Sequence record: PP180004
DNA length: 54,557 bases
Strand: one strand, 5' to 3'
DNA from: Escherichia phage mEp044
In this document: positions 1 through 54,557 of the stretch, one piece after another
Numbering within the stretch: position 1 is the first letter of the stretch
Layout of the letters: every line of letters begins with the position of its first letter
Notes under the pieces: model-generated
Database searches by the model: none
Told to the model about the DNA's origin: nothing
What the model saw: the letters and a program-made list of their open reading frames with translations, nothing else
Position numbers and translations under genes: made by a program

Positions 1-60
1 ATTTTTCATTAAGTTACCCATTCAAAAGATAAGTAGGTAGCTCCATTTCTATCATTTCAT

Positions 61-128
61 ATCGTGTCACATCGTCACCGTTTCGCGTTGATTTAAAAAG
101 AAATATTTATTCTATCGTGTCACATCGT
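61..128. repeat. two exact direct copies of atcgtgtcacatcgt (61-75, 114-128) plus a partial third (cacatcgtgt, 131-140); candidate integrase arm-type or int-regulatory repeats
   Basis: exact repeat read directly upstream of int. Confidence 0.4.
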
Positions 129-160
129 TCCACATCGTGTTACTATCCATGCGTAAAATG

Positions 161-184
161 TGTGTACCAAATAGTGACCAAAAT
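161..184. repeat. left copy of 24-bp direct repeat tgtgtaccaaatagtgaccaaaat; candidate att core (attL), ends 2 nt before the int ATG
   Basis: identical 24-mer at 54487-54510 with different flanks. Confidence 0.55.
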
Positions 185-185
185 T

Positions 186-1385
186 ATGCTTACAGATACC
201 AAATTACGAAACATTCACGGCAAGCCATACGACGGCCCGAAAGAAGTACCGGACGCGGGCGGATTGTCTGTCAGGATAAGCCCGCGAGGAGTTATATCTT
301 TCCAGTATCGCTACCGATTCAACGGCAAGCCTAGACGGATGAAGATTGGCACATACGGAGAAATAACACTTAAAGAAGCGCGTGCGGCGGTGGCGGAGCA
401 TAAGGAAGTTCTAAACTCAGGTCGAGATCCATCGGTAGCAAAAAGAATGCACCTTTCCCGCATTACGACACGGGCAACGGTTGAGGATATTGTAAGGGAG
501 TACATGGAATCGCCGCAGGCAAGGAACATGGTCAATTATAAGCAGGTTGAGGCCATGCTAGATAAGCACGTCATAAAACCATACGGTAGCTATATCGTCG
601 ATGATATGGACGCTATGATGTGGGAGGGGGTTTTTAGAAAGGTAGCTAATGGTGGTGCACCAGTTCAGGCAGGTATAGTTCTCAACAGAATGAAGGCCGT
701 AATAAAATACGCCATTCGCCGCCGCCGCGTTGATCGTGACGACATATCATTACTGTGCGTTAAAGACGTTGGCAAAAAACCAGCGCAAGGCAAGCGCGTT
801 TTGTCAATACAGGAGATCCACCATCTAATTAGCCTTGTAGACAGTTCAAAAATGGCGAGGCTGAATCAGATATTGATGAAGCTGATTATATTTACCGGGT
901 GCAGGACAAGCGAACTGACAAACGCAAGGCGCGAGCATTTCGATCTTGATAGCTGTGTGTGGACGGTTCCGGGTGCATTAAGTAAGAACAGGAATGAGTT
1001 TAAACGCGGCTTATCCGACGTTAGCGTGGCTTTATTGCGTGAGGCTATGGATCTGCATAGCTTTGATTTTGTCTTCGTTCCTGTGCTTTCTGGAAGGGAT
1101 GTTGCGGTGGACAGAAGTGTGCCGAAAACAGCAGCGAGGGATTTAATGATGAGGATGGGCGGCGAGCCGTGGTCGTGTCACGATCTACGCCGCACCGTGA
1201 GGACAAACCTTTCAGCGCTTGGCGTTGCGCCTCACGTCGCAGAAAAGGTTTTGGGGCATAGGCTGGCGGGGATGTTGGCTATATACGATCAGTATGACTA
1301 TGTGAGGGAACAAATAGAGGCGATGAATAAGCTGGCTGATTATTACATGAAGCCCATTGATTTACAAAATGAAATAACATCCTGA
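186..1385 (+). CDS. int: tyrosine integrase (phage integrase family)
   Basis: ORF 117-1385 with likely start at ATG 186; C-terminal HDLRRT and LAIYDQY catalytic-region motifs typical of tyrosine recombinases. Confidence 0.9.
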   Translation: MLTDTKLRNIHGKPYDGPKEVPDAGGLSVRISPRGVISFQYRYRFNGKPRRMKIGTYGEITLKEARAAVAEHKEVLNSGRDPSVAKRMHLSRITTRATVEDIVREYMESPQARNMVNYKQVEAMLDKHVIKPYGSYIVDDMDAMMWEGVFRKVANGGAPVQAGIVLNRMKAVIKYAIRRRRVDRDDISLLCVKDVGKKPAQGKRVLSIQEIHHLISLVDSSKMARLNQILMKLIIFTGCRTSELTNARREHFDLDSCVWTVPGALSKNRNEFKRGLSDVSVALLREAMDLHSFDFVFVPVLSGRDVAVDRSVPKTAARDLMMRMGGEPWSCHDLRRTVRTNLSALGVAPHVAEKVLGHRLAGMLAIYDQYDYVREQIEAMNKLADYYMKPIDLQNEITS

Positions 1386-1561
1386 TAACGGTAAAGATAA
1401 CCGCCGCGCTTTAATGCTGGCATCCCCTTAACGGGTTCAGGGAATGGAGTACCTGAATCCTTCCACTTCTTAACCAGTTTAAAAAACGCCGACTTACTAA
1501 TCCCGCCCAACATTTTTTGCACTTGCTCGCGATTAATGAGTATTGTGCCGATCTTATCCAT
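1343..1561 (-). CDS. xis: AlpA/Xis-like helix-turn-helix excisionase or regulator
   Basis: 72 aa, convergent with int; AlpA-like motif FPEPVK...YLYRYQDV. Confidence 0.6.
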   Translation of the reverse strand: MDKIGTILINREQVQKMLGGISKSAFFKLVKKWKDSGTPFPEPVKGMPALKRGGYLYRYQDVISFCKSMGFM

Positions 1562-2223
1562 TATCTTTCCCCCGTGTATTCAACGTGTCCGATACATCCA
1601 TCAATAATAGCTTGCGCCATATTGCGATAATCACGCGTAAATTCACTGTCACGGCTAAAGTCGATCTCACTTGCCGCGTCATTACCCATAACCTTAGTGG
1701 CAAGTGCGAACGCTATTCCAGCGAGCGCCTTTTCTTTAGGATCTACATACAGCCTGAAAAAGTATGATGCAAATGATAATGGCTTCTCTTCGCAATCATC
1801 TTCCTTGCTTTCACATATACCCCATTTGTCACCAACATATTTAAATTTAACGACATCAAGAACCCTTCCGCTCGTAAGACCTACACAATCAAGCCACACA
1901 CCAACCGGAGGTTTTTCGCCTGCCAACCATTCAGTTTTTTCTTGTTGAGCATCACAATCATGTCGCTCATCTTCGATTAATTCATCAATGATTTCACTTT
2001 CTTTATTCATACCGTCATCATCCTTATTCGATAAATTAGCGTATTCATCAAATTTCCAGCTTGCAGCCATAACCGAATAAGTGCCGCCAGTGTCAGCGCG
2101 AACACCTAATAAATAGTATGATCCAAAATTATATTCTGTGCGGCATGTTGTTACCTCAAACGATGGGTAACACTCAGGGTTAGTTCGATGGCTAATCACG
2201 CCAATTGCTTTGAGTTTATTCAT
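1561..2223 (-). CDS. hypothetical protein, 220 aa, acidic central region
   Basis: long ORF, no recognisable family. Confidence 0.5.
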   Translation of the reverse strand: MNKLKAIGVISHRTNPECYPSFEVTTCRTEYNFGSYYLLGVRADTGGTYSVMAASWKFDEYANLSNKDDDGMNKESEIIDELIEDERHDCDAQQEKTEWLAGEKPPVGVWLDCVGLTSGRVLDVVKFKYVGDKWGICESKEDDCEEKPLSFASYFFRLYVDPKEKALAGIAFALATKVMGNDAASEIDFSRDSEFTRDYRNMAQAIIDGCIGHVEYTGER

Positions 2224-2237
2224 TTGCTTATCCTCAA

Positions 2238-2414
2238 TTACGCCACAGTTACATTGTCAACTTTGATAAAATATTCAGGGTGGTTTTCTATTTCGTGCTT
2301 AAAGTGCGCATGACACAATCGCCAATCACGCGCCTGATTGTGAAAATAGTAAACGTATTCGCCATCAATCTTGTATAAAATGCCCGTAGGTTTAGCCATG
2401 TAGTAACGAACCAT
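2238..2414 (-). CDS. hypothetical small protein, start coupled to ninB stop (TAATG)
   Basis: ORF 2238-2468 trimmed to the ATG overlapping the NinB stop. Confidence 0.4.
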   Translation of the reverse strand: MVRYYMAKPTGILYKIDGEYVYYFHNQARDWRLCHAHFKHEIENHPEYFIKVDNVTVA

Positions 2415-2845
2415 TATTGCCCCCAGCGTTTTATAAATTCCTCGTTTAACTTCGTATCGCCAGACCACTGAACACCGTGTTCAGCGCCGAACGAGTAGAT
2501 CAGTTCGATTAATTCGCTAAATTCTGCTTTACTCATCCGGCTGGTTGACGTACCAAGCACAACAAAACCTGATTTATCAAGGTTAGGGACAACGCCATAT
2601 TTCTTAAGCCCGGCAGTAAATACCGCTTTCCAGTCTTCAGGGGACAGCTTTTTGCCGTACCAATTAACCTGATCGCTAACGTCTGTCAGAAGCGCCCAAA
2701 GCAACGCGTTTTGACTCAGCGACCGGGTTTTCTCCTGGATGGTAATTACCAGCGGGCTTTTGCTATCTGGCTGGATCTCTCTTATCTGCCTGACAGCATT
2801 TTCTTTCACGGCGTCGTTTACTATCTCAAATCTAATTTGCCTCAT
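2414..2845 (-). CDS. ninB: NinB/Orf-family recombination mediator
   Basis: 143 aa; closely resembles lambda NinB (VITIQE..RSLSQN..LW..L.DVS.QV.W.G..L....WK.VFTA..K...VVPNL...GFVV.G.STSRM...EF.EL.ELI..FG.E.GV.WS). Confidence 0.85.
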   Translation of the reverse strand: MRQIRFEIVNDAVKENAVRQIREIQPDSKSPLVITIQEKTRSLSQNALLWALLTDVSDQVNWYGKKLSPEDWKAVFTAGLKKYGVVPNLDKSGFVVLGTSTSRMSKAEFSELIELIYSFGAEHGVQWSGDTKLNEEFIKRWGQ

Positions 2846-3039
2846 GATACACCGTTACTATTTTTCCACTGCGCCCGCGCATACATGATCGCCCGCAAAG
2901 AAATTAGGCGCGAGCTTGTCATAAAAGCGCTTTTTAAGTACCTCATATCAACAACAACAGGCTTATCAGGATCGTCGCTGCGCATGTATTCCGCAATCGT
3001 GCTCAAGTCTTCAACTGTCAATTCCAATTCCCTGTTCAT
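2842..3039 (-). CDS. hypothetical small protein
   Basis: ORF 2842-3117 trimmed to ATG 3039 preceded by AAGGTGG. Confidence 0.4.
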   Translation of the reverse strand: MNRELELTVEDLSTIAEYMRSDDPDKPVVVDMRYLKSAFMTSSRLISLRAIMYARAQWKNSNGVS

Positions 3040-3049
3040 GATCGCCACC

Positions 3050-3256
3050 TTACACAATCCGCATTGTGTTTCGTAATTCACCGCGCAACGCCTGTAAAGC
3101 GTAACGAATCGACACAAAAGCCCGGTTAAATTTTACGTGCCTGTATTTGCGCATTAGTGGCGGCGTATAAACCATCGCGCCGCAAGGATCGCATGGGAAT
3201 TTAAAGTGAGATTCGTCAATAAACGTTTCAACTGAATAAAAAATTACCCGTCTCAT
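3050..3256 (-). CDS. hypothetical Cys-containing small protein
   Basis: 68-aa ORF, start overlaps the stop of the upstream gene. Confidence 0.35.
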   Translation of the reverse strand: MRRVIFYSVETFIDESHFKFPCDPCGAMVYTPPLMRKYRHVKFNRAFVSIRYALQALRGELRNTMRIV

Positions 3257-3810
3257 AATTCCAACCCCGTTTCGCCGTTAAGTTTTTCGATCTCAAATAT
3301 TGGTTTATCCGGTAGCAGGCCGTTATTTTTCCGGTATTCGTTCAGGCGTCTGTCAAAGTCAAAAGCCAAATCATTAGCGTGACCGAAGCGCCCAGGTTTA
3401 AACAATGAGTAAAAATTTACCCCGTGTCGGTTAGGGTCAACGCAAAGCGTTTCATCAATAACCATTAAACGCAGAGTACGAGATAGATAATTCCACGGAA
3501 TACCCGTTTCCGCGCTAATGTCGCGCATACGCTTTTTAACGCTGTAGTCACCAAATAACGCAGCGACGCGCTCGCGACGTTCAGCATATAACTGTTTAAT
3601 ACGATAACCAAGCAGTCGGCGGCGGCGTCCAAAACATGTATACACGCGCTCGACGATGCCGTTTTTTATTAAGTGTTTAATTGTCTCAGGCATGATTCCA
3701 TCCTTATCATACCCGACCAATAATCCTGTTTTCTGGCGTAACTGGTGCATTGTTGCGATGCCATCAAGTTCAAGGATATTGATAATTTTTGTTTCAATTT
3801 CAGCGCTCAT
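3253..3810 (-). CDS. hypothetical protein, 185 aa
   Basis: ORF in the replication/nin operon; no family recognised. Confidence 0.5.
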   Translation of the reverse strand: MSAEIETKIINILELDGIATMHQLRQKTGLLVGYDKDGIMPETIKHLIKNGIVERVYTCFGRRRRLLGYRIKQLYAERRERVAALFGDYSVKKRMRDISAETGIPWNYLSRTLRLMVIDETLCVDPNRHGVNFYSLFKPGRFGHANDLAFDFDRRLNEYRKNNGLLPDKPIFEIEKLNGETGLEL

Positions 3811-3886
3811 TTTTCGCCTCGTTTAAAACGCGATAACAGCCACCAGAAAGCGGTAAACTTTCCGGCAAGCTGTTTGCTAATATTGA

Positions 3887-5302
3887 TTAAAAAGATGCGT
3901 TATTCTGATTGTTTCGTTGGTTAAAACGGCTTGTGCGATGATTCATTGACTGAATGCACGCTGCGGCTGCGCGCGCCTGGTCGCATGGCAAGATATTACC
4001 GTTGTCATCAAACCGCTGGTAAACAGTTCCAGACTTACCATGACGGTTTTTTGACACAATGATTTCCATGTATTCGCGGGCAACAGACTGCTCGTCGTAA
4101 TACCCATCGCGGTAAACCATGATTATTCTGTCGGCATCTTGCTCAAGGTTGCCGGAATCGCGCAGATCAGAATTATTCGGGCGCTTGTTCGGTCGTTCCT
4201 CAACGCGGCGGGACAACTGCGCCAGCGCTAACACTGGAACGCGCAATTCTTTTGCCATCATCTTCAACGACCATGACAATTGCCCTACAGCGAGATCATG
4301 ACGTTCGGCCTTAGCCAGCTTCATTAACCCGATATAGTCAATCATTACCATACCCAGGTTCGGGTGATCCTGCTTCATGCGTTCCGTTGTTGCGCGTATT
4401 TCCTCAACCGTTAACTGCGACGCGTCAACGATCCACACATCAAGGTTAGCAAGTGCGCTCATACCCTGGCCGACATGCGCCCACCCTTCATCATCAAGTT
4501 TTACCGGATTGCGCAGGCAGTCAGTTGATAAATTACCAGCGCCAGCGATAGCGCGCTCAGTCATCTGATCGAGTGACATTTCAAGCGTGAAGAACAAAAC
4601 GCCAACCCGCTGATCCTTGCTGCCAGGGTAAGGGCGTTCAGCAGCAGAGCGGGCAATTGCCAGCGCAAACGCAGATTTACCAGACCCAGGGCGTCCGGCG
4701 AGAAGCACCAGATCAGTAGCGTTAATGCCGCCTAACATTTCGTCGAGTGGTTCTATCCCTGTTTTAATGTTGTCAGAATTGACACCGCATTCCATGCGCT
4801 TACTTAAAACTTCTGTGTACTCCTGGACAGCATCGCGCAACAGAACAGGGATAATCTTGTCTTTCGTTACCTTTAATTTTGAATAACGGGAATCAAAATC
4901 TTTCATCGTCTCTTTGACGACCTCAAGCGTCCCCGTCTCCAGTTTGTAGCGCATATCGTCGATGAGTTCCAACATCTGCCGCCGCTGGTACTCTTCACGT
5001 AGTAGCTGTGCGTATCCCTTCAGGTTGGCAGCAGACGGGCACGATCTCGCCGTTTGCATTAGCGGTACGAAATTTTCATTACCAATCTCATCACCTACCA
5101 GCAATGCATCGATGAGATTCCTGTTTCTGGCTTGCGCCCGGATAATTTCAAAAGCCCTCTTATACAGCGGAATAGTGAACACTTCAGGATCAAGCGTGGC
5201 GAGAACATCTTGCGCGTTAGGAGTTAGGCCGCCCAACAGCAGCCCACCGATAACTGACGCCTCACGTTCCTGCCGTAGTGAGTTTATTTGCTCAGTTACC
5301 AT
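3887..5302 (-). CDS. replicative DNA helicase, DnaB family
   Basis: 471 aa; DnaB N-terminal EREASVIGGLLLGG; Walker A GRPGSGKSAFAL; RecA-like core. Confidence 0.9.
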   Translation of the reverse strand: MVTEQINSLRQEREASVIGGLLLGGLTPNAQDVLATLDPEVFTIPLYKRAFEIIRAQARNRNLIDALLVGDEIGNENFVPLMQTARSCPSAANLKGYAQLLREEYQRRQMLELIDDMRYKLETGTLEVVKETMKDFDSRYSKLKVTKDKIIPVLLRDAVQEYTEVLSKRMECGVNSDNIKTGIEPLDEMLGGINATDLVLLAGRPGSGKSAFALAIARSAAERPYPGSKDQRVGVLFFTLEMSLDQMTERAIAGAGNLSTDCLRNPVKLDDEGWAHVGQGMSALANLDVWIVDASQLTVEEIRATTERMKQDHPNLGMVMIDYIGLMKLAKAERHDLAVGQLSWSLKMMAKELRVPVLALAQLSRRVEERPNKRPNNSDLRDSGNLEQDADRIIMVYRDGYYDEQSVAREYMEIIVSKNRHGKSGTVYQRFDDNGNILPCDQARAAAACIQSMNHRTSRFNQRNNQNNASF

Positions 5303-5320
5303 TATGTCATTACCTCCTGT

Positions 5321-6463
5321 TTACAAAATGGAAAATTCAGGGTAATAAACAAAGCGCCCGATCTCCCCATGATCCGGGCTGTAAATAATCACCGCTGCCA
5401 GACGCCGCGACCTCCAACCTCCATTAGTCGAATATGCATCTTTGCCCGCTAACGTGCCGTGATACTCAACAACGCCTAACGATGATTCAATCAGCCTTTG
5501 ATGATGCCAGTGCCCGCAATGAGCGTAAACCGCAGACGACTTGCCAAAGTCTTCCCGCCAGTCAGCTACGCAAGCAGACAATAAATTTTCCGGCTTTTTG
5601 ATAGTGTGCCCGTGGTGGTAAGCAAGGAATGTTTTCCCGTACTGCGTGTGGTGGACGATAGTAGGTGACACATCAACCGTCACGCGCGGTTCATCTTCGT
5701 AAAAAGCCGCCAGCGCCGCACGTAGCCAAATCATACCAGACTGGTCATGATTCCCTGATAACACCTGGATTTCCACATCCTTATGATTTAGCAACATCTT
5801 TCCTACCGCACGCCGGACAGACCGGATCGCCACATAAACAAGTTTTGCGTAGCGCGAATCGCAATCAAGAACGTGATTACTTGATGGCGTCACTGGTAAC
5901 AATCCGTCAGTGTGAAGCAGGTCGCCACCGAGAAGCAAGACCGCTTTTTCACTCATAGGAGCAGCGCCAACAGCATAATCAAAGAAGTTATTTAGCACGC
6001 GTTCAGCGATCCCAGTGTCGTAGCTCTCGCCGCATTCAGCTTTATGAGCAAGCGCGCCGATATGCAGATCAAATACCGGATAAAGGGCAAGGCTTTTTTG
6101 AAAATCAATTTCAGGCACTGGCACGGCATCCGCGCGTGGTATTTCCTCCGTGAATGCGTCGCGGGCAGCTTCCATTAGCCTTTCCATTTCATCGCGGTCA
6201 CGGGCTGTTTTAATCCAGCGCATGACCGTATTCCCAGCCTTATCGACAAGAACAGATTCACCAGTAACGCCAAAACCCGGCGCGCGGCGCGTTGATAATA
6301 AACCGCGTTTCGCCAGCTTTGCGCCCAGGCGCTCGACGTTGCGTTTTGACATGCCAAATTTTTCGGCGATCTGTTTATACGTTAAACCGTTGTTATATTC
6401 AGCGATCAATTGCTCATCGCTGATTTTTCTTTGCGACATAATGTTAATTCCTCCAGTTAACAA
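5321..6463 (-). CDS. N-terminal HTH fused to calcineurin-like metallophosphoesterase
   Basis: 380 aa; HTH LTYKQIAEKFGMSKRNVERL; phosphoesterase motifs DLHIG, GGDLLH, GNHDQ, HHGH, GHWHH. Confidence 0.7.
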   Translation of the reverse strand: MLTGGINIMSQRKISDEQLIAEYNNGLTYKQIAEKFGMSKRNVERLGAKLAKRGLLSTRRAPGFGVTGESVLVDKAGNTVMRWIKTARDRDEMERLMEAARDAFTEEIPRADAVPVPEIDFQKSLALYPVFDLHIGALAHKAECGESYDTGIAERVLNNFFDYAVGAAPMSEKAVLLLGGDLLHTDGLLPVTPSSNHVLDCDSRYAKLVYVAIRSVRRAVGKMLLNHKDVEIQVLSGNHDQSGMIWLRAALAAFYEDEPRVTVDVSPTIVHHTQYGKTFLAYHHGHTIKKPENLLSACVADWREDFGKSSAVYAHCGHWHHQRLIESSLGVVEYHGTLAGKDAYSTNGGWRSRRLAAVIIYSPDHGEIGRFVYYPEFSIL

Positions 6464-6472
6464 AATGTATAC

Positions 6473-7183
6473 CTACTTACACGCAAAAAGTTCAGATACC
6501 CAAAGCTGACCTTTAGCAGTAAATAGTGATTGCACGTAACCTTCAGGCGAACATTTTACCACTCCATAGCCTTTGTCTACGAACCACTGTTTAAACATCC
6601 GCCCACCGCGCTTAATTCGCGTATCGTACACGTCAACCTGTTCGAGTTTTTTGTTGAGTTGCGTAGCAGTCATACCCAAAGGCTTGGCAACCTGCGTTGC
6701 GTTGCGATGCTGTTCGTTTCTTACAATCGCATCACAGACAGCCGCTTTTGGCGCTAATTCCTTGTTTTCCAGCGCCAGCCGTTCAGCTTCCTTCTGTGCT
6801 AATAGTTTTTGCTCTACCTCATCCGCCCATGCGCGAGCCGCAACAACTGGGTCAGTGAAATCCGGCAAAGCTGGTTTGCGCACCTGTTTTTCAAGCTCCT
6901 GCCAGCGGTCAACAAGTCGCGCCGTAAATTTAGGACAGTTTTGAGCAACAACGATAATGCTGTCACGCTTGCCTTGTTCGCCTTCAAAAATATAGACATT
7001 AACAAACCTGTTAGGACTAAGTGATTGTTTATTCTCAACTTTCCCCATTGGGGGTAGTTTAATTACCCCTCTCTGTGCCATTCGTTCTATAGACTGTTTT
7101 ACTTTATCGTGACGATTGCCTAGTAGTTCCGCAATTTCAAAACTATTCATCCTAACACCATCAAAAACCATTAAATCACTCAT
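6473..7183 (-). CDS. Rha-family regulator with KilA-C/Ant C-terminal domain (antirepressor-like)
   Basis: 236 aa; N-terminal Rha-like EIAELLGNRHDKV; C-terminal KilAC-like region. Confidence 0.7.
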   Translation of the reverse strand: MSDLMVFDGVRMNSFEIAELLGNRHDKVKQSIERMAQRGVIKLPPMGKVENKQSLSPNRFVNVYIFEGEQGKRDSIIVVAQNCPKFTARLVDRWQELEKQVRKPALPDFTDPVVAARAWADEVEQKLLAQKEAERLALENKELAPKAAVCDAIVRNEQHRNATQVAKPLGMTATQLNKKLEQVDVYDTRIKRGGRMFKQWFVDKGYGVVKCSPEGYVQSLFTAKGQLWVSELFACK

Positions 7184-7215
7184 TGTATATACTCCGGTTT
7201 ACGTAATGTATTTGC

Positions 7216-7827
7216 TTAAACGATAATGCGCACAAACTTACAGCCCAACACTGCGCTTATTTCTTTTTCACGAATACGATCTGCTTCCGTATGCTGCGGT
7301 GTGAAATGTTGCTCCTCATCTATTTCATAGGCGATATTGTTTACAGGATCGTAGCCATCTATTCTGTATTTTCCTAGCACTGGATACTGCCTTATTAATT
7401 TAACTCCCTGTAATTGTTCTATGGTGGTTAATGCTGTTTTCTCTCTGATTCCGTTATTTCTGATTTTTTCACTTACGACGGATAAAGATGATATTGTTTC
7501 GCATAAATCATTGTATTCACTGAATTTATTACAAACTTCTTCTTTGAACCAATGTAAAAAGCGATAGTTTTTAGATTTCAATACAATATTGCATAAGTCA
7601 CATAACAACATAAGCGTTACGCCTTGTGGCTTGGGCTTAAAACCAATATTAAGCATTTCACCGTATTTGATTTTAATCAATGACTTACAGTGTCTTTTGA
7701 TTGCGCTTTGTGGTTTTATGTATCCAAGCGCCCGCGCCACATCCATTGCAACAAAAGCAGGTTTACCATCATAAATTACAGCAGTGATTTGGTTGTTATC
7801 GAAATTAAAACTCATCAACTCAGACAT
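7216..7827 (-). CDS. Bro-N domain protein fused to a Vsr/DUF559-like PD-(D/E)xK nuclease-like domain
   Basis: ORF 7216-7887 with likely start MSELMSFNF at 7827; C-terminal YRIDGYDP..IAYEIDEEQH..D.IRE...LGCKFVRI. Confidence 0.55.
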   Translation of the reverse strand: MSELMSFNFDNNQITAVIYDGKPAFVAMDVARALGYIKPQSAIKRHCKSLIKIKYGEMLNIGFKPKPQGVTLMLLCDLCNIVLKSKNYRFLHWFKEEVCNKFSEYNDLCETISSLSVVSEKIRNNGIREKTALTTIEQLQGVKLIRQYPVLGKYRIDGYDPVNNIAYEIDEEQHFTPQHTEADRIREKEISAVLGCKFVRIIV

Positions 7828-8194
7828 TGTAATTTCTCCGTAAAACGCTCTACAACGCAAAAATCCCACCGCGTAACACGTTTGCACATGTTGCAGTGTC
7901 TTATTGCGTCATAGGAGCAATCAGGTGGCTAATTTTTGATTTACAGACTGGTAGGTATGTTATGGATTGACTAGAAGGAATAAACCGCCGAACAAGGCGA
8001 CGTTAACAGCGATTGCCGCAGAGATGGCAAAAGCTAGGGCGAAAACGTGTTTACCGTCCATTTAAAAATCCCCTCTAAAACGCTATCTAACGAGCTAATA
8101 GCAAAAAGGTATGCAAGTGTAGCACCCAATGCAATTTAGCTCGCTGGTGAGCTTGCTGGGTTGGTTATTTTTGGTTTTTGTGTATCGTGGTTGG

Positions 8195-9187
8195 TCAAAG
8201 AGCGCCAGCGCGTGTATCACGTAGCGTTTTTGGTTTAAGCAGGAAATCAAGTGTCGCAGTGAAGCCATCGCCGAAGTAAAAATCTGAAGCCTTGTTTTTG
8301 AATGCTTCGAAGTAGGCGATAAATCCGTTAATGCTTTTGTCTTTCAGGTAGTCAGTGAACGCATAGATCTTGCGTTCAAGATCCCGATCAAGTTCGGCAG
8401 GTGGCAACAGGCCATCAAACGTGATGTTAAATTCTTCCACCACGTCGGCAGCGTTTGCAGTAGCTGATAGCTTTCGCCATTGTTCAGCATCAGCCAGATA
8501 CCCATCAAACTTAGTTGCCCGGCAAATGTTAACAGGCTTAGGTGTTCCACCACGGCTACGCCATTGCGTTAAAGCCCACTCAATCACTAATGTGATCTCA
8601 TCCTCAGTATACGCTTTACGTGTTTTTGTTTCTGTCAGTAGTTCGATGAACGGTTTTGCATCACGACATTTGCATCCTGCCTTGTCGTTGTAAAAGGCCA
8701 GGCAACGCAATGCAGCCAGATTAACCTCCCGATCTTCTTCGCTGATAGACTCGTCTTTTTCCAATACACGAAGTGTATTGTTTTTAATGTTCTCTTTACT
8801 GGTTATATATGACTGGTTAGGGTGACTCTGTGTCACTACCCCCGGTGACTCTGTGTCACTACCCTGGTGACTCTGTGTCACTACCCCCGGTGTCACAGTG
8901 ACACTACCATGTAATGACGGGAGGACTATTACATAGAAATTACTAGTTTGCTCTTTTCCTCCGATTAAGTATCTTGGTTGTTTAATCAACAACCCTTTTT
9001 CACAAAGTGAGTCTACAGCCCTCATAGCTGTTCTTTTACTGATCTCACACTCCTTTGCTATGTGATGGTAAGAAGGGTAACACTCGCCGTTATCATTAGC
9101 GTTGTCAGCTAACTTTAACAGCACAAGTTTGTGCATTGGGTCGCCGACCTCAGTATGGAAGACCTCTACCATTAGCCGCATACTCAT
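8195..9187 (-). CDS. replication initiator with N-terminal HTH domain (lambda O-like role); contains the ori iterons
   Basis: 330 aa; N-terminal HTH; internal iteron array as in lambda O. Confidence 0.7.
   Translation of the reverse strand: MSMRLMVEVFHTEVGDPMHKLVLLKLADNANDNGECYPSYHHIAKECEISKRTAMRAVDSLCEKGLLIKQPRYLIGGKEQTSNFYVIVLPSLHGSVTVTPGVVTQSHQGSDTESPGVVTQSHPNQSYITSKENIKNNTLRVLEKDESISEEDREVNLAALRCLAFYNDKAGCKCRDAKPFIELLTETKTRKAYTEDEITLVIEWALTQWRSRGGTPKPVNICRATKFDGYLADAEQWRKLSATANAADVVEEFNITFDGLLPPAELDRDLERKIYAFTDYLKDKSINGFIAYFEAFKNKASDFYFGDGFTATLDFLLKPKTLRDTRAGAL
8821..8908. repeat. origin iterons: three direct copies of about 20 bp (ggtgactctgtgtcactacc) followed by an inverted variant, then an AT-rich stretch (8909-8950)
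   Basis: read directly; lies inside the initiator gene (encodes the VTQSH peptide repeats). Confidence 0.7.
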
Positions 9188-9207
9188 AAATATGGCCTCC
9201 TGATAAA

Positions 9208-9453
9208 CTAAAACATTAACTTATAAACACAGAAGAAGCCCGGCAGCTGGCTAATCAGGCCGCTTCTTTTCAGTTGATGCAGCGCAGATATAGTGTCACG
9301 TAACGAAATTTCGCACATTTCCGCGATCTCTTCTGGCGTTACTTCGCTTTTGCCGTTGCATCCGGCCTTTGTTGCCAGTGCAATTAAGATGAGTTTTTGC
9401 GCCGGATCATTGTTATTCAGGCGAATATCAAAAGCCTTGCGCACGTAATACAT
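9208..9453 (-). CDS. small HTH DNA-binding protein, first gene of the minus-strand early operon (Cro/CII position)
   Basis: ORF 9208-9495 trimmed to ATG 9453 preceded by AGGAGA; HTH similar to the initiator N-terminus. Confidence 0.55.
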   Translation of the reverse strand: MYYVRKAFDIRLNNNDPAQKLILIALATKAGCNGKSEVTPEEIAEMCEISLRDTISALHQLKRSGLISQLPGFFCVYKLMF

Positions 9454-9561
9454 ATTCTTTTCTCCTATGGTTAGAGTGAACGCGCGGGCGGGCATCCCAT
9501 TAGCATTAGATAGCAGTGACTGACCGCTGAACAGATCCCGCCGTTGCGTGATATTTGTTTT

Positions 9562-9595
9562 TCGCTTCGCAGCGACACCGGATTTTTAAAGAGCT
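9562..9595 (-). promoter_or_regulatory. candidate nutR-like site: boxA-like GCTCTTTAAAAAT plus hairpin TCGCT-GCGA-AGCGA on the minus strand
   Basis: boxA-like match and adjacent short stem-loop in the leader of the minus-strand operon. Confidence 0.4.
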
Positions 9596-9633
9596 TTAAG
9601 GTATGTGCCTTTTGTGCTTTCCCTTATCTTTTT

Positions 9634-9735
9634 CCTTGCATCATTGCAACTATGGCCTTACCTTGTCTGTAAGTTTACAGAATGGCGTTAACAGATCAAG
9701 GATTGAAAATTACATTTTGTGACTTGCATCAAAAT
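9634..9735. promoter_or_regulatory. immunity-region operator/promoter zone: repeated TTGCATCA half-sites (9636-9649 as TTGCA-N4-TGCAA; 9726-9733), palindrome CTGTAA-GT-TTACAG (9666-9679)
   Basis: repeats read in the 305-bp divergent region between the Cro-position gene and cI. Confidence 0.4.
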
Positions 9736-9758
9736 TTTTTCGGTTATAGGGTAGCGAT

Positions 9759-10406
9759 ATGAAAACAAAATGGTATGACTTAGCAAAACAACTCATGCGG
9801 GCGCAGGGCATGAGCCAGGATTCATTGGCTGATCTTATGGGGATAACCAAAGGCGGCCTTTCTCACTGGTTGAACGGTCGCCGTGAGCCGAATCTTGAAG
9901 ATATTGCGCGGATCATGCGGGCGCTTGGGCGTCGGCAGTTCACTGTCACACATGATGGAATGGTCATTGATGATTCTGTTTCTAACACGTTGCCGGGAGC
10001 GCCACCGCGTGATTTAGGCAGTTACCCGGTTGTTGACTGGAAGGATGTAGTAAACAATATGGAAGATGCAAGGCGATCAACATTACCACACGTTACGACT
10101 AGCGTTATTTGTTCAGATGATAGTTATTGGCTGGTAGCTAAAGGCGAATCAATGAACGCGCCGCAAGGGTTAAGCATCCCGGCGGGTACTATGATACTTG
10201 TTGACCCGCACGCGCCAGCTATTGACGGCAAGCTCGTTATAGCCCAACTGGAGGAAGGGCAGACGCCTACGTTTAAACAGTTGATTATTGATGGAGGCCG
10301 AAAACTTTTGCGTTCACTTAATCCGTTGTATCCGCCGATCCCTATGAATCCAGAATCAAAAATCATTGGCGTGGTTGTTGATGCGAAGATCGTAAACCTG
10401 CCATAA
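9759..10406 (+). CDS. cI: CI-type repressor (HTH plus LexA-like S24 peptidase domain)
   Basis: 215 aa; N-terminal HTH; C-terminal AKGESM ... K motifs of S24 autopeptidases. Confidence 0.9.
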   Translation: MKTKWYDLAKQLMRAQGMSQDSLADLMGITKGGLSHWLNGRREPNLEDIARIMRALGRRQFTVTHDGMVIDDSVSNTLPGAPPRDLGSYPVVDWKDVVNNMEDARRSTLPHVTTSVICSDDSYWLVAKGESMNAPQGLSIPAGTMILVDPHAPAIDGKLVIAQLEEGQTPTFKQLIIDGGRKLLRSLNPLYPPIPMNPESKIIGVVVDAKIVNLP

Positions 10407-10411
10407 ACACT

Positions 10412-10436
10412 AGCCGCCTGATGGCGGCTTTTCTTT
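10412..10436 (+). terminator. rho-independent terminator after cI
   Basis: 7-bp GC stem agccgcc/ggcggct followed by a T-run. Confidence 0.6.
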
Positions 10437-10529
10437 GCCTGAAAAACACCAAAACGTAAACAGAAAACGTGTTTTATCATTTAAATATCAATGACATATA
10501 AAATATTTTAAAAAAGTATACAAAATGGA

Positions 10530-10558
10530 TTGACTAGGTGTTTTACGGGGCGTATATT
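10530..10558 (+). promoter_or_regulatory. sigma70-like early promoter: TTGACT, 17 bp, TATATT, immediately preceded by a TATACAAAATGG motif
   Basis: near-consensus -35/-10 with 17-bp spacing. Confidence 0.55.
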
Positions 10559-10599
10559 GCGAATCAAAGGATGAAGCAAGGCAGGGAAAGAAGGTTACT

Positions 10600-10637
10600 T
10601 GCTCTTTAACAATCTGGTCAGCCGCTGGAAGTGCGGC
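10600..10637 (+). promoter_or_regulatory. candidate nutL-like site: boxA TGCTCTTTAACAA (10600-10612) plus boxB-like hairpin GCCGC-TGGAAGT-GCGGC (10621-10637)
   Basis: boxA matches the rrn/lambdoid boxA consensus; hairpin follows 8 nt later, upstream of the N-like gene. Confidence 0.55.
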
Positions 10638-10692
10638 AATTAACGAAGATGATTTTTATTAAGTATCATCAAGGATATAAGGAGATCAGATC

Positions 10693-10983
10693 ATGACAGT
10701 TACAATCATGTATGGCAAATGTGACAGTAAACTGAATGCCAGGGAACGCAGAAGAATAAAAAGAGAAAACGAAAGAAAATCATCACCTGCAATCAATAAA
10801 ACGGACAATGTGGATAAAGCCATTCGCTTTGCAAACGAGGAGAGATGCAAACCCAATGGCATTAAAGAACGTCGCAAAGGAGCAGTAAAATGGTATACGG
10901 AAAATGAAAGCGGCAACTACTACCACGCAACGCAACCACGCCAGTTAGGGGAAAAACCCCTTGATAAAGTCCGCTATCATTAA
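10693..10983 (+). CDS. N-like antitermination protein candidate (arginine-rich motif NARERRRIKRENERK)
   Basis: 96 aa, first gene after the early promoter and nut-like site; ARM resembles lambda/P22 N. Confidence 0.5.
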   Translation: MTVTIMYGKCDSKLNARERRRIKRENERKSSPAINKTDNVDKAIRFANEERCKPNGIKERRKGAVKWYTENESGNYYHATQPRQLGEKPLDKVRYH

Positions 10984-11013
10984 TACAAAATGTAAATAAT
11001 AGGAGGTGACATT

Positions 11014-11136
11014 ATGGTTATCGAGGCGCTTCAATTCAAACTAGCGGTAGCGGAAATGCTTCATGATGCCGAAATGTGGAGCGCCGCGAATAAAGCCTTG
11101 TATGTAGTGTTAACAGCGAAGGAGATTAAAGGGTGA
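11014..11136 (+). CDS. hypothetical 40-aa protein
   Basis: short ORF in the gap between the N-like gene and erf. Confidence 0.25.
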   Translation: MVIEALQFKLAVAEMLHDAEMWSAANKALYVVLTAKEIKG

Positions 11137-11774
11137 AAACAGAGTTACACAAAAAATTATGGACGATTCAACAAACGTTGAACGCGCCGAAAAATCAGCG
11201 TAATAATTTCGGTGGTTACAATTACAGGTCGGCGGAGGATATTTTAGAGGCGGTTAAGCCACTGCTTCAAAATATAACGCTGACTGTTAGCGATGAAATC
11301 GTCCTGATCGGCAATCGCTATTATGTGAAAGCAACTGCTACACTAAGCGACGGTGAAGATGAAATTGCGGTAACTGCTTACGCCAGGGAAGAAGAAAGCA
11401 AGAAGGGAATGGACGCAAGCCAGTTAACTGGCGCGACATCAAGTTATGCGCGTAAATACGCGTTGAACGGATTGTTCTGTATTGATGATGCGCGAGATCC
11501 TGATACTGACGCATACGCAAAGCAGACAGGCCAGCAGCCTCGCCAACAGAAAAACCCACCAAAACAACAACCACAGCAGCAGAAAGCGCCGCCAAATCCT
11601 GACGAGGTGTTAGCGCGTTTCTGTGATGCAGCAGCGAAAGCGCCTGACGCTAACAAGCTGCGCGAGATATTCGGGAAGTGCTGGAAGCTACTTCCTAAAG
11701 ATTCAGAACAGCAACAGAAAGCTAAAGATGTTTATGACATTCGCTTGAAAGAGCTTAACGGGGAGATCGGTTAA
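11133..11774 (+). CDS. erf: Erf-family single-strand annealing protein
   Basis: 213 aa; YRSAEDILEAVKPLL and TSSYARKYALNGLF motifs of Erf. Confidence 0.8.
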   Translation: MKTELHKKLWTIQQTLNAPKNQRNNFGGYNYRSAEDILEAVKPLLQNITLTVSDEIVLIGNRYYVKATATLSDGEDEIAVTAYAREEESKKGMDASQLTGATSSYARKYALNGLFCIDDARDPDTDAYAKQTGQQPRQQKNPPKQQPQQQKAPPNPDEVLARFCDAAAKAPDANKLREIFGKCWKLLPKDSEQQQKAKDVYDIRLKELNGEIG

Positions 11775-12193
11775 TGAGCTTAAATTTAATCACACTTGGC
11801 GGTAATATCGGGAATGATATGGAAGTTCGCTACACACAAAACGGGAAAGCGATTGGTAGTTTTCCGTTAGCTGTAACGAATGGCTACGGTGATAATAAAC
11901 GGACAATGTGGATAACTTGCCTGGTATTTGGCGAGCGTGCGGAAAAATTAGCGCCACATATCCGCAAGGGCGGGAAAATAGTGGTAAGCGGTCGCCTGGA
12001 CGTTCGGCAATATGACCGGAACGACGGCACGAAGGGAACTGCGGTGGAAGTGGCGGTCAATGAGTTCGAATTTTGCAGCAGGAACGATCAGCAACCACAG
12101 CAACAGCCACAGCAACAGCAACAGCAACAGCAGAATTATAGCGGTGGATATAAAGAGCCGCCAATGGATTTTGATGATTCGATCCCGTTTTAA
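11774..12193 (+). CDS. ssb: single-stranded DNA-binding protein
   Basis: 139 aa; OB-fold N-terminus, Q/P-rich linker, acidic tip DFDDSIPF. Confidence 0.85.
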   Translation: MSLNLITLGGNIGNDMEVRYTQNGKAIGSFPLAVTNGYGDNKRTMWITCLVFGERAEKLAPHIRKGGKIVVSGRLDVRQYDRNDGTKGTAVEVAVNEFEFCSRNDQQPQQQPQQQQQQQQNYSGGYKEPPMDFDDSIPF

Positions 12194-12208
12194 ATAAATA
12201 GGTTAGCG

Positions 12209-12487
12209 ATGGGCGATTATTTAAAAACGCCACCGCCGCCGCGAACAAAAGAGCAAGTATTAAAAGAAGCCCGTGATCATATCGATCATGGGCTTTTTTT
12301 ATGTGGAACGGCAGCGGAACGGATGGCAAAAAGATTTAGTGACCTGTACGCAAAACAAATATGGTTCGACAACTGGCAGGCAAGTTTTTACCCGCTGCAA
12401 AGAAAACCGGATATGCACTGGCCTGAATATGTCGATCCACGTATGCGCAAATATCGCGGTCGTATGGGCCAGGTTATTAACGATTGA
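12209..12487 (+). CDS. hypothetical protein
   Basis: 92-aa ORF. Confidence 0.4.
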   Translation: MGDYLKTPPPPRTKEQVLKEARDHIDHGLFLCGTAAERMAKRFSDLYAKQIWFDNWQASFYPLQRKPDMHWPEYVDPRMRKYRGRMGQVIND

Positions 12488-12726
12488 TGGGGTATCAAAT
12501 CATGATCGAAGAAAAAGAAGTTGATAAAGAAATGCCTGACACAGCAGATGACTATGTCACTTTTAACGGCGGCCTGTATGAGTTCGAAACGTCTGCGGGC
12601 TGGCACGATAAATGGCCTATGCCAACGCGCAAGGAATTAAGCGAACGTAAAACATTTGGCGAAGATGCCGAACGCCTGGCCAATAACAAATGGCTTGATA
12701 AGTTTATTGCGGAGGGTGGCAAATGA
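12484..12726 (+). CDS. hypothetical protein
   Basis: 80-aa ORF. Confidence 0.4.
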   Translation: MMGYQIMIEEKEVDKEMPDTADDYVTFNGGLYEFETSAGWHDKWPMPTRKELSERKTFGEDAERLANNKWLDKFIAEGGK

Positions 12727-12836
12727 ACCTTGCAAAAATTGCCGCATTGCTTGCGGCTTTGTCTATCGCTGTGCTGTATCTCAGCGTATCGCTTTATATC
12801 ACGGTAGCGATCATTAAACTCATTGCTAACATGTGA
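12723..12836 (+). CDS. 37-aa hydrophobic single-helix membrane peptide
   Basis: manual translation MNLAKIAALLAALSIAVLYLSVSLYITVAIIKLIANM. Confidence 0.35.
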   Translation: MNLAKIAALLAALSIAVLYLSVSLYITVAIIKLIANM

Positions 12837-12844
12837 GGTTAATC

Positions 12845-12967
12845 ATGAAAGTCGGTAAGGATATTGTGACGGTCGCGTTTTGCATTATTTGCTTCCTGTT
12901 TTCGGTTGTATTTTGTGGCGCACTTGCGGCGGTGATCAGCTTTATTGGTAAAGGGGTGATATTATGA
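12845..12967 (+). CDS. 40-aa hydrophobic membrane peptide
   Basis: manual translation MKVGKDIVTVAFCIICFLFSVVFCGALAAVISFIGKGVIL. Confidence 0.35.
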   Translation: MKVGKDIVTVAFCIICFLFSVVFCGALAAVISFIGKGVIL

Positions 12968-13236
12968 TTCCGTGGAATGCAAAAGCTGGTGATCTGGTTG
13001 TTTTGCCTGCATATCGTAGTGATCCTGGTCTTGTGGTGCTGAATAAAGCATGTATAGAAATTGAGCGCCCGATCCTGGTCAAATACCTGGACGGAACAAT
13101 TATAGAGCCTATTTTCTTCGACAAGATTGAGCTGAAGGCCCGTAATGTTCGCGTTAAGCCGTTCCGGGCTTATGTTGAAGACCACTGGCGGAAATTGTTC
13201 GCCGGACTGAATGGGATGTACGGCGTATGGCTATAA
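12964..13236 (+). CDS. hypothetical protein
   Basis: 90-aa ORF. Confidence 0.4.
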   Translation: MIPWNAKAGDLVVLPAYRSDPGLVVLNKACIEIERPILVKYLDGTIIEPIFFDKIELKARNVRVKPFRAYVEDHWRKLFAGLNGMYGVWL

Positions 13237-13418
13237 AATTGGTGAAAGTTAAAGATTTAAAAGGCGGCGAAAAACTCCGCGCATGGTTCGGATATGAATT
13301 TATTGCTACTGCCTTTCATTTCGGGAAAGGGGGCCAGGTAACAATTTTTGATGAAGATTACGACGAAGTTGGGCAATGGCATCTTGAGCAATATATCGAG
13401 GTGTTAAATGAAAATTAA
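13227..13418 (+). CDS. hypothetical protein
   Basis: 63-aa ORF. Confidence 0.35.
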   Translation: MAIKLVKVKDLKGGEKLRAWFGYEFIATAFHFGKGGQVTIFDEDYDEVGQWHLEQYIEVLNEN

Positions 13419-13740
13419 ATTCCATAAAGCATATGATAGCCAGACAAACAAGCTATCACTATTTATTGAGTTCGAACGCCGGATCGTGGTTGTTCCTTAT
13501 TCTCGGCGCTTTAATGATGCAGCAGGGCGGAGACAGTTCGCGTTAGATATGTTGTTACGCGGTTGCGGCCTTATGCGCCCGCTATCTGATTTAAAACGGA
13601 TGATGCCTGGATCGTTCGGTCAGATTGATGAAATTGAAGTAAGCCAGGAAGAGCTAAAACGGGCGCGTGATTTGTTCCTTTCAAGCGAAGGAAACCCGTT
13701 TAATCCAGAAACTGAAATGAAATGGCATCACCAACTATAA
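13408..13740 (+). CDS. hypothetical protein
   Basis: 110-aa ORF. Confidence 0.4.
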   Translation: MKIKFHKAYDSQTNKLSLFIEFERRIVVVPYSRRFNDAAGRRQFALDMLLRGCGLMRPLSDLKRMMPGSFGQIDEIEVSQEELKRARDLFLSSEGNPFNPETEMKWHHQL

Positions 13741-13752
13741 AGGATAAATATC

Positions 13753-14373
13753 ATGAACGACATCAAAACAGCTTATTCACTCGGAAGCGATGGCATGTTA
13801 ATCACTCGCTACGCTGAAGATGCAAGTTTTCACGAAGTTGAAACGAAGGATTATCACGAAGTATTAAAAGATATGGAATCTGGCGCGTATGACGCAGATT
13901 TGAATCTGGCTTTACAGATTGTTGATATTATGATGGACGCGTCGATCCGCGATTATGTGTCTTTGGACGCTGAAGAAAAAACTGCTATAGCTCGTTATGT
14001 CTTCTGCCTAACTTTCGTGAAACGAATGGAAGAGGAATATGGTCGCGTGCCAGTGCCGGAAGAAATTGACCCGCTGGCGTTCGGAAGCGCTGTTATTTTC
14101 CCGTTAGATGAAAATCATACTGGTAGCGTTGCGCTGTATTCTATGCGCGGCGTAATGAAAAGTATTTTTGAGGCCAAAGCGCTACAGAAGTGCATTGATG
14201 AAGGGCACAGCGAAGAAGACGTAATGGCTATCATGCCGTTGTTTTATGGAGAAATGGTTGGTAATAACATGCGTGCAAATGATTTAGGTGTGCAGGCGGC
14301 TATAACTGTTCTTAATGAAGCACGGAAAATGGCACAGCCAATGCCTGAGCCGGAAAAACGTGTACTGCATTAA
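13753..14373 (+). CDS. hypothetical protein
   Basis: 206-aa ORF. Confidence 0.5.
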   Translation: MNDIKTAYSLGSDGMLITRYAEDASFHEVETKDYHEVLKDMESGAYDADLNLALQIVDIMMDASIRDYVSLDAEEKTAIARYVFCLTFVKRMEEEYGRVPVPEEIDPLAFGSAVIFPLDENHTGSVALYSMRGVMKSIFEAKALQKCIDEGHSEEDVMAIMPLFYGEMVGNNMRANDLGVQAAITVLNEARKMAQPMPEPEKRVLH

Positions 14374-14472
14374 CATCGTGATTGCGATCACATAGATATA
14401 CATTTTGTGTTGTGATCGCGTATCCGTTTTGTAAACTGAAATCAAAAGGTTTACGGTACGGAGGAAAACAAG

Positions 14473-14691
14473 ATGCCGCGCGAATTGATGCTTTATTGCG
14501 TAGAAGGTGGCGTGGGACATGATGCCTACGTCGCAGGGAAAAGCTATCCAGCAGATGAAGTGCTTTCTAATATGCACTTCCGGGAAAATGAACACCAGGT
14601 GTCTGTATGGAAGCGATGCGTTGATGGCATTGAGTTAGTTAGCCTAGAAAGATATTTGGGTAAATTTGACTACGCATTGATCGAGGCTTAA
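14473..14691 (+). CDS. hypothetical protein
   Basis: 72-aa ORF preceded by GGAGGAAAA. Confidence 0.45.
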   Translation: MPRELMLYCVEGGVGHDAYVAGKSYPADEVLSNMHFRENEHQVSVWKRCVDGIELVSLERYLGKFDYALIEA

Positions 14692-14789
14692 CTATGGACG
14701 AAGCATTGCTATTCATGTGCATTTGCTGGGGTTTTATTGCCTTATGCCTGTTTATCAGGTGGTTTATTGAATACCACATGAGGTGAGTT

Positions 14790-14981
14790 ATGAAAAAGGT
14801 TGGCGAATACATGATACCGGATAACGCTAAATTAGCCGGGATAGGTCAACTTGGTTGTTATTACTATAACTGTGTCGGTGATATTTATCAGGTCAGTATT
14901 GTTGGTGGCGTACAGCATTTTCGTCTTATGCACTTTGAATTAAGCGAACTTAAAAAGGCGGTGTTAATGTATGAAGTTTAA
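14790..14981 (+). CDS. hypothetical protein
   Basis: 63-aa ORF. Confidence 0.35.
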   Translation: MKKVGEYMIPDNAKLAGIGQLGCYYYNCVGDIYQVSIVGGVQHFRLMHFELSELKKAVLMYEV

Positions 14982-15174
14982 ACAGTATAAAGAATGGAAG
15001 ATTCCAGAGGAAGCAAAAAAGGCAGCGCCCGGAAGGTTTTCTGGCGTTTATTTTTATATGGATGGTAAATGGTATTTCGGCAGCAGGCCGGATCACTATT
15101 ATCAAGAATTATGCAAATCTCACACATGGGACATTAAGGAGCGCGTGCAAGGCGGTGTAATAGACGAGGTTTAA
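14971..15174 (+). CDS. hypothetical protein
   Basis: 67-aa ORF. Confidence 0.35.
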   Translation: MKFKQYKEWKIPEEAKKAAPGRFSGVYFYMDGKWYFGSRPDHYYQELCKSHTWDIKERVQGGVIDEV

Positions 15175-15175
15175 A

Positions 15176-15412
15176 ATGGTTAAGAGCTTTTTTAACTGGT
15201 TGGGGGCGTGGCTTTTGGCTACGCTTTTTGTTTTCTTGGCGGCCCTGACTGTTATCGGTATTATCATGCTGGTGGCTATGTTTATTACGTGGTCGCTGCC
15301 TGAATTTAACGACATTGGGAATATTCTTTTTGCAGCCCGCGCTTTATTGGCTGTTAGCGCATTCATTGGTTTTTGCTGGACTGTGGCGCCTGATTGGGGT
15401 GATGAATGGTGA
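15176..15412 (+). CDS. small membrane protein (two predicted TM helices)
   Basis: 78 aa, hydrophobic. Confidence 0.4.
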   Translation: MVKSFFNWLGAWLLATLFVFLAALTVIGIIMLVAMFITWSLPEFNDIGNILFAARALLAVSAFIGFCWTVAPDWGDEW

Positions 15413-15650
15413 TCCTATGGCTTTGTTCAATATGTCAGAACTGCAATTTAATGCCGTAAAAGCCGCCGCCCGCGCTGCACTTTCTGCTTGCAAAGCGGAG
15501 GTAGAGAAAAACGGCTACAGCGATAAAGCTACACGGCTGATATTAGAAAAGCATTATCGCAAGGTCGCCCCACTAATCAGTATTGAGCGTTTTGTATGGT
15601 TGGTGGGGTATCTCAATAACCGATGGGGGACTGACCAGGATTATTTTTAG
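15315..15650 (+). CDS. hypothetical protein (start uncertain)
   Basis: 111-aa ORF overlapping the previous gene. Confidence 0.3.
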   Translation: MGIFFLQPALYWLLAHSLVFAGLWRLIGVMNGDPMALFNMSELQFNAVKAAARAALSACKAEVEKNGYSDKATRLILEKHYRKVAPLISIERFVWLVGYLNNRWGTDQDYF

Positions 15651-15653
15651 TGT

Positions 15654-15663
15654 GGGGGGGGGG
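15654..15663. repeat. G10 homopolymer forming the Shine-Dalgarno region of the Dam-like gene
   Basis: ten consecutive G between the upstream stop (15650) and ATG 15669. Confidence 0.8.
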
Positions 15664-15668
15664 TAATA

Positions 15669-16208
15669 ATGAAAAATGATTTCGGAGGCAGCAACACGCC
15701 GAAGGAAATAAAAGACCTGTGGCAGACGCCTAAACCAGTTTTCAGGGGAATGGACCGCGAGTTTGAATTTGTCGCTGACGTTGCGGCAAACAAGGCAAAC
15801 GCGCTAGTTCCGCGATATATAACCGAAGAAATGGACACGTTGCATTATCCGTGGGGAGCGGTGGCAATGCCTGGTGAGTATGTCTGGATGAATCCGCCAT
15901 ATTCGAATCCCGGGCCATTCGTTGATAAGGCGGCGCTAGAACATCATCGAAATCACATAGGTTGCGTAATGTTATTGCCCGCTGACGTTTCTGTTAGCTG
16001 GTTTATGAACGGCATTGAGACGGCAAACGAATGCCGATTAATCACGCGCGGTCGGCTGGCGTTTATCAATGCTGCGACAGGGAAACCAGTGAGCGGAAAC
16101 AATAAAGGGAGCTTGTTTTTGATCTGGCATCCACGATGCAGACATGAATGTATTTTTACACACATAACACGTAAAGAGCTATACGCAAGAGGTGCAGATA
16201 ATGACTAG
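15669..16208 (+). CDS. dam: phage-type DNA N6-adenine methyltransferase (Dam family)
   Basis: 179 aa; NPPYS catalytic motif and WQTP N-terminal motif. Confidence 0.8.
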   Translation: MKNDFGGSNTPKEIKDLWQTPKPVFRGMDREFEFVADVAANKANALVPRYITEEMDTLHYPWGAVAMPGEYVWMNPPYSNPGPFVDKAALEHHRNHIGCVMLLPADVSVSWFMNGIETANECRLITRGRLAFINAATGKPVSGNNKGSLFLIWHPRCRHECIFTHITRKELYARGADND

Positions 16209-16698
16209 TGCGGCAGATTTACTACGAATCGCAGCGGAAACAATTGAGCAAAGAGGTAAACAAAACGGATACGACAGAAAAGAGGAAAAATCGGCGCCAA
16301 AAATAGCCACTATATACAACGCTAAGAAGGGGGCAAATTTAACACCACTTGATGTATGGGATCTGTTGATTTGTCTCAAGGAGGCGCGATTAGAGGCCAT
16401 TTTAGTTAATGGAAGCGATCCGACAGACACACTGATAGATTTAATTAGCTACAGCGCACTGAAAGCGGAGCAAGTATTAACGGAGCGTGAGAAAGAGCAA
16501 AAGGAAAAACAGGCCGCTTTTGATCTCCCTATTGGCGGATTGGTAAAAGGTGAGGCGATAACCAGTTGTAAGGGATTGCCACCTTCTATGCTTGCCCCTC
16601 AATGTGGCTGCATTCCAACTAGTGTTGGCGTGAAGTTTAATAGGGATAATGCTATTCGTGACAAGAGGTATGACCCAAATGAAAAAGGTGGCAATTGA
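16201..16698 (+). CDS. hypothetical protein
   Basis: ORF 16192-16698, start taken at ATG 16201. Confidence 0.45.
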   Translation: MTSAADLLRIAAETIEQRGKQNGYDRKEEKSAPKIATIYNAKKGANLTPLDVWDLLICLKEARLEAILVNGSDPTDTLIDLISYSALKAEQVLTEREKEQKEKQAAFDLPIGGLVKGEAITSCKGLPPSMLAPQCGCIPTSVGVKFNRDNAIRDKRYDPNEKGGN

Positions 16699-17182
16699 CA
16701 GGTTATTGGCCTGCGTTTATGTCGCCGTTTTCGTGATCATCAACCTTATTGTTAACCATTGCGGCCCGTGGGTAATTCCGATCACCACGGTAGCCGCTGT
16801 GTGTGTCAATATGATGATCCGTGACTTCCTGTTGTATGACGGCGGCCTGAAATGGTCTGCTACAACATGCGCCGCCGCTGGCGCAATTACTGTGCTGATA
16901 AATTACGACGCCGGAATGGTGGCGATAGCGTCATTCGTTGCGGTTGTTTCCGGTGCGCTTATTTCTGGCGGCGTTTACCGGGTTTTACCTGGTGATTTCG
17001 ATTCTAAGCGCTGGCCTGCAAATATAGCGTCCGCCATTGGCGATGCGTTAATTTTCCCGACGCTATCGTTTATGGCATTTATGCCTGAAATATCAGCTAT
17101 GCAATTTATCTCAAAAATGGCAGCGGTAACGGTGATCACTATCATCATGCGCCGATATTTCACGTTTGAGGGCAGAAAATGA
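16679..17182 (+). CDS. multi-pass integral membrane protein; weak resemblance to VUT/YhhQ-type transporters
   Basis: ORF 16649-17182 trimmed to ATG 16679 preceded by AGAGGT; about 5 hydrophobic helices. Confidence 0.45.
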   Translation: MKKVAIDRLLACVYVAVFVIINLIVNHCGPWVIPITTVAAVCVNMMIRDFLLYDGGLKWSATTCAAAGAITVLINYDAGMVAIASFVAVVSGALISGGVYRVLPGDFDSKRWPANIASAIGDALIFPTLSFMAFMPEISAMQFISKMAAVTVITIIMRRYFTFEGRK

Positions 17183-17937
17183 GCAAGGCTAAACACTGGT
17201 TAAATAACTGGCTAAGAAGTTGGGTTGTATGGTCGCTGTACGACGGCAGCGGGTACGCCGTTAAAGATTGGGCGGAAGCAGGATATAAATGCTATTGCTT
17301 CAACTATGACGGCGCAAATCACGGCGATTATGAAGGCGTTAAAATAATTCATCCAAATATTGAATATGTCAACGTCTGGATTGATAGCCATTTCCTGGTA
17401 ATGTTCTCCCCTGAATTGTCTGTATATCCAGATCCTGACATTATCTTGGGTTTTCCGCCATGCGACGATCTCGCTGTGTCTGGCGCTCGCTGGTTCGCTG
17501 ACAAGCGAAAAGAAGATCCTGACTTCCAGGTGAAGGCGGCGAATAGCGCCAAACTGGTAGAAAAACTGGCGAATATGCACAACGTGCCGTGGATGGTGGA
17601 AAATCCTGTTGGCGCACTGTCAACTCTATGGCGTAAACCTGATTTTATATTCAACCCGTGCGCTTACGGTGGCTACCTGCCGGAAGATGACAAACATCCT
17701 GCTTTCCCGGATGTTTATCCGCCGCGCGACGCGTACACGAAAAAAACTTGCATATGGTGCGGCAACGGATTCAAACAGCCGCTTTTTAGACCTGTAGATC
17801 TTAACTCTGGTGATAACCCTGGATGGGCGAAAACAGGAGGCAGGACGAAACGAACAAAGATGATTCGCTCACTAACGCCGCGTGGCTTTGCCCGTGCTGT
17901 ATTCCTGGCTAACCATAACAGCGCTTTACCGGACTGA
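17179..17937 (+). CDS. short C5-cytosine methyltransferase-like protein
   Basis: 252 aa; motif I-like LYDGSGY..AGY, motif IV-like GFPPCDD..SG, motif VI-like ENPVG; no obvious target-recognition domain. Confidence 0.55.
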   Translation: MSKAKHWLNNWLRSWVVWSLYDGSGYAVKDWAEAGYKCYCFNYDGANHGDYEGVKIIHPNIEYVNVWIDSHFLVMFSPELSVYPDPDIILGFPPCDDLAVSGARWFADKRKEDPDFQVKAANSAKLVEKLANMHNVPWMVENPVGALSTLWRKPDFIFNPCAYGGYLPEDDKHPAFPDVYPPRDAYTKKTCIWCGNGFKQPLFRPVDLNSGDNPGWAKTGGRTKRTKMIRSLTPRGFARAVFLANHNSALPD

Positions 17938-18096
17938 AATTTACAAAATGGCGTCATTGCGTGATGCTGATCACATAATGGCGCTTTTCACCTTGTTCTG
18001 ACGTATCCATTTTGTATACTTCAAACAAGCAAAATGCTCTTTAAAAATCCGGCAGCGCTGAAATGCGTAGAAATCACCTGAAAAGGAGAGAGCATT

Positions 18097-18273
18097 ATGC
18101 CTTTTGATAATTACCAATGGCATGACGACTATGAACGAGAAAGCGTCATGCGTGCAATGTGCAATGTATGCAGCACGAAGAAAGGAGATTGCAACGAGTG
18201 CAACGAATGTTTAGATCATTGGCTAAGGGCCGGACACGCCGAAAGGCTGAACGAAACAGAGAATCAAAAATAA
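18097..18273 (+). CDS. 58-aa Cys-rich small protein (NinF-like position)
   Basis: manual translation; strong AAAAGGAGAG ribosome-binding site. Confidence 0.45.
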   Translation: MPFDNYQWHDDYERESVMRAMCNVCSTKKGDCNECNECLDHWLRAGHAERLNETENQK

Positions 18274-18287
18274 TCGGGGTGGTTTTT

Positions 18288-18893
18288 ATGCAGAACCCTA
18301 AAAAACCCATACGACGCCGTTGCAAGTGCTGCGGCGTTTTTTTTGAGCCTAAATATCACAATCAAACGTGGTGCAGTGATGAATGTCTGGAAGAACTGAA
18401 GTTTGACCAGCTATGCCGCGACCGTGAAAAGGCTATGAAGGCTATGGAGCGTAAGAAACGACGCGACAGCCAGCGGGAAGAGCGCAACCGGAAGCGGAAG
18501 CAGTTGCACCCGCGAAGCTACTGGATACACCAGGCGCAAACCGTATTTAACGCATACATACGCGAACGAGACGCAGGACAACCGTGTATATCTTGCGGTA
18601 CTTACTATTACGAGCAATGCGGAGCAGACGCGGGCCATTATAGATCTGTGGCGGCGGCTGGGCATCTTCGATTCAACGAAGATAACGTGCATTTACAATG
18701 CAGACATTGCAACCAGATGTTAGACGGCAATATTGAGGCTTATCGACCTGCACTGATTCGAAAAATTGGCCTGGCAAGGGTGGAGGCGCTTGAGAACAAT
18801 AACGAAGTTCACAAATGGACTATCGAAGAATGCAAGGAGATCGCAAAAGTTTATCAGGCTAAGTTAAACGCCTTAAGGAGAAAGGCAGCATGA
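18288..18893 (+). CDS. ninG: NinG/Rap-family protein
   Basis: ORF 18159-18893 with likely start at 18288; Cys/His-rich HNH-like motifs. Confidence 0.7.
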   Translation: MQNPKKPIRRRCKCCGVFFEPKYHNQTWCSDECLEELKFDQLCRDREKAMKAMERKKRRDSQREERNRKRKQLHPRSYWIHQAQTVFNAYIRERDAGQPCISCGTYYYEQCGADAGHYRSVAAAGHLRFNEDNVHLQCRHCNQMLDGNIEAYRPALIRKIGLARVEALENNNEVHKWTIEECKEIAKVYQAKLNALRRKAA

Positions 18894-19318
18894 ACGAATA
18901 TTCTTTTAGCCTGCCTTACCCGCCATCGAATAATCGCTATTACCGACATTCGCGCGGTTTTCACTATATAAGCAAAGTGGGGAAGGAATATCGGGAACAA
19001 GTAAAAGACATCATCGAATTATTAAATTTAAACATCAACCTATCTTGCCGACTGGCAATCGCCATCTATGCCGCGCCGCCGGATAACCGGATCAGAGATC
19101 TGGATAATATCCCTAAATGCCTTTTTGATAGCCTTACTTACGCCGGATTCTGGACCGACGACGGGCAGATCGATTCTATAAAAATTGTCCGCTGCCGGAA
19201 GGTAAAAGGCGGACGCTTGTTTATTAAGATCCGTGAACGCGGCGACCTGCTACCGGATATTGACGAATACGCGACGAATATGTGGGGTGACAATGGAGCT
19301 AATAAACATTGTTGTTAA
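18890..19318 (+). CDS. rusA: RusA Holliday-junction resolvase
   Basis: 142 aa; PPSNNRYY and LDNIPKCLFDSLTYAGFWTDDGQI motifs. Confidence 0.8.
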   Translation: MNEYSFSLPYPPSNNRYYRHSRGFHYISKVGKEYREQVKDIIELLNLNINLSCRLAIAIYAAPPDNRIRDLDNIPKCLFDSLTYAGFWTDDGQIDSIKIVRCRKVKGGRLFIKIRERGDLLPDIDEYATNMWGDNGANKHCC

Positions 19319-19529
19319 ATGTACTCAATCAAGCGTCGATTTTTTCACTGAAGGTAAAAAATATTCAGGTTTTATAAAGCATGGGTGCTTTGCTTTCATT
19401 CTACAAGACGATCTTGTATCTGATTTCGACGACGCCGACGCATGGCGATTAGTCCAGTATTTCCCGTCAAAAAATGAGTATTTTTTGCAGGGTCATTTTA
19501 AAACTCGGTTTAAGGTGGTAGAGAAATGA
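19293..19529 (+). CDS. hypothetical protein
   Basis: ORF 19233-19529 trimmed to ATG 19293. Confidence 0.35.
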   Translation: MELINIVVKCTQSSVDFFTEGKKYSGFIKHGCFAFILQDDLVSDFDDADAWRLVQYFPSKNEYFLQGHFKTRFKVVEK

Positions 19530-19708
19530 AAAACGAAATTAAAGATCTGCAAATAGATATTCAGCGCGATGAGCATGATTTAGAAACTGTACGACAAATA
19601 CAGGCTTTCCACATGCGAGAACTGCTTGCGCTGAAAGAGCTTGAGAGGAAGCTAGTCCAATCAATATCTGATCGTAAACGTCTGGTTGCTCGTTACGGGG
19701 GCAAATAA
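19526..19708 (+). CDS. hypothetical coiled-coil protein
   Basis: 60-aa ORF. Confidence 0.35.
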   Translation: MKNEIKDLQIDIQRDEHDLETVRQIQAFHMRELLALKELERKLVQSISDRKRLVARYGGK

Positions 19709-20430
19709 TGAATCTGGAATCAATTCTTAAATTCCACTTCCCAAAATCACCTCGTTTGTCAGATGAAAGCCGGGGCACGTCCCCTGATGCGCTTAATACT
19801 ACTGATGCACTAACTGCCGCAGGTATGGCGCAATCGCGCGTAGAGCTTGGTTACAGCGCTTTTTTAGGGAAGATGGAACTATCACAAGCAGAAAAACATA
19901 AGGCCGTAGTTTTGCTTATAGAGCGTTTAAGGGCTATGGCAAAAGACTATGAATACGTTATGGAACTGGACGAGGCCAAACGCAATGATCTCATTATTCT
20001 TATTGCCGTTTTCGCGTTTCGGGATTATTGCCAGAGTGCCGCGACGGGAAAAACTTGCCCGGAGTGCGGCGGATATAAATTTACGTTTGACGAATACGGA
20101 GAAAAACACCTTTGCAAAAAATGCAAGGGGCATGGGACAGTTCGCAATCATTGTAAACAATGCAAGGGTCGGGGCGAAGTACCGGATAAAGCAGCCAGTG
20201 AAGCGGCGGAAATGCCAGTGTTCAAAACGTGCCAGCACTGCGGCGGGCGCGGGTATCCGCGTTTCCCTGTAGATCTCGTTCGGCAGGCTGTCAATCAGCT
20301 TGTCTTTCCGGTAAGCCGATCAACGTGGTGGAAGAAATACCGCGCTTTCTATGAAGACGCCATTGCTGAATTGTTCAAAGAAGAGGCGCGTGCTGATAAC
20401 GAAATTAAACGAGTTACGAGGGGTGAATAA
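19708..20430 (+). CDS. Q: lambda-type late antiterminator Q
   Basis: 240 aa; N-terminus (ESILKFHFPKSPRLSDESRGTS...AAGMAQS...ELSQAEKHKAV) and Cys-rich FAFRDYCQSAATGKTCPECGG region resemble lambda Q. Confidence 0.8.
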   Translation: MNLESILKFHFPKSPRLSDESRGTSPDALNTTDALTAAGMAQSRVELGYSAFLGKMELSQAEKHKAVVLLIERLRAMAKDYEYVMELDEAKRNDLIILIAVFAFRDYCQSAATGKTCPECGGYKFTFDEYGEKHLCKKCKGHGTVRNHCKQCKGRGEVPDKAASEAAEMPVFKTCQHCGGRGYPRFPVDLVRQAVNQLVFPVSRSTWWKKYRAFYEDAIAELFKEEARADNEIKRVTRGE

Positions 20431-20699
20431 TGAAGCCTAAATTAAAGGAGCATCTATTTGCAAAGCTGGTTAATGACCTGACATTATCCGCGCGGTTGTG
20501 CCGTGATACACAACAATTAAGGGCGTGGATAGCAAGGGATTTAAGAAAATACATTGAGCCAGGCGGACCAGGCGACAAAATGACTATGGACAAGGCCATC
20601 AAACGCCGTTCGGCTGATTGGTCAGTTAGTAACACAGGATTAACCGGATACATCGAAGGCTATAACGACTGTTTACAGGATCATAGCGATGGCAAATAA
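20430..20699 (+). CDS. hypothetical protein
   Basis: 89-aa ORF, ATGA overlap with Q stop. Confidence 0.4.
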   Translation: MKPKLKEHLFAKLVNDLTLSARLCRDTQQLRAWIARDLRKYIEPGGPGDKMTMDKAIKRRSADWSVSNTGLTGYIEGYNDCLQDHSDGK

Positions 20700-20988
20700 A
20701 CACTTACATTTAAATTTAAAAGGGGAATACTTTCACGCTATCCGGGCGGGAAAGAAGGTGGAGGAATACCGGCTTTATAATGACTACTGGCGGAAACGCC
20801 TGGAAGGGCGGGAATACACAAGATTAATCATCAAATGGGGATACCCGGCTAACAACGAGAAGGAACGAATACTGATTCTTCCTTATATGGGATACACAAT
20901 CAAGACGATTCAGCATCCTTTGTTTGGTGACGATCCTGTTAAGGTTTTTGCTATCCACTGCGATATTTATTGGCAATATAGGTTTTAG
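20689..20988 (+). CDS. ASCH/PUA-like small protein
   Basis: 99 aa; pattern resembles ASCH/DUF3850 proteins. Confidence 0.4.
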   Translation: MANKHLHLNLKGEYFHAIRAGKKVEEYRLYNDYWRKRLEGREYTRLIIKWGYPANNEKERILILPYMGYTIKTIQHPLFGDDPVKVFAIHCDIYWQYRF

Positions 20989-20991
20989 AAT

Positions 20992-21207
20992 ATGAAAAGT
21001 AACCGTAAACGCCTGGTAAGGGCATATGACAAAGCATTAAAGGCTTTTGATGATCTGCGACACAATAAGCGCAAGCGTCGCACATGGGCGCGTGTGCTTG
21101 TTCGTGAATGGCATTATTCTGATGCTTTTATGGAAAGCGCACCGCTATTAACACAAGAACAAGCCGACGAAGTAGCTAACGATAACGTTTATTATATGAT
21201 GTGGTGA
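20992..21207 (+). CDS. hypothetical protein
   Basis: 71-aa ORF. Confidence 0.35.
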   Translation: MKSNRKRLVRAYDKALKAFDDLRHNKRKRRTWARVLVREWHYSDAFMESAPLLTQEQADEVANDNVYYMMW

Positions 21208-21257
21208 TAATATGCAAATAATCATTGATTATCTCTGTCATGCTGTGAATACGCTTT

Positions 21258-21578
21258 TTGGTTTTTTATCAACAACCATTCCTAAGAGAATGGGATGAAA
21301 TGCTTAATGACATCATTGATGAGGGGATAATAGTTGCGGTTGACGAATTAACAATTACGTTCAATTACGAAGGAAAAGAATACGAAATATGGGTAGGGAA
21401 TAGATGGTACTCATACGGGCATATATATTCAATTGGCGGCAAGCACATTAAACGCAGCCAGGAGTTCAGGCCACGATTCCGCACAATGCGCCGCCTGCGT
21501 GATCTGCATATAGGTATATTTGACGAGCAGGAAGAGCGCGAACTATTCAAGATATACGGGGATAAATCATGGAATTAA
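21258..21578 (+). CDS. hypothetical protein
   Basis: 106-aa ORF. Confidence 0.4.
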   Translation: MVFYQQPFLREWDEMLNDIIDEGIIVAVDELTITFNYEGKEYEIWVGNRWYSYGHIYSIGGKHIKRSQEFRPRFRTMRRLRDLHIGIFDEQEERELFKIYGDKSWN

Positions 21579-21799
21579 AAATCTGGCAGGCTATCGACGT
21601 TGTTGATAACGCGTTGTCTATGTTCGCCACTGATGGAAAACGCGTGGCGATTATTACATGGACGCATCACTATGATGATATTGCTTTTCGTCGCAGGACT
21701 GCGGAGTGGTTTTTCTTAGAAGGCGGCTACACGATGAACATCGCACAGCTTGCCAGAATGAAAGATGAAAAGCTGGTTGACAGCTACACAATTGCGTAA
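21569..21799 (+). CDS. hypothetical protein
   Basis: 76-aa ORF. Confidence 0.35.
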   Translation: MELKIWQAIDVVDNALSMFATDGKRVAIITWTHHYDDIAFRRRTAEWFFLEGGYTMNIAQLARMKDEKLVDSYTIA

Positions 21800-21809
21800 C
21801 GGGGTTGAT

Positions 21810-22040
21810 ATGCGTATCTATGAGCACAAGCGGGATAAAACCCGCTTTTTTGTTCGTGCTGGCGTTGCGTACCAGTATCACGAATGCGGTTACATTGAGG
21901 CGCTCGCTTACGATCTGGATTTCGAGCAAGAAAAGGCATGGTTCGATTTTAAAATTTACCGTAAGCGCAAACCTACGCGCGACGAGCGACACGCTATCCG
22001 TGACTTTTTAATCAGTATTGAGCGCTGGGAGACAGATTAA
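21810..22040 (+). CDS. hypothetical protein
   Basis: ORF 21765-22040 trimmed to ATG 21810. Confidence 0.35.
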   Translation: MRIYEHKRDKTRFFVRAGVAYQYHECGYIEALAYDLDFEQEKAWFDFKIYRKRKPTRDERHAIRDFLISIERWETD

Positions 22041-22267
22041 TGAAAGTCAAATTTTTGCACGATCACGGTTATCCGTCACTGAAACAGGTTGTTGGTAAGG
22101 TGGTTAACGTCGTTCATAGTGATAATGTCACTTGCATGATTAACGGTGCTGACCTCATTGCCGCTGGCGCTGATGATCATTACATTAATCCGGCATGGTC
22201 GTATACGTTCAGCCTGAGTGACTTCGTTGGCGATAAGGGGCGCGGGCTTGAAGTAGTCGAGGGTTAA
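22040..22267 (+). CDS. hypothetical protein
   Basis: 75-aa ORF. Confidence 0.35.
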   Translation: MKVKFLHDHGYPSLKQVVGKVVNVVHSDNVTCMINGADLIAAGADDHYINPAWSYTFSLSDFVGDKGRGLEVVEG

Positions 22268-22271
22268 CATC

Positions 22272-22520
22272 ATGGACGTTTACGAAGATCTGTACCTTCA
22301 GACAAATACCAACACTTTTTATTTTCTGAAAAACGGCGTCGTGTATCGCAGTGACGACGGGGTGATAATGAAAGAGTGGTTATTTAAGCGTGAAGACCTA
22401 CTCGACGATCTGGTTTTTGCCGGGGTATTCCGTAAACGTCCGGCTAACCTGGAAGAAGAAATGTTGATAGAGGTATATCAAAATGAAAATCAGGGTAAGT
22501 TATTTCCGGGCGAAAGATAA
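22272..22520 (+). CDS. hypothetical protein
   Basis: 82-aa ORF. Confidence 0.35.
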   Translation: MDVYEDLYLQTNTNTFYFLKNGVVYRSDDGVIMKEWLFKREDLLDDLVFAGVFRKRPANLEEEMLIEVYQNENQGKLFPGER

Positions 22521-22734
22521 GGCAACAGGAAAGCAGATGGCGATCCTGGTTAACGAGGCGCGTTACATGTTTGTGCTTCAACCGTGGTGTATGGCTGACT
22601 ATAACGATGATTATCGCCGTCACGCTGCGCGAAGTGCGGTAGGCATGAAAGGATGGCAACCTCGCGACATGGAAAACTATTGTGAATGGAAATTGGTTGC
22701 AAAGTACACGGTCGATTATAAAGGGGTTTTCTGA
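22483..22734 (+). CDS. hypothetical protein
   Basis: 83-aa ORF. Confidence 0.35.
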   Translation: MKIRVSYFRAKDKATGKQMAILVNEARYMFVLQPWCMADYNDDYRRHAARSAVGMKGWQPRDMENYCEWKLVAKYTVDYKGVF

Positions 22735-22736
22735 TT

Positions 22737-22955
22737 ATGTTTGCAAGATGCGTTTACTCTGACACTGTTCATTTTACTGTTGGCGAGTTATATAGCGTTG
22801 ACCTTCTCAACGGGTCTAATTGGCGACGCGCTGGCGGTATTCATTATGTAAAAGATAATGATGGCGATGCGTGGAAATTTTACGGCGATCATGCAAAAGG
22901 GGTTGTTAAGGGAGGATTTGACAATCGAGTTATGGCGCGTTTCTCTAAGTGGTGA
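22737..22955 (+). CDS. small protein, paralog family A (DxDGxxWxFY motif)
   Basis: 72 aa; shares motif with 22965 and 23207 ORFs. Confidence 0.4.
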   Translation: MFARCVYSDTVHFTVGELYSVDLLNGSNWRRAGGIHYVKDNDGDAWKFYGDHAKGVVKGGFDNRVMARFSKW

Positions 22956-22964
22956 GGTAGTGTT

Positions 22965-23204
22965 ATGAGACAGAATCAGAGATACCAGTGCACATACTCA
23001 CGATGCAGCGCGTTTTTTAAGAATGGCAAGATCTACGAAGTCGGCGCGGCATTGGTTGACGCAAAGAATCAGGAATATATTCACGCCATTACTGACGACC
23101 AGGGTCAGTTATGGCGCTTTTATAAGATGGGGTGCGGCACGGCGCTTGTTTATGCTCGTGCTGGTGGTGGTGCTTTTGCTGCGTTTTCGTATGTAGGGGT
23201 ATGA
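22965..23204 (+). CDS. small protein, paralog family A
   Basis: 79 aa; TDDQGQLWRFY motif. Confidence 0.4.
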   Translation: MRQNQRYQCTYSRCSAFFKNGKIYEVGAALVDAKNQEYIHAITDDQGQLWRFYKMGCGTALVYARAGGGAFAAFSYVGV

Positions 23205-23206
23205 AA

Positions 23207-23425
23207 ATGATTTTAACGTGTAACGAGTCGGAATTAGGCTGTTTTGAGGAAGGCGCACAGTATACGGCTGAAAAACCGATGGGATTGTCGCCTAAGCTGC
23301 CGTTTATCGTCGTGACTGACACTCACGGTCACTTATGGTATGCGGAACCGCGCCGTGGCGTTGGTCGCTACGTTGTCCGTAGTTCGGACGGGATGATGAA
23401 GGTTACTTTTACGGAAGAAACTTAA
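23207..23425 (+). CDS. small protein, paralog family A
   Basis: ORF 23132-23425 trimmed to ATG 23207; TDTHGHLWY motif. Confidence 0.35.
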   Translation: MILTCNESELGCFEEGAQYTAEKPMGLSPKLPFIVVTDTHGHLWYAEPRRGVGRYVVRSSDGMMKVTFTEET

Positions 23426-23426
23426 A

Positions 23427-23442
23427 TGTGATCTGTATCACA
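23427..23442. promoter_or_regulatory. perfect CRP-type palindrome TGTGA-N6-TCACA, adjacent to a TTTACGAAATGG motif
   Basis: tgtgatctgtatcaca read directly, upstream of the 23522 ORF. Confidence 0.35.
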
Positions 23443-23521
23443 ATGTTTACGAAATGGCATTGTTTCGGCAGTGCCGTTTTGTTATATATAAGTCAAAGAA
23501 AGACGGAAGAGGAGGCAAGAA

Positions 23522-23660
23522 AATGAACGCTAACGCTAAATATCCGGCATGGGTTTTTGAACTATACGCACGATACTTTGAATTGCTGGCACCAGGTGAA
23601 GAAGCATTAAGCATTGACGAATACGCGGAGTGTTTGGGGTTCAAAGAAGGCAAGGAATGA
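23522..23660 (+). CDS. hypothetical 45-aa protein
   Basis: ORF 23454-23660 trimmed to ATG 23522 preceded by GGAGGCAAG. Confidence 0.35.
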
Positions 23661-23706
23661 TAAGGTACGGGGTCGGATGGCCCCATCAAATCAGAAGGGT
23701 TGAATT

Positions 23707-24006
23707 ATGAAAAGCAATAAGTTCATTGCTTGCTGTTTTGTTGAAGTGCCTAAAGATGATGTTTTCTGTAATTATGAATTTAAAGATAGTTTAGGCAGAT
23801 CTCATGTTGTTGTTGGTAAGCGCGGAGACTGGTTATATATCACTGATGGTGACAGGATCTTCACCAAAAACCAGTTATTAAGAATAAAGGCAGAAAATAA
23901 TGAAATGCCGGTAGGCAATATGTGGATCATGAACTACCACGCCTGCCTGTGTTTAAAGCATGACGCGGTGAATAAAGCGCGTAGCTTACCTGGTGCTGAA
24001 TTTTAA
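23707..24006 (+). CDS. hypothetical protein
   Basis: 99-aa ORF. Confidence 0.4.
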   Translation: MKSNKFIACCFVEVPKDDVFCNYEFKDSLGRSHVVVGKRGDWLYITDGDRIFTKNQLLRIKAENNEMPVGNMWIMNYHACLCLKHDAVNKARSLPGAEF

Positions 24007-24029
24007 TTTCTTGTTAAGGAGAATAATCA

Positions 24030-24353
24030 ATGTCTAAATTTATCAGCGTTAAGGTTTTCCGTGGCACTTTACCGAACGAAGAAAAACTTGGGCAATTCGC
24101 CGGACAACCTGGCGCATGTTTCCGTGTAGCCACTGACGACGAAGCTAACGTAAAGTGCTTCCATGTATCTGAACCGCCTTTTGACGTGAAACACCTTGAT
24201 GATACAAATCACGTTAAGCATTTTGTTTTTGCATCTGTGGTGCTTAATCCTTGCCCTGATGTTGATGTGGAATTGATTGGAGCTGAACTGGTGGCGGAAT
24301 ACAAAATGACTGAAGGTGTGACAGGGGGAATTGACATTGAGCGCATCAAATAA
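24030..24353 (+). CDS. hypothetical protein
   Basis: 107-aa ORF preceded by AAGGAGAA. Confidence 0.45.
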   Translation: MSKFISVKVFRGTLPNEEKLGQFAGQPGACFRVATDDEANVKCFHVSEPPFDVKHLDDTNHVKHFVFASVVLNPCPDVDVELIGAELVAEYKMTEGVTGGIDIERIK

Positions 24354-24591
24354 GGTATACAAGATCAGGTGTAAAGGCGAATATCCTGGATTTACGATTG
24401 GTTGCGAATACATGGGCCACATTGGGTATGGCCCTTTCGGTGAATTAGGGATGAATACGATGGACGACGACGGCGACAGCAGGACGCTTGATCTTGATTC
24501 TGATGATTTCGAATACATCCCGCCAGTAACTTACCGTGCCGTTGATGATTTCATGGCTGAACATGAAGACGAGGACGATGATTATGATTGA
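24337..24591 (+). CDS. small protein with strongly acidic C-terminus
   Basis: ORF 24331-24591; start uncertain (TTG 24337 or an internal ATG); ends DDFMAEHEDEDDDYD. Confidence 0.35.
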   Translation: MSASNKVYKIRCKGEYPGFTIGCEYMGHIGYGPFGELGMNTMDDDGDSRTLDLDSDDFEYIPPVTYRAVDDFMAEHEDEDDDYD

Positions 24592-24778
24592 ATGTCTTAT
24601 TGCTGTGACTGTTTTGCTTTATATCGCTGGCGCGATCCTGATGTCATGTTTTATTAGATTTAGCGGCGCTAAACCTGGTGGCCTTGAGATTCCTTTCTGG
24701 CCTGTAGTGGTGTTTCTCGCTTTCTTTGATGCTACGGCAGAGCAGATCAGGCGAGCTATTAAGGAGCGCAAGAAATGA
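24578..24778 (+). CDS. small membrane protein
   Basis: ORF 24536-24778 trimmed to ATG 24578; two hydrophobic helices. Confidence 0.35.
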   Translation: MIMIECLIAVTVLLYIAGAILMSCFIRFSGAKPGGLEIPFWPVVVFLAFFDATAEQIRRAIKERKK

Positions 24779-24957
24779 TTGAAGATGGGATCTATGGTGT
24801 AAACCTGATGGAAAACGTTTTTTACATGGTGGAAGGCGATACCGTAACAATCAGCGTAGATGGTGGGGAATATGTAGAGCCATTCTTCAAAACAACAAGG
24901 GAAGACATTAAGCGAAGCGTTGATAACGGTATACTATTTAAGGTTGGCGAGCTATGA
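24775..24957 (+). CDS. small protein, paralog family B
   Basis: 60 aa; GDTVTISVDGGEYVEP...DNGILFK. Confidence 0.35.
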   Translation: MIEDGIYGVNLMENVFYMVEGDTVTISVDGGEYVEPFFKTTREDIKRSVDNGILFKVGEL

Positions 24958-25130
24958 ACGAGATTGAAGACGGTATCTATTTAAGCAAGTTATTTGACAT
25001 CGCCTATTTACTTAAAGGTGATAAGGTGATGATACAAAGTACAGACAATCCATACTGGGAATCAAGCAACGTGGATCGTGAACACCTGCAAACATTATTT
25101 GATAACGGCATGATATACAGAAAGCAGTAA
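24954..25130 (+). CDS. small protein, paralog family B
   Basis: manual translation, 58 aa; GDKVMIQSTDNPYWES...DNGMIYRK, parallel to the preceding ORF. Confidence 0.35.
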   Translation: MNEIEDGIYLSKLFDIAYLLKGDKVMIQSTDNPYWESSNVDREHLQTLFDNGMIYRKQ

Positions 25131-25138
25131 AGCCGTAT

Positions 25139-25167
25139 TTGTGGAGCGAAAACAAACAGATTAAAAT
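25139..25167 (+). promoter_or_regulatory. candidate late promoter (pR-prime-like): TTGTGG, 17 bp, TAAAAT
   Basis: -35/-10 with 17-bp spacer, 30 bp upstream of a terminator and just before the holin gene. Confidence 0.45.
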
Positions 25168-25195
25168 ATTCTCTAACAATGCGAAACTGTAACTA

Positions 25196-25217
25196 CCCGG
25201 CCCTGCGCCGGGTTTTT
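25196..25217 (+). terminator. rho-independent terminator between the late promoter and the holin gene (tR-prime-like, candidate target of Q)
   Basis: hairpin cccggc-cctgc-gccggg followed by TTTTT. Confidence 0.55.
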
Positions 25218-25237
25218 GCTTTGTTGGAGGTAAATCT

Positions 25238-25438
25238 ATGTTCGACAGAATACGGGCGGCGTGCGCTTATGTTACTGGGACCGTAACCGCTTTTTTCGGT
25301 GCTATAACCATTAATGATGTTGCCGTCTTCGTGGGTATCCTATCAACCATTGGCACATTTGCCGTTAATTATTACTTCAAATCACAGGAGAACAAGCGAG
25401 CGCAAGAGGAACACGACGCGCGAATGGGGAATAAGTAA
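25238..25438 (+). CDS. holin, phage-21 S-like (pinholin-type)
   Basis: 66 aa, two TM helices, charged C-terminus, directly upstream of a SAR endolysin. Confidence 0.75.
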
Positions 25439-25439
25439 C

Positions 25440-25931
25440 ATGATTAGCCAATCGCTGAAAAACAAAATTGTTGCGGCGGCGGCTGGTGGGGCGATCGCTA
25501 TTGCGGCGGTGATGATTAAGCCATTAGAGGGCGTGGAATACGATCCTTATCGTGATGTTGTTGGTGTATGGACTGTTTGCTATGGTCACACCGGAAAAGA
25601 CATCATGTTGGGCAAGACTTACACGCAATCAGAATGCGATGCTTTGTTAAATAAAGATCTACACAAGACCGCAAAAGCGATTGACCCATATATCAAAGTC
25701 GAAATATCAGATTTTACCCGCGCAGCACTTTATTCATTCGCCTATAACGTAGGCGCAACCAACTTCAAAACATCAACCTTATTAAAACTACTCAATGACG
25801 GTAAGAAATCAGAAGCGTGCGCACAGCTTAAACGTTGGGTATACGCTGGCGGTAAGAAGTGGCAAGGCCTGGTAAACCGCCGCGAGGTTGAATATGCCGT
25901 TTGCGAATGGGGTGAGACATGGACAAGGTGA
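25440..25931 (+). CDS. SAR endolysin (T4-lysozyme-like muramidase with N-terminal signal-anchor-release helix)
   Basis: ORF 25314-25931 with start at ATG 25440; strong resemblance to phage-21 R ([33 protein letters not shown]). Confidence 0.85.
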
Positions 25932-26389
25932 AGACGTTAATCATCGCCGCTGTTGTTTGCATTGTTGTTGGCCTTGTTGCCGCGCTCAGTCATTGCCAGT
26001 CAGTGATAAACACAATGCAAAGCGAGCTAACGACCACGCAAGGCGCACTGAAAACAGCAAGTAACACTATTCAGCAGATGAAGGAGCGAAACGCCGAACT
26101 GTCAAAACTTGATAAGAGGTATCACGATGAAATTAAAGCTATCAGATCTGACATTGCCGATCTGCGCACTGGCATTGATAGCGGCACTATCAGGCTGCGC
26201 GTCAACGCAATACCAGTGCGAGTGTCCGACCCCGCCGGAACCGCCAGCAGCATTGATGGAGCCTCCTGTAGACTCACTCCCGACGCTGAATCGGCTTATC
26301 TATCCCTCAGAGAACAACTAAAAGAGAAAGACGCGAAGATAACCGCGCTTCAGGGATACATCAAAACGCAGTGCTTACGCAAAGAATAA
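25919..26389 (+). CDS. Rz: i-spanin (Rz)
   Basis: 156 aa; N-terminal TM helix then coiled-coil periplasmic domain; position after endolysin. Confidence 0.75.
26127..26321 (+). CDS. Rz1: o-spanin (Rz1), lipoprotein embedded in Rz in the +1 frame
   Basis: ORF 26109-26321; lipobox LSGC and proline-rich mature part. Confidence 0.7.
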   Translation: MKLKLSDLTLPICALALIAALSGCASTQYQCECPTPPEPPAALMEPPVDSLPTLNRLIYPSENN

Positions 26390-26667
26390 CAGTGCGTTGA
26401 CGTGTCGCCGTTTCTGCCAGCCAGCCATAACCGGGCCAATCCTTCCCGCGAGCGACGGCGGAAATTCAAAAACACGTAATACCGGGTAAACAACCTCATT
26501 AACAGGTCCGGCGCTACCTGGGTAGAAGAAAGCGCCATCCACCAATTTTATAAAATTCTGTAAACGGTACTAACACAGCGCCGTTTTCAGTGTTTTATAG
26601 CTGTTTTCACTCCCTGCGGTGTCGAGTTTTGCGGGGGTTATATTTTTCAGGATAGAGGAATATTCTG

Positions 26668-27252
26668 ATGGCTAAGGCTAAAGGCATTAAGTTGCCTCAA
26701 TTCAAAGTCCCGCTCTTTGAGCATACAACCGTTTTCTTTTGCCCGACCCGCGAGATGTTCTATGAATTTTGCGAAAAGGCAGGGATCCCAATCGAACCTG
26801 ATTTCGAACTAGCAGGAGGATTAACACTTACTTGCACTGGTGAGAAAGGTGGTAACTTCTACGTGATCGCAGTATTCGACAATGAGTTGGGAACATTGGT
26901 ACATGAATGCGCTCACACCACATTCCATGTTTTAAGTGATGTAGGCGTCGTAGCGACAACTGATCCCAGCCATCCAGCAAATGAGACTTATGCTTACATG
27001 GTGGGCCGTATCTTTGACGCATTTTCCCCCATCCTGGCAGAATCAAATGAAGCACAGGTGGCAGCTATGCAGGCCGCTGAAGTCGTAGAGAAGGCATTAG
27101 AACAGGCAGAAAAGGCGACTGATGCAGCAGAACAGGCAGTTGAACAGGCAGATGAGCCGAAAGAAGAGAAAAAACCAGCTAAGAAAGGCAAACGTAAGCC
27201 GAAAGCAAAAGATGCGTATGTGCCGCGCGTGATGAGCTTTAAACGGGGGTGA
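26668..27252 (+). CDS. HExxH-motif protein (putative zinc metallopeptidase-like) with lysine-rich C-terminal tail
   Basis: 194 aa; LVHECAHTTFH motif; C-terminus KEEKKPAKKGKRKPKAK. Confidence 0.45.
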   Translation: MAKAKGIKLPQFKVPLFEHTTVFFCPTREMFYEFCEKAGIPIEPDFELAGGLTLTCTGEKGGNFYVIAVFDNELGTLVHECAHTTFHVLSDVGVVATTDPSHPANETYAYMVGRIFDAFSPILAESNEAQVAAMQAAEVVEKALEQAEKATDAAEQAVEQADEPKEEKKPAKKGKRKPKAKDAYVPRVMSFKRG

Positions 27253-27254
27253 TT

Positions 27255-27323
27255 ATGCTTACTTTTCTGTTAGGTTTATTTATCGGAATGGTTATCGCTG
27301 TAGCATTTCTATTATGGGAATAA
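27255..27323 (+). CDS. tiny hydrophobic peptide 1 (22 aa, MLTFLLGLFIGMVIAVAFLLWE)
   Basis: manual translation; GGGGTGA 5 nt upstream. Confidence 0.35.
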   Translation: MLTFLLGLFIGMVIAVAFLLWE

Positions 27324-27327
27324 TGTT

Positions 27328-27423
27328 ATGGACTCTTATGTCATAGCAGGATTGATCGGCGTTTCTGTATTTCTGGTGAGTTTTGTTATCGCCGTACTGA
27401 TAACCGTAAAGAGCAAGTATTAG
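27328..27423 (+). CDS. tiny hydrophobic peptide 2 (31 aa, MDSYVIAGLIGVSVFLVSFVIAVLITVKSKY)
   Basis: manual translation. Confidence 0.35.
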   Translation: MDSYVIAGLIGVSVFLVSFVIAVLITVKSKY

Positions 27424-27436
27424 ATGGGGTGGCAAG

Positions 27437-27511
27437 ATGATTGACCCGCTCATTATCCTTTCTGCCTGCGTCGCTGTATGGCTGGCGATCATGATATTCA
27501 TTGAAAGCTAA
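27437..27511 (+). CDS. tiny hydrophobic peptide 3 (24 aa, MIDPLIILSACVAVWLAIMIFIES)
   Basis: manual translation; GGGGTGG upstream. Confidence 0.35.
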   Translation: MIDPLIILSACVAVWLAIMIFIES

Positions 27512-27522
27512 AGGTTCTCATC

Positions 27523-27597
27523 ATGAATATTTACGATCTAATCTGGTGGTCGTTGGTCGCCGTCATTATCTATTTCTGGTGGAAGAATGTTGTATAG
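27523..27597 (+). CDS. tiny hydrophobic peptide 4 (24 aa, MNIYDLIWWSLVAVIIYFWWKNVV)
   Basis: manual translation. Confidence 0.35.
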   Translation: MNIYDLIWWSLVAVIIYFWWKNVV

Positions 27598-27604
27598 GTG
27601 AAGC

Positions 27605-27685
27605 ATGAACGCATACGAAATGCTATTACTGGTGGCTGTAGTTGTAGTCATTGCCGTTGATTTCTATCGAGGGTTTAAAAGATGA
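27605..27685 (+). CDS. tiny hydrophobic peptide 5 (26 aa, MNAYEMLLLVAVVVVIAVDFYRGFKR)
   Basis: manual translation; AGGTGA upstream. Confidence 0.35.
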   Translation: MNAYEMLLLVAVVVVIAVDFYRGFKR

Positions 27686-27753
27686 GAGAAGCAGACTTCT
27701 TTTGCATGATTATAGTGATCGTTATCGTTGCGGTGCTTTTAAGCGTTAACTGA
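27682..27753 (+). CDS. tiny hydrophobic peptide 6 (23 aa, MREADFFCMIIVIVIVAVLLSVN)
   Basis: manual translation; ATGA overlap with peptide 5. Confidence 0.3.
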   Translation: MREADFFCMIIVIVIVAVLLSVN

Positions 27754-27771
27754 ATCGCAGGGGGTTAAAAA

Positions 27772-27840
27772 ATGAAATGGCTTGATTTCTTTTTCCTGAT
27801 TGTTGCGATTGTTCTAACCATGACCGCGCTTGCTCAATAG
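27772..27840 (+). CDS. tiny hydrophobic peptide 7 (22 aa, MKWLDFFFLIVAIVLTMTALAQ)
   Basis: manual translation; AGGGGG upstream. Confidence 0.35.
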   Translation: MKWLDFFFLIVAIVLTMTALAQ

Positions 27841-27899
27841 GTTATGGCTTGGACGCGCATTTTATGCGCTTCCTAAATTAAGTAAGTCAAATAAAGTGG

Positions 27900-27992
27900 A
27901 TGGTAACAGTGAAAGAGCTATTCGACTGGTTGGAAGTATTAACATACTGCGCAAGTTTTGTAGCTTGCGTATACATCATCAATAAATATTGA
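27900..27992 (+). CDS. tiny hydrophobic peptide 8 (30 aa, MVTVKELFDWLEVLTYCASFVACVYIINKY)
   Basis: manual translation. Confidence 0.3.
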   Translation: MVTVKELFDWLEVLTYCASFVACVYIINKY

Positions 27993-28002
27993 GAGGTGAA
28001 AT

Positions 28003-28488
28003 ATGGCCCGCACTAAAAAGGCAAAGGCTGACGATAAAAAGCCAGCAGCCAAAAAGACGGGCCGTCCGCATGGTTATACCGAAGAAAAGGCATTAGAAAT
28101 CTGTGAGCTGGTGGCGGACGGTCAAAGCATTAACAAAATATCGAAGATGCCTGATATGCCTGCGCGTTCAACAATCCTTAAATGGTTCAGAGACGTGCCA
28201 GAGTTCTCGGACATGTACATGCGCGCGAAGGAGATCGGTTTTGAGGTATTGGCTGATGAGATAATAGATATAGCAGATGCAGCGGAGAACATTGATAAAG
28301 ACGAATGCCGCCGCCATCAATTGATGATTGAAACCCGTAAATGGCTACTAGCAAAACTGCAACCGCGTAAATATGGTGAACGCGTCACACAGGAGATCGT
28401 CGGTAACAAGGAAGAAGCACCCGTCAGGGTAGAAGTCACAAAAGAAGAGATCGCCCGCATCGTCCAGGAAGTAGAAGACGAGGTGTGA
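28003..28488 (+). CDS. terminase small subunit
   Basis: 161 aa; lysine-rich N-terminus, HTH region, immediately upstream of the large subunit. Confidence 0.7.
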   Translation: MARTKKAKADDKKPAAKKTGRPHGYTEEKALEICELVADGQSINKISKMPDMPARSTILKWFRDVPEFSDMYMRAKEIGFEVLADEIIDIADAAENIDKDECRRHQLMIETRKWLLAKLQPRKYGERVTQEIVGNKEEAPVRVEVTKEEIARIVQEVEDEV

Positions 28489-29969
28489 TTATGTTGACAA
28501 TCAGAGAACGAGTTATTCAGTCCAAATGTGAAAACGATGGCCTGTTTTTCAATCGCTACTTCTATAAGCAAGCGAACGGAACGAAGATGTTAATATCAGG
28601 CCATCATTTAGCTATCCGTGATGCACTGCAACGCGTTATTAATGGTGAGATAACCCGCCTCATCATTAACATTCCCCCAGGGTACGGCAAAACTATGATC
28701 GCGACTATCAACATGATGGCGCGGTCCCTCGCAATAAACCCCCGCACAAGATTCCTTCACGTTTCCTATTCCAACAACCTGGCATTACTCAATTCCTCGA
28801 CTGTAAGAAACATGATCTGTACGCCTGAATATCAGGCAATGTGGCCCATGAAGATCCGCAATGATGCCAACAGTAAATCTATGTGGTGGACCGAATACGG
28901 TGGCGGCGTGTATGCAACGTCATCGCTTGGCCAGGTGACAGGGTTTAGGGCAGGTTACATGGAGCCGGGATTTAACGGCGCGTTAATCATCGACGACCCA
29001 TTAAAACCCGCTGACGCTTACTCTGACGTGGTGAGAAAGCAGGTAAACACAAACTATAACGACACACTTGCTTCACGTCTGGCAGTGCAAACAACGCCTG
29101 TTATCGTCATCATGCAGCGCATCCACTACGATGATTTGTCCGGCTACCTGTTACGCGGCGGCAGTGGCGAAAAGTGGTATCACCTTAACCTGCCAGTGAA
29201 GATCGATAATAGCGTTGACTATTGGGATCTGTACCCTGAAAACGAGTTCGCAATCCCTATTGCTCACAACCTGCCAGACGGCTGGCTGTGGCCCAGGAAA
29301 CACAATGACGATCATGAAGCTGGACTGAAAGCACACAGGCGGTCATTCGAGGCCCAGTACATGCAGCGCCCGCGTAAATTCGACGAAGAGGGTGCATTGT
29401 GGACTGAAGCCATGATAACCGCTGCGCACCGGATGCAGATAACGCAGGACAAGATCCGCACGGTGATAGCCATCGACCCGGCGACAACATCATCTGATGA
29501 GTCGGACGAAACCGGGATCGTGGCATGTTCCGCCTATGGTGGCGGCAAGAATGCTCAGTATTCTGTTGATGGTGACTATTCAGGCCGCATGTCACCTAAC
29601 GACTGGGCGCAGGCATCAATGAACGCATACAACATCCATGAAGCTGACGCGATAGTTATCGAAACAAACCAGGGCGGCGAAATGGCAGAGGCCACGCTAC
29701 GCAATGCCGGATTTAAAGGCCGCATTGTTAAGGTGCACGCAAGCAAAGGTAAGTTCGCCCGCGCTGAACCAATATCTGCATTGTATGCACAAGGAAGGGT
29801 GGCCCACACTGGTGAGCTGTACACGCTGGAAAATCAAATGATGGAATACGTGCCAGCCACCGCCAAAAAATCACCTGACCGTATGGACGCTATGGTATGG
29901 GGTATCACTGAATTAAGCCAACCACAGGCTATGGGCCTCATGTTACCAAAGCGCCTGCGCGGATTTTAA
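28485..29969 (+). CDS. terminase large subunit
   Basis: 494 aa; Walker-A-like PPGYGKT; C-terminal nuclease region with acidic motifs. Confidence 0.85.
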   Translation: MIMLTIRERVIQSKCENDGLFFNRYFYKQANGTKMLISGHHLAIRDALQRVINGEITRLIINIPPGYGKTMIATINMMARSLAINPRTRFLHVSYSNNLALLNSSTVRNMICTPEYQAMWPMKIRNDANSKSMWWTEYGGGVYATSSLGQVTGFRAGYMEPGFNGALIIDDPLKPADAYSDVVRKQVNTNYNDTLASRLAVQTTPVIVIMQRIHYDDLSGYLLRGGSGEKWYHLNLPVKIDNSVDYWDLYPENEFAIPIAHNLPDGWLWPRKHNDDHEAGLKAHRRSFEAQYMQRPRKFDEEGALWTEAMITAAHRMQITQDKIRTVIAIDPATTSSDESDETGIVACSAYGGGKNAQYSVDGDYSGRMSPNDWAQASMNAYNIHEADAIVIETNQGGEMAEATLRNAGFKGRIVKVHASKGKFARAEPISALYAQGRVAHTGELYTLENQMMEYVPATAKKSPDRMDAMVWGITELSQPQAMGLMLPKRLRGF

Positions 29970-30047
29970 AATCTGACTCACAATCACCCGCAAGTTTTTC
30001 TATTTTTCGCGTAGCAACGCGTAAACATGTATTCAGGAGTAAACATT

Positions 30048-31418
30048 ATGCCATCCAATTTAGAATTGGCGGTTAATGCTGCCTTGTCACAACGCCAGGC
30101 GGCCTATGCACGCTATGCAGCAGCGCACCCATTCACTATGGGGATAGATGCCAAACGTGATGCCGCGTGGAGTGAATACGGATTCAAGGAAGAGATCACG
30201 TACGACGATCTATACAAACTGTACAGACGCGGTGGTATCGCTCATGGTGCTGTAGAGAAGATTGTTACCACTTGCTGGAGAACCATACCAACGCTAATCG
30301 AAGGGACAGAAGACGAGAAAGCAGAAAAGGAAACACCCTGGGAAAGAGAAATAAAGAAACAATTTGATAACAGATTTTGGCGCGTTATTGCCGAATGTGA
30401 TCGCCGCCGCCTCATTGGTCGTTATGCCGGCCTGTTGATTCATGTCAGAGATAACCAGCCGTGGGAAAAGCCAGTCACAAAAGGCGTAGGTATTGCCAAA
30501 TTTACCCCGGTATGGGCTGGTGCTCTTACGCCGAAGGAGTTCGAAGAAGACCCAAACAGTGAAAACTATGGCCTGCCGACATGGTGGGAATACAAAGAAC
30601 GCATTAACAGCAAGACCATTGCCAGAAGAATCCACCCTGATCGAATATTCATATTTGGTGACTATTCTGATGATGCTATCGCTTTCCTTGAGCCGTCCTA
30701 TAACGCCTTTGTGTCACTGGAGAAAGTGGAAGGGGGTAGCGGTGAATCATTCCTGAAAAACGCTGCCCGTCAGCTTGCTATCTCATTCGATAAAGAGATC
30801 GACTTCCGGTCACTGGCAGCCACATACGGATGCGACGTCACAGAGCTGCGCGAAAAATTCAACGAGGCAGCGGCTGAAATGAATAAGGGTAATGACGTGA
30901 TGATGGCATTACAAGGGGCAACAGTTAGCCCGCTGGTGACTGCCGTATCTGACCCGTCAGCAACCTATGACGTCAACCTGCAAACCGCCGCCGCTGGTAT
31001 TGATATTCCAACCCGCATCCTGGTAGGGAACCAGCAGGGGGAACGCGCATCAACCGAAGACCTCCGCTACTTCAACAGCCGATGCATGACCCGCAGGGAG
31101 GAAATTGGGGGTGAGCTTGAAGATCTGTTTAGCAAGATGGCAGCGCTACGCCTTATCAGTATGCCAGTAGACGTATCAGTGATATGGGACGACCTGAACG
31201 CTATGACCAAAGCCGAACTACTGGAGGCGGCATACAAAATGGCACAAATCAATCAGGCTTGTCTGGCTACTGGTGAAGAAATATTTAGCGGTGACGAGAT
31301 CCGCGAGGCTGCCGGATACGATGGCCCAGCCAGTGAAGTAGAAACGGAAGAGGAGGACGATGATGAGGGTGAAGAAGATAATCAGGCGAATACCTCCAGC
31401 CGCGATAATGCCACCTAA
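30048..31418 (+). CDS. portal protein
   Basis: ORF 30027-31418 with start at ATG 30048 after CAGGAG; size, position after terminase, acidic C-terminal tail. Confidence 0.75.
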   Translation: MPSNLELAVNAALSQRQAAYARYAAAHPFTMGIDAKRDAAWSEYGFKEEITYDDLYKLYRRGGIAHGAVEKIVTTCWRTIPTLIEGTEDEKAEKETPWEREIKKQFDNRFWRVIAECDRRRLIGRYAGLLIHVRDNQPWEKPVTKGVGIAKFTPVWAGALTPKEFEEDPNSENYGLPTWWEYKERINSKTIARRIHPDRIFIFGDYSDDAIAFLEPSYNAFVSLEKVEGGSGESFLKNAARQLAISFDKEIDFRSLAATYGCDVTELREKFNEAAAEMNKGNDVMMALQGATVSPLVTAVSDPSATYDVNLQTAAAGIDIPTRILVGNQQGERASTEDLRYFNSRCMTRREEIGGELEDLFSKMAALRLISMPVDVSVIWDDLNAMTKAELLEAAYKMAQINQACLATGEEIFSGDEIREAAGYDGPASEVETEEEDDDEGEEDNQANTSSRDNAT

Positions 31419-32304
31419 CACCGAAGACCCTACCATGACAGGGAAGTTAAGGTCTGGTGCTATCAAGCGTTTTAAAGCCTGCCTGAAGAAAGTAGCCGAT
31501 CCATATATCGCCATACTGGACAGAATACAATACAGCCTGGCTGTTAATAAGAAATACACTTTCCAGATCTACATTGACGAATTACATGACTTGCTGGAAG
31601 ACGCCAGCGACATGATTGATGAGATATTCGAGTTAACAGACCCGGAAAACTTCTGGTTCTGGCAGGAATACGTGAAGGTGGCATATCAACGCGGCACTTC
31701 ACAGGAATACGCAAACCTGGCTAATCAGTCAGTCACATATTCCAGGGCTTATCCTGAAGTGTCGGCTGTATTAACCAGCCAGACCTATCGCACGCGCCTT
31801 GCTCTGGTCCGTACCCGCGTATTTGAAGAGATGCGCGGGCTGACTGCACAGATCAAGAAGGATATGGCCCGCCGATTAACCGAAGGCATGGCCCGTGGCC
31901 TAAACCCACTTGAAATAGCGCGCACATTGCAGCAGGAAACGCAATTACCGCTATACAGGTGCAAACGTATTGCCCGCACTGAAATATGCACAGCGTTACG
32001 CACAGCGCGTATGGATGAGGCAGAAGCGGCGACGGAAGAGCTTAACTTGCGCACTATGCAAATGCACATTTCAGCATTGTCACCGACTACCAGGCTATCA
32101 CACGCACAGCGACACGGGAAAACATACACCATAGAAGAGCAGCGCGAATGGTGGAGCAGATCCCCTAATTCAATTAACTGCAAATGTAGCACTATTACCG
32201 TGATGGTTGATGAGTCTGGTAATATATTAAACAAACGAATATTAGATCGGGCGCAAGAAAACTATAAGGTTGCGCACGCTAAATATGGCGAAGATTGGGA
32301 GTAA
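31408..32304 (+). CDS. head morphogenesis protein (Mu F / SPP1 gp7-like), start uncertain
   Basis: ORF 31360-32304; position after portal. Confidence 0.5.
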   Translation: MPPNTEDPTMTGKLRSGAIKRFKACLKKVADPYIAILDRIQYSLAVNKKYTFQIYIDELHDLLEDASDMIDEIFELTDPENFWFWQEYVKVAYQRGTSQEYANLANQSVTYSRAYPEVSAVLTSQTYRTRLALVRTRVFEEMRGLTAQIKKDMARRLTEGMARGLNPLEIARTLQQETQLPLYRCKRIARTEICTALRTARMDEAEAATEELNLRTMQMHISALSPTTRLSHAQRHGKTYTIEEQREWWSRSPNSINCKCSTITVMVDESGNILNKRILDRAQENYKVAHAKYGEDWE

Positions 32305-33578
32305 AAACCGTGAATAAAGAACTGATTCAGGTTAATACCAAATTAACCGCTAATACCATACGCCGGGAAACGTATAACGGGCGTGAGCACATTGTAGTCC
32401 CGTCGTATACGTTGCCCTTCAATATCGTTATGAATCGGGAATATTACCCGGAAGCTGAAATCATTGCTAATTATCAATCTCTGGAAGGTACGCTCGCACC
32501 GCTGGGCCATCCTACGGTTGACGGCGAATTTGTTTCCGCATTTAGCCCGGAAGGACTAAATATTGGCTTTTGTGGTGCATGGAACAGAAATGTTGAATTG
32601 CGCGGGAACCGTGTTTATGTGGAAAAGTGGGTGGATGTTGAAACCGCCAGCCATTCAGAACAGGGCCGCGAATTATTAAGCCGACTGGAAGCACTGGAAA
32701 AAGGCGAAAGCAAGGATCCGATCTGGTCATCCGTAGCCGTATATCGTCAGCGTATGCCAGCTACCGAAGAAATGAAAGCCCAGGGTGCTGACAGCGTTGT
32801 CAAAATTATGTCGATTGACCATGACGCTATCTTATTGCATGAACCGCCAGCTGCATCGCCAGAACAGGGCGTTGGCCTGATGGTTAACACTGACCAGGCC
32901 AAGCCGTTAATGGCGTTGGCAATGAAAGAAAACAGCTATCGCACGCTTGAAAGACAATTGGAAGAAGCTGCGCGTGAACTGTTCCCCGATGCAGATTATG
33001 TCTATGTGGTGGACTTCACTGATAAAGAAGTAACGATTGCCACTAATACCGAAAGTGCTCAAGTTTGCACATATGAAAAACAGGCTGATAAAATTATTCT
33101 CAATAATGGCGAGCTTGCAACCAATGAGGAAAGTAAATCCTGGTTCGCTCAGTTCGCTGAACACTTATCTAATCTTTTCTCCCTGAATGAAAAAATTAAG
33201 GCCAATAAATCGGAGGACGATCCCATGCCTTTGACCAAAGAAGAACGCGCCGAACTGGTAAAAGAAATTAACGAAGGTTTATCCGCTAATATCGCCAGTG
33301 CAGTAGCTGAAGCACTTAAACCAGTACAGGCAAGCGTAGAAGAATTACAGACCAATCAGAAAGCGATTAAAGAAGAGATCGCAGCAAACGCAGATAAAGA
33401 AGTAGCAGAAAAACGCGCCGCAGTAGCAAAAGTGCACGGCGAAATTGTTGCTAACGCTTTAAGTGGTGAAGCGTTAGAAGCAATGTTTAAATCCCTGGGC
33501 AAAGCCGCGCCGATGGCAACCAACGCAGCAAGCGAAGGTAAAAAAGGCGAAGTACCAGACTTTAACACTTATTTCTAA
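32295..33578 (+). CDS. putative scaffolding protein; TTG or GTG start
   Basis: 427 aa; Ala/Glu-rich helical C-terminal half; precedes the capsid genes. Confidence 0.45.
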   Translation: MGVKTVNKELIQVNTKLTANTIRRETYNGREHIVVPSYTLPFNIVMNREYYPEAEIIANYQSLEGTLAPLGHPTVDGEFVSAFSPEGLNIGFCGAWNRNVELRGNRVYVEKWVDVETASHSEQGRELLSRLEALEKGESKDPIWSSVAVYRQRMPATEEMKAQGADSVVKIMSIDHDAILLHEPPAASPEQGVGLMVNTDQAKPLMALAMKENSYRTLERQLEEAARELFPDADYVYVVDFTDKEVTIATNTESAQVCTYEKQADKIILNNGELATNEESKSWFAQFAEHLSNLFSLNEKIKANKSEDDPMPLTKEERAELVKEINEGLSANIASAVAEALKPVQASVEELQTNQKAIKEEIAANADKEVAEKRAAVAKVHGEIVANALSGEALEAMFKSLGKAAPMATNAASEGKKGEVPDFNTYF

Positions 33579-33594
33579 TTAAAAGGTGATCACA

Positions 33595-34017
33595 ATGTTT
33601 CGTTTTCGTCGTGTAAATATTGATGGCAAATCCGTCACAGAAACCCGCCTCGCTGGTGCTGAATTAAAACCGGGTGAACTGGTTAAACTGGAAGGCGGTA
33701 AATTTGTTAAAGCGGCCCCTGCTGATGTTGGCAAGGGACAGTTGTATATCGTTAACCCGGCATTCCATGAAGGTAAAACCATTGCTGATGCAATCGCTGC
33801 AAATGAAACCGTTGTAGCCGATTATGTGGAACAGGGGCGTGAGTTTGCTATCCGTGTTCCTAATGCCACTTATGCTAAAGGCGCAGCCCTTGCCCTTGCG
33901 GCAGATGGCGTTAAATTGTCTTCTGCTGTGGAAGGCGGATCAGCACCAATCATTGCGTACTGCCAGGAAGACGTAACCCTGGAAGCGGAAGACTTTATCC
34001 GCGTTCGCGTCGCTTAA
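33595..34017 (+). CDS. putative head decoration/structural protein
   Basis: ORF 33586-34017 trimmed to ATG 33595 after AAAAGGTGA; lies between scaffold and capsid genes. Confidence 0.4.
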   Translation: MFRFRRVNIDGKSVTETRLAGAELKPGELVKLEGGKFVKAAPADVGKGQLYIVNPAFHEGKTIADAIAANETVVADYVEQGREFAIRVPNATYAKGAALALAADGVKLSSAVEGGSAPIIAYCQEDVTLEAEDFIRVRVA

Positions 34018-34035
34018 TTTAAAAGGGGAAAAAAC

Positions 34036-35088
34036 ATGTACTTTACAAAAGAAAACCTTGCTACCAACGCCCGTATGCAGGGCCATTGGGCCGAACTGTG
34101 GGCGCAACGCAATATCTTCAACGCTCAGCATGACGCCATGATTGCAGCAAATAAAGCAAACATGACTTCTGAAATGTTGGCCTGCAACGCTGTTGGTGGC
34201 TTCGCAAAAGAGTTCTGGAAAGAAATTGATAACCAGATCATCGAACTGAACACCGAGGAAATCGGTATTGAAATCGTCAACGACCTGATGGGTGTGCAAA
34301 CCGTACTGCCTATCGGTAAAACACTGAAAATGTACAGCGTATCCGGCGACATCAACGATGAAGTCGTAATGTCTATGGACGGTCAGGCGCCACACGGCTT
34401 TGATCACACCGAATACGGCAGCGATGGCGACCCGATCCCGATGTTCGCCGCTGGTTACGGTGTTAACTGGCGTTTAGCTCAGGGCTTAAATACTGTAGGC
34501 ATTGACCTCGCCCTGGACAGCCAGCGCCTGAAACTGAAAAAATTCAACAAAGCCCGCGTTAACTTCTATCTGAACGGTAACGAAAACATCAAGGTTGATG
34601 GTCATAAAGCTATGGGTATTAAAAACCACAAAAACACCCAACAACTGACCCTGACCACTGACCTGACCACTGCACAATTTGACGCACTGATCGACTTCTT
34701 CACCATTGGTGAATTCGGTGTTATGGCCCGCAATAACTTCGTTGCAAGATATGATGTTATGTGGGTATCACCTGAAATCATGGCTAACCTGGCACGCCCG
34801 CACATCGTTAACAGTGCTGTAGTTGGCAGCGTGCTCAATACGGTTATGCCGTTCGCCCCGGTTGGTGAAATCCGCCAGACCTTTGCACTGAAAGGCAACG
34901 AAATTATTGCTTATCAGCGCCGTCGTGATGTTATCAGCCCGCTGATCGGTATGACTACTGGCGTAGTACCTGTACCGCGCACCATGCCTACCGATAACTA
35001 CAATTTCAAAATCATGTCTGCCGAAGGTTTACAAATCACCTGCGACATGCTGGGCCGTTCTGGCGTCGTTTACGGCAAAAATTCTTAA
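34036..35088 (+). CDS. major capsid protein
   Basis: 350 aa; strong RBS; followed by a strong terminator. Confidence 0.7.
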   Translation: MYFTKENLATNARMQGHWAELWAQRNIFNAQHDAMIAANKANMTSEMLACNAVGGFAKEFWKEIDNQIIELNTEEIGIEIVNDLMGVQTVLPIGKTLKMYSVSGDINDEVVMSMDGQAPHGFDHTEYGSDGDPIPMFAAGYGVNWRLAQGLNTVGIDLALDSQRLKLKKFNKARVNFYLNGNENIKVDGHKAMGIKNHKNTQQLTLTTDLTTAQFDALIDFFTIGEFGVMARNNFVARYDVMWVSPEIMANLARPHIVNSAVVGSVLNTVMPFAPVGEIRQTFALKGNEIIAYQRRRDVISPLIGMTTGVVPVPRTMPTDNYNFKIMSAEGLQITCDMLGRSGVVYGKNS

Positions 35089-35108
35089 TTAGAACGTTTC
35101 CTGTAACT

Positions 35109-35137
35109 CCCCGGCGCAATGCCGGGGATTTTTTTTG
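35109..35137 (+). terminator. rho-independent terminator after the capsid gene
   Basis: hairpin ccccggc-gcaat-gccgggg followed by T8. Confidence 0.7.
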
Positions 35138-35154
35138 TATGTGGAGAAGACAAA

Positions 35155-35541
35155 ATGGTCACTACAGAACAGGCGCGGGAATATCTTGAAAGCCAGGGTA
35201 TTGACCTGCCAGACGTTATCTTATCTTTGCTGGTGGAGCAGGCAAATAGCGTTAATGAATGCCTTGATGCTAACTATCCGGCCTCCACTGCAACATTAAT
35301 TCAACTTTATCTGATTGGCCTGTTAGGACTTACCCAGGCTAACAAATACGTTTCCTCGCATACTGGCACGAACGGCGCAAGCCAGTCGTATCGCTATGTT
35401 GATTTTAATAAGAAATGGAAGGCAGCCTATTCGTTGCTTTACTCACTTGACAAACACCATTGCACAACAGAACTGATTCCACCAGATCCAGAAAACACCG
35501 CGCACGCAGGGCTGTGGATAGGTAAAAGCGGGAGGATGTAA
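35155..35541 (+). CDS. head-tail connector/adaptor candidate
   Basis: ORF 35119-35541 trimmed to ATG 35155; position. Confidence 0.4.
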   Translation: MVTTEQAREYLESQGIDLPDVILSLLVEQANSVNECLDANYPASTATLIQLYLIGLLGLTQANKYVSSHTGTNGASQSYRYVDFNKKWKAAYSLLYSLDKHHCTTELIPPDPENTAHAGLWIGKSGRM

Positions 35542-35543
35542 CA

Positions 35544-35729
35544 ATGTGGAATGACCTGACATTACCGGATCCGCTATTACCAAAACTGTTTACCCGTGTA
35601 TGGGTGAAGACAGACACCGGGCGACAGGTGGCGGCATATCTTAATGACGCTGGCGAATGGGTGATTCTTTGCCCGCGCGTGGCGGAAACTCATCCGAAAA
35701 TCATCAAATGGAGCAACGGCTATGAGTAA
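35544..35729 (+). CDS. hypothetical structural-module protein
   Basis: 61-aa ORF. Confidence 0.35.
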   Translation: MWNDLTLPDPLLPKLFTRVWVKTDTGRQVAAYLNDAGEWVILCPRVAETHPKIIKWSNGYE

Positions 35730-36090
35730 GTTGTCACGATTCACTTACAAAGCGTTAGCCACCATTTATCCCGTGACGCGTGACGACTGGACAAACTCAG
35801 ACGTATACGGAACGCCATACCTGATTGATTGTGCATGGGAACGCACTGACGGAACCGCAACAGACGCAAACGGGAATGAGGTTAGCAACACAATAACCGT
35901 ATATACCGAACTGCTTTACAAAATGCAGCCAGTGCAGCGCCCGGAAAAAGGGTGGATGCTTGCTACTGGCGACACTACCGCTATTGCCGACCCGCTGGCG
36001 GCTGGGGCCAACTTTATAACCGGGATCGTTGAATGGGACATGATCATGTTTAACGACACGCCGGATTATAAGATCGTCACAGGAGGTTAA
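35722..36090 (+). CDS. hypothetical head-tail joining protein
   Basis: 122-aa ORF. Confidence 0.4.
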   Translation: MSKLSRFTYKALATIYPVTRDDWTNSDVYGTPYLIDCAWERTDGTATDANGNEVSNTITVYTELLYKMQPVQRPEKGWMLATGDTTAIADPLAAGANFITGIVEWDMIMFNDTPDYKIVTGG

Positions 36091-36092
36091 TT

Positions 36093-36566
36093 ATGCCACT
36101 GAAAGGCGTCAAACGCGTCCGTATGAAAATGACGGAAGAAATCAGGAGCATAGCAGACAAAAAGACTTATGAAGTGCTATGGATTGTTGGCAATGTCGCG
36201 TCCGGCCTTGCATCTGGAATGACGCCAGTTGATACGGGTTTTTTAATTAACAGCATGTATCAGACGGTTGAGAAAAACGGTAACGGTCTTTGTTTAAGGG
36301 TTGGATATACCGCCCGCTATGCTGAATGGGTGCATGACATGCCAGGGACATTAATGGGACAGCCTCGCGAGCATTTCGGTAAAACCAACAACCTTTCAGA
36401 TTTCGGCCCGAAACAGGTAGTTGAGTTCGGCGGCGGTACTGGTAAGGGTTACTACTGGGATCCAAACGCTGAACCTGAATTTTTGCGCAAGGCGTTCGAG
36501 GAACCAGATAATTTTAATGAGATCTGGAACACGATTAAACTTGGGTACTGGACGAAACAATCATGA
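36093..36566 (+). CDS. neck/head-tail joining protein candidate (HK97 gp10-like)
   Basis: 157 aa; position. Confidence 0.35.
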   Translation: MPLKGVKRVRMKMTEEIRSIADKKTYEVLWIVGNVASGLASGMTPVDTGFLINSMYQTVEKNGNGLCLRVGYTARYAEWVHDMPGTLMGQPREHFGKTNNLSDFGPKQVVEFGGGTGKGYYWDPNAEPEFLRKAFEEPDNFNEIWNTIKLGYWTKQS

Positions 36567-36949
36567 AACGCAGCGAAGTATACGATGAAATAAGGGATTG
36601 GATTAAGTCCCACGGGTACGACGAAGGTTATATTTTGCAGGCCCGTTTCTGGAATGAGCGATCCAATTCTAATAAAGACAGATACATTGTCGTACAGCAA
36701 AACGGCGGCGCGGCGGGAGAAGAGGCAATAACCCGCGACTATTTCCGCATCCTGGTTATTTCGGCGCGTAATGACGCAAATATTAGTGAAGTGGAAGATC
36801 TCGCCGATGCAATACGGCAAAGTATGATAACCGAATATAAAACTGATAAAATTACACACATGAAGCCAATTGGCGCCATTCCTGCAATGCAGACAAGAGA
36901 AGGGCGCTTCATCTTTACCGTAGCTTTTCAAACCATCATTTCAAGATAA
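36563..36949 (+). CDS. tail completion/terminator protein candidate
   Basis: 128 aa; position before the major tail gene. Confidence 0.35.
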   Translation: MKRSEVYDEIRDWIKSHGYDEGYILQARFWNERSNSNKDRYIVVQQNGGAAGEEAITRDYFRILVISARNDANISEVEDLADAIRQSMITEYKTDKITHMKPIGAIPAMQTREGRFIFTVAFQTIISR

Positions 36950-36962
36950 GAGGTAACTAAAC

Positions 36963-37439
36963 ATGTCTCAGACTTGTGATAAAGGTTCGTTCTTAGGCCG
37001 CGACGTTGCCGTATTTTACGCTATCGCTTGCCCTAATGCGAAACCTAATGACGAAGCATATAAAGCGTTAGGCATGATGCGTGGCAAATCTCTTTCCGTA
37101 GAATGGGAAACCGCAGACGCCACCGCTGATAAATCGGCAGACTATACAAAAGAATCACTGGTTACTTACAAATCTGTTGCCTTCTCAGGTGACGGCGTAT
37201 CCCGCACCGAAGAAATCCACAACCAGAAGGCACTTAAACGCCACGTTATTAACCCTGGCGAAACAACTGGTGCGCAGCCTTACGTCTGGCTTAAACTCGT
37301 TTCCCCGCTCGACGTAACAGAAGGCCCGTTCCTTTGCACCTCCTTTAAAGAAGAAGATCCGCACGACGATGTATCAACATGGTCAATTGAGTGCGAAAGC
37401 GCTGGCAAGGTCACAGTAGGTGACGTTCCGTCAGTGTAA
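36963..37439 (+). CDS. major tail protein
   Basis: 158 aa; followed by a terminator and the chaperone and tape-measure genes. Confidence 0.6.
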   Translation: MSQTCDKGSFLGRDVAVFYAIACPNAKPNDEAYKALGMMRGKSLSVEWETADATADKSADYTKESLVTYKSVAFSGDGVSRTEEIHNQKALKRHVINPGETTGAQPYVWLKLVSPLDVTEGPFLCTSFKEEDPHDDVSTWSIECESAGKVTVGDVPSV

Positions 37440-37456
37440 CAGTAAATATTAACATC

Positions 37457-37481
37457 GGGGCCATTTGGCCCCTTTATTTTT
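37457..37481 (+). terminator. rho-independent terminator after the major tail gene
   Basis: hairpin ggggcc-attt-ggcccc followed by a T-rich run. Confidence 0.65.
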
Positions 37482-37484
37482 GGG

Positions 37485-38174
37485 GTGATAGTTATGATCC
37501 ATGTTCGAACCGGACAATTTTCGGCTGTAGTCGATGGCAGGCGGTATGTGTTTAATCCCTGCTTTGCTGCAATGGCTAAGATCGGCAGTGACAGGGAATT
37601 AGTTGAATACTTCGTAACTGTTCACGGTGGCAAATACCCACAGCGTTTGCCAGCGGATCCAGACCTCCGCAATCGCATTATGGCGCGTTGTTATGGTGAG
37701 TTAGTGCAAACGTCCATACACGTCCTGAAATGTTGCTCAGAGGACGAAATAGGCCCGTTATTGGGCGAATGTAGATTTACTCCTTCGGGGAAGTTGATAC
37801 TAAAACCTGGGCTGATGCCTACCAGTGACGTTATCACACTTGCGCAACACTGCATGTATCACGGTTTAATTGGTGACGGACCAGATGAGGACACTGGCGA
37901 GGAGCAGGAAGGCGACTATAAACAGACGTTTGACATCCTTGAATACGTTTACTCCGCCGTTGCTCACCTGGGATTGTCTGAATCTGAAGCATGGGGCATG
38001 ACAATGACCGGATACAGGGCCGCTGTACGCGCTAAAACGCCACCAGACGAAAGAAACGAGAAACGTAAGCCAAACGTTCAGATAAATAAACGTGATTATG
38101 ATGAGCAAATGGAGGCCGCTAAAAGGGTGCTGGAATTAATGAAAAAACGCGAGCAAGAAAAAGCCCGGAATTAA
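37485..38174 (+). CDS. tail assembly chaperone candidate
   Basis: 229 aa; position between major tail and tape measure; acidic middle and basic C-terminus. Confidence 0.45.
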   Translation: MIVMIHVRTGQFSAVVDGRRYVFNPCFAAMAKIGSDRELVEYFVTVHGGKYPQRLPADPDLRNRIMARCYGELVQTSIHVLKCCSEDEIGPLLGECRFTPSGKLILKPGLMPTSDVITLAQHCMYHGLIGDGPDEDTGEEQEGDYKQTFDILEYVYSAVAHLGLSESEAWGMTMTGYRAAVRAKTPPDERNEKRKPNVQINKRDYDEQMEAAKRVLELMKKREQEKARN

Positions 38175-38200
38175 CCGGGCCTTTATCTTTATTTGTATGC
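38163..38200. terminator. bidirectional terminator shared by the chaperone gene and antisense cassette 1
   Basis: hairpin gcccgg-aattaa-ccgggc flanked by T-runs on both strands. Confidence 0.5.
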
Positions 38201-38491
38201 TGCAAATCTGCATCTTGCCTCATCCAGGTCGTGAATATCGTACACGTTATCGTATAGGTAAGTTGCAACCTGTGATTTCTGTACGTCAGTTGCGTTTGGG
38301 TACTCCATGTTAACGAAAGTCAATGCATCAACGTAGTTCTTAAACATTTTTTTGTTAACGCACAGTGCGTAAATCAATACAACAGGCCAGCAAATCAGCG
38401 CACCAAAGAATGCCAATAGCATATTAAGATGTTTTTTCTGAGCCACAACCATAGTTGCGATGAATCCTACGAAGCAAATTACAAGTTCCAT
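38189..38491 (-). CDS. antisense cassette 1: 100-aa membrane protein (two TM helices)
   Basis: ORF with AGGAGGTG RBS; reverse orientation inside the tail module. Confidence 0.5.
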   Translation of the reverse strand: MELVICFVGFIATMVVAQKKHLNMLLAFFGALICWPVVLIYALCVNKKMFKNYVDALTFVNMEYPNATDVQKSQVATYLYDNVYDIHDLDEARCRFAAYK

Positions 38492-38501
38492 GATACACCT
38501 C

Positions 38502-38609
38502 CTAATTACGTTTATCTTCGGTTGTCATTGCCAGCACTAGCACAGCCATCACATTAAATGCTAACCATGCCGTAATATATACATCTATAACTGTTTTGAT
38601 TGTGTCCAT
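38502..38609 (-). CDS. antisense cassette 1: 35-aa single-TM peptide (MDTIKTVIDVYITAWLAFNVMAVLVLAMTTEDKRN)
   Basis: manual translation. Confidence 0.3.
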   Translation of the reverse strand: MDTIKTVIDVYITAWLAFNVMAVLVLAMTTEDKRN

Positions 38610-38624
38610 TTGCCTGCCCAGCTT

Positions 38625-38710
38625 ATTTCTTGTTTTTAAGTGCTTTCAGCATTTCTTCGATAAAGTCGGCGTAGTGCTCATGCTCGTTGGGTCGGTAGTA
38701 GTTTTTCATT
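38625..38710 (-). CDS. antisense cassette 1: 28-aa peptide (MKNYYRPNEHEHYADFIEEMLKALKNKK)
   Basis: manual translation; GAGGA RBS. Confidence 0.3.
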
Positions 38711-38865
38711 TTCTTATCCTCTTTTGCTTCCTCCGGTTAATCCGGTCTTCTGAATCCCTTTACTCTATCCCTTTCCTTTAGCCTCTTTATACAAAATGTA
38801 TTCGTTGAAGTGAAGCCATTTTGTATAAAATAGAGATCAGGATCACACTTTTACGAGGTTAAATC

Positions 38866-41214
38866 ATGTCCACCAGTTTAGGTACAATTTATTACGAAGT
38901 TGATGCAAAAACTGGTCAACTTCTAGTCGCTCAGCGACAGGCGGACCAGGCTTTTGACAGTATCGAGCGTGGCGCAAAACGCGCTGACCGCCAGGTAAAC
39001 ACGCTTAAGACTTCAATCAAAGCACTATCCAGGGTCATTCATCTGTTGCTTGCTGCGGAGGCTGTACGCCAGTTTATTGACATGGCGGAACAAGCAAAAA
39101 TGCTTCGCGTAAAAATCAAATTGCTTACAGGTGAAGCGGAGGCCACGGAACGTGTTTTCAATAGACTGAAAGAAATATCAAAAGAAACAGGCCAAAGCCT
39201 CAAGGATACTGGCGATCTGTGGCAAGGTCTTGCTATATCGCTAAAAAACACATCCGCTACGGAAGGCCAGGTGCTTAACCTGGTTAGCACGCTGCAAAAA
39301 CTCGGCAACCTGGGCGGCGTGTCTGCGGAACAACTATCAAACTCCATGCGTCAGTTCCGCCAGGCGATTGATGCTGGCGTGTTGCAGGCTGAAGAATTTA
39401 ACTCAATACGTGACAACACACCAACAATCATACAGGAAATGGCCCGCCAAATGGGATTGTCAATGGGGCAGTTCCGCGCTGAAATGCTGGACGGCAAGAT
39501 CACTGCTGAAAGGATGCTCAACGCGATCCAGGCCGCCACGCAGGAAACAAACGAGAAGTTTGCGCAGTTGCCGCGCACATCCGGCATGGCCTTCAACGAG
39601 CTTAAAGTTGAGGTGATGGGACTTGTCGAACAGTTAGACGATCTTTTCGGCATATCAGATGGCGTTGTGTCAGCAATAGACTTAATCACTGGTGGCGTTG
39701 AGGGATTAGGTAAAGGCGCAAAATTCGCCGCAACATGCTTCAATACACTAAAAACGGCTGGCAGCGAATTTATCGATATGTTTGATGATGTGGCTGTTAA
39801 GGCTGGAGAGGTGGCGGAAGAGATTATTAGGATGGTAACGCCAATCAAGGCGCTAATGGATGGCTACAAATGGATGAAGGAGATTATTGACAAACGCAAG
39901 GAAGAGCTAAACAGCAATAACGAGAAGAAATTTGGCCCCACCATTGGCAAATTCATGACGTTTAAGAATGACATCGAAAAAGCGACTGCCGCTTATGATG
40001 AGTTCATGCAGAAACAGGGGGAGGCTGACGACGGCAAGATCACCGGATTCGATCAGCCAGTTGGCAAACCGAAAAAAGGTAAAAAAGGCAAAAAAGACAA
40101 GAAATCTGAAGCTGATCGGCTTGGTGATGAAGGTGTAAATGTCTCCGACCAGTACAACAAAGACGCCGCCGCTATGCGTAAAGCACTGGAGAACGGCAAG
40201 GCCATTGACGCTGCGTTTGCTCAGGGCAAAATAACCCTCCTTGAGTACAAGGCAGCGCAAAAGGGGATAGGCAAGGAACTGAAGGACGAATTGGCCCAAA
40301 TCCCGGTGGAGGAATTGCAAGACAAATGGGCGCACATAGTAAGCCCGATGGATCAGCTTAAGGGCGAAATCGACCCAATCAAACAGGCGCAAAATGAATG
40401 GGCAGTAAGAAAGCAAATGTTATTAGACCTGGGAGCTACAGAGGCGCAACAGAGACAGGCGCAGTTAGAATATGAACAACAGATCCGCGATCTGAAGTGG
40501 GAACAATGGCAGGCGCAAAGCGACACAAACGGCCTGATCGGTGCTTGTGTCAGTGGCCTAAAAGGTGGCATGGGCAATGCGCTTACTGGCCTGTTGAACG
40601 GTACTCAATCATTAAGCGAGGTTTTCGCCAACCTGGGAAGCAGTATACTCAACACCGTAGGCAATAAACTTTCTGAAATAGCCGCTAACTGGATAGCAGA
40701 TCAATTAATGATGGAAACGCAAAGCAAGGCTACCCAGGCAAGTACAACTGCTGGCGCTGTGGCGGCGCAGGGCGAGATTGCTGCGGCTGCGGCCCCGGCA
40801 GCGGCTGCGACGGCTGCGTCAACTGGTGGTAGCTGGGCTGCGGCTGGCGCTGCGGCTCTTTCTGCGATCATGTCGCTGGCGACGTCAATTTTTGGCGGCG
40901 GGCGTTATAATGGTGGTTCTGTGAATGGTGGTAGTCTGTATCGCGTAGGGGAACACGGAATACCGGAGCTATTCCAGACGAGCAACGGGCGTCAGTACAT
41001 GATCCCTGGGGAAAATGGCAGGGTTATTCCTGGCCGCGATCTTTTCAGCGGTGGCGGCATTAACATGCCTGTTAACATTACAGTTCAGACCACAAACGGG
41101 TTTGGCGACGAAGACGGTCGCAGACTTGAACAGACTATGGAGCGCGTAGCAATGAAGATGATGGCAAGGGAATCACAACGACCTGGAGGAATGTTGCAAC
41201 CGCGCCGCAAATAA
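38866..41214 (+). CDS. tail tape measure protein
   Basis: 782 aa; long helical protein with Ala/Gly-rich C-terminal segment, in the canonical position. Confidence 0.85.
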   Translation: MSTSLGTIYYEVDAKTGQLLVAQRQADQAFDSIERGAKRADRQVNTLKTSIKALSRVIHLLLAAEAVRQFIDMAEQAKMLRVKIKLLTGEAEATERVFNRLKEISKETGQSLKDTGDLWQGLAISLKNTSATEGQVLNLVSTLQKLGNLGGVSAEQLSNSMRQFRQAIDAGVLQAEEFNSIRDNTPTIIQEMARQMGLSMGQFRAEMLDGKITAERMLNAIQAATQETNEKFAQLPRTSGMAFNELKVEVMGLVEQLDDLFGISDGVVSAIDLITGGVEGLGKGAKFAATCFNTLKTAGSEFIDMFDDVAVKAGEVAEEIIRMVTPIKALMDGYKWMKEIIDKRKEELNSNNEKKFGPTIGKFMTFKNDIEKATAAYDEFMQKQGEADDGKITGFDQPVGKPKKGKKGKKDKKSEADRLGDEGVNVSDQYNKDAAAMRKALENGKAIDAAFAQGKITLLEYKAAQKGIGKELKDELAQIPVEELQDKWAHIVSPMDQLKGEIDPIKQAQNEWAVRKQMLLDLGATEAQQRQAQLEYEQQIRDLKWEQWQAQSDTNGLIGACVSGLKGGMGNALTGLLNGTQSLSEVFANLGSSILNTVGNKLSEIAANWIADQLMMETQSKATQASTTAGAVAAQGEIAAAAAPAAAATAASTGGSWAAAGAAALSAIMSLATSIFGGGRYNGGSVNGGSLYRVGEHGIPELFQTSNGRQYMIPGENGRVIPGRDLFSGGGINMPVNITVQTTNGFGDEDGRRLEQTMERVAMKMMARESQRPGGMLQPRRK

Positions 41215-41221
41215 ACAAAAA

Positions 41222-41251
41222 CCCCGGTACAATGCCGGGGTTATCTTTATT
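41222..41251. terminator. bidirectional terminator after the tape measure gene
   Basis: hairpin ccccgg-tacaat-gccgggg with T-runs on both strands. Confidence 0.6.
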
Positions 41252-41429
41252 CAATTTCATCATTCTTAAATTCGCCGCTTGCATAAAGCTGTAATGCTCT
41301 TATCAGTTCGTCAGCTTGCTTTTTGTTTATTACAATCATCTCGCAGTCGCTAACGATCCATAATCTTCCATCATCTTCAACACTAAGATCAATCCTTCTG
41401 CATTCTTCAGTCTCGTGAATAATCATCAT
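41247..41429 (-). CDS. antisense cassette 2: 60-aa acidic protein
   Basis: ORF, reverse orientation inside the tail module. Confidence 0.4.
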   Translation of the reverse strand: MMIIHETEECRRIDLSVEDDGRLWIVSDCEMIVINKKQADELIRALQLYASGEFKNDEIE

Positions 41430-41467
41430 AAACCTTCATTATGTTATTAATTTACTGAATAAATTTA

Positions 41468-41635
41468 CTAAAATCTTGTATATCCTCTCTCAATTTTCCC
41501 TCCGTGTACACTTCTGGCAAATACCGCGTCAGTATACCTGAAAAATGGACATGTATATGTATCCCCTTTGCTATCCATATATTTTAGCACCCATGCCATG
41601 CGTTTTACGTTGCTTTTGTTTGCCTGATTTTTCAT
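41468..41635 (-). CDS. antisense cassette 2: 55-aa basic protein
   Basis: ORF 41468-41668 trimmed to ATG 41635 preceded by GGAGG. Confidence 0.4.
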   Translation of the reverse strand: MKNQANKSNVKRMAWVLKYMDSKGDTYTCPFFRYTDAVFARSVHGGKIERGYTRF

Positions 41636-41654
41636 TTTTATTTTCCTCCGTAAA

Positions 41655-41747
41655 TCACAACCTGCCATTTCTTGCTATGTAGCTGCGAGCAAACATTACC
41701 TGCCAGATGTTCCAGATCTCCCGCCAGGTGAATTTATCGTCATCCAT
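41655..41747 (-). CDS. antisense cassette 2: 30-aa Trp-rich peptide (MDDDKFTWREIWNIWQVMFARSYIARNGRL)
   Basis: manual translation; GAGGTGA RBS. Confidence 0.3.
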   Translation of the reverse strand: MDDDKFTWREIWNIWQVMFARSYIARNGRL

Positions 41748-41755
41748 ATTTCACC

Positions 41756-42010
41756 TCATTTATGCGCCCCTTTTACGCCACAGTGGCGGTTGTATTCCAG
41801 ATGGTCAATAATTAACCACATCTTTAAATCTTCGCTGAATAACCGCCAATCGGGGTTGATGTCAAATTTATAGCCGTAGCCATCGCGTAATTTTTTGGGG
41901 TTGGCCTCTTTTTTCAGGAAAGAATTTAATAAAGCCTTGCCTTTTTTGATGATCCGTTCCTGTGCGTTTTTCTGTGCTTTCAGGTTTTTGCCAATCGCCA
42001 CCAATTTCAT
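41756..42010 (-). CDS. antisense cassette 2: 84-aa lysine-rich protein
   Basis: ORF preceded by GGGGTGAG. Confidence 0.45.
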   Translation of the reverse strand: MKLVAIGKNLKAQKNAQERIIKKGKALLNSFLKKEANPKKLRDGYGYKFDINPDWRLFSEDLKMWLIIDHLEYNRHCGVKGAHK

Positions 42011-42030
42011 AACTCACCCCACGCAATCAA

Positions 42031-42186
42031 TCAGTTGACCACTTTCAGGAAGAAATCACGGTATTCATCTTCTTTTGCATTCATCATGAATTGACCGTAT
42101 TTGAATGCATCATCAAAACCCTTCACAATCGCAACTTCCACCTGTTCGAATGCTTTGTTTAGCATTACCACTACATAGCGTTCCAT
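42031..42186 (-). CDS. antisense cassette 2: 51-aa acidic protein (paralog of 43713-43868)
   Basis: ORF 42031-42375 trimmed to ATG 42186 preceded by AAGGGGGCC. Confidence 0.4.
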   Translation of the reverse strand: MERYVVVMLNKAFEQVEVAIVKGFDDAFKYGQFMMNAKEDEYRDFFLKVVN

Positions 42187-42358
42187 ATTGGCCCCCTTTG
42201 TTGGTACTGCTTTCTCTTCTTGCTTTCTGTATACATCTTGTTGCGTCCTGTGTGAAGCCATTTCGTAAACTGGGTATAATTCTTGTGACGAAGTTATCAT
42301 TTTTCGCGTAGAAGCGCGTAAAGATGTATGCAATATGTAACTTATGATGGGGGAAATC

Positions 42359-42712
42359 ATGCCTGAAGTTTTCAAATGGACGCCGCAAAGAAGCTACAGC
42401 GTAAACACTGAACCAAACGTGTCCGTCGTTAAACTTGGTGACGGTTATGAGCAGCGCCAGGCGAAAGGGATCAACACGTTACTTGATACTTATACCCTGG
42501 TTTTCAAAGGAAGTAGTGCAGGATGCGGTGCAGCCGGAAATGTCGCGCTACAGGTTGACGCATTTTTAAGGGCGCGCGGCGCGGTCGAGGCGTTTTACTG
42601 GACTCCATCGACCGACGGGGTGCAAAGGCTTTTCGTTTGTCGTAGCTGGAGTATGACCAAAGACGGGCCTGTTTGCACGCTAAACGCAACGTTTGAACAA
42701 GTTGTTGGCTAA
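42359..42712 (+). CDS. M: minor tail protein M
   Basis: ORF 42344-42712; resembles lambda gpM (GDGYEQR ... FYWTP ... FEQVV). Confidence 0.8.
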   Translation: MPEVFKWTPQRSYSVNTEPNVSVVKLGDGYEQRQAKGINTLLDTYTLVFKGSSAGCGAAGNVALQVDAFLRARGAVEAFYWTPSTDGVQRLFVCRSWSMTKDGPVCTLNATFEQVVG

Positions 42713-42912
42713 TGGTGGGGGTTGTTATGTACGGTTTTTGTGTGGTTGATAAGACTGAATCTTTTACATTATTTGCAGACTATGAGATCAACGACCTTGC
42801 TGTAAGAGCTGACAATGGCGATACATGGTATTTGCATGATATGGGTGACGGGTATGTCGGGTGCAGATCCAGGGAGGGTAAGGAGGTTTTATTTTTGGTT
42901 GATGGCGTATAA
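42712..42912 (+). CDS. hypothetical protein
   Basis: 66-aa ORF. Confidence 0.4.
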   Translation: MVGVVMYGFCVVDKTESFTLFADYEINDLAVRADNGDTWYLHDMGDGYVGCRSREGKEVLFLVDGV

Positions 42913-42918
42913 AAACAA

Positions 42919-42941
42919 CCCCGCGCGAAGCGGGGTTTTTC
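42919..42941 (+). terminator. rho-independent terminator
   Basis: hairpin ccccgc-gcgaa-gcgggg followed by TTTTT. Confidence 0.6.
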
Positions 42942-42944
42942 TTG

Positions 42945-43082
42945 TCAGTAGTGGATATACAGCAAGCTCATTGGGTGAGCGTGCGCCATGTTGTTTGCTA
43001 TTGCCGCCCAGTCCCAATCAGCAGCGTGAATGCCAAATACTATCAGTCCCATTATTATTAGCGCCAAAACTTCTATTTTCAT
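42945..43082 (-). CDS. antisense cassette 3: 45-aa membrane peptide (MKIEVLALIIMGLIVFGIHAADWDWAAIANNMAHAHPMSLLYIHY)
   Basis: manual translation; AGGTGA RBS. Confidence 0.35.
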   Translation of the reverse strand: MKIEVLALIIMGLIVFGIHAADWDWAAIANNMAHAHPMSLLYIHY

Positions 43083-43092
43083 AATCTGTCAC

Positions 43093-43341
43093 CTATAAGT
43101 TATCACGCAGATAATTAACGCCTTTATCAGTGACGAATGAATGATTGACCTGGTTTTCGTCCGTCATGATTATGAATAGCTTTTCCTGTAGGTATTTCGC
43201 TTTCGGGTACAGCGTTAAACAGACCTGGTACAGTATCCCGCGCTCAATCAGCAAATCAATAAATTCGTGCTCATGATAACCGACGAGGCGGGCGGCCTGT
43301 TTTAACGTGTACACATAATCGCCGTGATTGCGCCGCCCCAT
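43093..43341 (-). CDS. antisense cassette 3: 82-aa putative HTH protein
   Basis: ORF; AlpA/MerR-like HTH pattern LKQAARLVGYHEHEFIDLLIERGIL. Confidence 0.45.
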   Translation of the reverse strand: MGRRNHGDYVYTLKQAARLVGYHEHEFIDLLIERGILYQVCLTLYPKAKYLQEKLFIIMTDENQVNHSFVTDKGVNYLRDNL

Positions 43342-43349
43342 GTTGCCGC

Positions 43350-43700
43350 CTATTTATCGAATGCAGACAAATTGTCGATACAGAAGTCTTTAGCAGCCTT
43401 TTCGTATTCGCGTTTTGCTTCTGGATTGTCAGCCGGGAAACCTTTTGCGTGTATTTCACCAGGGCAAGATTGATCCATAGAGTCTGCAAAGTTAACATTG
43501 GCGTTGAAGTTAACATCTTTCGGGTTCATCTCTTCCGCCTTATCCGGTACTTGGACCGGAGTAATATCAAAATCACGAGCGTTAGACCAACAGCGAAGTA
43601 ATTCGCGACCTTCATCACGCGCCTCAGTATATGTGTCAAATAGGCCCATGCGTTCCCATTCACATTTATCAGTCCAAACGTCTAATCTGTATTTTTGCAT
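43350..43700 (-). CDS. antisense cassette 3: 116-aa hypothetical protein
   Basis: ORF preceded by GAGAGG. Confidence 0.45.
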   Translation of the reverse strand: MQKYRLDVWTDKCEWERMGLFDTYTEARDEGRELLRCWSNARDFDITPVQVPDKAEEMNPKDVNFNANVNFADSMDQSCPGEIHAKGFPADNPEAKREYEKAAKDFCIDNLSAFDK

Positions 43701-43712
43701 TTTGTTAACCTC

Positions 43713-43868
43713 TCATTTGACAGGTTCTATCCTGTACCCCAAAACGCGGTCATCCTCAGCAAGTAAAAGCGCGTCAGTAAGTGCCTCGCCTTCATCTTTA
43801 TACAGGGCCACAGTCATTTCCCTGCCATCATCAAGGAACACCGTCAACCTCCACACCTTGTCAGCCAT
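43713..43868 (-). CDS. antisense cassette 3: 51-aa acidic protein (paralog of 42031-42186)
   Basis: ORF 43713-43943 trimmed to ATG 43868 preceded by GGAGGTG. Confidence 0.4.
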   Translation of the reverse strand: MADKVWRLTVFLDDGREMTVALYKDEGEALTDALLLAEDDRVLGYRIEPVK

Positions 43869-43995
43869 ATAACACCTCCGCGCCATTTTGTTAACCATGC
43901 TTCCTTTTGAGTACAATATACATATTGTAAAAAGCGCTATCAACCGTTTTGGTATGATTTAGCGTGACGTCGATCACAAATTACAAGGTGATAAA

Positions 43996-44700
43996 ATGCG
44001 CAGCATACCTACAGAAATGATTATTGATTCCGTGGATGCCGGAGTCGGCGCGGTAATTGACTTGTTTGAATTAGACCTCACGCCCCTGGGTGGCGAGGTT
44101 ATCCGCTTCCATTCCGGCGCGAATGGCTATTACGGCCCGGTTATCTGGAAGGGAGTGGCTTACAACAGCTATCCAATCGAGGCAACTGGCTTCGAAATGA
44201 AAAACGAGGGTGTTTACTCACGCCCCCAAATGGTAGTAGCCAACATTGGCGGGCTAATCACCGGGATGAATAACGATTTCAACGACCTGCGAGGAATGAA
44301 GGTTACGCGCCGCCAGGTGGAAGTAAAATACCTGGACGCCGTTAATTTCCCCAACGGCAACCCGGATGCAGATCCATCTATTGAGGCTGTGTCTTTTTAC
44401 GTCGTTGAAGCGATGAGCGAAGAAACAGCCGACCAGGTGCAATATGAACTGTCAACGCCAATTGATGCTGATAAGGCGGTTATCCCGGGGCGCACAATTC
44501 TCGCTGACGTTTGCCAGTGGCAATATCGCGGCGACGGTTGCGGATACAGCGGCGGCCCTGTAGCTACAGATAAAGACGAATCGACCAGCGATCCAAAACT
44601 GGACAGATGCAGCCACCGCTTGAGCGGTTGTCGTTTACGTTTCCCGCGTCCAAATCCGTTACCAATTTCCTGTTTCCCTGGTTCCAGCAAGGTAGGTTAA
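43996..44700 (+). CDS. L: minor tail protein L
   Basis: 234 aa; strong resemblance to lambda gpL (LDAVNF.NGN..ADP ... GRT.LAD.C.W.YRGD.CGYSG ... C..RLSGC). Confidence 0.9.
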   Translation: MRSIPTEMIIDSVDAGVGAVIDLFELDLTPLGGEVIRFHSGANGYYGPVIWKGVAYNSYPIEATGFEMKNEGVYSRPQMVVANIGGLITGMNNDFNDLRGMKVTRRQVEVKYLDAVNFPNGNPDADPSIEAVSFYVVEAMSEETADQVQYELSTPIDADKAVIPGRTILADVCQWQYRGDGCGYSGGPVATDKDESTSDPKLDRCSHRLSGCRLRFPRPNPLPISCFPGSSKVG

Positions 44701-44702
44701 TC

Positions 44703-45434
44703 ATGGTAATGGAAGACAAAATGTTGCGTTATGCCGCCGCGCATCCGTTTGAAGAAGTATGCGGGCTGGTGATAGATAACGATTATTTTTACCCATGCTT
44801 AAACGTGTCTGAAACGCCGCACAACAGCTTTAAAATCTCGCCTGACGATTATATCAAAGCTGACGAATTAGGCGTTATAACCGCCGTTTTTCACTCCCAC
44901 ACTGACAATTCATTGGTATTGTCGGCGCGGGATCGACAACAGCAGGTTATTTCCGGGCTGCCGTGGTTTTTGTGTTCAGGTGGTAGGGTAAGAAAATTCC
45001 GCCCAGTGGCACACCTGTTAGGCCGTAAATTTGAGCACGGGAAAACAGACTGCTATTCGCTTTTCCGTGACGCCTATCACCTTTGCGGCGTGGATCTGCC
45101 TGACTTTGAGCGCCTTGATGGGTGGTGGCTGCGTGGGGAAAACCTGTATTTAAAAAACTTGCCTCTAAACGGGTTTTATCAGGTTGACGCGCAAAGCATT
45201 CAGCCAGGTGATGTGATTATCCGCCAGCCGTTTAAAGGCGCTGACCCATGTCACGCGATGATTTACCTGGGCGACAATACTGTTTTGCATCATGACAATG
45301 CCGGACTGTTAAGCCGCCGCGAGCAAATGCGGCCCGCTTATGTTCGGCAGACCAACTCAATATGGAGATCTGACAAATGCTCAAGTTTAGATTTACGGGC
45401 AATCTTCGAAGATATTACGGCAAGGTGTGTTTAA
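44703..45434 (+). CDS. K: tail assembly protein K (MPN/JAB plus NlpC/P60-like domains)
   Basis: ORF 44607-45434 with start at ATG 44703; strong resemblance to lambda gpK (RKFRPVAHLLGRKFEHGKTDCYSLFRDAYHLCG). Confidence 0.9.
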   Translation: MVMEDKMLRYAAAHPFEEVCGLVIDNDYFYPCLNVSETPHNSFKISPDDYIKADELGVITAVFHSHTDNSLVLSARDRQQQVISGLPWFLCSGGRVRKFRPVAHLLGRKFEHGKTDCYSLFRDAYHLCGVDLPDFERLDGWWLRGENLYLKNLPLNGFYQVDAQSIQPGDVIIRQPFKGADPCHAMIYLGDNTVLHHDNAGLLSRREQMRPAYVRQTNSIWRSDKCSSLDLRAIFEDITARCV

Positions 45435-45907
45435 ACGTTGATACGCCAGCGCAGGGACTTCGCTTATTGACCGCACAGAATCAGGAGTTCAAGAAGGCTT
45501 TTTTAAACACCCCATTGCGCTTGCGAATTGCCGGAAAAGATTACGACGAAAAGACTGCGCCAGCAGCGGTTAACAGTAAATACCCGGATGGGACTACCGT
45601 CATTGTTGCGCCAGTGGTGGAAGGCGGTATTGCAGGAATTGGCGTTGTAGGTTGGATTTTGATCGGTGTTTCGGTTGTTAGCGTTGCGTTCTCGATCTTT
45701 ATGTCTCGCAACATGAAGATAAAAACATCAGCAGAAAGCGCACAAGATAACACCATATCTAACAACACATACACCAGCGTTGAAAACAAGGTTGGCCAGG
45801 GTAGACCAGTGCCGATCCTGTTGGGTGAAATGAAGATAGGTTCAAACGTCGGATCGTTAGGCATAGACACAAGTAATAACAAAGACGCCTTAGACGTTGT
45901 AAGTTAA
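45377..45907 (+). CDS. I: tail assembly protein I
   Basis: 176 aa; Gly/Ile-rich hydrophobic centre and GEMKIGSNV motif as in lambda gpI. Confidence 0.8.
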   Translation: MLKFRFTGNLRRYYGKVCLNVDTPAQGLRLLTAQNQEFKKAFLNTPLRLRIAGKDYDEKTAPAAVNSKYPDGTTVIVAPVVEGGIAGIGVVGWILIGVSVVSVAFSIFMSRNMKIKTSAESAQDNTISNNTYTSVENKVGQGRPVPILLGEMKIGSNVGSLGIDTSNNKDALDVVS

Positions 45908-45920
45908 CAGGAGAAAAGCC

Positions 45921-48900
45921 ATGAGTAGCGGCGGCGGCAAAGCCAAAACACCAACATTATTAAACGATAACCTGTATCATAAACAGTTTTATCGTGTTTT
46001 AGACATTCTCAGCGAGGGGCCGATATACGGCCCGGCAAACCAGAATGCGCCATTAAACAACGTAATGCTTAATGACACGCCTATCACTGACGCAAACGGA
46101 AACACATCAATTCCTGGGATTAGTATAGCCTGGCGAAACGGCACGGCTGACCAATCGCCGATTAATGGTTTTAATGCCATCGAATCAACCGTTATTGTCA
46201 ACGCAAAGGTAACTCACGACACACCAATAATAAGGACTGTTTCAGATCCAAACGTTACCCGCGTAAGGTTAAATCTTGGCGTTGATGCTCTTGTTCAGTC
46301 AGATGATGAGGGCAATCAATATAATACATCCGTTATGTTGATGGTTGATGTTAAACCGTCAACATCTTCTACGTGGTCGCTGGTTAAAGATATACACATT
46401 GGTCCCGGTAAACAAAGCGGCGAATATCTGGAAGCTCACATTATCAAAGCGCCGGATGAAAAGCCGTTTGATATTCGCGTTCGTCGCGCAACGGCAGACA
46501 GCAAAAGCGATCTTCTTCGTAATGATACGCGGTGGAGTAGCTACAGCGAAATAATCGACGATAATTTATCTTATCCTCATACCGCTGTTGCTGGCGCGGT
46601 AATTGACCATGACCAGTATACTGATACTCCTACCCGTACATATCACCTGCGCGGGCTGATTGTTGATGTTCCTGATAACTACGACCCGGAAACGCGCACG
46701 TACTCAGGTTTATGGCTTGGTGGCTTTAAAAAAGCGTATACCAATAACCCTGCATGGCTTTTCCGGTATCTGGTGAAAAATGAACGCTTCGGGCTTGCCC
46801 GCCACGCTGGTTACGTTGATGTTGACGACGGAGCATTATATACGCTTTCTCAATACTGCGACCAGTTGGTAAACGACGGTTACGGCGGCTTTGAACCACG
46901 CATGACGCTTAATGCTTACATCACGGAGCAAATGAGCGCACGAGACTTGCTGGATAACATTGCAGGTATGTTCCGTGGTATCGCGTTATGGGACGGGCAA
47001 CGCCTTACTGTGATGATTGATGCGCCACAGGATCCAATTGCCACCATTACAAATGCAAACGTCGTTGATGGCGCGTTTACTCGTTCAAGTATCGCCCGTG
47101 CAGAATCTTACAACGCCGTGATTGTGTCATGGACTGACCCGGAAAACGGTTGGGAGCAATCAAAAGAATACGTGGCAGATGATGAACTGATCGCCCGCGA
47201 TGGTTATAACGAAACCACTTTAGAGGCGTTCGGTTGTACGTCACGCGGGCAGGCGTACCGCGCTGGCAAGTGGCTGATAGAAACAGCAAAACGCGAACCA
47301 TCAAAATTCACGTTTAAAATGGCCCGTGACGCAATTCACTTCACCCCGGGTGATATTATCGAGATACTCGACAATAACCGCGCAGGCGCTCGTTTAGGCG
47401 GTCGTATCGTGGCTAATAATGGCAAGGTGATAACGGTCGATAAGGTTGATTCTGAATATATCGCGGCTGGTGACACTATCAGTTTGCTTGATAGTGATGG
47501 CAAGTTTAAAAAACACCAGATCACCGGAGTTAACGGAAACAACATCACCCTTGCAACCGCCCCCGCATGGATTCGTAACGGGACCGTATTCGCTGTGTCA
47601 ACTGAAGCGGCAAGACCTGTTCTGTGTCGAATTATCAGCGTAGCGGAAACCGAAAATAACAGCGTGTACACCATCGAGGCTGCACAGCATGATCCGCACA
47701 AGCAGGCAGTAGTTGATGAAGGTGCAATCTTCGAGGTAAACAACGACACGCTTAATCACTTCCGCGTGCCGAACATTGAAAACCTGAAGGTGTTAAATGT
47801 TGGTTCTGAAACTGTTCAATGTCGCGCTACATGGGAAACACATACGACAACGCATCGCCTGACCTTTGAGATCCGCGTATATAATGCAGACGGTCGCGTG
47901 GTGGCAAGTTATGAAACAACGAATTACCGTTATGAATTTTATGGCCTCGAAGCAGGCAGCTACACGCTTGGTATTCGCGGTCGTAATGACACTGGCATGA
48001 AGGGCGCTGAAAGTATTGTGGATCTGGTGATTGGTGCACCATTGGCCCCTGTCGGCGTTAATTGGGTTCCGGGCGTTTTCCAGGCAACAGTATACCCGAT
48101 CAGCAAAACAACCCTGACCACTGATACGGCATATGAGTTCTACTTCTCAGGTGAAAACCAGATCACAGATCCATCAAAAGTAACCACGCTGGCGCAGTTC
48201 ACCGGGCGCGGCTACCAATGGACTTTTGGCGGCATGAACACGGGTCATACCTATTACGTTTATGTGCGCACGCGTAATGCCTTTGGTGTGTCAGACTTCG
48301 TTGAAGCATCAGGCGAACCGACTGAAAACTTCGATGAAATCAGCGACTACGTCACAAAAGACGTGATTAATTCAGAACAGTTTAAGGGGATGATTAGCGA
48401 CATTAAAGATCTTGGCGACCGCGCCGACCTTATCGAAAGCGCTACAAATGACCTTAAAACTGCTACCGACAACCTCAAAACTGCAACTGATAACCTGACA
48501 AACATCACTGACGATTTGAGGGTTGACACGGACAACCTGACAAACATCACTGACGAATTGAGGACTGATACGGACGGCCTAATCACAGAAACAGGGGCCA
48601 TAAAAGCTGATACGGACACACTGAAAAAAGAGACGGAAGATCTTTATAAAAAGGTTGGGGAAAACGCCGATGATATTGGACAGCATGAGGCAAGAATAGA
48701 TTCGCTGGAGGTATCTAGCGAAAAAGTTGGCAGTGAACTAGCACAAGCAAAAGCAAGCCTGCAAAATGCGTCATTGGCGCTTATCAATAACTCACTTGCA
48801 CAGACTAACACGCGCGTAACTCTTACCGCCCAATACAAGAAAGGTAGGACAGAGACGAGGGCTGAAATTGACCGCATTGACAACGTTATTGCTGAAGAGA

Positions 48901-51407
48901 AAAAGGCAACGGCGGAATCACTGGAAACCATCACGGCAGAAATGAACACGATGGATTCTAACCTTAAAGGTCAGATCTCAAGCGTGGAACGTGCAGTGGC
49001 TGACGAGGCCAGCGCACGCGCAGAAGCCATTAACGGTGTGAACGCATCAATAAGCAATCTAGACAAGAAAACAGACGCCAGCATCAATAGACTTGATCAA
49101 GCTATTGCAGACGAAACGACCGCCCGCACACAGGCAGTCAGTGACGTTAACGCGAGTATCTCATCGCTAGACAAGAAAACTGGCGCCAGCGTGAAACGCT
49201 TGGATCAAGCGATTGCAGACGAAACCAGCGCAAGAACTGAAGCTATCAGCGGAGTGAACGCATCAATTTCCACGCTTGATAGCAAGGTAACAAGCAATGT
49301 AACGCGCATAGATAAAGCTATTGCAGACGAAACGAAGGCACGCACTGACGCAATCAGCGGCGTTAATGCAAGTATTAGCACACTCGAAGGCAACACCAAT
49401 TCAGAAGTGAAACGCCTTGATCAAGCAATAGCTGACGAGACTAGTGCCCGCACACAGGCTATCAGCGGTGTAAATGCTTCAATAAGCAATCTTGAAAGCA
49501 AAACCGACGCCAGCGTTTCCCGTCTTGATAAAGCAATAGCAGATGAAACGCAGGCAAGAAGTGCTGCAATAACAGATGTTAAAGCTGATTTAACAACACT
49601 CGAAAACAGCACAAACGCCAGCGTCAAACGTCTTGATCAGGCAATTGCCGACGAATCAAGTGCCCGCGCTGAAGCAATATCAGGCATCAATGCAGAGATT
49701 GGCAACATTGAAAATAATGTTGACAAAAACAGCGATGATATAAATCAGACAAAAGCAAGCCTGCAAAACGCGTCTATCGCGCTTATTAACAACTCAATCG
49801 CTCAAACAAACACGCGTGTTACGCTTACGGCCCAATACAAGAAAGGCCGCAAAGAAACCAACGCGCAAATTGACCGTATTGACAATGTTATCGCTGAAGA
49901 GAAAAAGGCTACAGCGGAAGCGGTTAGCGTGGTAAAAGCATCGATCACGGATCTTGATAAGAAGACTGACGCGAGCGTTTCCCGTCTCGACAAGGCTATC
50001 GCAGACGAAACAAGCGCACGCAGCGAGGCTATTAGCGGAGTAAATGCCTCAGTGTCAGCGCTAGACAAGAAAACGGATTCAAACATAAGCCGTCTTGATA
50101 AAGCCATTGCAGATGAGACAAGCGCAAGAACTGAAGCTATCAGTGGAGTGAATGCAAGTATTATCACTCTTGAAAGCAACACTGAATCTGAAGTTAGCAG
50201 GCTGGATCAGGCAATTGCCGACGAATCAAGTGCCCGCACCCAGGCTATAAGCGGAGTGAACGCATCAATTTCCACGCTTGATAGTAAGGTGACAAGTAAC
50301 GTAACCCGTATTGACAAGGCAATTGCAGACGAAACGAACGCCCGCACTGACGCGATAAGTAGCCTTAATTCATCGCTTACCAGTACGATTAACTCGAAGG
50401 TGTCTGAGGTATCAACGGCGCTTTCTACGCATGAAGCATCAAGCGCAGAAAAATTTAGCCAGATCTCAGCGTCTTTCGATTCTGTAAATTCAAGTATTAC
50501 AGAATGGTCGCAGGCTATGGCAACGGCTGACGAGGCATTATCAAGCAAAATTGATCAGCTAACAGTAACCGTTAACGGGAACACGACAGCAATAGAGACA
50601 ACATCGAATGCGCTAACCGATTTCAAGGGTAACGTTGATGCGTCATATTCCATCAAGCTGGCAACAGATAACAACGGCATGAAGTACGCTACAGGTATGT
50701 CGCTTGGCCTGACTGGTAACGGCACAAACTTTCAATCGCAGTGTATTTTCCTTGTTGACCGCTTCGTATTAATGACCGCAGCAAACGGCACATATACAAC
50801 GCCTTTCTATGTATCTAATGGCGCTATGTATGTGAAAGAAGCGTTTATTAAAAACGCATCAATAGGAGAAGCTAAAATTGCAAACGCCGCAATCACATCA
50901 GCCAAAATTGCACAGCAGATACAGTCAACTGAATTTGTTAAAGACTCAAAAGGTTGGATGATTAACAAAGATGGGTGGGCGGAGTTCAATAGCGTTACGG
51001 TGAGGGGGACTGTGTATGCTACGGACGGTAAGTTCTCCGGTTCGCTTGAGGCGAAAACCTTTATCGGTGATGTTGCGAATATGTATACAGGAGGTGACGT
51101 TAGTAGATTAAATGATGGTGTGCTAGAAAAAACAATCACATACAACGATACATCAAGTGCAGCACATAGTAGACACATCTGCGTTATGGCAAACGTCAAA
51201 GGTTTTGGTGGCTGCACGATAAACATTGGAGGTTCAGAAAAAAACCTTGCTATGAATGGAGATGAGCGTCTTGTCATGCATTCAGCGGCAATAACTACCA
51301 AGAGCGTTACAGTTAAAATTAAGGTATCCGCTCAAAATAGCAAGGGTGCATATATAAATTCGCCGACCGTCATTGTGTCGCGCGGTTCTGGTTCATTCTC
51401 AGGATAA
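45921..51407 (+). CDS. J: tail tip/host specificity protein J with an internal coiled-coil repeat expansion
   Basis: 1828 aa; N-terminal ~1000 aa resemble lambda gpJ (ISEGPIYGP, WSSYSEIID, FGCTSRGQAYRAGKWLIETAK); repeats at about aa 930-1500. Confidence 0.9.
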   Translation: MSSGGGKAKTPTLLNDNLYHKQFYRVLDILSEGPIYGPANQNAPLNNVMLNDTPITDANGNTSIPGISIAWRNGTADQSPINGFNAIESTVIVNAKVTHDTPIIRTVSDPNVTRVRLNLGVDALVQSDDEGNQYNTSVMLMVDVKPSTSSTWSLVKDIHIGPGKQSGEYLEAHIIKAPDEKPFDIRVRRATADSKSDLLRNDTRWSSYSEIIDDNLSYPHTAVAGAVIDHDQYTDTPTRTYHLRGLIVDVPDNYDPETRTYSGLWLGGFKKAYTNNPAWLFRYLVKNERFGLARHAGYVDVDDGALYTLSQYCDQLVNDGYGGFEPRMTLNAYITEQMSARDLLDNIAGMFRGIALWDGQRLTVMIDAPQDPIATITNANVVDGAFTRSSIARAESYNAVIVSWTDPENGWEQSKEYVADDELIARDGYNETTLEAFGCTSRGQAYRAGKWLIETAKREPSKFTFKMARDAIHFTPGDIIEILDNNRAGARLGGRIVANNGKVITVDKVDSEYIAAGDTISLLDSDGKFKKHQITGVNGNNITLATAPAWIRNGTVFAVSTEAARPVLCRIISVAETENNSVYTIEAAQHDPHKQAVVDEGAIFEVNNDTLNHFRVPNIENLKVLNVGSETVQCRATWETHTTTHRLTFEIRVYNADGRVVASYETTNYRYEFYGLEAGSYTLGIRGRNDTGMKGAESIVDLVIGAPLAPVGVNWVPGVFQATVYPISKTTLTTDTAYEFYFSGENQITDPSKVTTLAQFTGRGYQWTFGGMNTGHTYYVYVRTRNAFGVSDFVEASGEPTENFDEISDYVTKDVINSEQFKGMISDIKDLGDRADLIESATNDLKTATDNLKTATDNLTNITDDLRVDTDNLTNITDELRTDTDGLITETGAIKADTDTLKKETEDLYKKVGENADDIGQHEARIDSLEVSSEKVGSELAQAKASLQNASLALINNSLAQTNTRVTLTAQYKKGRTETRAEIDRIDNVIAEEKKATAESLETITAEMNTMDSNLKGQISSVERAVADEASARAEAINGVNASISNLDKKTDASINRLDQAIADETTARTQAVSDVNASISSLDKKTGASVKRLDQAIADETSARTEAISGVNASISTLDSKVTSNVTRIDKAIADETKARTDAISGVNASISTLEGNTNSEVKRLDQAIADETSARTQAISGVNASISNLESKTDASVSRLDKAIADETQARSAAITDVKADLTTLENSTNASVKRLDQAIADESSARAEAISGINAEIGNIENNVDKNSDDINQTKASLQNASIALINNSIAQTNTRVTLTAQYKKGRKETNAQIDRIDNVIAEEKKATAEAVSVVKASITDLDKKTDASVSRLDKAIADETSARSEAISGVNASVSALDKKTDSNISRLDKAIADETSARTEAISGVNASIITLESNTESEVSRLDQAIADESSARTQAISGVNASISTLDSKVTSNVTRIDKAIADETNARTDAISSLNSSLTSTINSKVSEVSTALSTHEASSAEKFSQISASFDSVNSSITEWSQAMATADEALSSKIDQLTVTVNGNTTAIETTSNALTDFKGNVDASYSIKLATDNNGMKYATGMSLGLTGNGTNFQSQCIFLVDRFVLMTAANGTYTTPFYVSNGAMYVKEAFIKNASIGEAKIANAAITSAKIAQQIQSTEFVKDSKGWMINKDGWAEFNSVTVRGTVYATDGKFSGSLEAKTFIGDVANMYTGGDVSRLNDGVLEKTITYNDTSSAAHSRHICVMANVKGFGGCTINIGGSEKNLAMNGDERLVMHSAAITTKSVTVKIKVSAQNSKGAYINSPTVIVSRGSGSFSG
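48741..50400 (+). repeat. in-frame coding tandem repeats inside J: about eleven 108-bp (36-aa) units in two blocks, each block headed by a ~180-bp duplicated segment (48741 and 49750)
   Basis: repeated peptide LDQAIADETSARTEAISGVNASIS...; attgcagacgaaac recurs every 108-109 bp. Confidence 0.8.
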
Positions 51408-51414
51408 AAAACAA

Positions 51415-51440
51415 CCCCGCATCGCGCGGGGTTTTCTTTT
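51415..51440. terminator. bidirectional terminator after J
   Basis: hairpin ccccgc-atcgc-gcgggg with T-runs on both strands. Confidence 0.6.
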
Positions 51441-51687
51441 AGTAGTTGGCTACACAGTTCGACGGGCTACCGATGCGGCGCATGTTGTGATCGAGTTCAT
51501 GACACCATTGCCCAGTATACGGCAGTTTTTCAGTGTCATAGACAAGATGACCGCTGCCATCATAGACAACATCCTGTGGAATTACTCCGCTATTAGGCAG
51601 GTTATGCAATGCGGCCTCTTTGTCAATAGCGCAACCAGTAAGAGCAACAGCCGCAGAGAACAAAACCACTTTGAACACGTTTTTCAT
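51439..51687 (-). CDS. lipoprotein (signal peptide plus lipobox LTGC), antisense between J and the tail fibre; Cor/Lom-position candidate
   Basis: 82 aa; MKNVFKVVLFSAAVALTGC lipoprotein signal. Confidence 0.55.
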   Translation of the reverse strand: MKNVFKVVLFSAAVALTGCAIDKEAALHNLPNSGVIPQDVVYDGSGHLVYDTEKLPYTGQWCHELDHNMRRIGSPSNCVANY

Positions 51688-51864
51688 TTTTGAATCCTCA
51701 TTCTTGTTGGTTCATCCGGTTTACCCGGTGGTTTAAATATCCGACAAAACCACATTTCGTATATTGATATAAGTCAATAAATACATTTTGTGTAAGCAGA
51801 AAATGCAACATAGATCACAAAATGGTAGAATTATTCCGTTAATTAACATAATGGAGTCATTGCG

Positions 51865-54429
51865 ATGATTTACACAACTGGAACAATTGCCATCAACGGC
51901 AACACTGTTAAAGGCACGGGAACAGACTTTTCCGCGCCGCTTTCTCTCATTCGTGTAGGGTGCACGCTCATTGCTATCAGCAACCCCATCCAGATCTTTA
52001 CCGTTACTGAAATCAAGAGCGGCACTGAACTATCAGTGACGCCAGCGGCTAACCCTGCAATTGCTGCCGGGACAAAATTCAGTATTCTACTTTCTGACTC
52101 GATCTCAGTTGATGGGCTTGCCCAGGATGTAGCAGAAACGCTTCGTTTTTATCAGGAAAAAGAAGATGAAATAACAAGCGCAATAGATGGCAGCAATATT
52201 GGCTTGGGGCCAGAGCCGCGAGATTGCACCGATATATCAGGCGATCCGTCTTCTTACGTTGGCTTTTTGCGCATAAAGGAAACGGCTAAGGGTTTTCCTT
52301 CTGTAGCGGCTGGTGAATCATTTTTGAGTGGATTCATCTGTCAACGAGATGTCACGCCTTCATATACAGGCGTCTTTGTCGGTTGGGCTACGCGATCACT
52401 TTATACTTATACATGGGTAGCCACATCAGGTCCGCAATGGACACGCAACGCAAGAAAAGATGAAGTTGACAGGCTTGTCCAAAGAACAGGAGAAACGCGC
52501 GTATGCTCTCAAAACGCAAATAAATTCCTTACTGTCTATGATTCTGGATCGTGGGGTTATTACGATTCAGAGGCCAGCAAATGGCTACCGCTTCCAATTC
52601 TTGCTGGCGGCACTGGCGCAACATCGCTTGATGATGCAAAAAAAAATCTTCAGATCCCTGAAGGCGGTCTATCAAAAACGATAACCATAAGCGCCCCATC
52701 AGGTATGGAAGATGGAAAATACTATCCTATAATCGTGTTTACTGGTGAAACAAACGGAGGAGCTTTTCCGTGTCCGGTTGAAATTGTAACTGTTGGCGGA
52801 CCTTCCACCTCAGAAATGAACAGCAATACATTTTCTGGTTATGTCAGATGCGGTGGATGGTCAGACATCAGAAATATAGCGTATGGGTACTATACTGCAT
52901 ACGAACCAAAAGAGGTTGCTATACTTTGCATTAAGGGATCAACCAAAGACTACGCTCAACATATAGCTTTTTATGTAAGCAATAAAGCGTTTCCAATTAA
53001 AATCCAAGTAGGATATAAAGCGCAAGTATTCGTGCCCACTAGTGATTATTCTTTGGGAACAAACGGGGTAAAATTCAAATTTGGCGTGTCAACATCAGAA
53101 GAGGGTAACACAGAAAACAGCGTTACTAATATACTTGATTTTACTGGTGGCCAATCAGGTTTTTACAGTAACGCATTATTCAGGCAAGGATACTCAACAA
53201 ATTTTGCGCTTACTAATAAATTAAACTCAACAGATCCGTTTATTGTTACGCTGCCGTCATTCACAGTTTTAGGGTCTATTAATTGCACTAAAGGACTTAT
53301 TGCATATGGCGAGGACGTAACCAACAGGACATTTGTATCACGGCGCACCAATGCAGCAGCCAATGAGACGCTTGATCAGTCAGAGTTCAGGGCAGCAGAA
53401 AAAGCCGCGCAAATTGTTGTTCGTGACATGACTGCATCAAACCATATGTTTTTTAATTTTAATGGTGATGGTACTTTTAATGCACCAGGAGGTCTTGTAT
53501 CACAGACTGGCACTGACTGGAACGGTCAGCAGTCAGATAACATAAACAGGTTTAAGCCGATTGCTGGTCAAATAAATACACCGGAAAATAATGTTGTTTA
53601 TGGCGGTTTTCATGTCGGTTTTAGCGGCAACTACGCAACCCAGTTCGCTGGGCGCAATTCAAAATTCTACGCCAGAAGTTTTGAGGCAGGAGTAGACAAA
53701 GGATGGTGTCAGCTTGCAACGCTTAACAATGAGCTTGTGCAAAGGTGGACGGGATACCAACAATTTAAATCAACGGATTTTTTTGCTGATACTTTCACAA
53801 GAAAAATAACTCTAGCCGTCTCAAATTCATCGGCAAGAAATGCCGAGCTTTATTTGTGGGGCGCTGAAAACCGTCCCACCGTACTTGAGTTCAAGATAAA
53901 GGATCCAGACACAGGTAGTGGGCTTTCATGGGCTTTTTACGCACAGCAAAACCAGGATGATTCATGCCAATTTAATGTTAACGGTGCTGTAAACTGCACA
54001 ACAGTTAACCAGTCATCTGACCGCGACTTGAAAGACAACATTCAGGTTATAGGTGACGCAACTGAAGCCATCCGTAAAATGAACGGGTACACTTATACCC
54101 TCAAGGAAAACGGCCTGCCTTACGCTGGCGTTATCGCTCAGGAGGTCATGGAGGCACTGCCGGAAGCTGTGGGGTCGTTTACTCATTACGGTAAAGCATT
54201 GCAAGGACCGACCATTGACGGCAACGAGCTACGCGAAGAAACGCGTTATCTCAATGTTGACTACGCCGCAGTAACTGGTTTACTTGTCCAGGTTGCACGA
54301 GAAACGGATAACCGCGTCACCGAACTGGAAGAAGAAAACGCAAGCCTACGCGCTAACATTGCCGCAATGGATGAGCGTATCGCAAAACTTGAAGCGCTTG
54401 TCAGTAAGTTGACAGAAGGCGAAAAATAA
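51865..54429 (+). CDS. tail fibre/tailspike with C-terminal intramolecular-chaperone (peptidase S74) domain
   Basis: 854 aa; C-terminal SSDRDLKDNIQ ... LNVDYAAVTGLLVQ and coiled-coil end typical of S74 autoproteolytic chaperone domains. Confidence 0.75.
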   Translation: MIYTTGTIAINGNTVKGTGTDFSAPLSLIRVGCTLIAISNPIQIFTVTEIKSGTELSVTPAANPAIAAGTKFSILLSDSISVDGLAQDVAETLRFYQEKEDEITSAIDGSNIGLGPEPRDCTDISGDPSSYVGFLRIKETAKGFPSVAAGESFLSGFICQRDVTPSYTGVFVGWATRSLYTYTWVATSGPQWTRNARKDEVDRLVQRTGETRVCSQNANKFLTVYDSGSWGYYDSEASKWLPLPILAGGTGATSLDDAKKNLQIPEGGLSKTITISAPSGMEDGKYYPIIVFTGETNGGAFPCPVEIVTVGGPSTSEMNSNTFSGYVRCGGWSDIRNIAYGYYTAYEPKEVAILCIKGSTKDYAQHIAFYVSNKAFPIKIQVGYKAQVFVPTSDYSLGTNGVKFKFGVSTSEEGNTENSVTNILDFTGGQSGFYSNALFRQGYSTNFALTNKLNSTDPFIVTLPSFTVLGSINCTKGLIAYGEDVTNRTFVSRRTNAAANETLDQSEFRAAEKAAQIVVRDMTASNHMFFNFNGDGTFNAPGGLVSQTGTDWNGQQSDNINRFKPIAGQINTPENNVVYGGFHVGFSGNYATQFAGRNSKFYARSFEAGVDKGWCQLATLNNELVQRWTGYQQFKSTDFFADTFTRKITLAVSNSSARNAELYLWGAENRPTVLEFKIKDPDTGSGLSWAFYAQQNQDDSCQFNVNGAVNCTTVNQSSDRDLKDNIQVIGDATEAIRKMNGYTYTLKENGLPYAGVIAQEVMEALPEAVGSFTHYGKALQGPTIDGNELREETRYLNVDYAAVTGLLVQVARETDNRVTELEEENASLRANIAAMDERIAKLEALVSKLTEGEK

Positions 54430-54460
54430 GAGGTGATGTGCGAAGAACATCGCCACGCGA

Positions 54461-54487
54461 AACGAGGCTAACGCCTCGTTTCTTTTT
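54461..54487 (+). terminator. rho-independent terminator after the tail fibre gene, abutting the right 24-bp repeat
   Basis: 8-bp stem aacgaggc/gcctcgtt followed by a T-run. Confidence 0.7.
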
Positions 54488-54510
54488 GTGTACCAAATAG
54501 TGACCAAAAT
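54487..54510. repeat. right copy of 24-bp direct repeat tgtgtaccaaatagtgaccaaaat; candidate att core (attR)
   Basis: identical to 161-184 with different flanks. Confidence 0.55.
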
Positions 54511-54557
54511 GATAAATCAAAAACAAAAACAAAGCATAACACATTGAATACAAATTA

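Follow-up and report, generated by a model that had tools for sequence, protein, structure and literature searches.

Gene 12 of Escherichia phage mEp044 joins a Bro-N domain to a predicted Vsr/DUF559-type nuclease domain and is a candidate homing-type endonuclease gene

We report that gp12 of the temperate coliphage mEp044 (Escherichia phage; sequence record PP180004; its 54,557 nucleotides are referred to as the window) combines an N-terminal Bro-N domain with a C-terminal domain that, judged by sequence comparison and structure prediction, belongs to the Vsr/DUF559-type fold and is predicted to be a metal-dependent nuclease. On balance we lean towards gp12 being a modular site-specific endonuclease of the free-standing homing-endonuclease type, and we infer its catalysis, sequence specificity, target and mobility. 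The initial annotation had suggested a role either in inter-phage conflict or as a homing-type nuclease; our data favour the homing-type, or selfish, nuclease, because relatives fill the slot in which gp12 is present or absent with T5orf172 or HNH nuclease genes, and because NUMOD3 or repeats associated with homing endonucleases occur in some relatives of the nuclease domain. The coordinates of the features discussed are given in Table 1.

Table 1. Features of the gene 12 locus in the mEp044 window.
Feature	Position	Strand	Basis or remark
mEp044 gp12, Bro-N-Vsr-like fusion; complete ORF	7216..7827	-	203 aa plus stop (7216-7218)
gp12 Shine-Dalgarno GGAG	7836..7839	-	8 nt 5' of the ATG; part of the slot's conserved left flank
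Bro-N DNA-binding domain, aa 14-98	7534..7788	-	Pfam PF02498, above cut-off
Helical linker, aa 99-127	7447..7533	-	AF2 helix 108-125, low confidence
Vsr/DUF559-like PD-(D/E)xK nuclease domain (predicted), aa 128-203	7219..7446	-	topology alpha-beta-beta-beta-alpha-beta
E129, helix-1 Glu	7441..7443	-	equals Vsr E25, I-Bth0305I E170, AbaSI E26; spacing and 3HRL HMM alignment
D157, predicted metal-binding Asp	7357..7359	-	equals Vsr D51, I-Bth0305I D196, AbaSI D61 (PMC3239194; PMC4081097)
E168-I-D170-E171-E-Q-H174, predicted catalytic strand and loop	7306..7326	-	alignments; PMC4081097
D183-R-I-R186, helix-2 Asp and conserved Arg	7270..7281	-	D183 = Vsr D97, I-Bth0305I D222 (PMC3239194)
Shuffled DNA unit, from the nuclease-domain codons and stop across a 32-nt spacer to the ATG of the next gene	7181..7444	-	
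19-nt linker with ribosome-binding site, TACATTACGTAAACCGGAG	7192..7210	-	3 matches versus 0.10 expected
Rha-KilAC gene of antirepressor type (236 aa), downstream of gp12 in the cassette	6473..7183	-	ANT 7.5e-11, Phage_pRha 6.1e-7
Two-gene slot-1 cassette, Bro-N-Vsr and Rha-KilAC	6472..7833	-	mEp010 without cassette, 4 nt there

The ORF and both domains of the fusion first proposed for this locus were confirmed, and the predicted product matches 'hypothetical protein mEp044_12 [Escherichia phage mEp044]' with 100% identity. Translation is predicted to start at the ATG at 7825-7827. A longer version starting with GTG at 7887 is unlikely and was rejected, because the DNA upstream of 7834 is conserved as intergenic sequence in relatives lacking the gene and because all near-full-length homologues (14/14) are 202-204 aa long. 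The GC content of the gene is 35.9% compared to 46% for the genome. No convincing promoter of its own was detected in the promoter/terminator scan, and since the Rfam and tRNA scans revealed no intron, other RNA family or tRNA, the gene is free-standing. Internal repeats between 6300 and 8300 comprised short two-copy families only. An NCBIfam search with gp12 gave no match, and no full-length copy of gp12 turned up when 5,426 complete E. coli genomes were searched with megablast; five E. coli prophages among these genomes carry the nuclease-domain DNA alone.

In the N-terminal half, the Pfam profile search upheld the Bro-N assignment with a score above the gathering cut-off and far beyond chance (PF02498; E 4.1e-8, 34.2 bits with a cut-off of 25.6, profile positions 2-94 of 96), and gp12 also matched PHROG anti-repressor families, down to 3.9e-18. 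The AF2 model is weak over this part of the protein. Iyer et al. reportedly described the Bro-N domain as DNA-binding in 2002. That it would bind DNA in gp12 is drawn from the Bro-N literature (PMC8096241). A KilAC domain (ANT, PF03374) was not matched in gp12; ANT is instead present in the adjoining gene.

For the C-terminal part, three lines agree, namely the homologues, the predicted fold and a profile match to a DUF559 protein of solved structure, and on these grounds the original Vsr/DUF559 call stands. The motifs on which it had been based are all present, i.e. YRIDGYDP (154-161), IAYEIDEEQH (165-174), D.IRE (183-187) and LGCKFVRI (194-201). Against the DUF559 profile gp12 itself scores below the cut-off of 20.6 (16.6 bits for the full-length protein, 18.4 bits for the isolated domain); homology was established through relatives and profiles. 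DUF559 was matched by 53/76 and 64/120 relatives of the nuclease domain (best 4.6e-26), the homologue from pEJ01 scored 23.5, over the cut-off, and PvuRts1I-like_N was matched by 16 of the 76 relatives. Against the PDB, a broad family profile (A5) matched 3HRL at 2.3e-5 and PvuRts1I/AbaSI at approximately 5e-3; the narrow domain profile (A2) gave weak matches with E values of 0.3-0.7, and a phmmer search with the whole of gp12 found nothing. 3HRL is the DUF559 protein NGO0050, and 1CW0 is E. coli Vsr. The PADLOC profile mREase_II was matched at 2e-7, with gp12 residues 155-202 covering profile positions 54-101 of 294 and the protein ending at residue 203. The fold of the nuclease domain was predicted with confidence (pLDDT 85.6); its predicted restriction-endonuclease-like alpha-beta-beta-beta-alpha-beta core superimposes on Vsr, 3HRL and 3R3P, and among the BFVD structural neighbours are proteins labelled homing endonuclease.

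The active site is intact and conserved, and the nuclease domain is under purifying selection (dN/dS 0.07-0.14 at dS 0.44-0.77). Among 238 relatives, 86-94% retain the residue at each of the positions D157, E168, D170, E171, H174 and D183; for E129, conservation is at least 90% in each domain alignment. E137 was considered as the catalytic Glu of helix 1 and set aside, as spacing and the alignment with 3HRL point to E129. The E168-I-D170-E171-E-Q-H174 stretch resembles E72-V-D74-E75-G-H-H78 of AbaSI and EIDEAHH of PvuRts1I; in AbaSI the substitutions E75A and H78A abolish activity and D61 is also essential (PMC4081097). Catalytic acidic residues together with a lysine had been anticipated for gp12: the acidic residues are present, accompanied by a His, whereas the expectation of a lysine was wrong, the Vsr/DUF559/PvuRts1I branch having no canonical PD-(D/E)xK Lys and using acidic residues and a His instead (PMC3239194, PMC4081097).

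That gp12 is a true very-short-patch repair enzyme, nicking T:G mismatches arising through deamination of 5-methylcytosine, is highly improbable. Relatives are sometimes named 'very-short-patch-repair endonuclease' by some sources, and a DNA cytosine methyltransferase is found among the non-core genes of the mEpimmI group (PMC11893012). Against this, the 76-residue domain has neither the zinc-binding Cys/His cluster nor the mismatch-intercalating residues of Vsr (Phe67/Trp68/Trp86; features of Vsr as in PMC3239194 and PMC4081097), with C196 as its single Cys, no Trp, and EEQHFTPQH as the loop following strand 3. It is closer to DUF559 and PvuRts1I-type domains than to PF03852, the only methyltransferase among the window ORFs tested is a Dam-type N6-adenine enzyme, and shuffled DNA-binding modules are ill-suited to a mismatch sensor. 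The mismatch-repair role was rejected given the missing zinc site and intercalating residues and the finding of a Dam-type methylase only.

By sequence, the closest experimentally characterised catalytic domain is the N-terminal cleavage domain of PvuRts1I/AbaSI, 5hmC-dependent restriction enzymes with a near-identical EIDE..H motif. In these enzymes the nuclease is N-terminal and an SRA-like modified-base reader C-terminal, whereas gp12 has the opposite order, with Bro-N as the partner; the essential Lys23 of AbaSI has no clear counterpart, and with the match restricted to the nuclease part gp12 is not placed in the PvuRts1I/AbaSI family. Classical DUF559 proteins are stand-alone and bacterial, while members of the gp12 clade are viral and carry shuffled DNA-binding modules as fusion partners. 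The domain order of gp12, N-terminal DNA binding followed by a C-terminal Vsr-like domain, is that of I-Bth0305I and the 'EDxHD' Vsr-like homing endonucleases (including T-even Hef), with which it shares five catalytic positions (E129, D157, D170, H174 and D183 versus E170, D196, N208, H213 and D222 of I-Bth0305I). As for the I-Bth0305I-type enzymes, the gp12 gene is phage-borne. The N-terminus is Bro-N rather than the NUMOD/HTH of the I-Bth0305I type (NUMOD3 or I-HmuI-NUMOD-like modules, cf. the EDxHD enzymes, occur in few relatives of the gp12 domain), the gene stands free between other genes rather than being intron- or intein-encoded, and the E-x-D-E...H catalytic strand is that of DUF559/PvuRts1I, unlike I-Bth0305I. 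Sequence similarity between the gp12 domain profiles and the I-Bth0305I-type structure 3R3P was not detectable. The same logic, i.e. a viral DNA-binding module and a nuclease in a free-standing, domain-shuffled gene resembling those of homing endonucleases, applies to the Bro-N/KilA-N/CapR and T5orf172 nucleases, e.g. of ICP1 (PMC8096241, PMC10448857); these are GIY-YIG enzymes, whereas gp12 is PD-(D/E)xK Vsr-like, an unrelated superfamily. Finally, the Bro-N-KilAC and Rha-KilAC antirepressors have N-terminal modules in common with the gp12 clade, and end in KilAC where gp12 has its nuclease domain.

The DNA-binding module has been exchanged ahead of a constant nuclease domain. This domain was matched by 1,058 protein clusters at E<=1e-10, and in 120 cluster representatives its N-terminal partners are Rha (34), Bro-N (11), AntA (6), KilA-N (5) and, more rarely, NUMOD3 (3), ORF6N (2), HNH_repeat (1) and an I-HmuI NUMOD-like module (1). 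A relative, L016, is isogenic with the window except that Rha replaces Bro-N and the linker ahead of the nuclease domain. The shuffled DNA unit is common to Rha-fused genes of other phages, at 76-86% identity, and in a T4-like phage a Rha-Vsr homologue adjoins an HNH gene near frd/td. In our literature search we found no paper joining Vsr, BRO, KilA-N and endonuclease.

The neighbouring gene had been annotated as a Rha/KilAC antirepressor, which its Rha and KilAC matches corroborate; over the KilAC half it shares 94% identity with mEp554_12. Both genes lie between those for an O-like initiator and DnaB, in the same orientation and divergent from cI, and the placement in an early/replication operon is therefore reasonable, as first proposed. 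Slot 1 is polymorphic for presence and absence with exact junctions: in mEp010 and MagusPhagus it is empty and precisely the two-gene cassette is missing, mEp013 and mEp021 have CapR-Zn-finger and T5orf172 genes in gp12's own slot, the metagenomic relative L006 has HNH_3 plus Rha-Vsr, L015-L017 have Rha-Vsr, and mEp554 and mEp515 a Bro-N-KilAC allele. HNH_3-AP2 genes occupy the next slot in mEp010, mEp021, mEp515 and L016. The TACATTACGTAAACCGGAG linker is repeated at 6451-6469, ahead of the 372-aa gene, and at 5314-5332, ahead of dnaB. The slot-1 cassette also holds an antirepressor-type gene, which we count against the homing reading.

The gp12 gene is missing from mEp010, mEp013, mEp021, mEp554 and mEp515 and is therefore dispensable, which argues against gp12 being an antirepressor-like regulator whose Vsr-like domain serves in dimerisation or DNA/RNA binding, or a replication nickase, rather than a mobility nuclease. 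This reading, which we regard as distinctly improbable, agrees with the position of the gene between replication initiator and helicase and with Bro-N, Rha, AntA and KilA-N normally preceding KilAC in antirepressor-type proteins; gp12, however, is without KilAC. In addition, the full catalytic set is kept family-wide and selection on the domain is strong, which an inert scaffold would not require.

Acting as a homing-type endonuclease, gp12 would bind DNA through Bro-N, and its 76-residue Vsr/DUF559-type domain would carry out Mg2+-dependent phosphodiester cleavage via D157, the backbone of I169, E171 and H174, with E129, E168, D170 and D183 assisting. The protein would probably be a dimer introducing a double-strand break, or alternatively a nickase. 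Vsr is a nickase and RAP-domain relatives bind RNA, and double-strand DNA cleavage by gp12 is thus not guaranteed. The gene behaves like a cassette that lacks a promoter and sits between genes of the replication operon, and its product would be likely to cut cassette-less related phage genomes at co-infection, after which repair would copy the cassette, or markers of the rival would be excluded. In 883 nt upstream and 1,136 nt downstream, no alignment column fully separates the six genomes with the gene from the six without it, and hence the DNA directly flanking the cassette shows no trace of substitutions conferring target-site immunity, the number of genomes being small. Compared with the relative L005 the cassette is 85.5% identical, about as diverged as its flanks, so that a recent spread is not apparent. 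The same patchiness could arise without nuclease-driven mobility, through ordinary mosaic 'moron' exchange at the repeated linkers.

A fairly unlikely alternative is that gp12 serves as a domesticated weapon and not as a selfish homing gene, with a DNA-binding domain copied from a resident antirepressor-type regulator, and that it is directed at the recognition sites of this regulator in competing phages, in satellites or in the host chromosome, which it would cut like ICP1 Odn. Residues 1-72 of gp12 are indeed ~85% (protein) and ~89% (DNA) identical to the Bro-N domain encoded by the Bro-N-KilAC allele at the same locus in mEp554 and mEp515, with residues 73-104 diverging from the mEp554 gene. 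In the IR53017 E. coli lambdoid prophage, the Rha parts of Rha-Vsr and of the adjoining Rha-KilAC gene are 41% identical (4e-10). Moreover, gp12 is predicted to be expressed from the early operon, and nucleases that borrow the DNA-binding domain of their target have precedents (PMC8263062, PMC10448857). Yet the two cassette genes of mEp044 itself have unrelated N-termini when compared with each other, and the other occupants of slot 1 resemble ordinary homing endonuclease genes.

A more speculative and rather unlikely idea is that the unit from the nuclease domain through stop and spacer to the next start (7181-7444) moves as a whole and acquires its DNA-binding domain from whichever antirepressor-type gene adjoins its landing site, such cassettes stacking at the repeated 19-nt ribosome-binding linker. 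The source would here be the Bro-N of an mEp554-type Bro-N-KilAC gene and, in lambdoid prophages, the Rha domain of the adjoining Rha-KilAC gene. The nucleases would then be aimed at the sites of the rival allele's regulator, and the slots would offer a naturally occurring means of re-targeting one constant nuclease through swaps of DNA-binding domains.

Considering gp12 as a candidate homing-type nuclease, its architecture is new and its concept is consistent with known modular phage homing endonucleases. It represents a large clade of small viral nucleases that has received next to no study (>1,000 clusters at 50% identity and roughly 4,500 members), in which a Vsr-type catalytic core of ~76 residues is coupled to the modules that define 'antirepressor' proteins, and whose genes annotation pipelines label as hypothetical, as Rha regulators or even as pseudogenes. 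A very small predicted nuclease with a naturally swappable targeting domain may be of some engineering interest. Slot 1 of the mEpimmI phages provides a natural allelic series (empty, Bro-N-Vsr, Rha-Vsr, T5orf172 and Bro-N-KilAC), and since E. coli K-12 is a host for these phages, direct experiments could address homing and marker exclusion as well as the DNA sequences that Bro-N and Rha domains prefer.

The window comprises the genome of Escherichia phage mEp044, whose gene 12 (mEp044_12, 'hypothetical protein') is 100% identical to the protein studied here; the reading frame had been placed exactly in the initial annotation (see table). A longer, GTG-initiated form is unlikely because relatives without the gene have the sequence upstream of 7834 conserved as intergenic DNA, and because the near-full-length homologues (n = 14) are all 202-204 aa. 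Full-length Bro-N-Vsr proteins constitute a small group (61-92% identity); the close homologues P0016-P0018 (141-154 aa) start inside Bro-N, lack its first half, have an intact nuclease domain, and could reflect truncation, decay or mis-called starts. Gene 12 is compositionally foreign, with a GC content of 35.9% (33.9% in its Bro-N part) compared to 46% for the genome and 45-50% for the flanking replication genes. A simple scan revealed no promoter of its own and there is no intron around it. The paper that describes the mEpimmI phages, a Nus-dependent group of temperate coliphages that includes mEp044, does not discuss gene 12 (PMC11893012).

The Bro-N domain proposed initially matches Pfam Bro-N at residues 14-98 (34.2 bits, cut-off 25.6; E 4.1e-8) with the profile covered almost entirely, and residues 1-98 or 1-119 are recognised by PHROG families with an anti-repressor annotation (best E 3.9e-18). 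This half was judged on sequence evidence because the AlphaFold model is weak there (pLDDT <50 at residues 49-58 and 65-93). The proposed Vsr/DUF559 identity of the other half was upheld through relatives, profiles and fold, but not by the protein's own Pfam DUF559 score, which is below the cut-off of 20.6 (full length 16.6 bits, isolated domain 18.4 bits); there is also a weak MTES_1575 match. Among 76 domain relatives from a search of 5.8 billion proteins, 53 match DUF559 (best 4.6e-26), 40 also match MTES_1575 and 16 PvuRts1I-like_N, and DUF559 is matched by 64 of the 120 representatives from an exhaustive search. A diverse-family profile matches the solved DUF559 protein NGO0050 (3HRL) over the whole domain (2.3e-5) and the PvuRts1I and AbaSI catalytic domains at ~5e-3, while the PADLOC methyl-directed restriction enzyme model matches residues 155-202 (2e-7). 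The AlphaFold model of the nuclease domain alone is confident (pLDDT 85.6) with an alpha-beta-beta-beta-alpha-beta topology. Because of the relatives' matches, the profile matches and the domain-only model, we assign the C-terminal half to the DUF559 clade by homology and predicted fold, despite its sub-threshold score.

The catalytic positions are E25, D51, T63 (backbone), H64, H69 and D97 in Vsr, and E170, D196, N208, H213 and D222 in I-Bth0305I (PMC3239194). The AbaSI equivalents are E26, D61, E72, V73 (backbone), D74, E75 and H78; the mutants D61A, E75A and H78A are inactive (PMC4081097). The gene 12 counterparts, E129, D157, E168, I169, D170, E171, H174 and D183, are invariant or almost so in the close family, and in alignments its EIDEEQH is nearly identical to PvuRts1I EIDEAHH. 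A motif-anchored parse of 238 relatives with the domain gave conservation of 89% for D157, 91% for E168, 94% for D170, 86% for E171 (Gly in 7%, cf. classical DUF559), 89% for H174 and 87% for D183, with an acidic residue at most 4 positions away from the last in 98%. The canonical Lys that had been expected is no feature of this branch. The dN/dS of the nuclease domain is 0.07-0.14 at dS 0.44-0.77 (mEp044 against three relatives), which shows strong purifying selection and not a decaying remnant. True Vsr mismatch repair is very improbable: the zinc site and the intercalating residues are missing, and the sole methylase found among the window ORFs tested is Dam-type.

On the minus strand, and divergent from cI, the gene order is HTH protein, O-like initiator, ~370 nt with tiny ORFs, slot 1 (a presence/absence position), a 372-aa gene, slot 2 and DnaB. 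The edges of slot 1 are fixed (6471/6472 and 7833/7834; mEp010 has 4 nt between), and in mEp044 the Rha-KilAC neighbour noted initially shares it with Bro-N-Vsr. Three unrelated nuclease superfamilies alternate at this one site, each with an N-terminal DNA-binding module and a C-terminal nuclease, an arrangement reported for the free-standing homing endonuclease genes of T4 and ICP1 (PMC2988022, PMC10448857).

Features of the gene 12 region and of compared loci (coordinates without a record refer to the window)
Feature	Record	Coordinates	Strand	Content
Gene 12 ORF		7216-7827	minus	203 aa; coordinates include the stop codon
Gene 12 start		7825-7827	minus	ATG, GGAG 8 nt upstream
19-nt ribosome-binding linker TACATTNNGTAAACCGGAG		7192-7210, 6451-6469, 5314-5332	minus	upstream of Rha-KilAC, 372-aa gene and dnaB, respectively
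Replacement relative to mEp554		6878-7609		732 nt
Shared DNA unit		7181-7444		nuclease-domain CDS, stop, 32-nt spacer, next gene's ATG
Slot 1	mEp044, L005			Bro-N-Vsr, Rha-KilAC
Slot 1	mEp010, MagusPhagus			empty
Slot 1	mEp013 (mEp013_12)	L019 3074-3610		178 aa, CapR zinc finger + T5orf172 nuclease
Slot 1	mEp021 (mEp021_12)	L011 2487-3974		495 aa, five CapR-type zinc fingers + T5orf172
Slot 1	mEp554, mEp515			Bro-N-KilAC
Slot 1	L006			605-aa HNH_3 protein, Rha-Vsr, 63-aa ORF
Slot 1	L015, L017			Rha-Vsr, 63-aa ORF
Slot 1	L016			Rha-Vsr, Rha-KilAC
Slot 2	mEp044	5303-5320		empty (18 nt), between 372-aa gene and dnaB
Slot 2	mEp010	L010 881-1471		HNH_3-AP2, homing-endonuclease-like
Slot 2	mEp021	L011 830-1333		HNH_3-AP2, homing-endonuclease-like
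Slot 2	mEp515	L018 1417-1971		HNH_3-AP2, homing-endonuclease-like
Slot 2	L016 (metagenomic)	L016 6329-6823		HNH_3-AP2, homing-endonuclease-like
DnaB	L006	5901-8351		816 aa
372-aa gene, mechanical call		5321-6463	minus	380 aa, TTG start
372-aa gene, most likely start		6437-6439	minus	ATG, MSQRK...
Terminator-like hairpin		7984-8001	minus	in ~370-nt region
17-nt direct repeat		7841-7857, 8076-8092		copies 82% identical, in ~370-nt region
Rha-Vsr ORF	E. coli IR53017 prophage, nin region	L012 4029-4496		155 aa, intact
Rha + DUF559 gene	Escherichia phage vB_ESM-pEJ01 (Krischvirus, T4-like)	L002 2411-2848		145 aa, DUF559 above Pfam cut-off

Several neighbouring features deserve mention. The mEp013 and mEp021 slot 1 genes are annotated as hypothetical or zinc-ribbon, while their actual architecture is that of an ICP1-type homing endonuclease. 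DnaB of the metagenomic relative L006 is longer than the usual 471 aa, with DnaB_C split by an insert that has a weak LAGLIDADG_3 match, which suggests an intein. The 372-aa gene, with this length also in relatives, has only weak N-terminal HTH matches in Pfam; metallophosphoesterase-like His/Asp motifs can be seen by eye, and one phage record names a homologue DNA repair exonuclease. Between the O-like gene and slot 1 lie ~370 nt of conserved DNA, annotated in relatives only with 33-41-aa ORFs; this stretch could be regulatory or origin-related.

The best-supported reading, which we hold with moderate confidence, is that gene 12 encodes a free-standing, homing-endonuclease-like, site-specific nuclease. 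Bro-N would bind DNA and the Vsr-type core would cleave it metal-dependently, probably as a dimer (cf. I-Bth0305I, AbaSI) or possibly as a nickase (cf. Vsr). The analysis demonstrates the identities of the domains, the conserved active site, the selection, the polymorphism and the slot context; catalysis, specificity, a target and mobility are what we infer for gene 12. In mode of action it may resemble the EDxHD/Vsr-type homing endonucleases, having catalytic layout and domain order in common with them, although their NUMOD region is missing and similarity to I-Bth0305I is not detectable in sequence. Its nearest catalytic motif is that of PvuRts1I/AbaSI, whose SRA domain it lacks. Counting against homing, no alignment column in the 883 upstream or the 1,136 downstream nucleotides separates six carriers from six non-carriers, and similarity between mEp044 and L005 is no higher in the cassette than in its flanks. 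Moreover, since the cassette also holds an antirepressor-type gene, ordinary mosaicism could explain the patchiness. A non-catalytic or nicking regulator is a rather improbable alternative.

At fine scale, the cassette is a mosaic. Relative to mEp554, 121 nt in mid-Bro-N-KilAC are replaced in mEp044 by a segment comprising the Bro-N end, linker, nuclease domain, stop, ribosome-binding site and Rha domain, and one gene has therefore turned into two. The sole difference between the mEp044 and L016 cassettes is Bro-N plus linker versus Rha before the same nuclease domain, and the unequal dS within gene 12 relative to L005 (Bro-N 0.13, nuclease domain 0.44) again indicates domain-level exchange. 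The linker TACATTNNGTAAACCGGAG (3 matches versus 0.10 expected by chance) is also present in loci L001, L005-L010, L015-L017 and L020, and in relatives marks where each of the two nuclease slots has its right-hand edge; it may provide homology for cassette exchange or may be a plain shared translation-initiation region. That Bro-N is common to gene 12 and the mEp554 allele, and that the adjacent Rha-Vsr and Rha-KilAC genes of the IR53017 prophage, in this order, have Rha domains that are 41% identical, would fit a weapon acting against competitors via a borrowed regulator domain, which we consider unlikely. RefSeq annotates this prophage Rha-Vsr ORF merely as a 96-nt 'incomplete' Rha pseudogene.

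The nuclease domain is a widely shuffled module, forming 1,058 clusters (50% identity) at E<=1e-10 and 4,520 at E<=0.001. It is almost always C-terminal in proteins of 140-200 aa, and stand-alone domains of 68-100 aa also occur. N-terminal partners among the 120 representatives are Rha (34), Bro-N (11), AntA (6), KilA-N (5), NUMOD3 (3), ORF6N (2), and a homing-endonuclease-associated repeat and an I-HmuI NUMOD-like domain (1 each). At the DNA level, the shared unit, whose 5' junction is the exact start of the nuclease domain, is 86% identical to the corresponding part of a Rha-fused gene of a metagenomic relative; the identity is 83% for five E. coli genomes with lambdoid prophages that carry it and 76% for others. 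The vB_ESM-pEJ01 gene, whose cluster occurs on 48 contigs, has an HNH gene nearby and frd/td immediately downstream; such surroundings are a classic site of free-standing homing endonucleases. Viral structural neighbours of the domain model (BFVD) include several named homing endonuclease. Also among them, with a domain of the same fold at 22-29% identity, are giant-virus Bro-N proteins (Borely moumouvirus, Terrestrivirus) and entomopoxvirus 'ALI motif' proteins; the Bro-N plus Vsr-like combination may therefore reach into eukaryotic viruses.

For nucleases of the T5orf172/GIY-YIG kind, fusion to Bro-N or KilA-N has precedent (PMC8096241); our literature search found no description of Bro-N, Rha, AntA or KilA-N fused to a Vsr-type domain. 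This large, mis-annotated nuclease clade is amenable to experiments and consistent with the established view of modular phage nucleases.

What the first reader, a model, noticed from the sequence alone, without database searches (positions are those of the whole stretch)
8821..8950. Origin iterons embedded in the replication initiator gene
Three direct 20-22 bp iterons plus an inverted copy, followed by an AT-rich stretch, lie inside the initiator coding sequence and encode the repeated peptide PGVVTQSH. This mirrors the lambda ori inside gene O, with the initiator N-terminal HTH domain presumably binding its own iterons.
Basis: partly seen in the sequence, partly recalled or inferred. Interest (0 to 1): 0.35.

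Follow-up and report, generated by a model that had tools for sequence, protein, structure and literature searches.

The report
Phage replication origin inside initiator gene
Four 22-23 bp repeats inside this temperate coliphage's replication-initiator gene are very probably the initiator's binding sites at the phage origin, the lambda/P22 layout seen here in a phage group whose origin had not been described.

Summary
Window 8821-8908 carries four tandem units: three exact 20-mers, GGTGACTCTGTGTCACTACC, and one variant, spaced 23/22/23 bp. None is expected by chance. They lie in the linker-coding part of a 330-aa initiator gene (8195-9187, minus strand).

Two corrections:
- The "inverted copy" is a fourth direct iteron (16/20 direct identity versus 6/20 inverted).
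- The most AT-rich, least stable DNA lies on the other flank (8771-8810), gene-downstream as in lambda.

The window is a mEpimmI-group coliphage, about 90% identical to mEp010. Evidence for a lambda/P22-type origin:
- Identical 20-mers sit in two codon phases.
- All copies in a genome change together, in step with the recognition helix (three specificity groups).
- Phages with an unrelated N-domain carry unrelated iterons at the same place.
- Iteron number varies as 2, 4 or 6.
- The initiator's C-terminus is homologous to P22 gp18.
- The phage's DnaB-type helicase is 57% identical to P22 gp12.

The N-domain is HTH_36, not the lambda-O Pfam family. No replication or binding was tested. This is a new member of a known kind, of modest interest.

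The parts
8195..9187 (-). rep, the replication initiator gene (330 aa). It has an N-terminal winged helix, an iteron-encoded linker and a C-terminal domain. An AGGAGG ribosome-binding site lies 8 nt upstream of the ATG.
   Evidence: ORF list. Pfam HTH_36, 3.9e-15. PHROG replication initiation and O-like families. Annotated as replication protein or protein O in mEp021 and mEp010. Ribosome-binding site read from the sequence.
8987..9139 (-). Codons 17-67: the HTH_36 winged-helix DNA-binding domain. The recognition helix is ...EISKRTAMRAVDSLCEKG...
   Evidence: Pfam match to aa 17-67. Helix variants track iteron variants in 117 of 120 cluster representatives.
8821..8843 (+). Iteron 1 in + strand order (gene-distal, next to the main AT-rich tract): GGTGACTCTGTGTCACTACC plus a CCC spacer. 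Codon phase 2, read as GVVTQSH.
8844..8865 (+). Iteron 2: the identical 20-mer plus a CT spacer. Codon phase 0, read as GSDTES.
8866..8888 (+). Iteron 3: the identical 20-mer plus a CCC spacer. Codon phase 2, read as GVVTQSH.
8889..8910 (+). Iteron 4: the variant GGTGTCACAGTGACACTACC, a direct copy with T:T half-sites rather than an inverted copy. Codon phase 0, read as GSVTVT.
8771..8820 (.). Main AT-rich tract and candidate DNA-unwinding element, gene-downstream of the iterons as in lambda. It contains two ACTGGTTA copies 14 bp apart.
   Evidence: 75% AT. Least stable 30- and 40-mers of the gene, top 0.2% of the window. TACTGGTTATATATGACTGRTTAG is conserved in all 10 type A loci.
8762..8780 (.). 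Inverted repeat with 8-bp arms, CAATACAC-GAA-GTGTATTG, beyond the AT-rich tract. Its position matches the palindrome I recall to the right of the lambda AT-rich tract.
   Evidence: Present in most type A loci and in most, not all, type B linker variants.
8911..8986 (.). Second, milder AT-rich flank on the gene-upstream side.
   Evidence: 65-68% AT. The 60-mer 8927-8986 is in the top 0.4% of the window for instability.
8198..8455 (-). Codons 245-330: C-terminal tail homologous to the C-terminus of P22 gp18. It is the presumed helicase-recruiting part.
   Evidence: BLASTP 37% identity, E 7e-14. tblastn hits to gene 18 of P22-like phages, next to the gene 12 helicase.
3887..5302 (-). Phage-encoded DnaB-type replicative helicase, the presumed partner of Rep.
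   Evidence: Pfam DnaB_C 5.7e-76 and DnaB N-domain. 57% identity to P22 gp12.
8717..9457 (.). Origin-specificity cassette exchanged as a block between type A and type B relatives. [quoted passage not shown]
   Evidence: blastn breakpoints against MagusPhagus and mEp515. Protein alignments.

Best explanation
Window 8821-8910 is the iteron array of the phage's origin of replication. It lies in the part of the initiator gene rep (8195-9187, minus strand) that encodes a flexible linker between two domains.

Proposed mechanism:
1. Rep is translated from the early transcript that crosses the origin.
2. Its N-terminal winged-helix domain, probably as a dimer, binds each imperfect palindrome GGTG[A/T]C-N5-G[T/A]CACT plus its ACC tail.
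3. Four sites spaced 22-23 bp (about two helical turns) assemble a lambda 'O-some'-like nucleoprotein complex.
4. That complex strains and melts a flanking AT-rich tract. The most likely tract is 8771-8820, gene-downstream as in lambda; the alternative is 8911-8986.
5. Rep's C-terminal domain, whose last ~90 aa resemble P22 gp18, recruits the phage's own DnaB-type helicase (3887-5302) onto the melted DNA. No lambda-P-type loader is recognisable. Host primase and polymerase then take over.

Shown by sequence analysis: the repeats, their placement, the homologies and the co-variation. Inferred: binding, melting, helicase recruitment and origin activity.
For: 1. The repeats are far beyond chance and unique in the 54.5-kb window.

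2. The constraint is on DNA, not on the peptide. The identical 20-mer sits in codon phases 2, 0 and 2 and is translated as GVVTQSH or GSDTES. In type B relatives an 11-bp unit recurs four times, and by my reading it therefore falls in all three codon phases.

3. Concerted change and co-variation.
- In 10 type A loci all copies in a genome share one variant: GGTGAC..GTCACT, GGTGTC..GACACT or GGTTGC..GCCACT. Spacing is always 23/22/23.
- Among 120 cluster representatives, 117 were scored. Every recognition-helix variant paired with its own class of iteron-encoded peptide: SKRTAMRAVDS with VV[T/S]QSH, [S/G]KSTAMRA[V/I]DA with VVSERH, and NKSTAMRAIEA with VVAESN. A few carry single substitutions. 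One unscored sequence, P0070, is hybrid in both helix and peptide.
- Position 5 of the two half-sites is the same base (A:A, T:T or G:G) in 37 of 42 iterons, as expected for a symmetric dimer.

4. Module swap. MagusPhagus, mEp515 and most IMG/VR relatives keep the same C-domain. They replace the N-domain with Lin1244_N and the iterons with 4 x GGTCATGA at an 11-bp period. A divergent Lin1244_N subgroup has CCATGGCACAA repeats.

5. Iteron number varies only in pairs: the linker is 15, 30 or 45 aa, meaning 2, 4 or 6 iterons. Stx phages show the same 4-versus-6 pattern (PMC7466680).

6. Shared layout with reference origins. Lambda and P22 each have 4 iterons spaced 20/24/23 bp inside O or gene 18, and both are annotated in the records.

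7. Homology. The Rep C-tail matches P22 gp18 at E 7e-14, and the helicase is 57% identical to P22 gp12.

8. A relative with the same layout. The Stenotrophomonas phage BUCT709 Rep is 43% identical over its full length, has its own iterons at the same place, and is followed directly by a helicase.

9. Both flanks are among the least stable DNA in the window.

10. Generality. 69 of 92 diverse N-domain homologues carry peptide repeats of period 7, 8, 15, 22 or 23 aa right after the wHTH domain.
Against: - There is no experimental evidence of binding, unwinding or origin activity for this phage group. The group's description paper does not mention an origin or iterons.
- The helix-iteron association could partly reflect tight physical linkage (<300 bp) and shared ancestry rather than selection.
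- Group 1 Rep evidently tolerates A or T at the 'specificity' position: there are mixed A:T iterons, and iteron 4 is T:T.
- Rep's N-domain is not in the lambda-O Pfam family.
- Which flank melts cannot be decided from sequence.
- No structural model of usable quality was obtained.
Confidence: 0.85

Rival explanations
1. The repeats are Rep-binding sites used mainly to regulate Rep, by autorepression, a transcription roadblock or titration of the initiator. The true origin would lie elsewhere.
For: The sites lie inside rep's own transcription unit, so bound Rep could impede transcription. Lambda iterons on plasmids can titrate O and inhibit replication (PMC3349717). None of my computations separates regulation from initiation.
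Against: - The layout of iterons, adjacent AT-rich tract and palindrome in the middle of the initiator gene is the lambda/P22 origin layout.
- No other iteron-like array exists in the window.
- Regulation and origin function are not exclusive.
Confidence: 0.07
2. The repeats are bound by another protein rather than by Rep's N-domain. Candidates are the small wHTH paralogue encoded just upstream (9208-9453) or a host factor.
For: The small gene is a paralogue of the Rep N-domain (37% identity, E 3e-10). It is swapped together with the iterons between type A and type B phages.
Against: - The small protein is 96-99% identical across the three iteron specificity groups, while Rep's recognition helix changes with them.
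- It is absent from L009, L028 and L042, which keep normal iterons.
- It varies 60-100% among type B phages that share the same iterons.
- There is no DnaA-box enrichment at the site.
Confidence: 0.04
3. The repeats are only a coding repeat, a repetitive peptide linker that arose by slippage, with no function as DNA.
For: They encode a repeated peptide, and the linker length varies among relatives.
Against: - The identical DNA is read in two codon phases and gives two different peptides.
- The repeat unit of 22/23 bp is not a multiple of 3.
- Each unit has dyad symmetry that is maintained through three base states.
- Unrelated N-domains come with unrelated repeats at the same place.
Confidence: 0.02

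Closest known systems
Salmonella phage P22 origin inside gene 18, working with the gene 12 DnaB-type helicase
   Same: - Four iterons about 20 bp long, spaced 20-24 bp, inside the initiator gene. The record annotates rep_origin 32840-32984 within gene 18.
- The initiator C-terminus is homologous: 37% identity, E 7e-14.
- The phage-encoded helicase is 57% identical.
- Both sit in an early operon divergent from the repressor gene, and a NinB gene is also present in the window.
   Different: - P22 gp18's N-domain is Pfam Phage_rep_O (PF04492), whereas this Rep has HTH_36.
- The iteron sequences are unrelated.
- Here the helicase is separated from rep by about 2.9 kb of accessory genes: two antirepressor-like genes and an exonuclease-like gene.
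Phage lambda ori inside gene O, and its Stx-phage variants 933W and P27
   Same: - Four iterons, each an imperfect inverted repeat, lie in the middle of the initiator gene with an adjacent AT-rich tract on the gene-downstream side (PMC7466680; PMC3349717).
- The type-specific N-half travels with its iterons, while the C-half is exchangeable.
- Iteron number differs by two between relatives, adding residues to a tolerant part of the protein.
   Different: - There is no sequence similarity to lambda O (BLASTP not significant; no PF04492 hit).
- No lambda-P-type loader is present. The phage brings its own DnaB-type helicase.
- The iterons are more uniform: three are identical.
HTH_36-type 'O' or replication proteins of ST64B, Min27 and Stx2a_WGPS2-type lambdoid phages, and Stenotrophomonas phage BUCT709
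   Same: - The N-domain is 47-56% identical, and 43% over the full length for BUCT709.
- All are Pfam HTH_36.
- All have 21-24 bp direct repeats immediately after the wHTH-coding region.
- ST64B's repeat, written in gene sense as TAGTGCAGGAGTTGCACCAGG, resembles this phage's GGTAGTGACACAGAGTCACC. This is my own reading.
   Different: - As far as I could find, these origins are annotated only by similarity and have not been tested.
- ST64B and Min27 have different C-terminal parts and different downstream partners.
Iteron-regulated plasmid origins (pSC101, R6K, RK2, P1 class)
   Same: Direct repeats about 20 bp long, spaced about two helical turns apart, are bound by a winged-helix initiator next to an AT-rich unwinding element. 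This rests on established knowledge and was not tested here.
   Different: As I recall, plasmid iterons lie outside the rep coding sequence. Their Rep proteins belong to other families: no Rep_3-type Pfam hit was found here even at E <= 10.

Membership tests
Lambdoid-type origin embedded in the initiator gene (ori-lambda / P22 ori class) | An array of at least 3-4 direct repeats of about 18-20 bp, spaced 20-24 bp, inside the initiator ORF | tested here: met
   Four units spaced 23/22/23 bp inside rep. Lambda and P22 measured with the same tool give 20/24/23.
Lambdoid-type origin embedded in the initiator gene (ori-lambda / P22 ori class) | Each iteron is an imperfect inverted repeat | tested here: met
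   Half-sites are GGTGAC/AGTGAC (5 of 6 positions). The symmetric base is kept through the A:A, T:T and G:G variants in 37 of 42 iterons.
Lambdoid-type origin embedded in the initiator gene (ori-lambda / P22 ori class) | An AT-rich tract adjacent to the iterons, on the gene-downstream side | tested here: met
   8771-8810 is 75% AT, the least stable 40-mer of the gene and in the top 0.2% of the window. Unwinding itself was not tested.
Lambdoid-type origin embedded in the initiator gene (ori-lambda / P22 ori class) | The initiator's N-terminal domain binds the iterons specifically | not testable with these tools
   Indirect support only: helix-iteron co-variation and the domain-plus-iteron swap.
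Lambdoid-type origin embedded in the initiator gene (ori-lambda / P22 ori class) | The fragment supports initiator-dependent replication | not testable with these tools
   This needs a plasmid origin assay or marker-frequency analysis.
Lambda O protein family (Pfam PF04492 Phage_rep_O) | The N-terminal domain matches PF04492 | tested here: not met
   No hit even at E <= 10. Lambda O and P22 gp18 score 5.7e-36 and 6.9e-38 in the same scan. BLASTP against lambda O is not significant.
HTH_36 winged-helix phage initiators (Pfam PF13730) | The N-terminal domain matches PF13730 above the gathering score | tested here: met
   55.8 bits against a cut-off of 25, E 3.9e-15, aa 17-67. Homologues in ST64B, Min27 and BUCT709 also match.
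P22 gp18-type C-terminal (helicase-partner) domain | Significant similarity to the gp18 C-terminus, together with a gp12-type helicase in the same genome | tested here: met
   E 7e-14 over aa 245-330. The helicase is 57% identical to gp12. Physical interaction was not tested.
Plasmid iteron initiators (Rep_3 / RepA-pi type) | Matches a plasmid Rep family profile | tested here: not met
   No such Pfam or NCBIfam hit.

The most novel reading that the evidence does not exclude
The origin is part of a ~740-bp exchangeable 'origin-specificity cassette' (8717-9457). Besides the initiator's DNA-binding domain and its iterons, the cassette carries a free-standing paralogue of that domain (9208-9453).

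This small protein could modulate initiation in an origin-specific way. It might work as an anti-initiator or accessory factor that heterodimerises with Rep, or it might bind the second repeat motif in the AT-rich flank (ACTGGTTA x2 in type A; TTCTAATT repeats in type B).

The three natural iteron/recognition-helix classes, which differ mainly at one symmetric base pair, might also be mutually orthogonal replicons. They could have been selected in phages that all share one immunity type.
Probability: 0.1. Interest if true: 0.5.

Novelty: new member of a known kind. Interest (0 to 1): 0.25.

Why it matters
- It gives the mEpimmI coliphages, a prevalent gut phage group described in 2025 without any origin, a precise and testable origin with a P22-like replication module.
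- The 'iterons in the linker of the initiator gene' design appears to extend across a large family of HTH_36 initiators that is not lambda O by sequence.
- The three natural iteron/recognition-helix classes and the alternative Lin1244_N cassette form a ready-made series for dissecting origin specificity or building orthogonal replicons.
- It does not change what is known about how such origins work.

Tried and rejected
- Single-sequence AlphaFold2 of Rep gave mean pLDDT 36.6, which is unusable, so no fold search was run.
- A PDB sequence search gave only spurious haemagglutinin hits at E of about 0.7-0.9.
- NCBIfam returned nothing above its cut-offs.
- Rfam at gathering threshold found no RNA family anywhere in the window, so there is no support for a structured RNA explanation.
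- DnaA boxes are not enriched: 5 found against 6.8 expected, with only a relaxed match at 8996.
- The promoter scan of 8000-10000 was not above shuffles, so there is no evidence for an internal promoter at the repeats.
- An inverted repeat, ATGTAAT-N12-ATTACAT at 8908-8933, is degraded in relatives and was dropped.
- I judged GC-skew analysis uninformative for a phage with divergent early operons and did not run it.
- The literature held no description of an origin or iterons for mEp021 or the mEpimmI phages.

Full report
**What is in the sequence**

Window 8821-8910 holds four head-to-tail units.
- GGTGACTCTGTGTCACTACC occurs exactly at 8821, 8844 and 8866. The variant GGTGTCACAGTGACACTACC is at 8889.
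- No match to the 20-mer, even with three mismatches, occurs elsewhere in the 54,557-bp window or in 100 shuffles of it.
- Tandem Repeats Finder reports 8821-8908, period 23, 3.9 copies.
- Start-to-start spacing is 23/22/23 bp.
- The fourth unit is a direct copy. By my count it matches the others at 16/20 positions in direct register and 6/20 when reverse-complemented. The same variant is a regular iteron in relatives.

**The gene**

The array lies inside ORF 8195-9187 on the minus strand (330 aa), which has a strong AGGAGG ribosome-binding site.
- Residues 17-67 match Pfam HTH_36 at 3.9e-15, with weaker MarR and DnaD_N winged-helix matches.
- PHROG matches are to 'replication initiation protein' and 'replication initiation O-like' families.
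- The iterons occupy codons 94-123, between the winged helix and the C-terminal domain. PGVVTQSH occurs twice.
- The protein is not in lambda O's family. There is no PF04492 hit even at E <= 10, although lambda O and P22 gp18 score about 1e-36 in the same scan. BLASTP against lambda O is not significant.
- The last ~90 residues are homologous to the C-terminus of P22 gp18 (37% identity, E 7e-14).

**Genomic context**

The window is a temperate coliphage of the mEpimmI group, about 90% identical over 90% of its first 25 kb to mEp010. Other relatives are mEp021, mEp554, mEp013, mEp515 and MagusPhagus.
- rep is the second gene of the early operon that diverges from a cI-like LexA-type repressor gene at 9759-10406.
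- Downstream of rep on the same strand lie two antirepressor-like genes, an HTH-plus-exonuclease-like gene, and a DnaB-type helicase at 3887-5302 (Pfam DnaB_C 5.7e-76). The helicase is 57% identical to P22 gp12.
- A NinB gene and an integrase follow.
- The replication module is therefore P22-like (initiator plus own helicase) rather than lambda-like (O plus P).

**Why the repeats act as DNA and not as a peptide repeat**

The unit length of 22/23 bp is not a multiple of three. The identical 20-mer therefore falls in codon phases 2, 0 and 2, and is read as GVVTQSH or as GSDTES. Keeping the nucleotides identical across two reading frames cannot be explained by selection on the peptide.

**Comparative evidence**

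I collected the six deposited relatives and 44 IMG/VR loci that encode the same C-terminal domain. Ten of these loci (type A, the window included) have the HTH_36 N-domain.

Type A loci fall into three classes. All have four iterons spaced 23/22/23 bp, except one locus with six. In every genome all copies carry the same variant.

| Class | Members | Iteron half-sites |
|---|---|---|
| Group 1 | window, mEp010, mEp013, two IMG/VR loci | GGTGAC-N5-GTCACT |
| Group 2 | mEp554, two IMG/VR loci | GGTGTC-N5-GACACT |
| Group 3 | mEp021, one IMG/VR locus | GGTTGC-N5-GCCACT |

- The variable base is mirrored in the two half-sites (A:A, T:T or G:G) in 37 of 42 iterons. This is what a symmetric dimeric reader would impose.
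- Group 1 tolerates A or T at this position. It has five mixed A:T iterons, and its fourth iteron is always T:T.
- Among 120 cluster representatives of the protein, 117 could be scored. Each recognition-helix variant pairs with its own class of iteron-encoded peptide. SKRTAMRAVDS goes with VV[T/S]QSH, [S/G]KSTAMRA[V/I]DA with VVSERH, and NKSTAMRAIEA with VVAESN. A few carry single substitutions. One unscored sequence, P0070, is hybrid in both helix and peptide.
- Linker length is 15, 30 or 45 aa, meaning 2, 4 or 6 iterons. They always change in pairs, because only 45 bp preserves the reading frame. Stx phages differ from lambda in the same way, with six iterons against four (PMC7466680).

Caveat: helix and iterons lie less than 300 bp apart. 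Linkage and shared descent therefore contribute to the association. The within-genome homogenisation and the half-site symmetry are the stronger arguments.

**The module swap**

MagusPhagus, mEp515 and most IMG/VR loci keep the same C-domain (>90% identity) but differ upstream of it.
- Their N-domain is an unrelated Lin1244_N domain (Pfam 6.8e-11).
- At the same place they carry four copies of GGTCATGA at an 11-bp period. By my reading, an 11-bp unit repeated four times falls in all three codon phases.
- A divergent Lin1244_N subgroup (L042, L046) has CCATGGCACAA repeats instead.
- blastn places the exchanged block at window 8717-9457.

Specificity domain and repeats thus travel together while the C-domain is shared. 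From established knowledge, this is the classic lambdoid pattern of a type-specific O N-half plus ori joined to an exchangeable C-half.

**Comparison with reference origins**

- The same repeat finder gives four iterons spaced 20/24/23 bp for both lambda O and P22 gene 18. They coincide with the iterons and rep_origin annotated in those records.
- The array starts at codon 94 of 330 here and, by my calculation, at about codon 117 of 299 in lambda.
- The Stenotrophomonas phage BUCT709 Rep is 43% identical over its full length. It has its own 21-24 bp repeats at the same place and is followed directly by a helicase.
- The N-domain is 47-56% identical to the 'O' or replication proteins of ST64B, Min27 and Stx2a_WGPS2, which also carry 21-24 bp repeats right after the winged helix.
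- In a search of 1.84 billion cluster representatives, 5,975 proteins matched at E <= 0.001. Of 92 diverse N-domain homologues among the best 150, 69 have short peptide repeats of period 7, 8, 15, 22 or 23 aa immediately after the winged helix.

The design therefore appears general for this initiator family.

**Flanks**

- The window is 54% AT overall. The low-coordinate, gene-downstream flank reaches 75% AT at 8770-8809 and holds the least stable 30- and 40-mers of the gene (8781-8810 and 8771-8810), in the top 0.2% of the window.
Its best 60-mer, 8927-8986, is in the top 0.4%.
- By analogy with lambda, whose AT-rich tract lies downstream of iteron 4 (PMC3349717), I favour 8771-8820 as the unwinding element. 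Sequence alone cannot decide this.
- Beyond that tract lies an inverted repeat with 8-bp arms, CAATACAC-GAA-GTGTATTG, at 8762-8780. It is present in most type A loci and in most, not all, type B linker variants. From memory, lambda has a palindrome in the equivalent position.
- There is no DnaA-box enrichment and no Rfam family in the window.

**The small upstream gene**

Gene 9208-9453 (-) encodes an 81-aa paralogue of Rep's N-domain (37% identity, E 3e-10).
- It is swapped together with the cassette.
- It is 96-99% conserved across the three iteron classes.
- It is absent from L009, L028 and L042, which have normal iterons.
- It varies 60-100% among type B phages that share the same iterons.

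It is therefore not the iteron reader. Its role is open.

**Known or new**

The paper that defines the mEpimmI group does not mention an origin or iterons. The principle is textbook lambda/P22 biology and has been tested experimentally for lambda and Stx phages (PMC7466680, PMC3349717). This is a new member of a known kind.

It differs from the reference cases in three respects:
- The N-domain is HTH_36 rather than Phage_rep_O.
- That domain is fused to a P22-gp18-type tail.
- A clean natural series of specificity variants exists.

Binding, melting, helicase recruitment and origin activity remain inferences.

**What failed**

- Single-sequence AlphaFold2 gave pLDDT 36.6.
- The PDB sequence search and NCBIfam gave nothing useful.
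- The promoter scan found nothing above shuffles.

Noticed in passing
window 9208-9453 (-): An 81-aa free-standing winged-helix protein, paralogous to the Rep N-domain (37% identity). It is exchanged together with the origin cassette between type A and type B phages, is invariant across iteron classes, and is missing in L009, L028 and L042. MagusPhagus annotates its counterpart as 'replication initiation protein'. Its role is unknown.
   Followed up: partly
window 8762-8780: The hairpin CAATACAC-GAA-GTGTATTG followed by TTTTTAATGT on the + strand scores as an intrinsic-terminator-like site antisense to rep. It is found in both cassette types. It could be an origin palindrome or could stop antisense transcription before the iterons.
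   Followed up: partly
window 8798-8819 and ten other sites: The 8-mer ACTGRTTA occurs 12 times in the window against 2.8 expected (none of 100 shuffles reaches 12). Two copies lie 14 bp apart in the AT-rich flank next to the iterons and are conserved in all type A loci. Type B cassettes instead have TTCTAATT-type repeats on both sides of their iterons.
   Followed up: partly
window 5321-7887 (-): A variable accessory slot lies between rep and the helicase.
- 7216-7887 is a Bro-N antirepressor-like gene.
- 6473-7183 is a Rha/ANT antirepressor-like gene.
- mEp021 carries a zinc-ribbon gene and an HNH endonuclease in this slot instead.
- 5321-6463, an N-terminal HTH plus PHROG 704 'DNA repair exonuclease', is conserved next to the helicase in all relatives.
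   Followed up: no
L047, and proteins P0001, P0038, P0077 and others: Natural iteron copy-number polymorphism. The linkers are 15, 30 or 45 aa (2, 4 or 6 iterons), always changing in pairs. L047 has six perfectly alternating iterons.
   Followed up: yes
protein P0070 (ENA contig, 17 kb): A Rep whose recognition helix and iteron-encoded peptides are both mosaics of groups 1 and 3 (…SKRTAMRAIEELCKKGLLL… with VVAESH and VVTESH). It may be a recombinant or an assembly chimera.
   Followed up: no
L042 and L046 (IMG/VR): A divergent Lin1244_N initiator subgroup has a third repeat type (CCATGGCACAA at an 11-bp period, peptide PWHNH), followed by a long GAA-rich acidic tract.
   Followed up: partly
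L004 (mEp013) rep, aa ~150-245: The middle of the C-terminal domain is replaced by a version that looks only about 45% identical by eye, while the N-domain, the iterons and the last 90 aa stay conserved. This is a second recombination module inside rep.
   Followed up: no
window 10809-10817 and 11907-11915 (-): Two perfect DnaA-box consensus sequences (TTATCCACA) lie in the leftward early region, near a small ORF at 10693-10983 and inside the SSB gene. Neither is near the origin.
   Followed up: no
window 12097-12132 and 48451-49261: Coding tandem repeats. (ACAGCA)6 gives a poly-Q tail in the SSB gene (11774-12193). Repeats of 21, 42 and 108 bp lie in what is probably the tail-fibre region.
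   Followed up: no

Follow-up and report, generated by a model that had tools for sequence, protein, structure and literature searches.

The window, by which we mean the whole 54,557-nucleotide stretch of Escherichia phage mEp044 DNA (sequence record PP180004) that was analysed, contains a gene for a CI-like repressor that lies between a leftward and a rightward candidate early promoter (Table 1). The counterpart of this gene is labelled cI or putative repressor in the annotation of mEp013 and mEp021. The plus-strand operon encodes an N-like protein, a Kil-like protein, Erf and SSB, and three nut sites, each composed of a boxA and a boxB hairpin, are present: nutL on the minus strand, nutR1 upstream of the gene for the N-like protein, and nutR2 between a methyltransferase gene and NinF/NinG, with the nin/Q region downstream. 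mEp021 has the same gene order (repressor, Gp17, Kil-like, Erf, SSB and, farther on, methyltransferase, nutR2, NinF/NinG, RusA and Q), and its whole DNA is about 94% identical to the window. It differs in carrying an insert of about 215 nt (annotated gp16) between the promoter and nutR1, which is absent from both the window and mEp013. Between positions 9100 and 11200, the window is 93-95% identical to mEp013, mEp021, mEp554, mEp010 and mEp515. With a protein identical to Gp17, an S24-type repressor, three nut sites at the published positions and this level of DNA identity, mEp044 belongs to the mEpimmI (mEp021-like) group of Nus-dependent "non-lambdoid" coliphages.

Table 1. Positions of the features discussed in the text, numbered from the first nucleotide of the window
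Feature	Position	Strand	Basis or remarks
nutL boxB (TCGCTGCGAAGCGA; UCGCU-GCGA-AGCGA)	9562..9575	-	5-bp stem, GCGA loop, -6.5 kcal/mol; invariant in relatives
nutL boxA (GCTCTTTAAAAAT)	9582..9594	-	kept in all relatives except one T/C difference at the last-but-one base; whole nutL 9594-9562
Leftward early promoter candidate (TTGATC, 16 nt, TAAACT)	9672..9699	-	8/12 consensus, under scan threshold; putative
CI-like repressor gene (HTH + S24 peptidase)	9759..10406	+	Pfam Peptidase_S24 E=1e-18, HTH_3 E=2.7e-13
Intrinsic terminator after repressor gene (mEp021 TERM_1)	10412..10429	+	-14.4 kcal/mol, z -3.0; mapped from mEp021 annotation
Rightward early promoter candidate (TTGACT, 17 nt, TATATT)	10530..10558	+	10/12 consensus; hexamers conserved, spacer variable in relatives
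nutR1 boxA (TGCTCTTTAACAA)	10600..10612	+	conserved in relatives; whole nutR1 10600-10637
nutR1 boxB (GCCGCTGGAAGTGCGGC; GCCGC-UGGAAGU-GCGGC)	10621..10637	+	5-bp stem, 7-nt loop, -10.1 kcal/mol
N-like antiterminator gene (Gp17 orthologue), 96 aa	10693..10983	+	ORF; identity to mEp021_17; PHROG 271
Arginine-rich motif codons, residues 15-29 (NARERRRIKRENERK)	10735..10779	+	translation
Intrinsic terminator downstream of nutR1 (mEp021 TERM_2)	12741..12757	+	52/52 nt identical to mEp021 TERM_2 region
Predicted terminator (mEp021 TERM_3 equivalent)	15025..15056	+	-11.3 kcal/mol; no better than shuffles
Methyltransferase gene	17179-17937		PHROG 757
15-bp hairpin followed by CUUUUC (mEp021 TERM_4)	17950..17985	+	between methyltransferase stop and nutR2; terminator in MH706966
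Promoter-like module (TTGTTC, 16 nt, TATACT), hypothetical	17993..18020	+	partial leftward-promoter copy; 15 nt upstream of nutR2 boxA
nutR2 boxA (TGCTCTTTAAAAA)	18035..18047	+	identical to mEp021 sequence; whole nutR2 18035-18068
nutR2 boxB (GCGC-UGAAAU-GCGU)	18055..18068	+	-5.5 kcal/mol
Q-type late antiterminator gene	19708..20430	+	downstream of nutR2; Pfam Antiterm (PF03589) E=1.5e-29
Weak terminator-like hairpin, candidate only	7984..8001	-	downstream of the leftward operon's replication gene; -6.7 kcal/mol, no better than shuffles

The N-like gene encodes a small basic protein of 96 residues with an N-terminal arginine-rich motif, as in the lambdoid N family (lambda N, P22 gp24, phi21 N); the first-pass annotation had already pointed out the motif. 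The protein is 100% identical to mEp021 Gp17 (mEp021_17), which is presented in PMC11893012, citing Valencia-Toxqui 2023 (Arch Virol 168:92), as the experimentally demonstrated N-lambda-like early antiterminator of mEp021. Among 15 homologues, N15, A16, R17, R20 and R24 of the motif are invariant and R19 and R21 nearly so; R17, R19, R20 and R24 have been described as fully conserved across 48 phages (PMC11893012). A PHROG search with the protein returned a single match, over its full length, to PHROG 271, "anti-termination protein N-like" (E=1.1e-10), and lambda N (E=4e-23) and P22 gp24 (E=7e-40) likewise match that family alone. A comparison of the protein family with P22 gp24 by hhalign gave E=4.8e-4 over 47 columns that cover the N-terminus, the arginine-rich motif and a D-x-V-x-K-A-I segment, while the comparison with lambda N was confined to a weak match of 11 residues (the C-terminal ERK..WY segment, E=0.023). 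Alignment with N proteins, which had been proposed as a check, thus succeeds with profiles and largely fails with single sequences: BLASTP aligned 20 residues with P22 gp24 (E=0.008) and produced no alignment with lambda N. Likewise, the score against Pfam N_peptide is 16.6 bits, where the cut-off is 27.9, and every member of the family tested falls below the gathering score (best E=4.8e-4); searches of solved structures with the protein and the family profile returned nothing meaningful. Homology to the N proteins holds at the profile level only, pairwise similarity being weak or absent.

The boxA elements stand out clearly from the rest of the window. The 13-mer GCTCTTTAAMAAT occurs three times where 0.02 copies are expected (100 shuffles), and each copy is intergenic, lies on the strand that codes for its neighbouring genes and has a hairpin 7-8 nt downstream. 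When one mismatch is allowed, the boxA 9-mer is mildly enriched (24 observed, 15.3 expected). All three cores are the rrn consensus GCUCUUUA, as opposed to the lambda sequence CGCUCUUA. The claim that the boxA of nutR1 is identical to the rrn consensus is borne out by the rrnG boxA-spacer sequence UGCUCUUUAACAAU (PMC2724277, Table 1), with which the match extends over 14 nt and so takes in the first bases of the spacer. Nut sites had been predicted on both early leaders, and both are real; the third, nutR2, had been missed. The three sites occupy exactly the positions given in PMC11893012 for the targets of Gp17 in mEp021, where nutL and nutR1 lie upstream of the repressor gene and of gp17, respectively, and nutR2 follows a methyltransferase gene. 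Over the 52 nt compared, nutL and its mEp021 counterpart are identical from the boxA on, nutR2 is identical across boxA, boxB and flanks, and the boxA of nutR1 differs by one base, with T in the window and A in mEp021 (GCTCTTT versus GCTCATT). A distant BLASTN search with the nutL and nutR2 regions matched six mEp-type phages and no other phage groups, and an Rfam scan of the window and the mEp021 locus returned no family at the gathering threshold. As a separate observation, a consensus boxA fits the dependence on host Nus factors that PMC11893012, with reference to Kameyama 1999 and Valencia-Toxqui 2023, reports for the mEp group.

Both hairpins proposed at first, that of nutR1 and the GCGA-loop hairpin on the minus strand, fold as described (Table 1), and their conservation proved more informative than their stability. 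Relatives have GCUAC/GUAGC, UCGC/GCGA, GCAC/GUGC or GCUC/GAGC in place of the nutR1 boxB stem, and the outer pair of the nutR2 boxB, G.U in the window, is C-G in four relatives (L005, L006, L008 and L011) and A-U in another (L012). Three of six boxB pairs have changes on both sides. The covariation score is 0.406, compared with 0.10 in shuffles (0.406 being reached in 0 of 500) and no more than 0.076 with the partner columns slid. The folding energies of -5.5 to -10.1 kcal/mol fall within or just under the range of the reference hairpins (-9.4 for lambda, -8.6 and -6.9 for P22). In contexts of 46-51 nt the hairpins do not exceed shuffles in stability (z -0.2 to -0.4); as isolated 20-mers or thereabouts, the nutR1 and nutL hairpins reach z of about -2 and the nutR2 hairpin, of marginal energy, -1.1. 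The deciding evidence for the nut sites is conservation and covariation, not folding energy. A covariance model built from these nut sites alone recovers both annotated P22 nut sites, which lie outside the model, at 18.7 and 18.3 bits (E of about 0.004), while the lambda nut sites score about 6 bits. nutL, whose sequence is itself among those used to build the model, scores 55.1 bits, and the rest of the window scores at most 10.8. Within the methyltransferase gene, positions 17495-17511 form another boxB-like hairpin (E=0.38); no boxA accompanies it, and it was taken as a chance occurrence.

Three other explanations were weighed against this evidence. The first is that the boxA elements are rrn-type antiterminators that work through NusB, NusE, NusA and NusG with no phage protein, the 96-residue protein having some other role. 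The rrn-consensus cores, the 14-nt match of nutR1 to rrnG and the finding that a consensus boxA strengthens antitermination (PMC2724277) are what such elements would lead one to expect. However, a hairpin with a covarying stem and a conserved loop stands at a fixed distance after each boxA, and the rrn type needs no such hairpin, just as it needs no boxB-binding phage protein (PMC2724277); the protein belongs to the N family, and Gp17 is the factor held responsible in the account of mEp021 (PMC11893012). We consider this explanation very unlikely. The Nun protein of phage HK022 is likewise small, has an arginine-rich motif, is encoded at the N position and binds boxB. Given this resemblance, and that sequence alone cannot separate the two activities, the 96-residue protein might instead be a Nun-like exclusion factor that binds the boxB RNA of competing phages and causes termination. 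HK022 relies on put RNAs and is not known to have nut sites, whereas the window has three, and these are cognate sites carried by the early transcripts of the phage itself, ahead of terminators and of the essential replication and Q genes. The identical protein is moreover reported as an antiterminator in PMC11893012, so that a Nun-like activity seems even less probable than the rrn-type explanation. Finally, chance matches in AT-rich intergenic DNA, combined with ordinary terminator or RNase III stems, would account for the unexceptional stability of the hairpins in context and the mild enrichment of the 9-mer, but this explanation deserves practically no weight, since it is already refuted by the covariation, the recovery of the P22 sites and the count of the 13-mer, and no U-tract follows the hairpins.

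The protein and nut sites are closer to those of P22 than to those of lambda, as judged by profile alignment (E=4.8e-4 versus an 11-residue segment) and covariance-model scores (18-19 versus about 6 bits). P22 gp24 is in the same PHROG family as the 96-residue protein and resembles it at the N-terminus (MTVTIMYGK versus MTVITYGK) and in the arginine-rich motif (NARERRR versus NAKTRRHERRR in P22), with no alignment outside the N-terminal half. The two phages share the boxA GCTCTTTA, nutR1 has the CAATCTG spacer of P22 nutR, and P22 nutL precedes gene 24 as nutR1 precedes gp17 in the window. They differ in that the boxB loops of P22 are GACAA pentaloops, where those of the window are GAAA, GCGA or GGAA(G), and in that P22 has two nut sites with nutR after cro, whereas in the window neither promoter is separated from its nut site by a cro-like gene, and a third nut site lies 7.4 kb downstream. 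Lambda follows the same logic, in which a small protein has its arginine-rich motif at the N-terminus, both early transcripts carry a boxA and a boxB hairpin, and the system depends on Nus factors (PMC11893012). Lambda N shares the PHROG family yet shows no significant pairwise similarity, the lambda boxB loops are GAAAA or GAAGA pentaloops, and lambda places its replication and nin/Q genes in one operon, where the window has replication leftward and recombination and nin/Q rightward. The first-pass annotation had called the position of the rightward nut site, ahead of the first gene, unlike lambda. This contrast is misleading: a nut site before the antiterminator gene is exactly the layout of lambda nutL-N and of P22 nutL-24, and the plus-strand operon corresponds to the PL operons of lambda and P22.

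Consensus matches and conservation would place the nut sites downstream of the early promoters. For the leftward candidate, the hexamers are invariant or nearly so in eight relatives and the 5' half of the spacer is variable. In the rightward direction, the terminator downstream of nutR1 is a likely target of antitermination. The 65-nt stretch that holds the hairpin preceding nutR2 has a folding energy of -20.8 kcal/mol (z -3.4), and seven relatives keep the stem unchanged, with a varying loop. According to the legend of Figure 7 in PMC11893012, t1, t2 and t5 are experimentally demonstrated terminators and t3 and t4 are predicted; we assume that t1-t5 are TERM_1-5 of the mEp021 GenBank record. 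In the leftward operon, a search for intrinsic terminators yielded none that is convincing, Rho-dependent ones being beyond the prediction used. A TGTGA-N6-TCACA palindrome upstream of nutR2 was considered as a CRP site and rejected, because it forms the tip of the 15-bp hairpin, which the mEp021 annotation lists as a terminator. In the predicted fold of the nutR1 leader (z -2.5), the boxA-boxB spacer also pairs over a long range with bases immediately ahead of the start codon; lambda-like translational control through this pairing was dropped, as relatives L007, L008 and L009 do not keep its partners.

Taken together, the identity to Gp17, the membership in PHROG 271 and the covarying boxB stems support the N-type antitermination first proposed for this region, and we put at roughly 0.93 the probability that the locus provides a temperate, mEp021-like (mEpimmI) coliphage with its N-type system for early processive antitermination. 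When repression is lifted, the rightward promoter would transcribe a leader that contains nutR1 and then the gene for the protein identical to Gp17. The N-terminal arginine-rich motif of this protein would bind the boxB hairpins in nascent RNA and the rrn-consensus boxA elements would recruit host NusB/NusE, and together with NusA and NusG the complex would make RNA polymerase insensitive to terminators. The rightward operon would then be read through the terminators at about 12.7, 15.0 and 17.95 kb, and polymerase would pass nutR2 and enter the nin-like genes and the gene for the Q-type late regulator; from nutL, the leftward replication operon would be read. Within this scheme we infer the exact promoters, the terminators that are overridden and the Nus contacts. 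Gp17-dependent antitermination at three nut sites has been shown by others on the identical protein, according to the account of mEp021 in PMC11893012.

nutR2 itself may have an additional property. The promoter-like module ahead of it aligns locally with the leftward promoter region with a score of 38, compared with 13.6 +/- 2.2 (maximum 26) in 2000 shuffles, and the relatives all keep its -10 hexamer and differ in the 5' part of its spacer. Ahead of nutR2, the strong conserved hairpin is followed by this conserved partial promoter copy, which would initiate about 9 nt before the boxA. It is possible, and we put it forward tentatively as somewhat doubtful, that nutR2 serves a third early transcription unit as its promoter-proximal nut site, rather than a distant reloading site for polymerases that started 7.4 kb upstream. 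The phage would then have three terminator-insulated promoter-nut cassettes, with expression of the nin genes and Q dependent on Gp17 at the third. The same tentative proposal takes the boxB loops as true GNRA tetraloops: they can be read as GCGA, GAAA and GGAA with a closing pair of U-A, U.U or U.G, where the lambda and P22 loops have 5 nt. True GNRA tetraloops closed by a U.N pair may imply an RNA recognition somewhat unlike that of the lambda and P22 pentaloop complexes. This reading of boxB and the partial promoter copy before nutR2 may go beyond the published description.

The antitermination system is already published and is not new biology, since work on mEp021 has characterised the identical protein and the three nut sites, and a survey of them has covered 48 related phages and prophages. 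For mEp044, the present analysis shows what the protein is identical to and which family it belongs to, how many nut sites there are and where they lie, and that these sites are conserved and covary, and it finds that an N/nut antitermination system was recognised correctly from raw sequence alone. Its additions are modest: formal covariation of the boxB stems across more divergent relatives (with Gp17 down to 65% identity), evidence of a system closer to P22 than to lambda, and the testable suggestion that nutR2 has a promoter of its own, which, if true, would account for the presence of three nut sites, not two, in these phages.

The 96-aa protein that the first-pass annotation had proposed as part of an N-type antitermination system is 100% identical to Gp17, the N-like early antiterminator of coliphage mEp021, and this region shares 93-95% identity with coliphages mEp013, mEp021, mEp554, mEp010 and mEp515. 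The functional evidence for Gp17 is the description of Valencia-Toxqui et al. (2023) in PMC11893012. According to that description, the N-lambda-like Gp17 is responsible for early antitermination in mEp021, its residues R17, R19, R20 and R24 are conserved in 48 of 48 group members, and phages of the mEp021 group need host Nus factors. The same account has Gp17 act on three nut sites, nutL ahead of the repressor gene, nutR1 ahead of gp17 and nutR2 past a cytosine methyltransferase gene, and these published positions are matched exactly by three sites in the window. The antitermination system of the window is already known, from mEp021.

When the 96-aa protein was searched against PHROG families, the sole match was PHROG 271, "anti-termination protein N-like" (E=1.1e-10, residues 2-95), which is likewise the only family matched by lambda N (E=4e-23) and P22 gp24 (E=7e-40). 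A profile of 15 homologues, with identity down to 65%, aligned with P22 gp24 over 47 columns (E=4.8e-4) spanning the N-terminus, the arginine-rich motif and the D-x-V-x-K-A-I segment; with lambda N, only the C-terminal ERK..WY segment aligned (E=0.023). Thirteen of the 15 homologues match Pfam N_peptide, all below threshold. Pairwise BLASTP gave a weak match to P22 gp24 (20 residues, E=0.008) and none to lambda N. The homology to N proteins is present on formal alignment, at the profile level only.

The coordinates claimed for the ORF and for the nutR1 and nutL elements all proved exact. Both sites stand; the count of two does not, since a third copy of the 13-mer GCTCTTTAAMAAT, unnoticed in the first pass, lies at 18036-18048 (+) and is followed by the nutR2 boxB. 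Three copies of this 13-mer in the window compare with 0.02 expected from shuffles. Through its first spacer base, the nutR1 boxA matches the boxA-spacer of E. coli rrnG, UGCUCUUUAACAAU, exactly (PMC2724277). In the 52 nt compared with mEp021, nutL has no differences from its boxA on; nutR2 matches mEp021 throughout its boxA, boxB and flanks, and nutR1 differs at one boxA base. Between the rightward promoter and nutR1, mEp021 (locus L001, 4480-4700) has a GC-rich, apparently structured insert of ~215 nt, annotated gp16, for which an Rfam scan gave no match. An insert of this type also lies upstream of gp17 in several prophages (L005, L006, L010, L011 and L012), whereas mEp013, like the window, is without it.

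Features of the antitermination system and its surroundings, in window positions
Feature	Position	Strand	Remarks
First leftward gene	9453-9208	-	81 aa from ATG, good ribosome-binding site
nutL boxB hairpin	9575-9562	-	TCGCTGCGAAGCGA, 7 nt after boxA
nutL boxA	9594-9582	-	GCTCTTTAAAAAT
Candidate leftward promoter	9672-9699	-	
CI-like repressor	9759-10406	+	HTH and S24 peptidase domains
Strong terminator at repressor gene end	10412-10429	+	terminator prediction, fold
Good sigma-70 (rightward) promoter candidate	10530-10558	+	TTGACT, 17 nt, TATATT; then nutR1, 96-aa gene
nutR1 boxA	10600-10612	+	TGCTCTTTAACAA, in leader of 96-aa gene
nutR1 boxB hairpin	10621-10637	+	GCCGCTGGAAGTGCGGC, 8 nt after boxA
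96-aa protein ORF	10693-10983	+	NARERRRIKRENERK at residues 15-29
Kil-like peptide, Erf, SSB	after 96-aa gene	+	
TERM_2 equivalent	12741-12757	+	identical to mEp021 over 52 nt
Dam-like methylase	further along	+	Pfam Dam in relatives
TERM_3 equivalent	~15025-15056	+	terminator prediction, mEp021 annotation
Second methyltransferase	17179-17937	+	PHROG 757
TERM_4 equivalent	17950-17985	+	15-bp hairpin, annotated in mEp021
Partial copy of leftward promoter	17993-18020	+	TTGTTC, 16 nt, TATACT; after TERM_4 hairpin
nutR2 boxB hairpin	18055-18068	+	GCGCTGAAATGCGT, 3' of third 13-mer copy
NinF/NinG, RusA	after nutR2	+	
Q-type antiterminator	19708-20430	+	last of listed plus-strand genes
Recurrent element copies	9672-9688, 10516-10532, 17940-17956	-	
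Recurrent element copies	18004-18020, 5319-5331	+	

Folded as isolated RNAs of ~20 nt, the boxB hairpins have energies of -10.1 (nutR1), -6.5 (nutL) and -5.5 kcal/mol (nutR2); calculated likewise, both lambda hairpins come to -9.4 and the two of P22 to -8.6 and -6.9. Energy alone is not distinctive, and it is conservation that marks these hairpins out. At comparison loci whose Gp17 homologues show 65-88% identity, the stem at the nutR1 position reads GCCGC/GCGGC, GCUAC/GUAGC, UCGC/GCGA, GCAC/GUGC or GCUC/GAGC while its loop stays constant as U-GAAA-U/A, and the outer pair of the nutR2 boxB is G.U, C-G or A-U. Across 15 distinct nut sequences, changes on both sides occur in three of the six boxB pairs, and the covariation score is 0.406, compared with 0.10 in shuffles (0 of 500 as high) and no more than 0.076 after sliding of the partner columns. 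A covariance model built from the nut sites of the window and its relatives, with the P22 sites left out, recovers both annotated P22 nut sites at 18.7 and 18.3 bits (E ~0.004) and gives the lambda sites only ~6 bits; scanning the window with it revealed nothing else above 10.8 bits besides the nut sites. The boxB loops of all variants can be read as GNRA tetraloops (GCGA, GAAA, GGAA) with a U-A, U.U or U.G closing pair, the GGAA reading requiring that U6.G11 be paired and U12 bulged, whereas lambda and P22 boxB are pentaloops.

Given its gene order of nut, N, kil and recombination genes, the plus-strand operon begins like the PL operons of lambda and P22. Lambda nutL precedes N and P22 nutL precedes gene 24, as nutR1 precedes the 96-aa gene, and so the suggestion that a rightward nut ahead of the first gene is unlike lambda falls away. 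Running leftward from the repressor, the minus strand has nutL and encodes a small HTH protein and an O-like replication protein, to which relatives add a DnaB helicase and NinB. The product of the first leftward gene is similar not to Cro but to the winged-helix N-terminal portion of replication initiators (PHROG 4617, E=2e-10); neither early promoter is separated from its nut site by a cro-like gene (9453-9759). The ~100 nt of leftward leader past the nutL boxB (9454-9560, -) are almost invariant in 8 relatives despite a differing first operon gene, and their predicted fold is no better than shuffles. This leader might hold a Rho-dependent terminator, a rut-type signal or an opposite-strand promoter for establishing repressor synthesis. 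At the window ends lies a 24-bp direct repeat, TGTGTACCAAATAGTGACCAAAAT (161-184 and 54487-54510), the left copy abutting the integrase start codon (186) and preceded by repeated ATCGTGTCACATCGT motifs (60-135). These look like an att core and arm-type sites, so that the window seems to span a complete phage or prophage genome.

Relatives show hardly any variation in the 100 nt ahead of nutR2, even those with a different upstream gene. This stretch includes the TERM_4 hairpin (z -3.4), whose stem is invariant and whose loop is variable. Comparison of 17936-18034 (+) with the leftward promoter region (9735-9655, -) gave a local score of 38, where 2000 shuffles gave 13.6 +/- 2.2 and never exceeded 26; the segment is the best non-self match to that region in the window. 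Both have CCTTG(A/T)TCTG in the -35 region and CCATT(C/T)TGTA(A/T)ACT over the -10 region, with a spacer of 16 nt in each; among relatives both keep their hexamers with little or no change, the variation falling in the 5' half of the spacer. Since the segment resembles the leftward promoter and its hexamers are conserved, nutR2 may have its own promoter. The common element, which is also present in reverse orientation ahead of the rightward promoter, may instead be a protein-binding site. As a 13-17-nt element, CCATT(T/C)TGTA(A/T)AC(T), it is repeated next to each of the three control regions with a nut site. It overlaps the candidate -10 hexamer of the leftward promoter and that of the nutR2 promoter, adjoins the rightward -35 just upstream, and may be an operator or other protein-binding half-site; with up to 3 mismatches, the 13-mer has 50 matches across the window vs 20 expected. 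A 25-nt stretch at 54397-54421 (-), CGCCTTCTGTCAACTTACTGACAAG, matches the leftward promoter core at 23 of 26 aligned positions and sits at the end of a plus-strand reading frame (TAA stop, 54427-54429).

A minus-strand search, limited to intrinsic terminators, gave a single weak candidate at 8001-7984. On the plus strand, ~280 nt downstream of nutR2, a well-formed hairpin with a U8 run (18313-18338; -15.8 kcal/mol, z -2.6) falls within the NinG codons for the N-terminal RRRCKCCGVFFE motif; a candidate only, it may act as a terminator within the gene or be a mere by-product of coding sequence. The identity with Gp17, the match to PHROG 271, the three nut sites and the covariation of boxB stems support the N-type reading, and standard N-type antitermination is the best explanation. 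The arginine-rich motif of Gp17 would bind boxB, the consensus boxA would recruit NusB/NusE, and RNA polymerase would, with NusA and NusG, be made terminator-resistant, its likely plus-strand targets being the equivalents of TERM_2, TERM_3 and TERM_4, the terminators annotated in mEp021.

Follow-up and report, generated by a model that had tools for sequence, protein, structure and literature searches.

A ten-guanine Shine-Dalgarno tract ahead of the dam gene of Escherichia phage mEp044, probably a slippage-expanded allele with little effect on translation

The characterised phage members of the Dam family (the Dam proteins of phages T1, HP1 and VT2) are GATC-specific, and we know of no report of a homopolymeric ribosome-binding site (RBS) for dam genes of this type. 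Switching based on simple-sequence repeats (SSRs) is considered rare in E. coli, a host proficient in mismatch repair. In Moraxella catarrhalis, one-base changes in a poly-G tract of 9–10 residues reportedly alter the expression of uspA1. To our knowledge a contingency tract embedded in the Shine-Dalgarno (SD) element is a placement that has not been described for phase-variable methyltransferases, and literature searches for an SD-embedded poly-G switch or for a phase-variable phage Dam found no precedent. In contingency loci and phasevarions the repeat lies inside an open reading frame (ORF) or in a promoter spacer and produces ON and OFF states (PMC12707154), and in the tlpB-hp0102 leader of Helicobacter pylori a G homopolymer of 6–16 residues tunes expression gradually through the small RNA (sRNA) RepG (PMC8295292).

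The mEpimmI phages are temperate, non-lambdoid siphoviruses from human faeces; six have been sequenced, mEp044 (PP180004) by Illumina MiSeq, and the genome paper makes no mention of homopolymers (PMC11893012). The window analysed here is the whole 54,557-nt stretch of the mEp044 record. It is the genome of a mEp021-like (mEpimmI) temperate coliphage, collinear over its first 25 kb, from base 2, with mEp010 and mEp013, and the tract region is 87–94% identical to mEp013, mEp010, mEp554, mEp021, mEp515 and MagusPhagus. An initial annotation of the window had proposed that a run of ten Gs ahead of a methyltransferase gene could be phase variable. Our analysis favours a more modest reading, in which the tract is probably a hypermutable but functionally near-neutral, at most graded, SD allele expanded by slippage.

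Direct reading of the window gave the junction order ...GATTATTTT-TAG-TGT-GGGGGGGGGG-TAATA-ATG(15669), which by codons is GAT TAT TTT TAG, TGT, GGGGGGGGGG, TAATA, ATG AAA AAT GAT (Table 1). The ten Gs that had been placed between the upstream stop and the dam ATG are accurate to the base. The gap from the ipe stop to the dam ATG is 18 nt, and no second purine-rich or SD-like element was found in it besides the G run, which is therefore the sole SD-like element of dam, as had been claimed.

Table 1. Features at and around the ipe-dam junction, in window coordinates.
Feature	Position	Strand	Remarks
ipe-like small ORF	15402-15650 (82 aa, ATG 15402) or 15417-15650 (77 aa, ATG 15417)	+	Collinear with mEp021 ipe
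ipe-like ORF TAG stop	15648-15650	+	TGT (3 nt) separates TAG from the G tract
G10 homopolymer	15654-15663	+	Direct reading; Shine-Dalgarno-like element of dam, expanded allele of the family G5 site
TAATA spacer, tract to dam ATG	15664-15668	+	Direct reading; length independent of tract length
dam, phage N6-adenine DNA methyltransferase, 179 aa	15669-16208	+	PF05869, TIGR01712
DUF6378 gene	16201-16698	+	PF19905 E 2e-7; ATG overlaps the dam end (ATGACTAG)

The dam product matched the Pfam Dam model PF05869 with an E-value of 2e-51 and 174 bits (cut-off 28) over positions 1–166 of 169, and the NCBIfam model TIGR01712 (phage N-6-adenine-methyltransferase equivalog) with 141 bits (cut-off 97), so that the match was full-length and both curated cut-offs were exceeded. 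The ORF was uninterrupted and contained the catalytic (D/N)PPY motif as NPPY at Dam residues 75–78 (nt 15891–15902). Together the PF05869 and TIGR01712 matches and the NPPY motif point to a Dam-like N6-adenine methyltransferase, in agreement with the initial annotation of the downstream gene. More than 45 copies from IMG/VR prophages or phages encoded proteins 89–98% identical to it; an exact-protein look-up of the window's Dam gave no match, and no homologue with a solved structure was found for it.

For the ipe-like ORF there were three possible starts (TTG 15315, ATG 15402 and ATG 15417). It shared approximately 87–94% identity with mEp021 ipe ("inducer of pleiotropic effects") and with mEp013_39, and its product had no Pfam or NCBIfam family. 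In exact-protein look-ups the 82-aa form returned an identical product on four ENA contigs and the 77-aa form returned no match. According to the GenBank record JQ072023, ipe encodes peptides that are toxic to E. coli and contribute to a haemolytic phenotype.

Overlap of the DUF6378 start codon with the end of dam makes dam an internal cistron of an operon, and the dam-DUF6378 arrangement is likewise annotated in mEp021, mEp013 and E. coli prophages. The annotated order in mEp021 is repressor, terminator, erf, ssb, anti-RecBCD ... ipe, dam, DUF6378, membrane protein, continuing with a second putative methyltransferase, ninF, ninG, rus and Q. There dam belongs to a long rightward early lytic operon, between erf/ssb and ninG/Q and downstream of predicted terminators, and for this reason dam expression would not be expected in stable lysogens. 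Two genes downstream of dam in the window there may be a second, poorly classified DNA-modification gene, a 252-aa ORF (17179–17937) whose mEp021 homologue, mEp021_33, carries the annotation "putative DNA cytosine methyltransferase"; the window ORF had no Pfam or NCBIfam match at E ≤0.01.

The ipe-dam junction was compared across six GenBank phages and 47 close IMG/VR contigs, 18 family members among metagenome pattern matches, and 10 of the 35 complete E. coli genomes in which such a prophage is present. Distinct 300-nt contexts were counted after duplicate removal (n = 51, window included). G5 was present in 41 of the 51 contexts, 29 of them reading TAA-GGGGG-CGTA-ATG, while G4 was found in two, an interrupted run (GGGTGG, GGTGG) in three, G6 in two (TAA-G6-CGTA, in two different E. 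coli strains), G9 in two (mEp554 and the IMG/VR contig 2695420718_000019, here L046) and G10 in the window only. The 18 metagenome family members all carried G5 or an interrupted run, the remaining pattern matches being due to chance. The commonest G5 form, UAAGGGGG, is a near-perfect and conventionally strong SD; it pairs with the 3' end of 16S rRNA at eight positions, one of them a G·U pair. A comparison of tract length among relatives had been suggested as a check on the phase-variation proposal, and length was found to vary (G4, G5, G6, G9 and G10) rather than to be invariant; since 41 of the 51 contexts keep G5, the site is not a family-wide contingency locus.

The mEp554 allele, TAA-G9-CGTA, is the modal allele with four additional Gs, and the L046 allele, TAGTGT-G9-TAATA, is the window allele minus one G. 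As the two G9 alleles lie in different contexts, expansion beyond six Gs occurred at least twice. Pattern scans of viral contigs for TAGTGTG8+ returned only L046 again, and scans for TAA-G6+-CGTA returned nothing. The two G6 carriers, E. coli WCHEC025970 (L115) and E. coli GN05505 (L116), are unrelated complete genomes with an otherwise modal site, which shows that single-G gains also arise from the short allele.

Over the surrounding 3.5 kb L046 is approximately 90% identical to the window, and over 15597–15745 one G is the only difference between them. The four ENA metagenome contigs that encode the identical 82-aa Ipe (L276–L279) read TAG-T-GGGGG-TAATA-ATG, and from 15630 to 15715 they differed from the window by no substitution, only by a 7-nt tract difference. 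One local haplotype was found with G5 (L276–L279), G9 (L046) and G10 (window) and with zero flanking substitutions over 85–149 bp, so that on the haplotype of the window tract length differs while the flanks are conserved, as at contingency loci. Because the tract is the sole difference among these same-haplotype carriers, its length must have changed by slippage, in at least two lineages. The occurrence of the long allele in at least two divergent phage backgrounds also indicates that it is neither a one-off error nor a laboratory accident.

We give very little credence to a sequencing or assembly artefact, in which the homopolymer was miscalled and the true tract is shorter (e.g., G5) or of some other length. 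Homopolymer lengths are error-prone on all platforms, L046 and the window differ by one base (G9 against G10), and the genome was probably assembled from Illumina reads (inferred from PMC11893012), so that the exact length may be off by one. However, three independent assemblies from different sources have 9–10 Gs at this exact site in two sequence contexts, inflation from G5 to G10 is rare in short-read assemblers, the other G/C runs in the window are all clean G5, and a one-base error would leave every conclusion unchanged.

The junction haplotype itself is a small mosaic patch, identical between phages with flanks that are only 87–90% identical. This suggests that recombination moved the segment comprising the 3' end of ipe and the 5' end of dam, long tract included, between backgrounds. 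Presence of the long allele in two phages with flanks approximately 90% identical could mean that the allele is not neutral and that selection maintains it or has spread it.

In the run-length table of the 54.5-kb window G10 was the only G/C run longer than 5. A length of exactly 5 was reached by 28 G/C runs and lengths of 6–9 by none; a first-order Markov model of the window predicted approximately 8.8 G/C runs of at least 6, against G10 alone observed, and approximately 0.02 runs of at least 10 (0.016 for G, 0.004 for C). Three overlapping G8 matches were observed, all within the tract, versus 0.43 in dinucleotide shuffles, and G5 words were rarer than in shuffles (34 observed versus 51 ± 9; other G5 sites include 15625–15629 and 15202–15206). 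This looks like genome-wide avoidance of slippage-prone G/C runs with G10 as the single exception. In a genome that otherwise avoids G/C runs of six or more a tolerated G10 stands out, and this counts against the near-neutral reading that we prefer.

Two further simple-sequence features were noted in the window. The longest A/T run, A9 at 52638–52646, lies inside a long + strand ORF (51865–54429) whose product, at approximately 854 aa, is as large as a tail fibre or host-specificity protein; within this coding sequence the run could be a site of frameshifting or transcriptional slippage. At 35109–35136, just upstream of an ORF start, CCCCGGCGCAATGCCGGGGA is followed by T8, resembling a textbook intrinsic terminator.

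Indel rates in E. coli increase exponentially as homopolymers lengthen, and G:C runs of only 8 bp stand out as outliers in that genome (PMC8510543), so G10 should be the most indel-prone site of this phage. Ten Gs exceed the length at which hypermutability is looked for at contingency loci (about 8 or more for G/C), and the earlier suggestion that the tract is long enough to be slippage-prone holds on the same data (PMC8510543). We infer that the G10 tract is hypermutable and that a run of 9–10 Gs is much more indel-prone than the G5 alleles; phage or lysogen populations therefore probably carry minority G9 and G11 variants. Mismatch repair would hold slippage rates at the tract well below those of classical contingency loci.

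The initial annotation had argued that changes in length would alter spacing and hence translation. In the G5, G9 and G10 carriers of this haplotype (L276–L279, L046 and the window) the tract ends 5 nt short of the dam start codon, separated from it by the same TAATA spacer. As the tract itself is the SD and its 3' edge is fixed, gain or loss of Gs shifts only the 5' edge; the SD-AUG distance stays at 5 nt and the spacing argument fails. The SD was modelled for synthetic tracts of n = 0–15 in the window context, using ViennaRNA duplexfold against ACCUCCUUA and the Salis spacing penalty. The translation model is a simplified, home-made RBS calculator that gives predictions only; it takes no account of G-quadruplexes, of standby sites, of ribosomes stalling where the SD is over-long or of coupling to the termination of ipe translation.

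Modelled aligned spacing was constant for all n. The SD pairing term was −5.3 kcal/mol at n = 4, −9.0 kcal/mol at n = 5, −9.9 kcal/mol at n = 6, −10.9 kcal/mol at n = 7 and −11.0 kcal/mol at n ≥8, a plateau that matches the seven-pyrimidine stretch CCUCCUU of the 16S tail, and initiation values were identical for n = 8–15 and near-identical at n = 7. When local mRNA folding was included, relative initiation was 0.87–1.0 for n = 7–11, approximately 0.3–0.4 for n = 5–6 and ≤0.05 for n ≤4, so that the modelled OFF state is reached only at n ≤4, six steps from G10. Natural alleles ranged in modelled pairing from −5.8 (GGUGG) to −11.5 kcal/mol (UAAGGGGGG), with the modal UAAGGGGG allele at −10.5 versus −10.9 to −11.0 kcal/mol for G9/G10. 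By this model the expanded tract would provide no more than a mild gain compared with the G5 form it came from and none over the family norm, and the model predicts no effect when G10 slips by a single step. At contingency loci a one-unit change alters expression by virtue of the placement of the tract; here it changes no ORF, no promoter-like site and no distance, and it falls on the modelled plateau.

These results bear on true phase variation, in which slippage in the G tract would reversibly switch or strongly tune Dam translation and create lysogen or phage subpopulations that differ in adenine methylation, a phage-borne epigenetic switch. We consider this improbable, even though contingency loci use a range of tract lengths that includes 10, G5, G9 and G10 occur on one haplotype with an independent G9 in mEp554, two phage backgrounds that have diverged both retain the long allele, and graded control by a G-repeat in a 5' untranslated region has a precedent in H. 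pylori tlpB (PMC8295292). Against it stand the SD-AUG spacing, which is unaffected by length, the modelled plateau at n ≥7 with OFF only at n ≤4, the position of the tract in neither an ORF nor a promoter spacer, and the stable G5 of approximately 80% of relatives. Expression in lysogens is also doubtful for a gene of an early lytic operon behind predicted terminators, and active mismatch repair in E. coli lowers switching rates. Since E. coli Dam already methylates GATC, a phage enzyme with the specificity of the T1, HP1 and VT2 proteins would be redundant with host Dam, and a lysogen-level switch seems unlikely unless the specificity of the window enzyme differs. The lytic early operon position and the likely redundancy with host Dam argue against a phasevarion.

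Other routes by which the tract could act were considered. A consensus scan of 12500–17500 found no sigma-70-like −35/−10 pair spanning the tract, and a promoter-spacer mechanism was rejected. No plausible ORF reads through the tract on either strand, and a 63-aa minus-strand ORF (15647–15838), antisense inside dam, was without support. A frameshift or fusion mechanism was also rejected: the tract follows the ipe stop, and the ipe-dam gap, which is 9, 10, 11, 12, 13 or 18 nt when the window (18) and its relatives are taken together, does not conserve the frame across the 9–13 nt gaps of the relatives. The stop of ipe and the start of dam share one reading frame in the window (TAG TGT GGG GGG GGG GTA ATA ATG, 15648–15671), and UAG read-through would fuse Ipe to Dam. 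The shared frame, which is not kept in the G6 or G9 relatives, is probably incidental.

The minimum free energy fold placed the tract in the loop of an AU-rich stem formed by the ipe 3' end with dam codons 2–5. An SD-in-loop hairpin was discarded as a mechanism, with a local stem of −4.0 kcal/mol (z = −0.7 versus shuffles) and a different small hairpin in GATTAC-type relatives. With G-quadruplex energies, ViennaRNA predicted no G-quadruplex for n ≤10 and a two-tetrad intratract G-quadruplex for every n ≥11. Such a structural threshold, at which approximately 11 Gs would create a leader G-quadruplex burying the SD, a ribosome trap, or a binding site for a C/U-rich sRNA, would leave G10 one slippage step from a low-expression state. 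It would fit the onset of the predicted quadruplex at n ≥11 and the lack of any natural allele above 10 among the 51 distinct contexts. We regard it as highly improbable: two-tetrad G-quadruplex energies are generous and the predicted jump of −21 kcal/mol is not quantitatively credible, the lack of alleles above 10 rests on only three long alleles, and the AU-rich hairpin is weak by the values just given and not kept in the GATTAC-type relatives. We know of no E. coli or phage sRNA partner for the dam G tract.

A wider proposal is that the G tract acts as a heritable, slippage-driven rheostat on phage Dam translation, with lengths of approximately 9–11 on a steep part of the response; we find this very doubtful. 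From 11 Gs upwards, for example, a G-quadruplex or an over-stable SD might supply the steepness. The phage of a single burst would then differ in how far their DNA is methylated, a form of bet-hedging between hosts whose restriction is methylation-sensitive and hosts whose restriction is methylation-dependent. Because Dam overproduction blunts methyl-directed mismatch repair, high-Dam variants could raise the slippage rate of their own tract in a self-reinforcing mutator loop. Overall, a genuine rheostat or switch of any kind, the structural variant included, appears unlikely.

The slippage-expanded SD allele that we favour could be explained as follows. The G10 tract would be a replication-slippage expansion of the G-rich SD that precedes dam throughout the mEp021-like (mEpimmI) coliphages, with G5, usually UAAGGGGG at 4–5 nt from the AUG, as the presumed ancestral and modal state. 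The anti-SD (5'-CCUCCUU-3') could pair in any register of the run while the 3' edge keeps the distance to the AUG, and the predicted pairing energy saturates at 7–8 Gs, near the value of the common UAAGGGGG allele. With pairing in any register, a fixed 3' edge and saturation, little effect of length changes on Dam synthesis is to be expected; in the simple model this would be a mild, saturating gain of approximately 3-fold relative to the same-haplotype G5, and not an ON/OFF change. Dam itself is probably made during lytic growth from an internal cistron of the early operon and, by analogy with other phage orphan methyltransferases, would likely serve to methylate phage DNA.

If the tract is only a slippage-expanded RBS, it offers a small, clean natural case of a G-rich SD becoming a homopolymer with the SD-AUG geometry intact, and a caution that phase variation cannot be inferred from tract length alone. 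It is also the one position of the genome where assemblies or variant calls are likely to disagree, and could be used as a strain marker among the mEpimmI phages. If length did tune Dam output, the logic of contingency loci would reach further, into a temperate coliphage and into the SD element.

Compared with the canonical mEpimmI dam RBS, UAAGGGGG-N4-AUG, the site in the window likewise lies between the stop of ipe and the AUG of dam, and it shares the G-only core, the spacing of 4–5 nt and a similar predicted anti-SD pairing (−10.5 kcal/mol for the canonical site versus −11.0 kcal/mol). The canonical site has five Gs and a UAA prefix, whereas the window has ten Gs preceded by UAG and then UGU, and the canonical G5 is not slippage-prone while the window tract is long enough to be. 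With the orphan Dam proteins of the T1/HP1/VT2 type (PF05869, TIGR01712) the window protein belongs as a full-length, above-threshold member with the NPPY motif. The uspA1 poly-G tract is similar to that of the window in lying upstream of the start codon and in having 9–10 residues, but it reportedly acts on transcript abundance from far upstream of the AUG in an SSR-reliant bacterium, whereas the window tract is the SD.

Phasevarions based on Type III mod or Type I hsd genes in Haemophilus, Neisseria and Helicobacter likewise combine a homopolymeric tract with a DNA methyltransferase gene and show length differences between close relatives for which replication slippage is presumed (PMC12707154). 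Their repeats lie in an ORF or a promoter spacer, whereas the window tract lies in the SD and changes neither frame nor spacing, and, unlike mod and hsd products, the window enzyme is a small orphan phage Dam-family methyltransferase, encoded in the lytic operon of a coliphage. If the tract does act, the best functional analogy is the tlpB-hp0102 leader, both being length-variable G homopolymers in an untranslated leader. The tlpB G-repeat, however, is upstream of and separate from the RBS and is read by a dedicated C/U-rich sRNA, whereas in the window the repeat is the RBS itself and shows only the G-repeat half of a RepG-tlpB type of system. The tract is in these terms an SSR length polymorphism in a 5' leader, which is a known kind.
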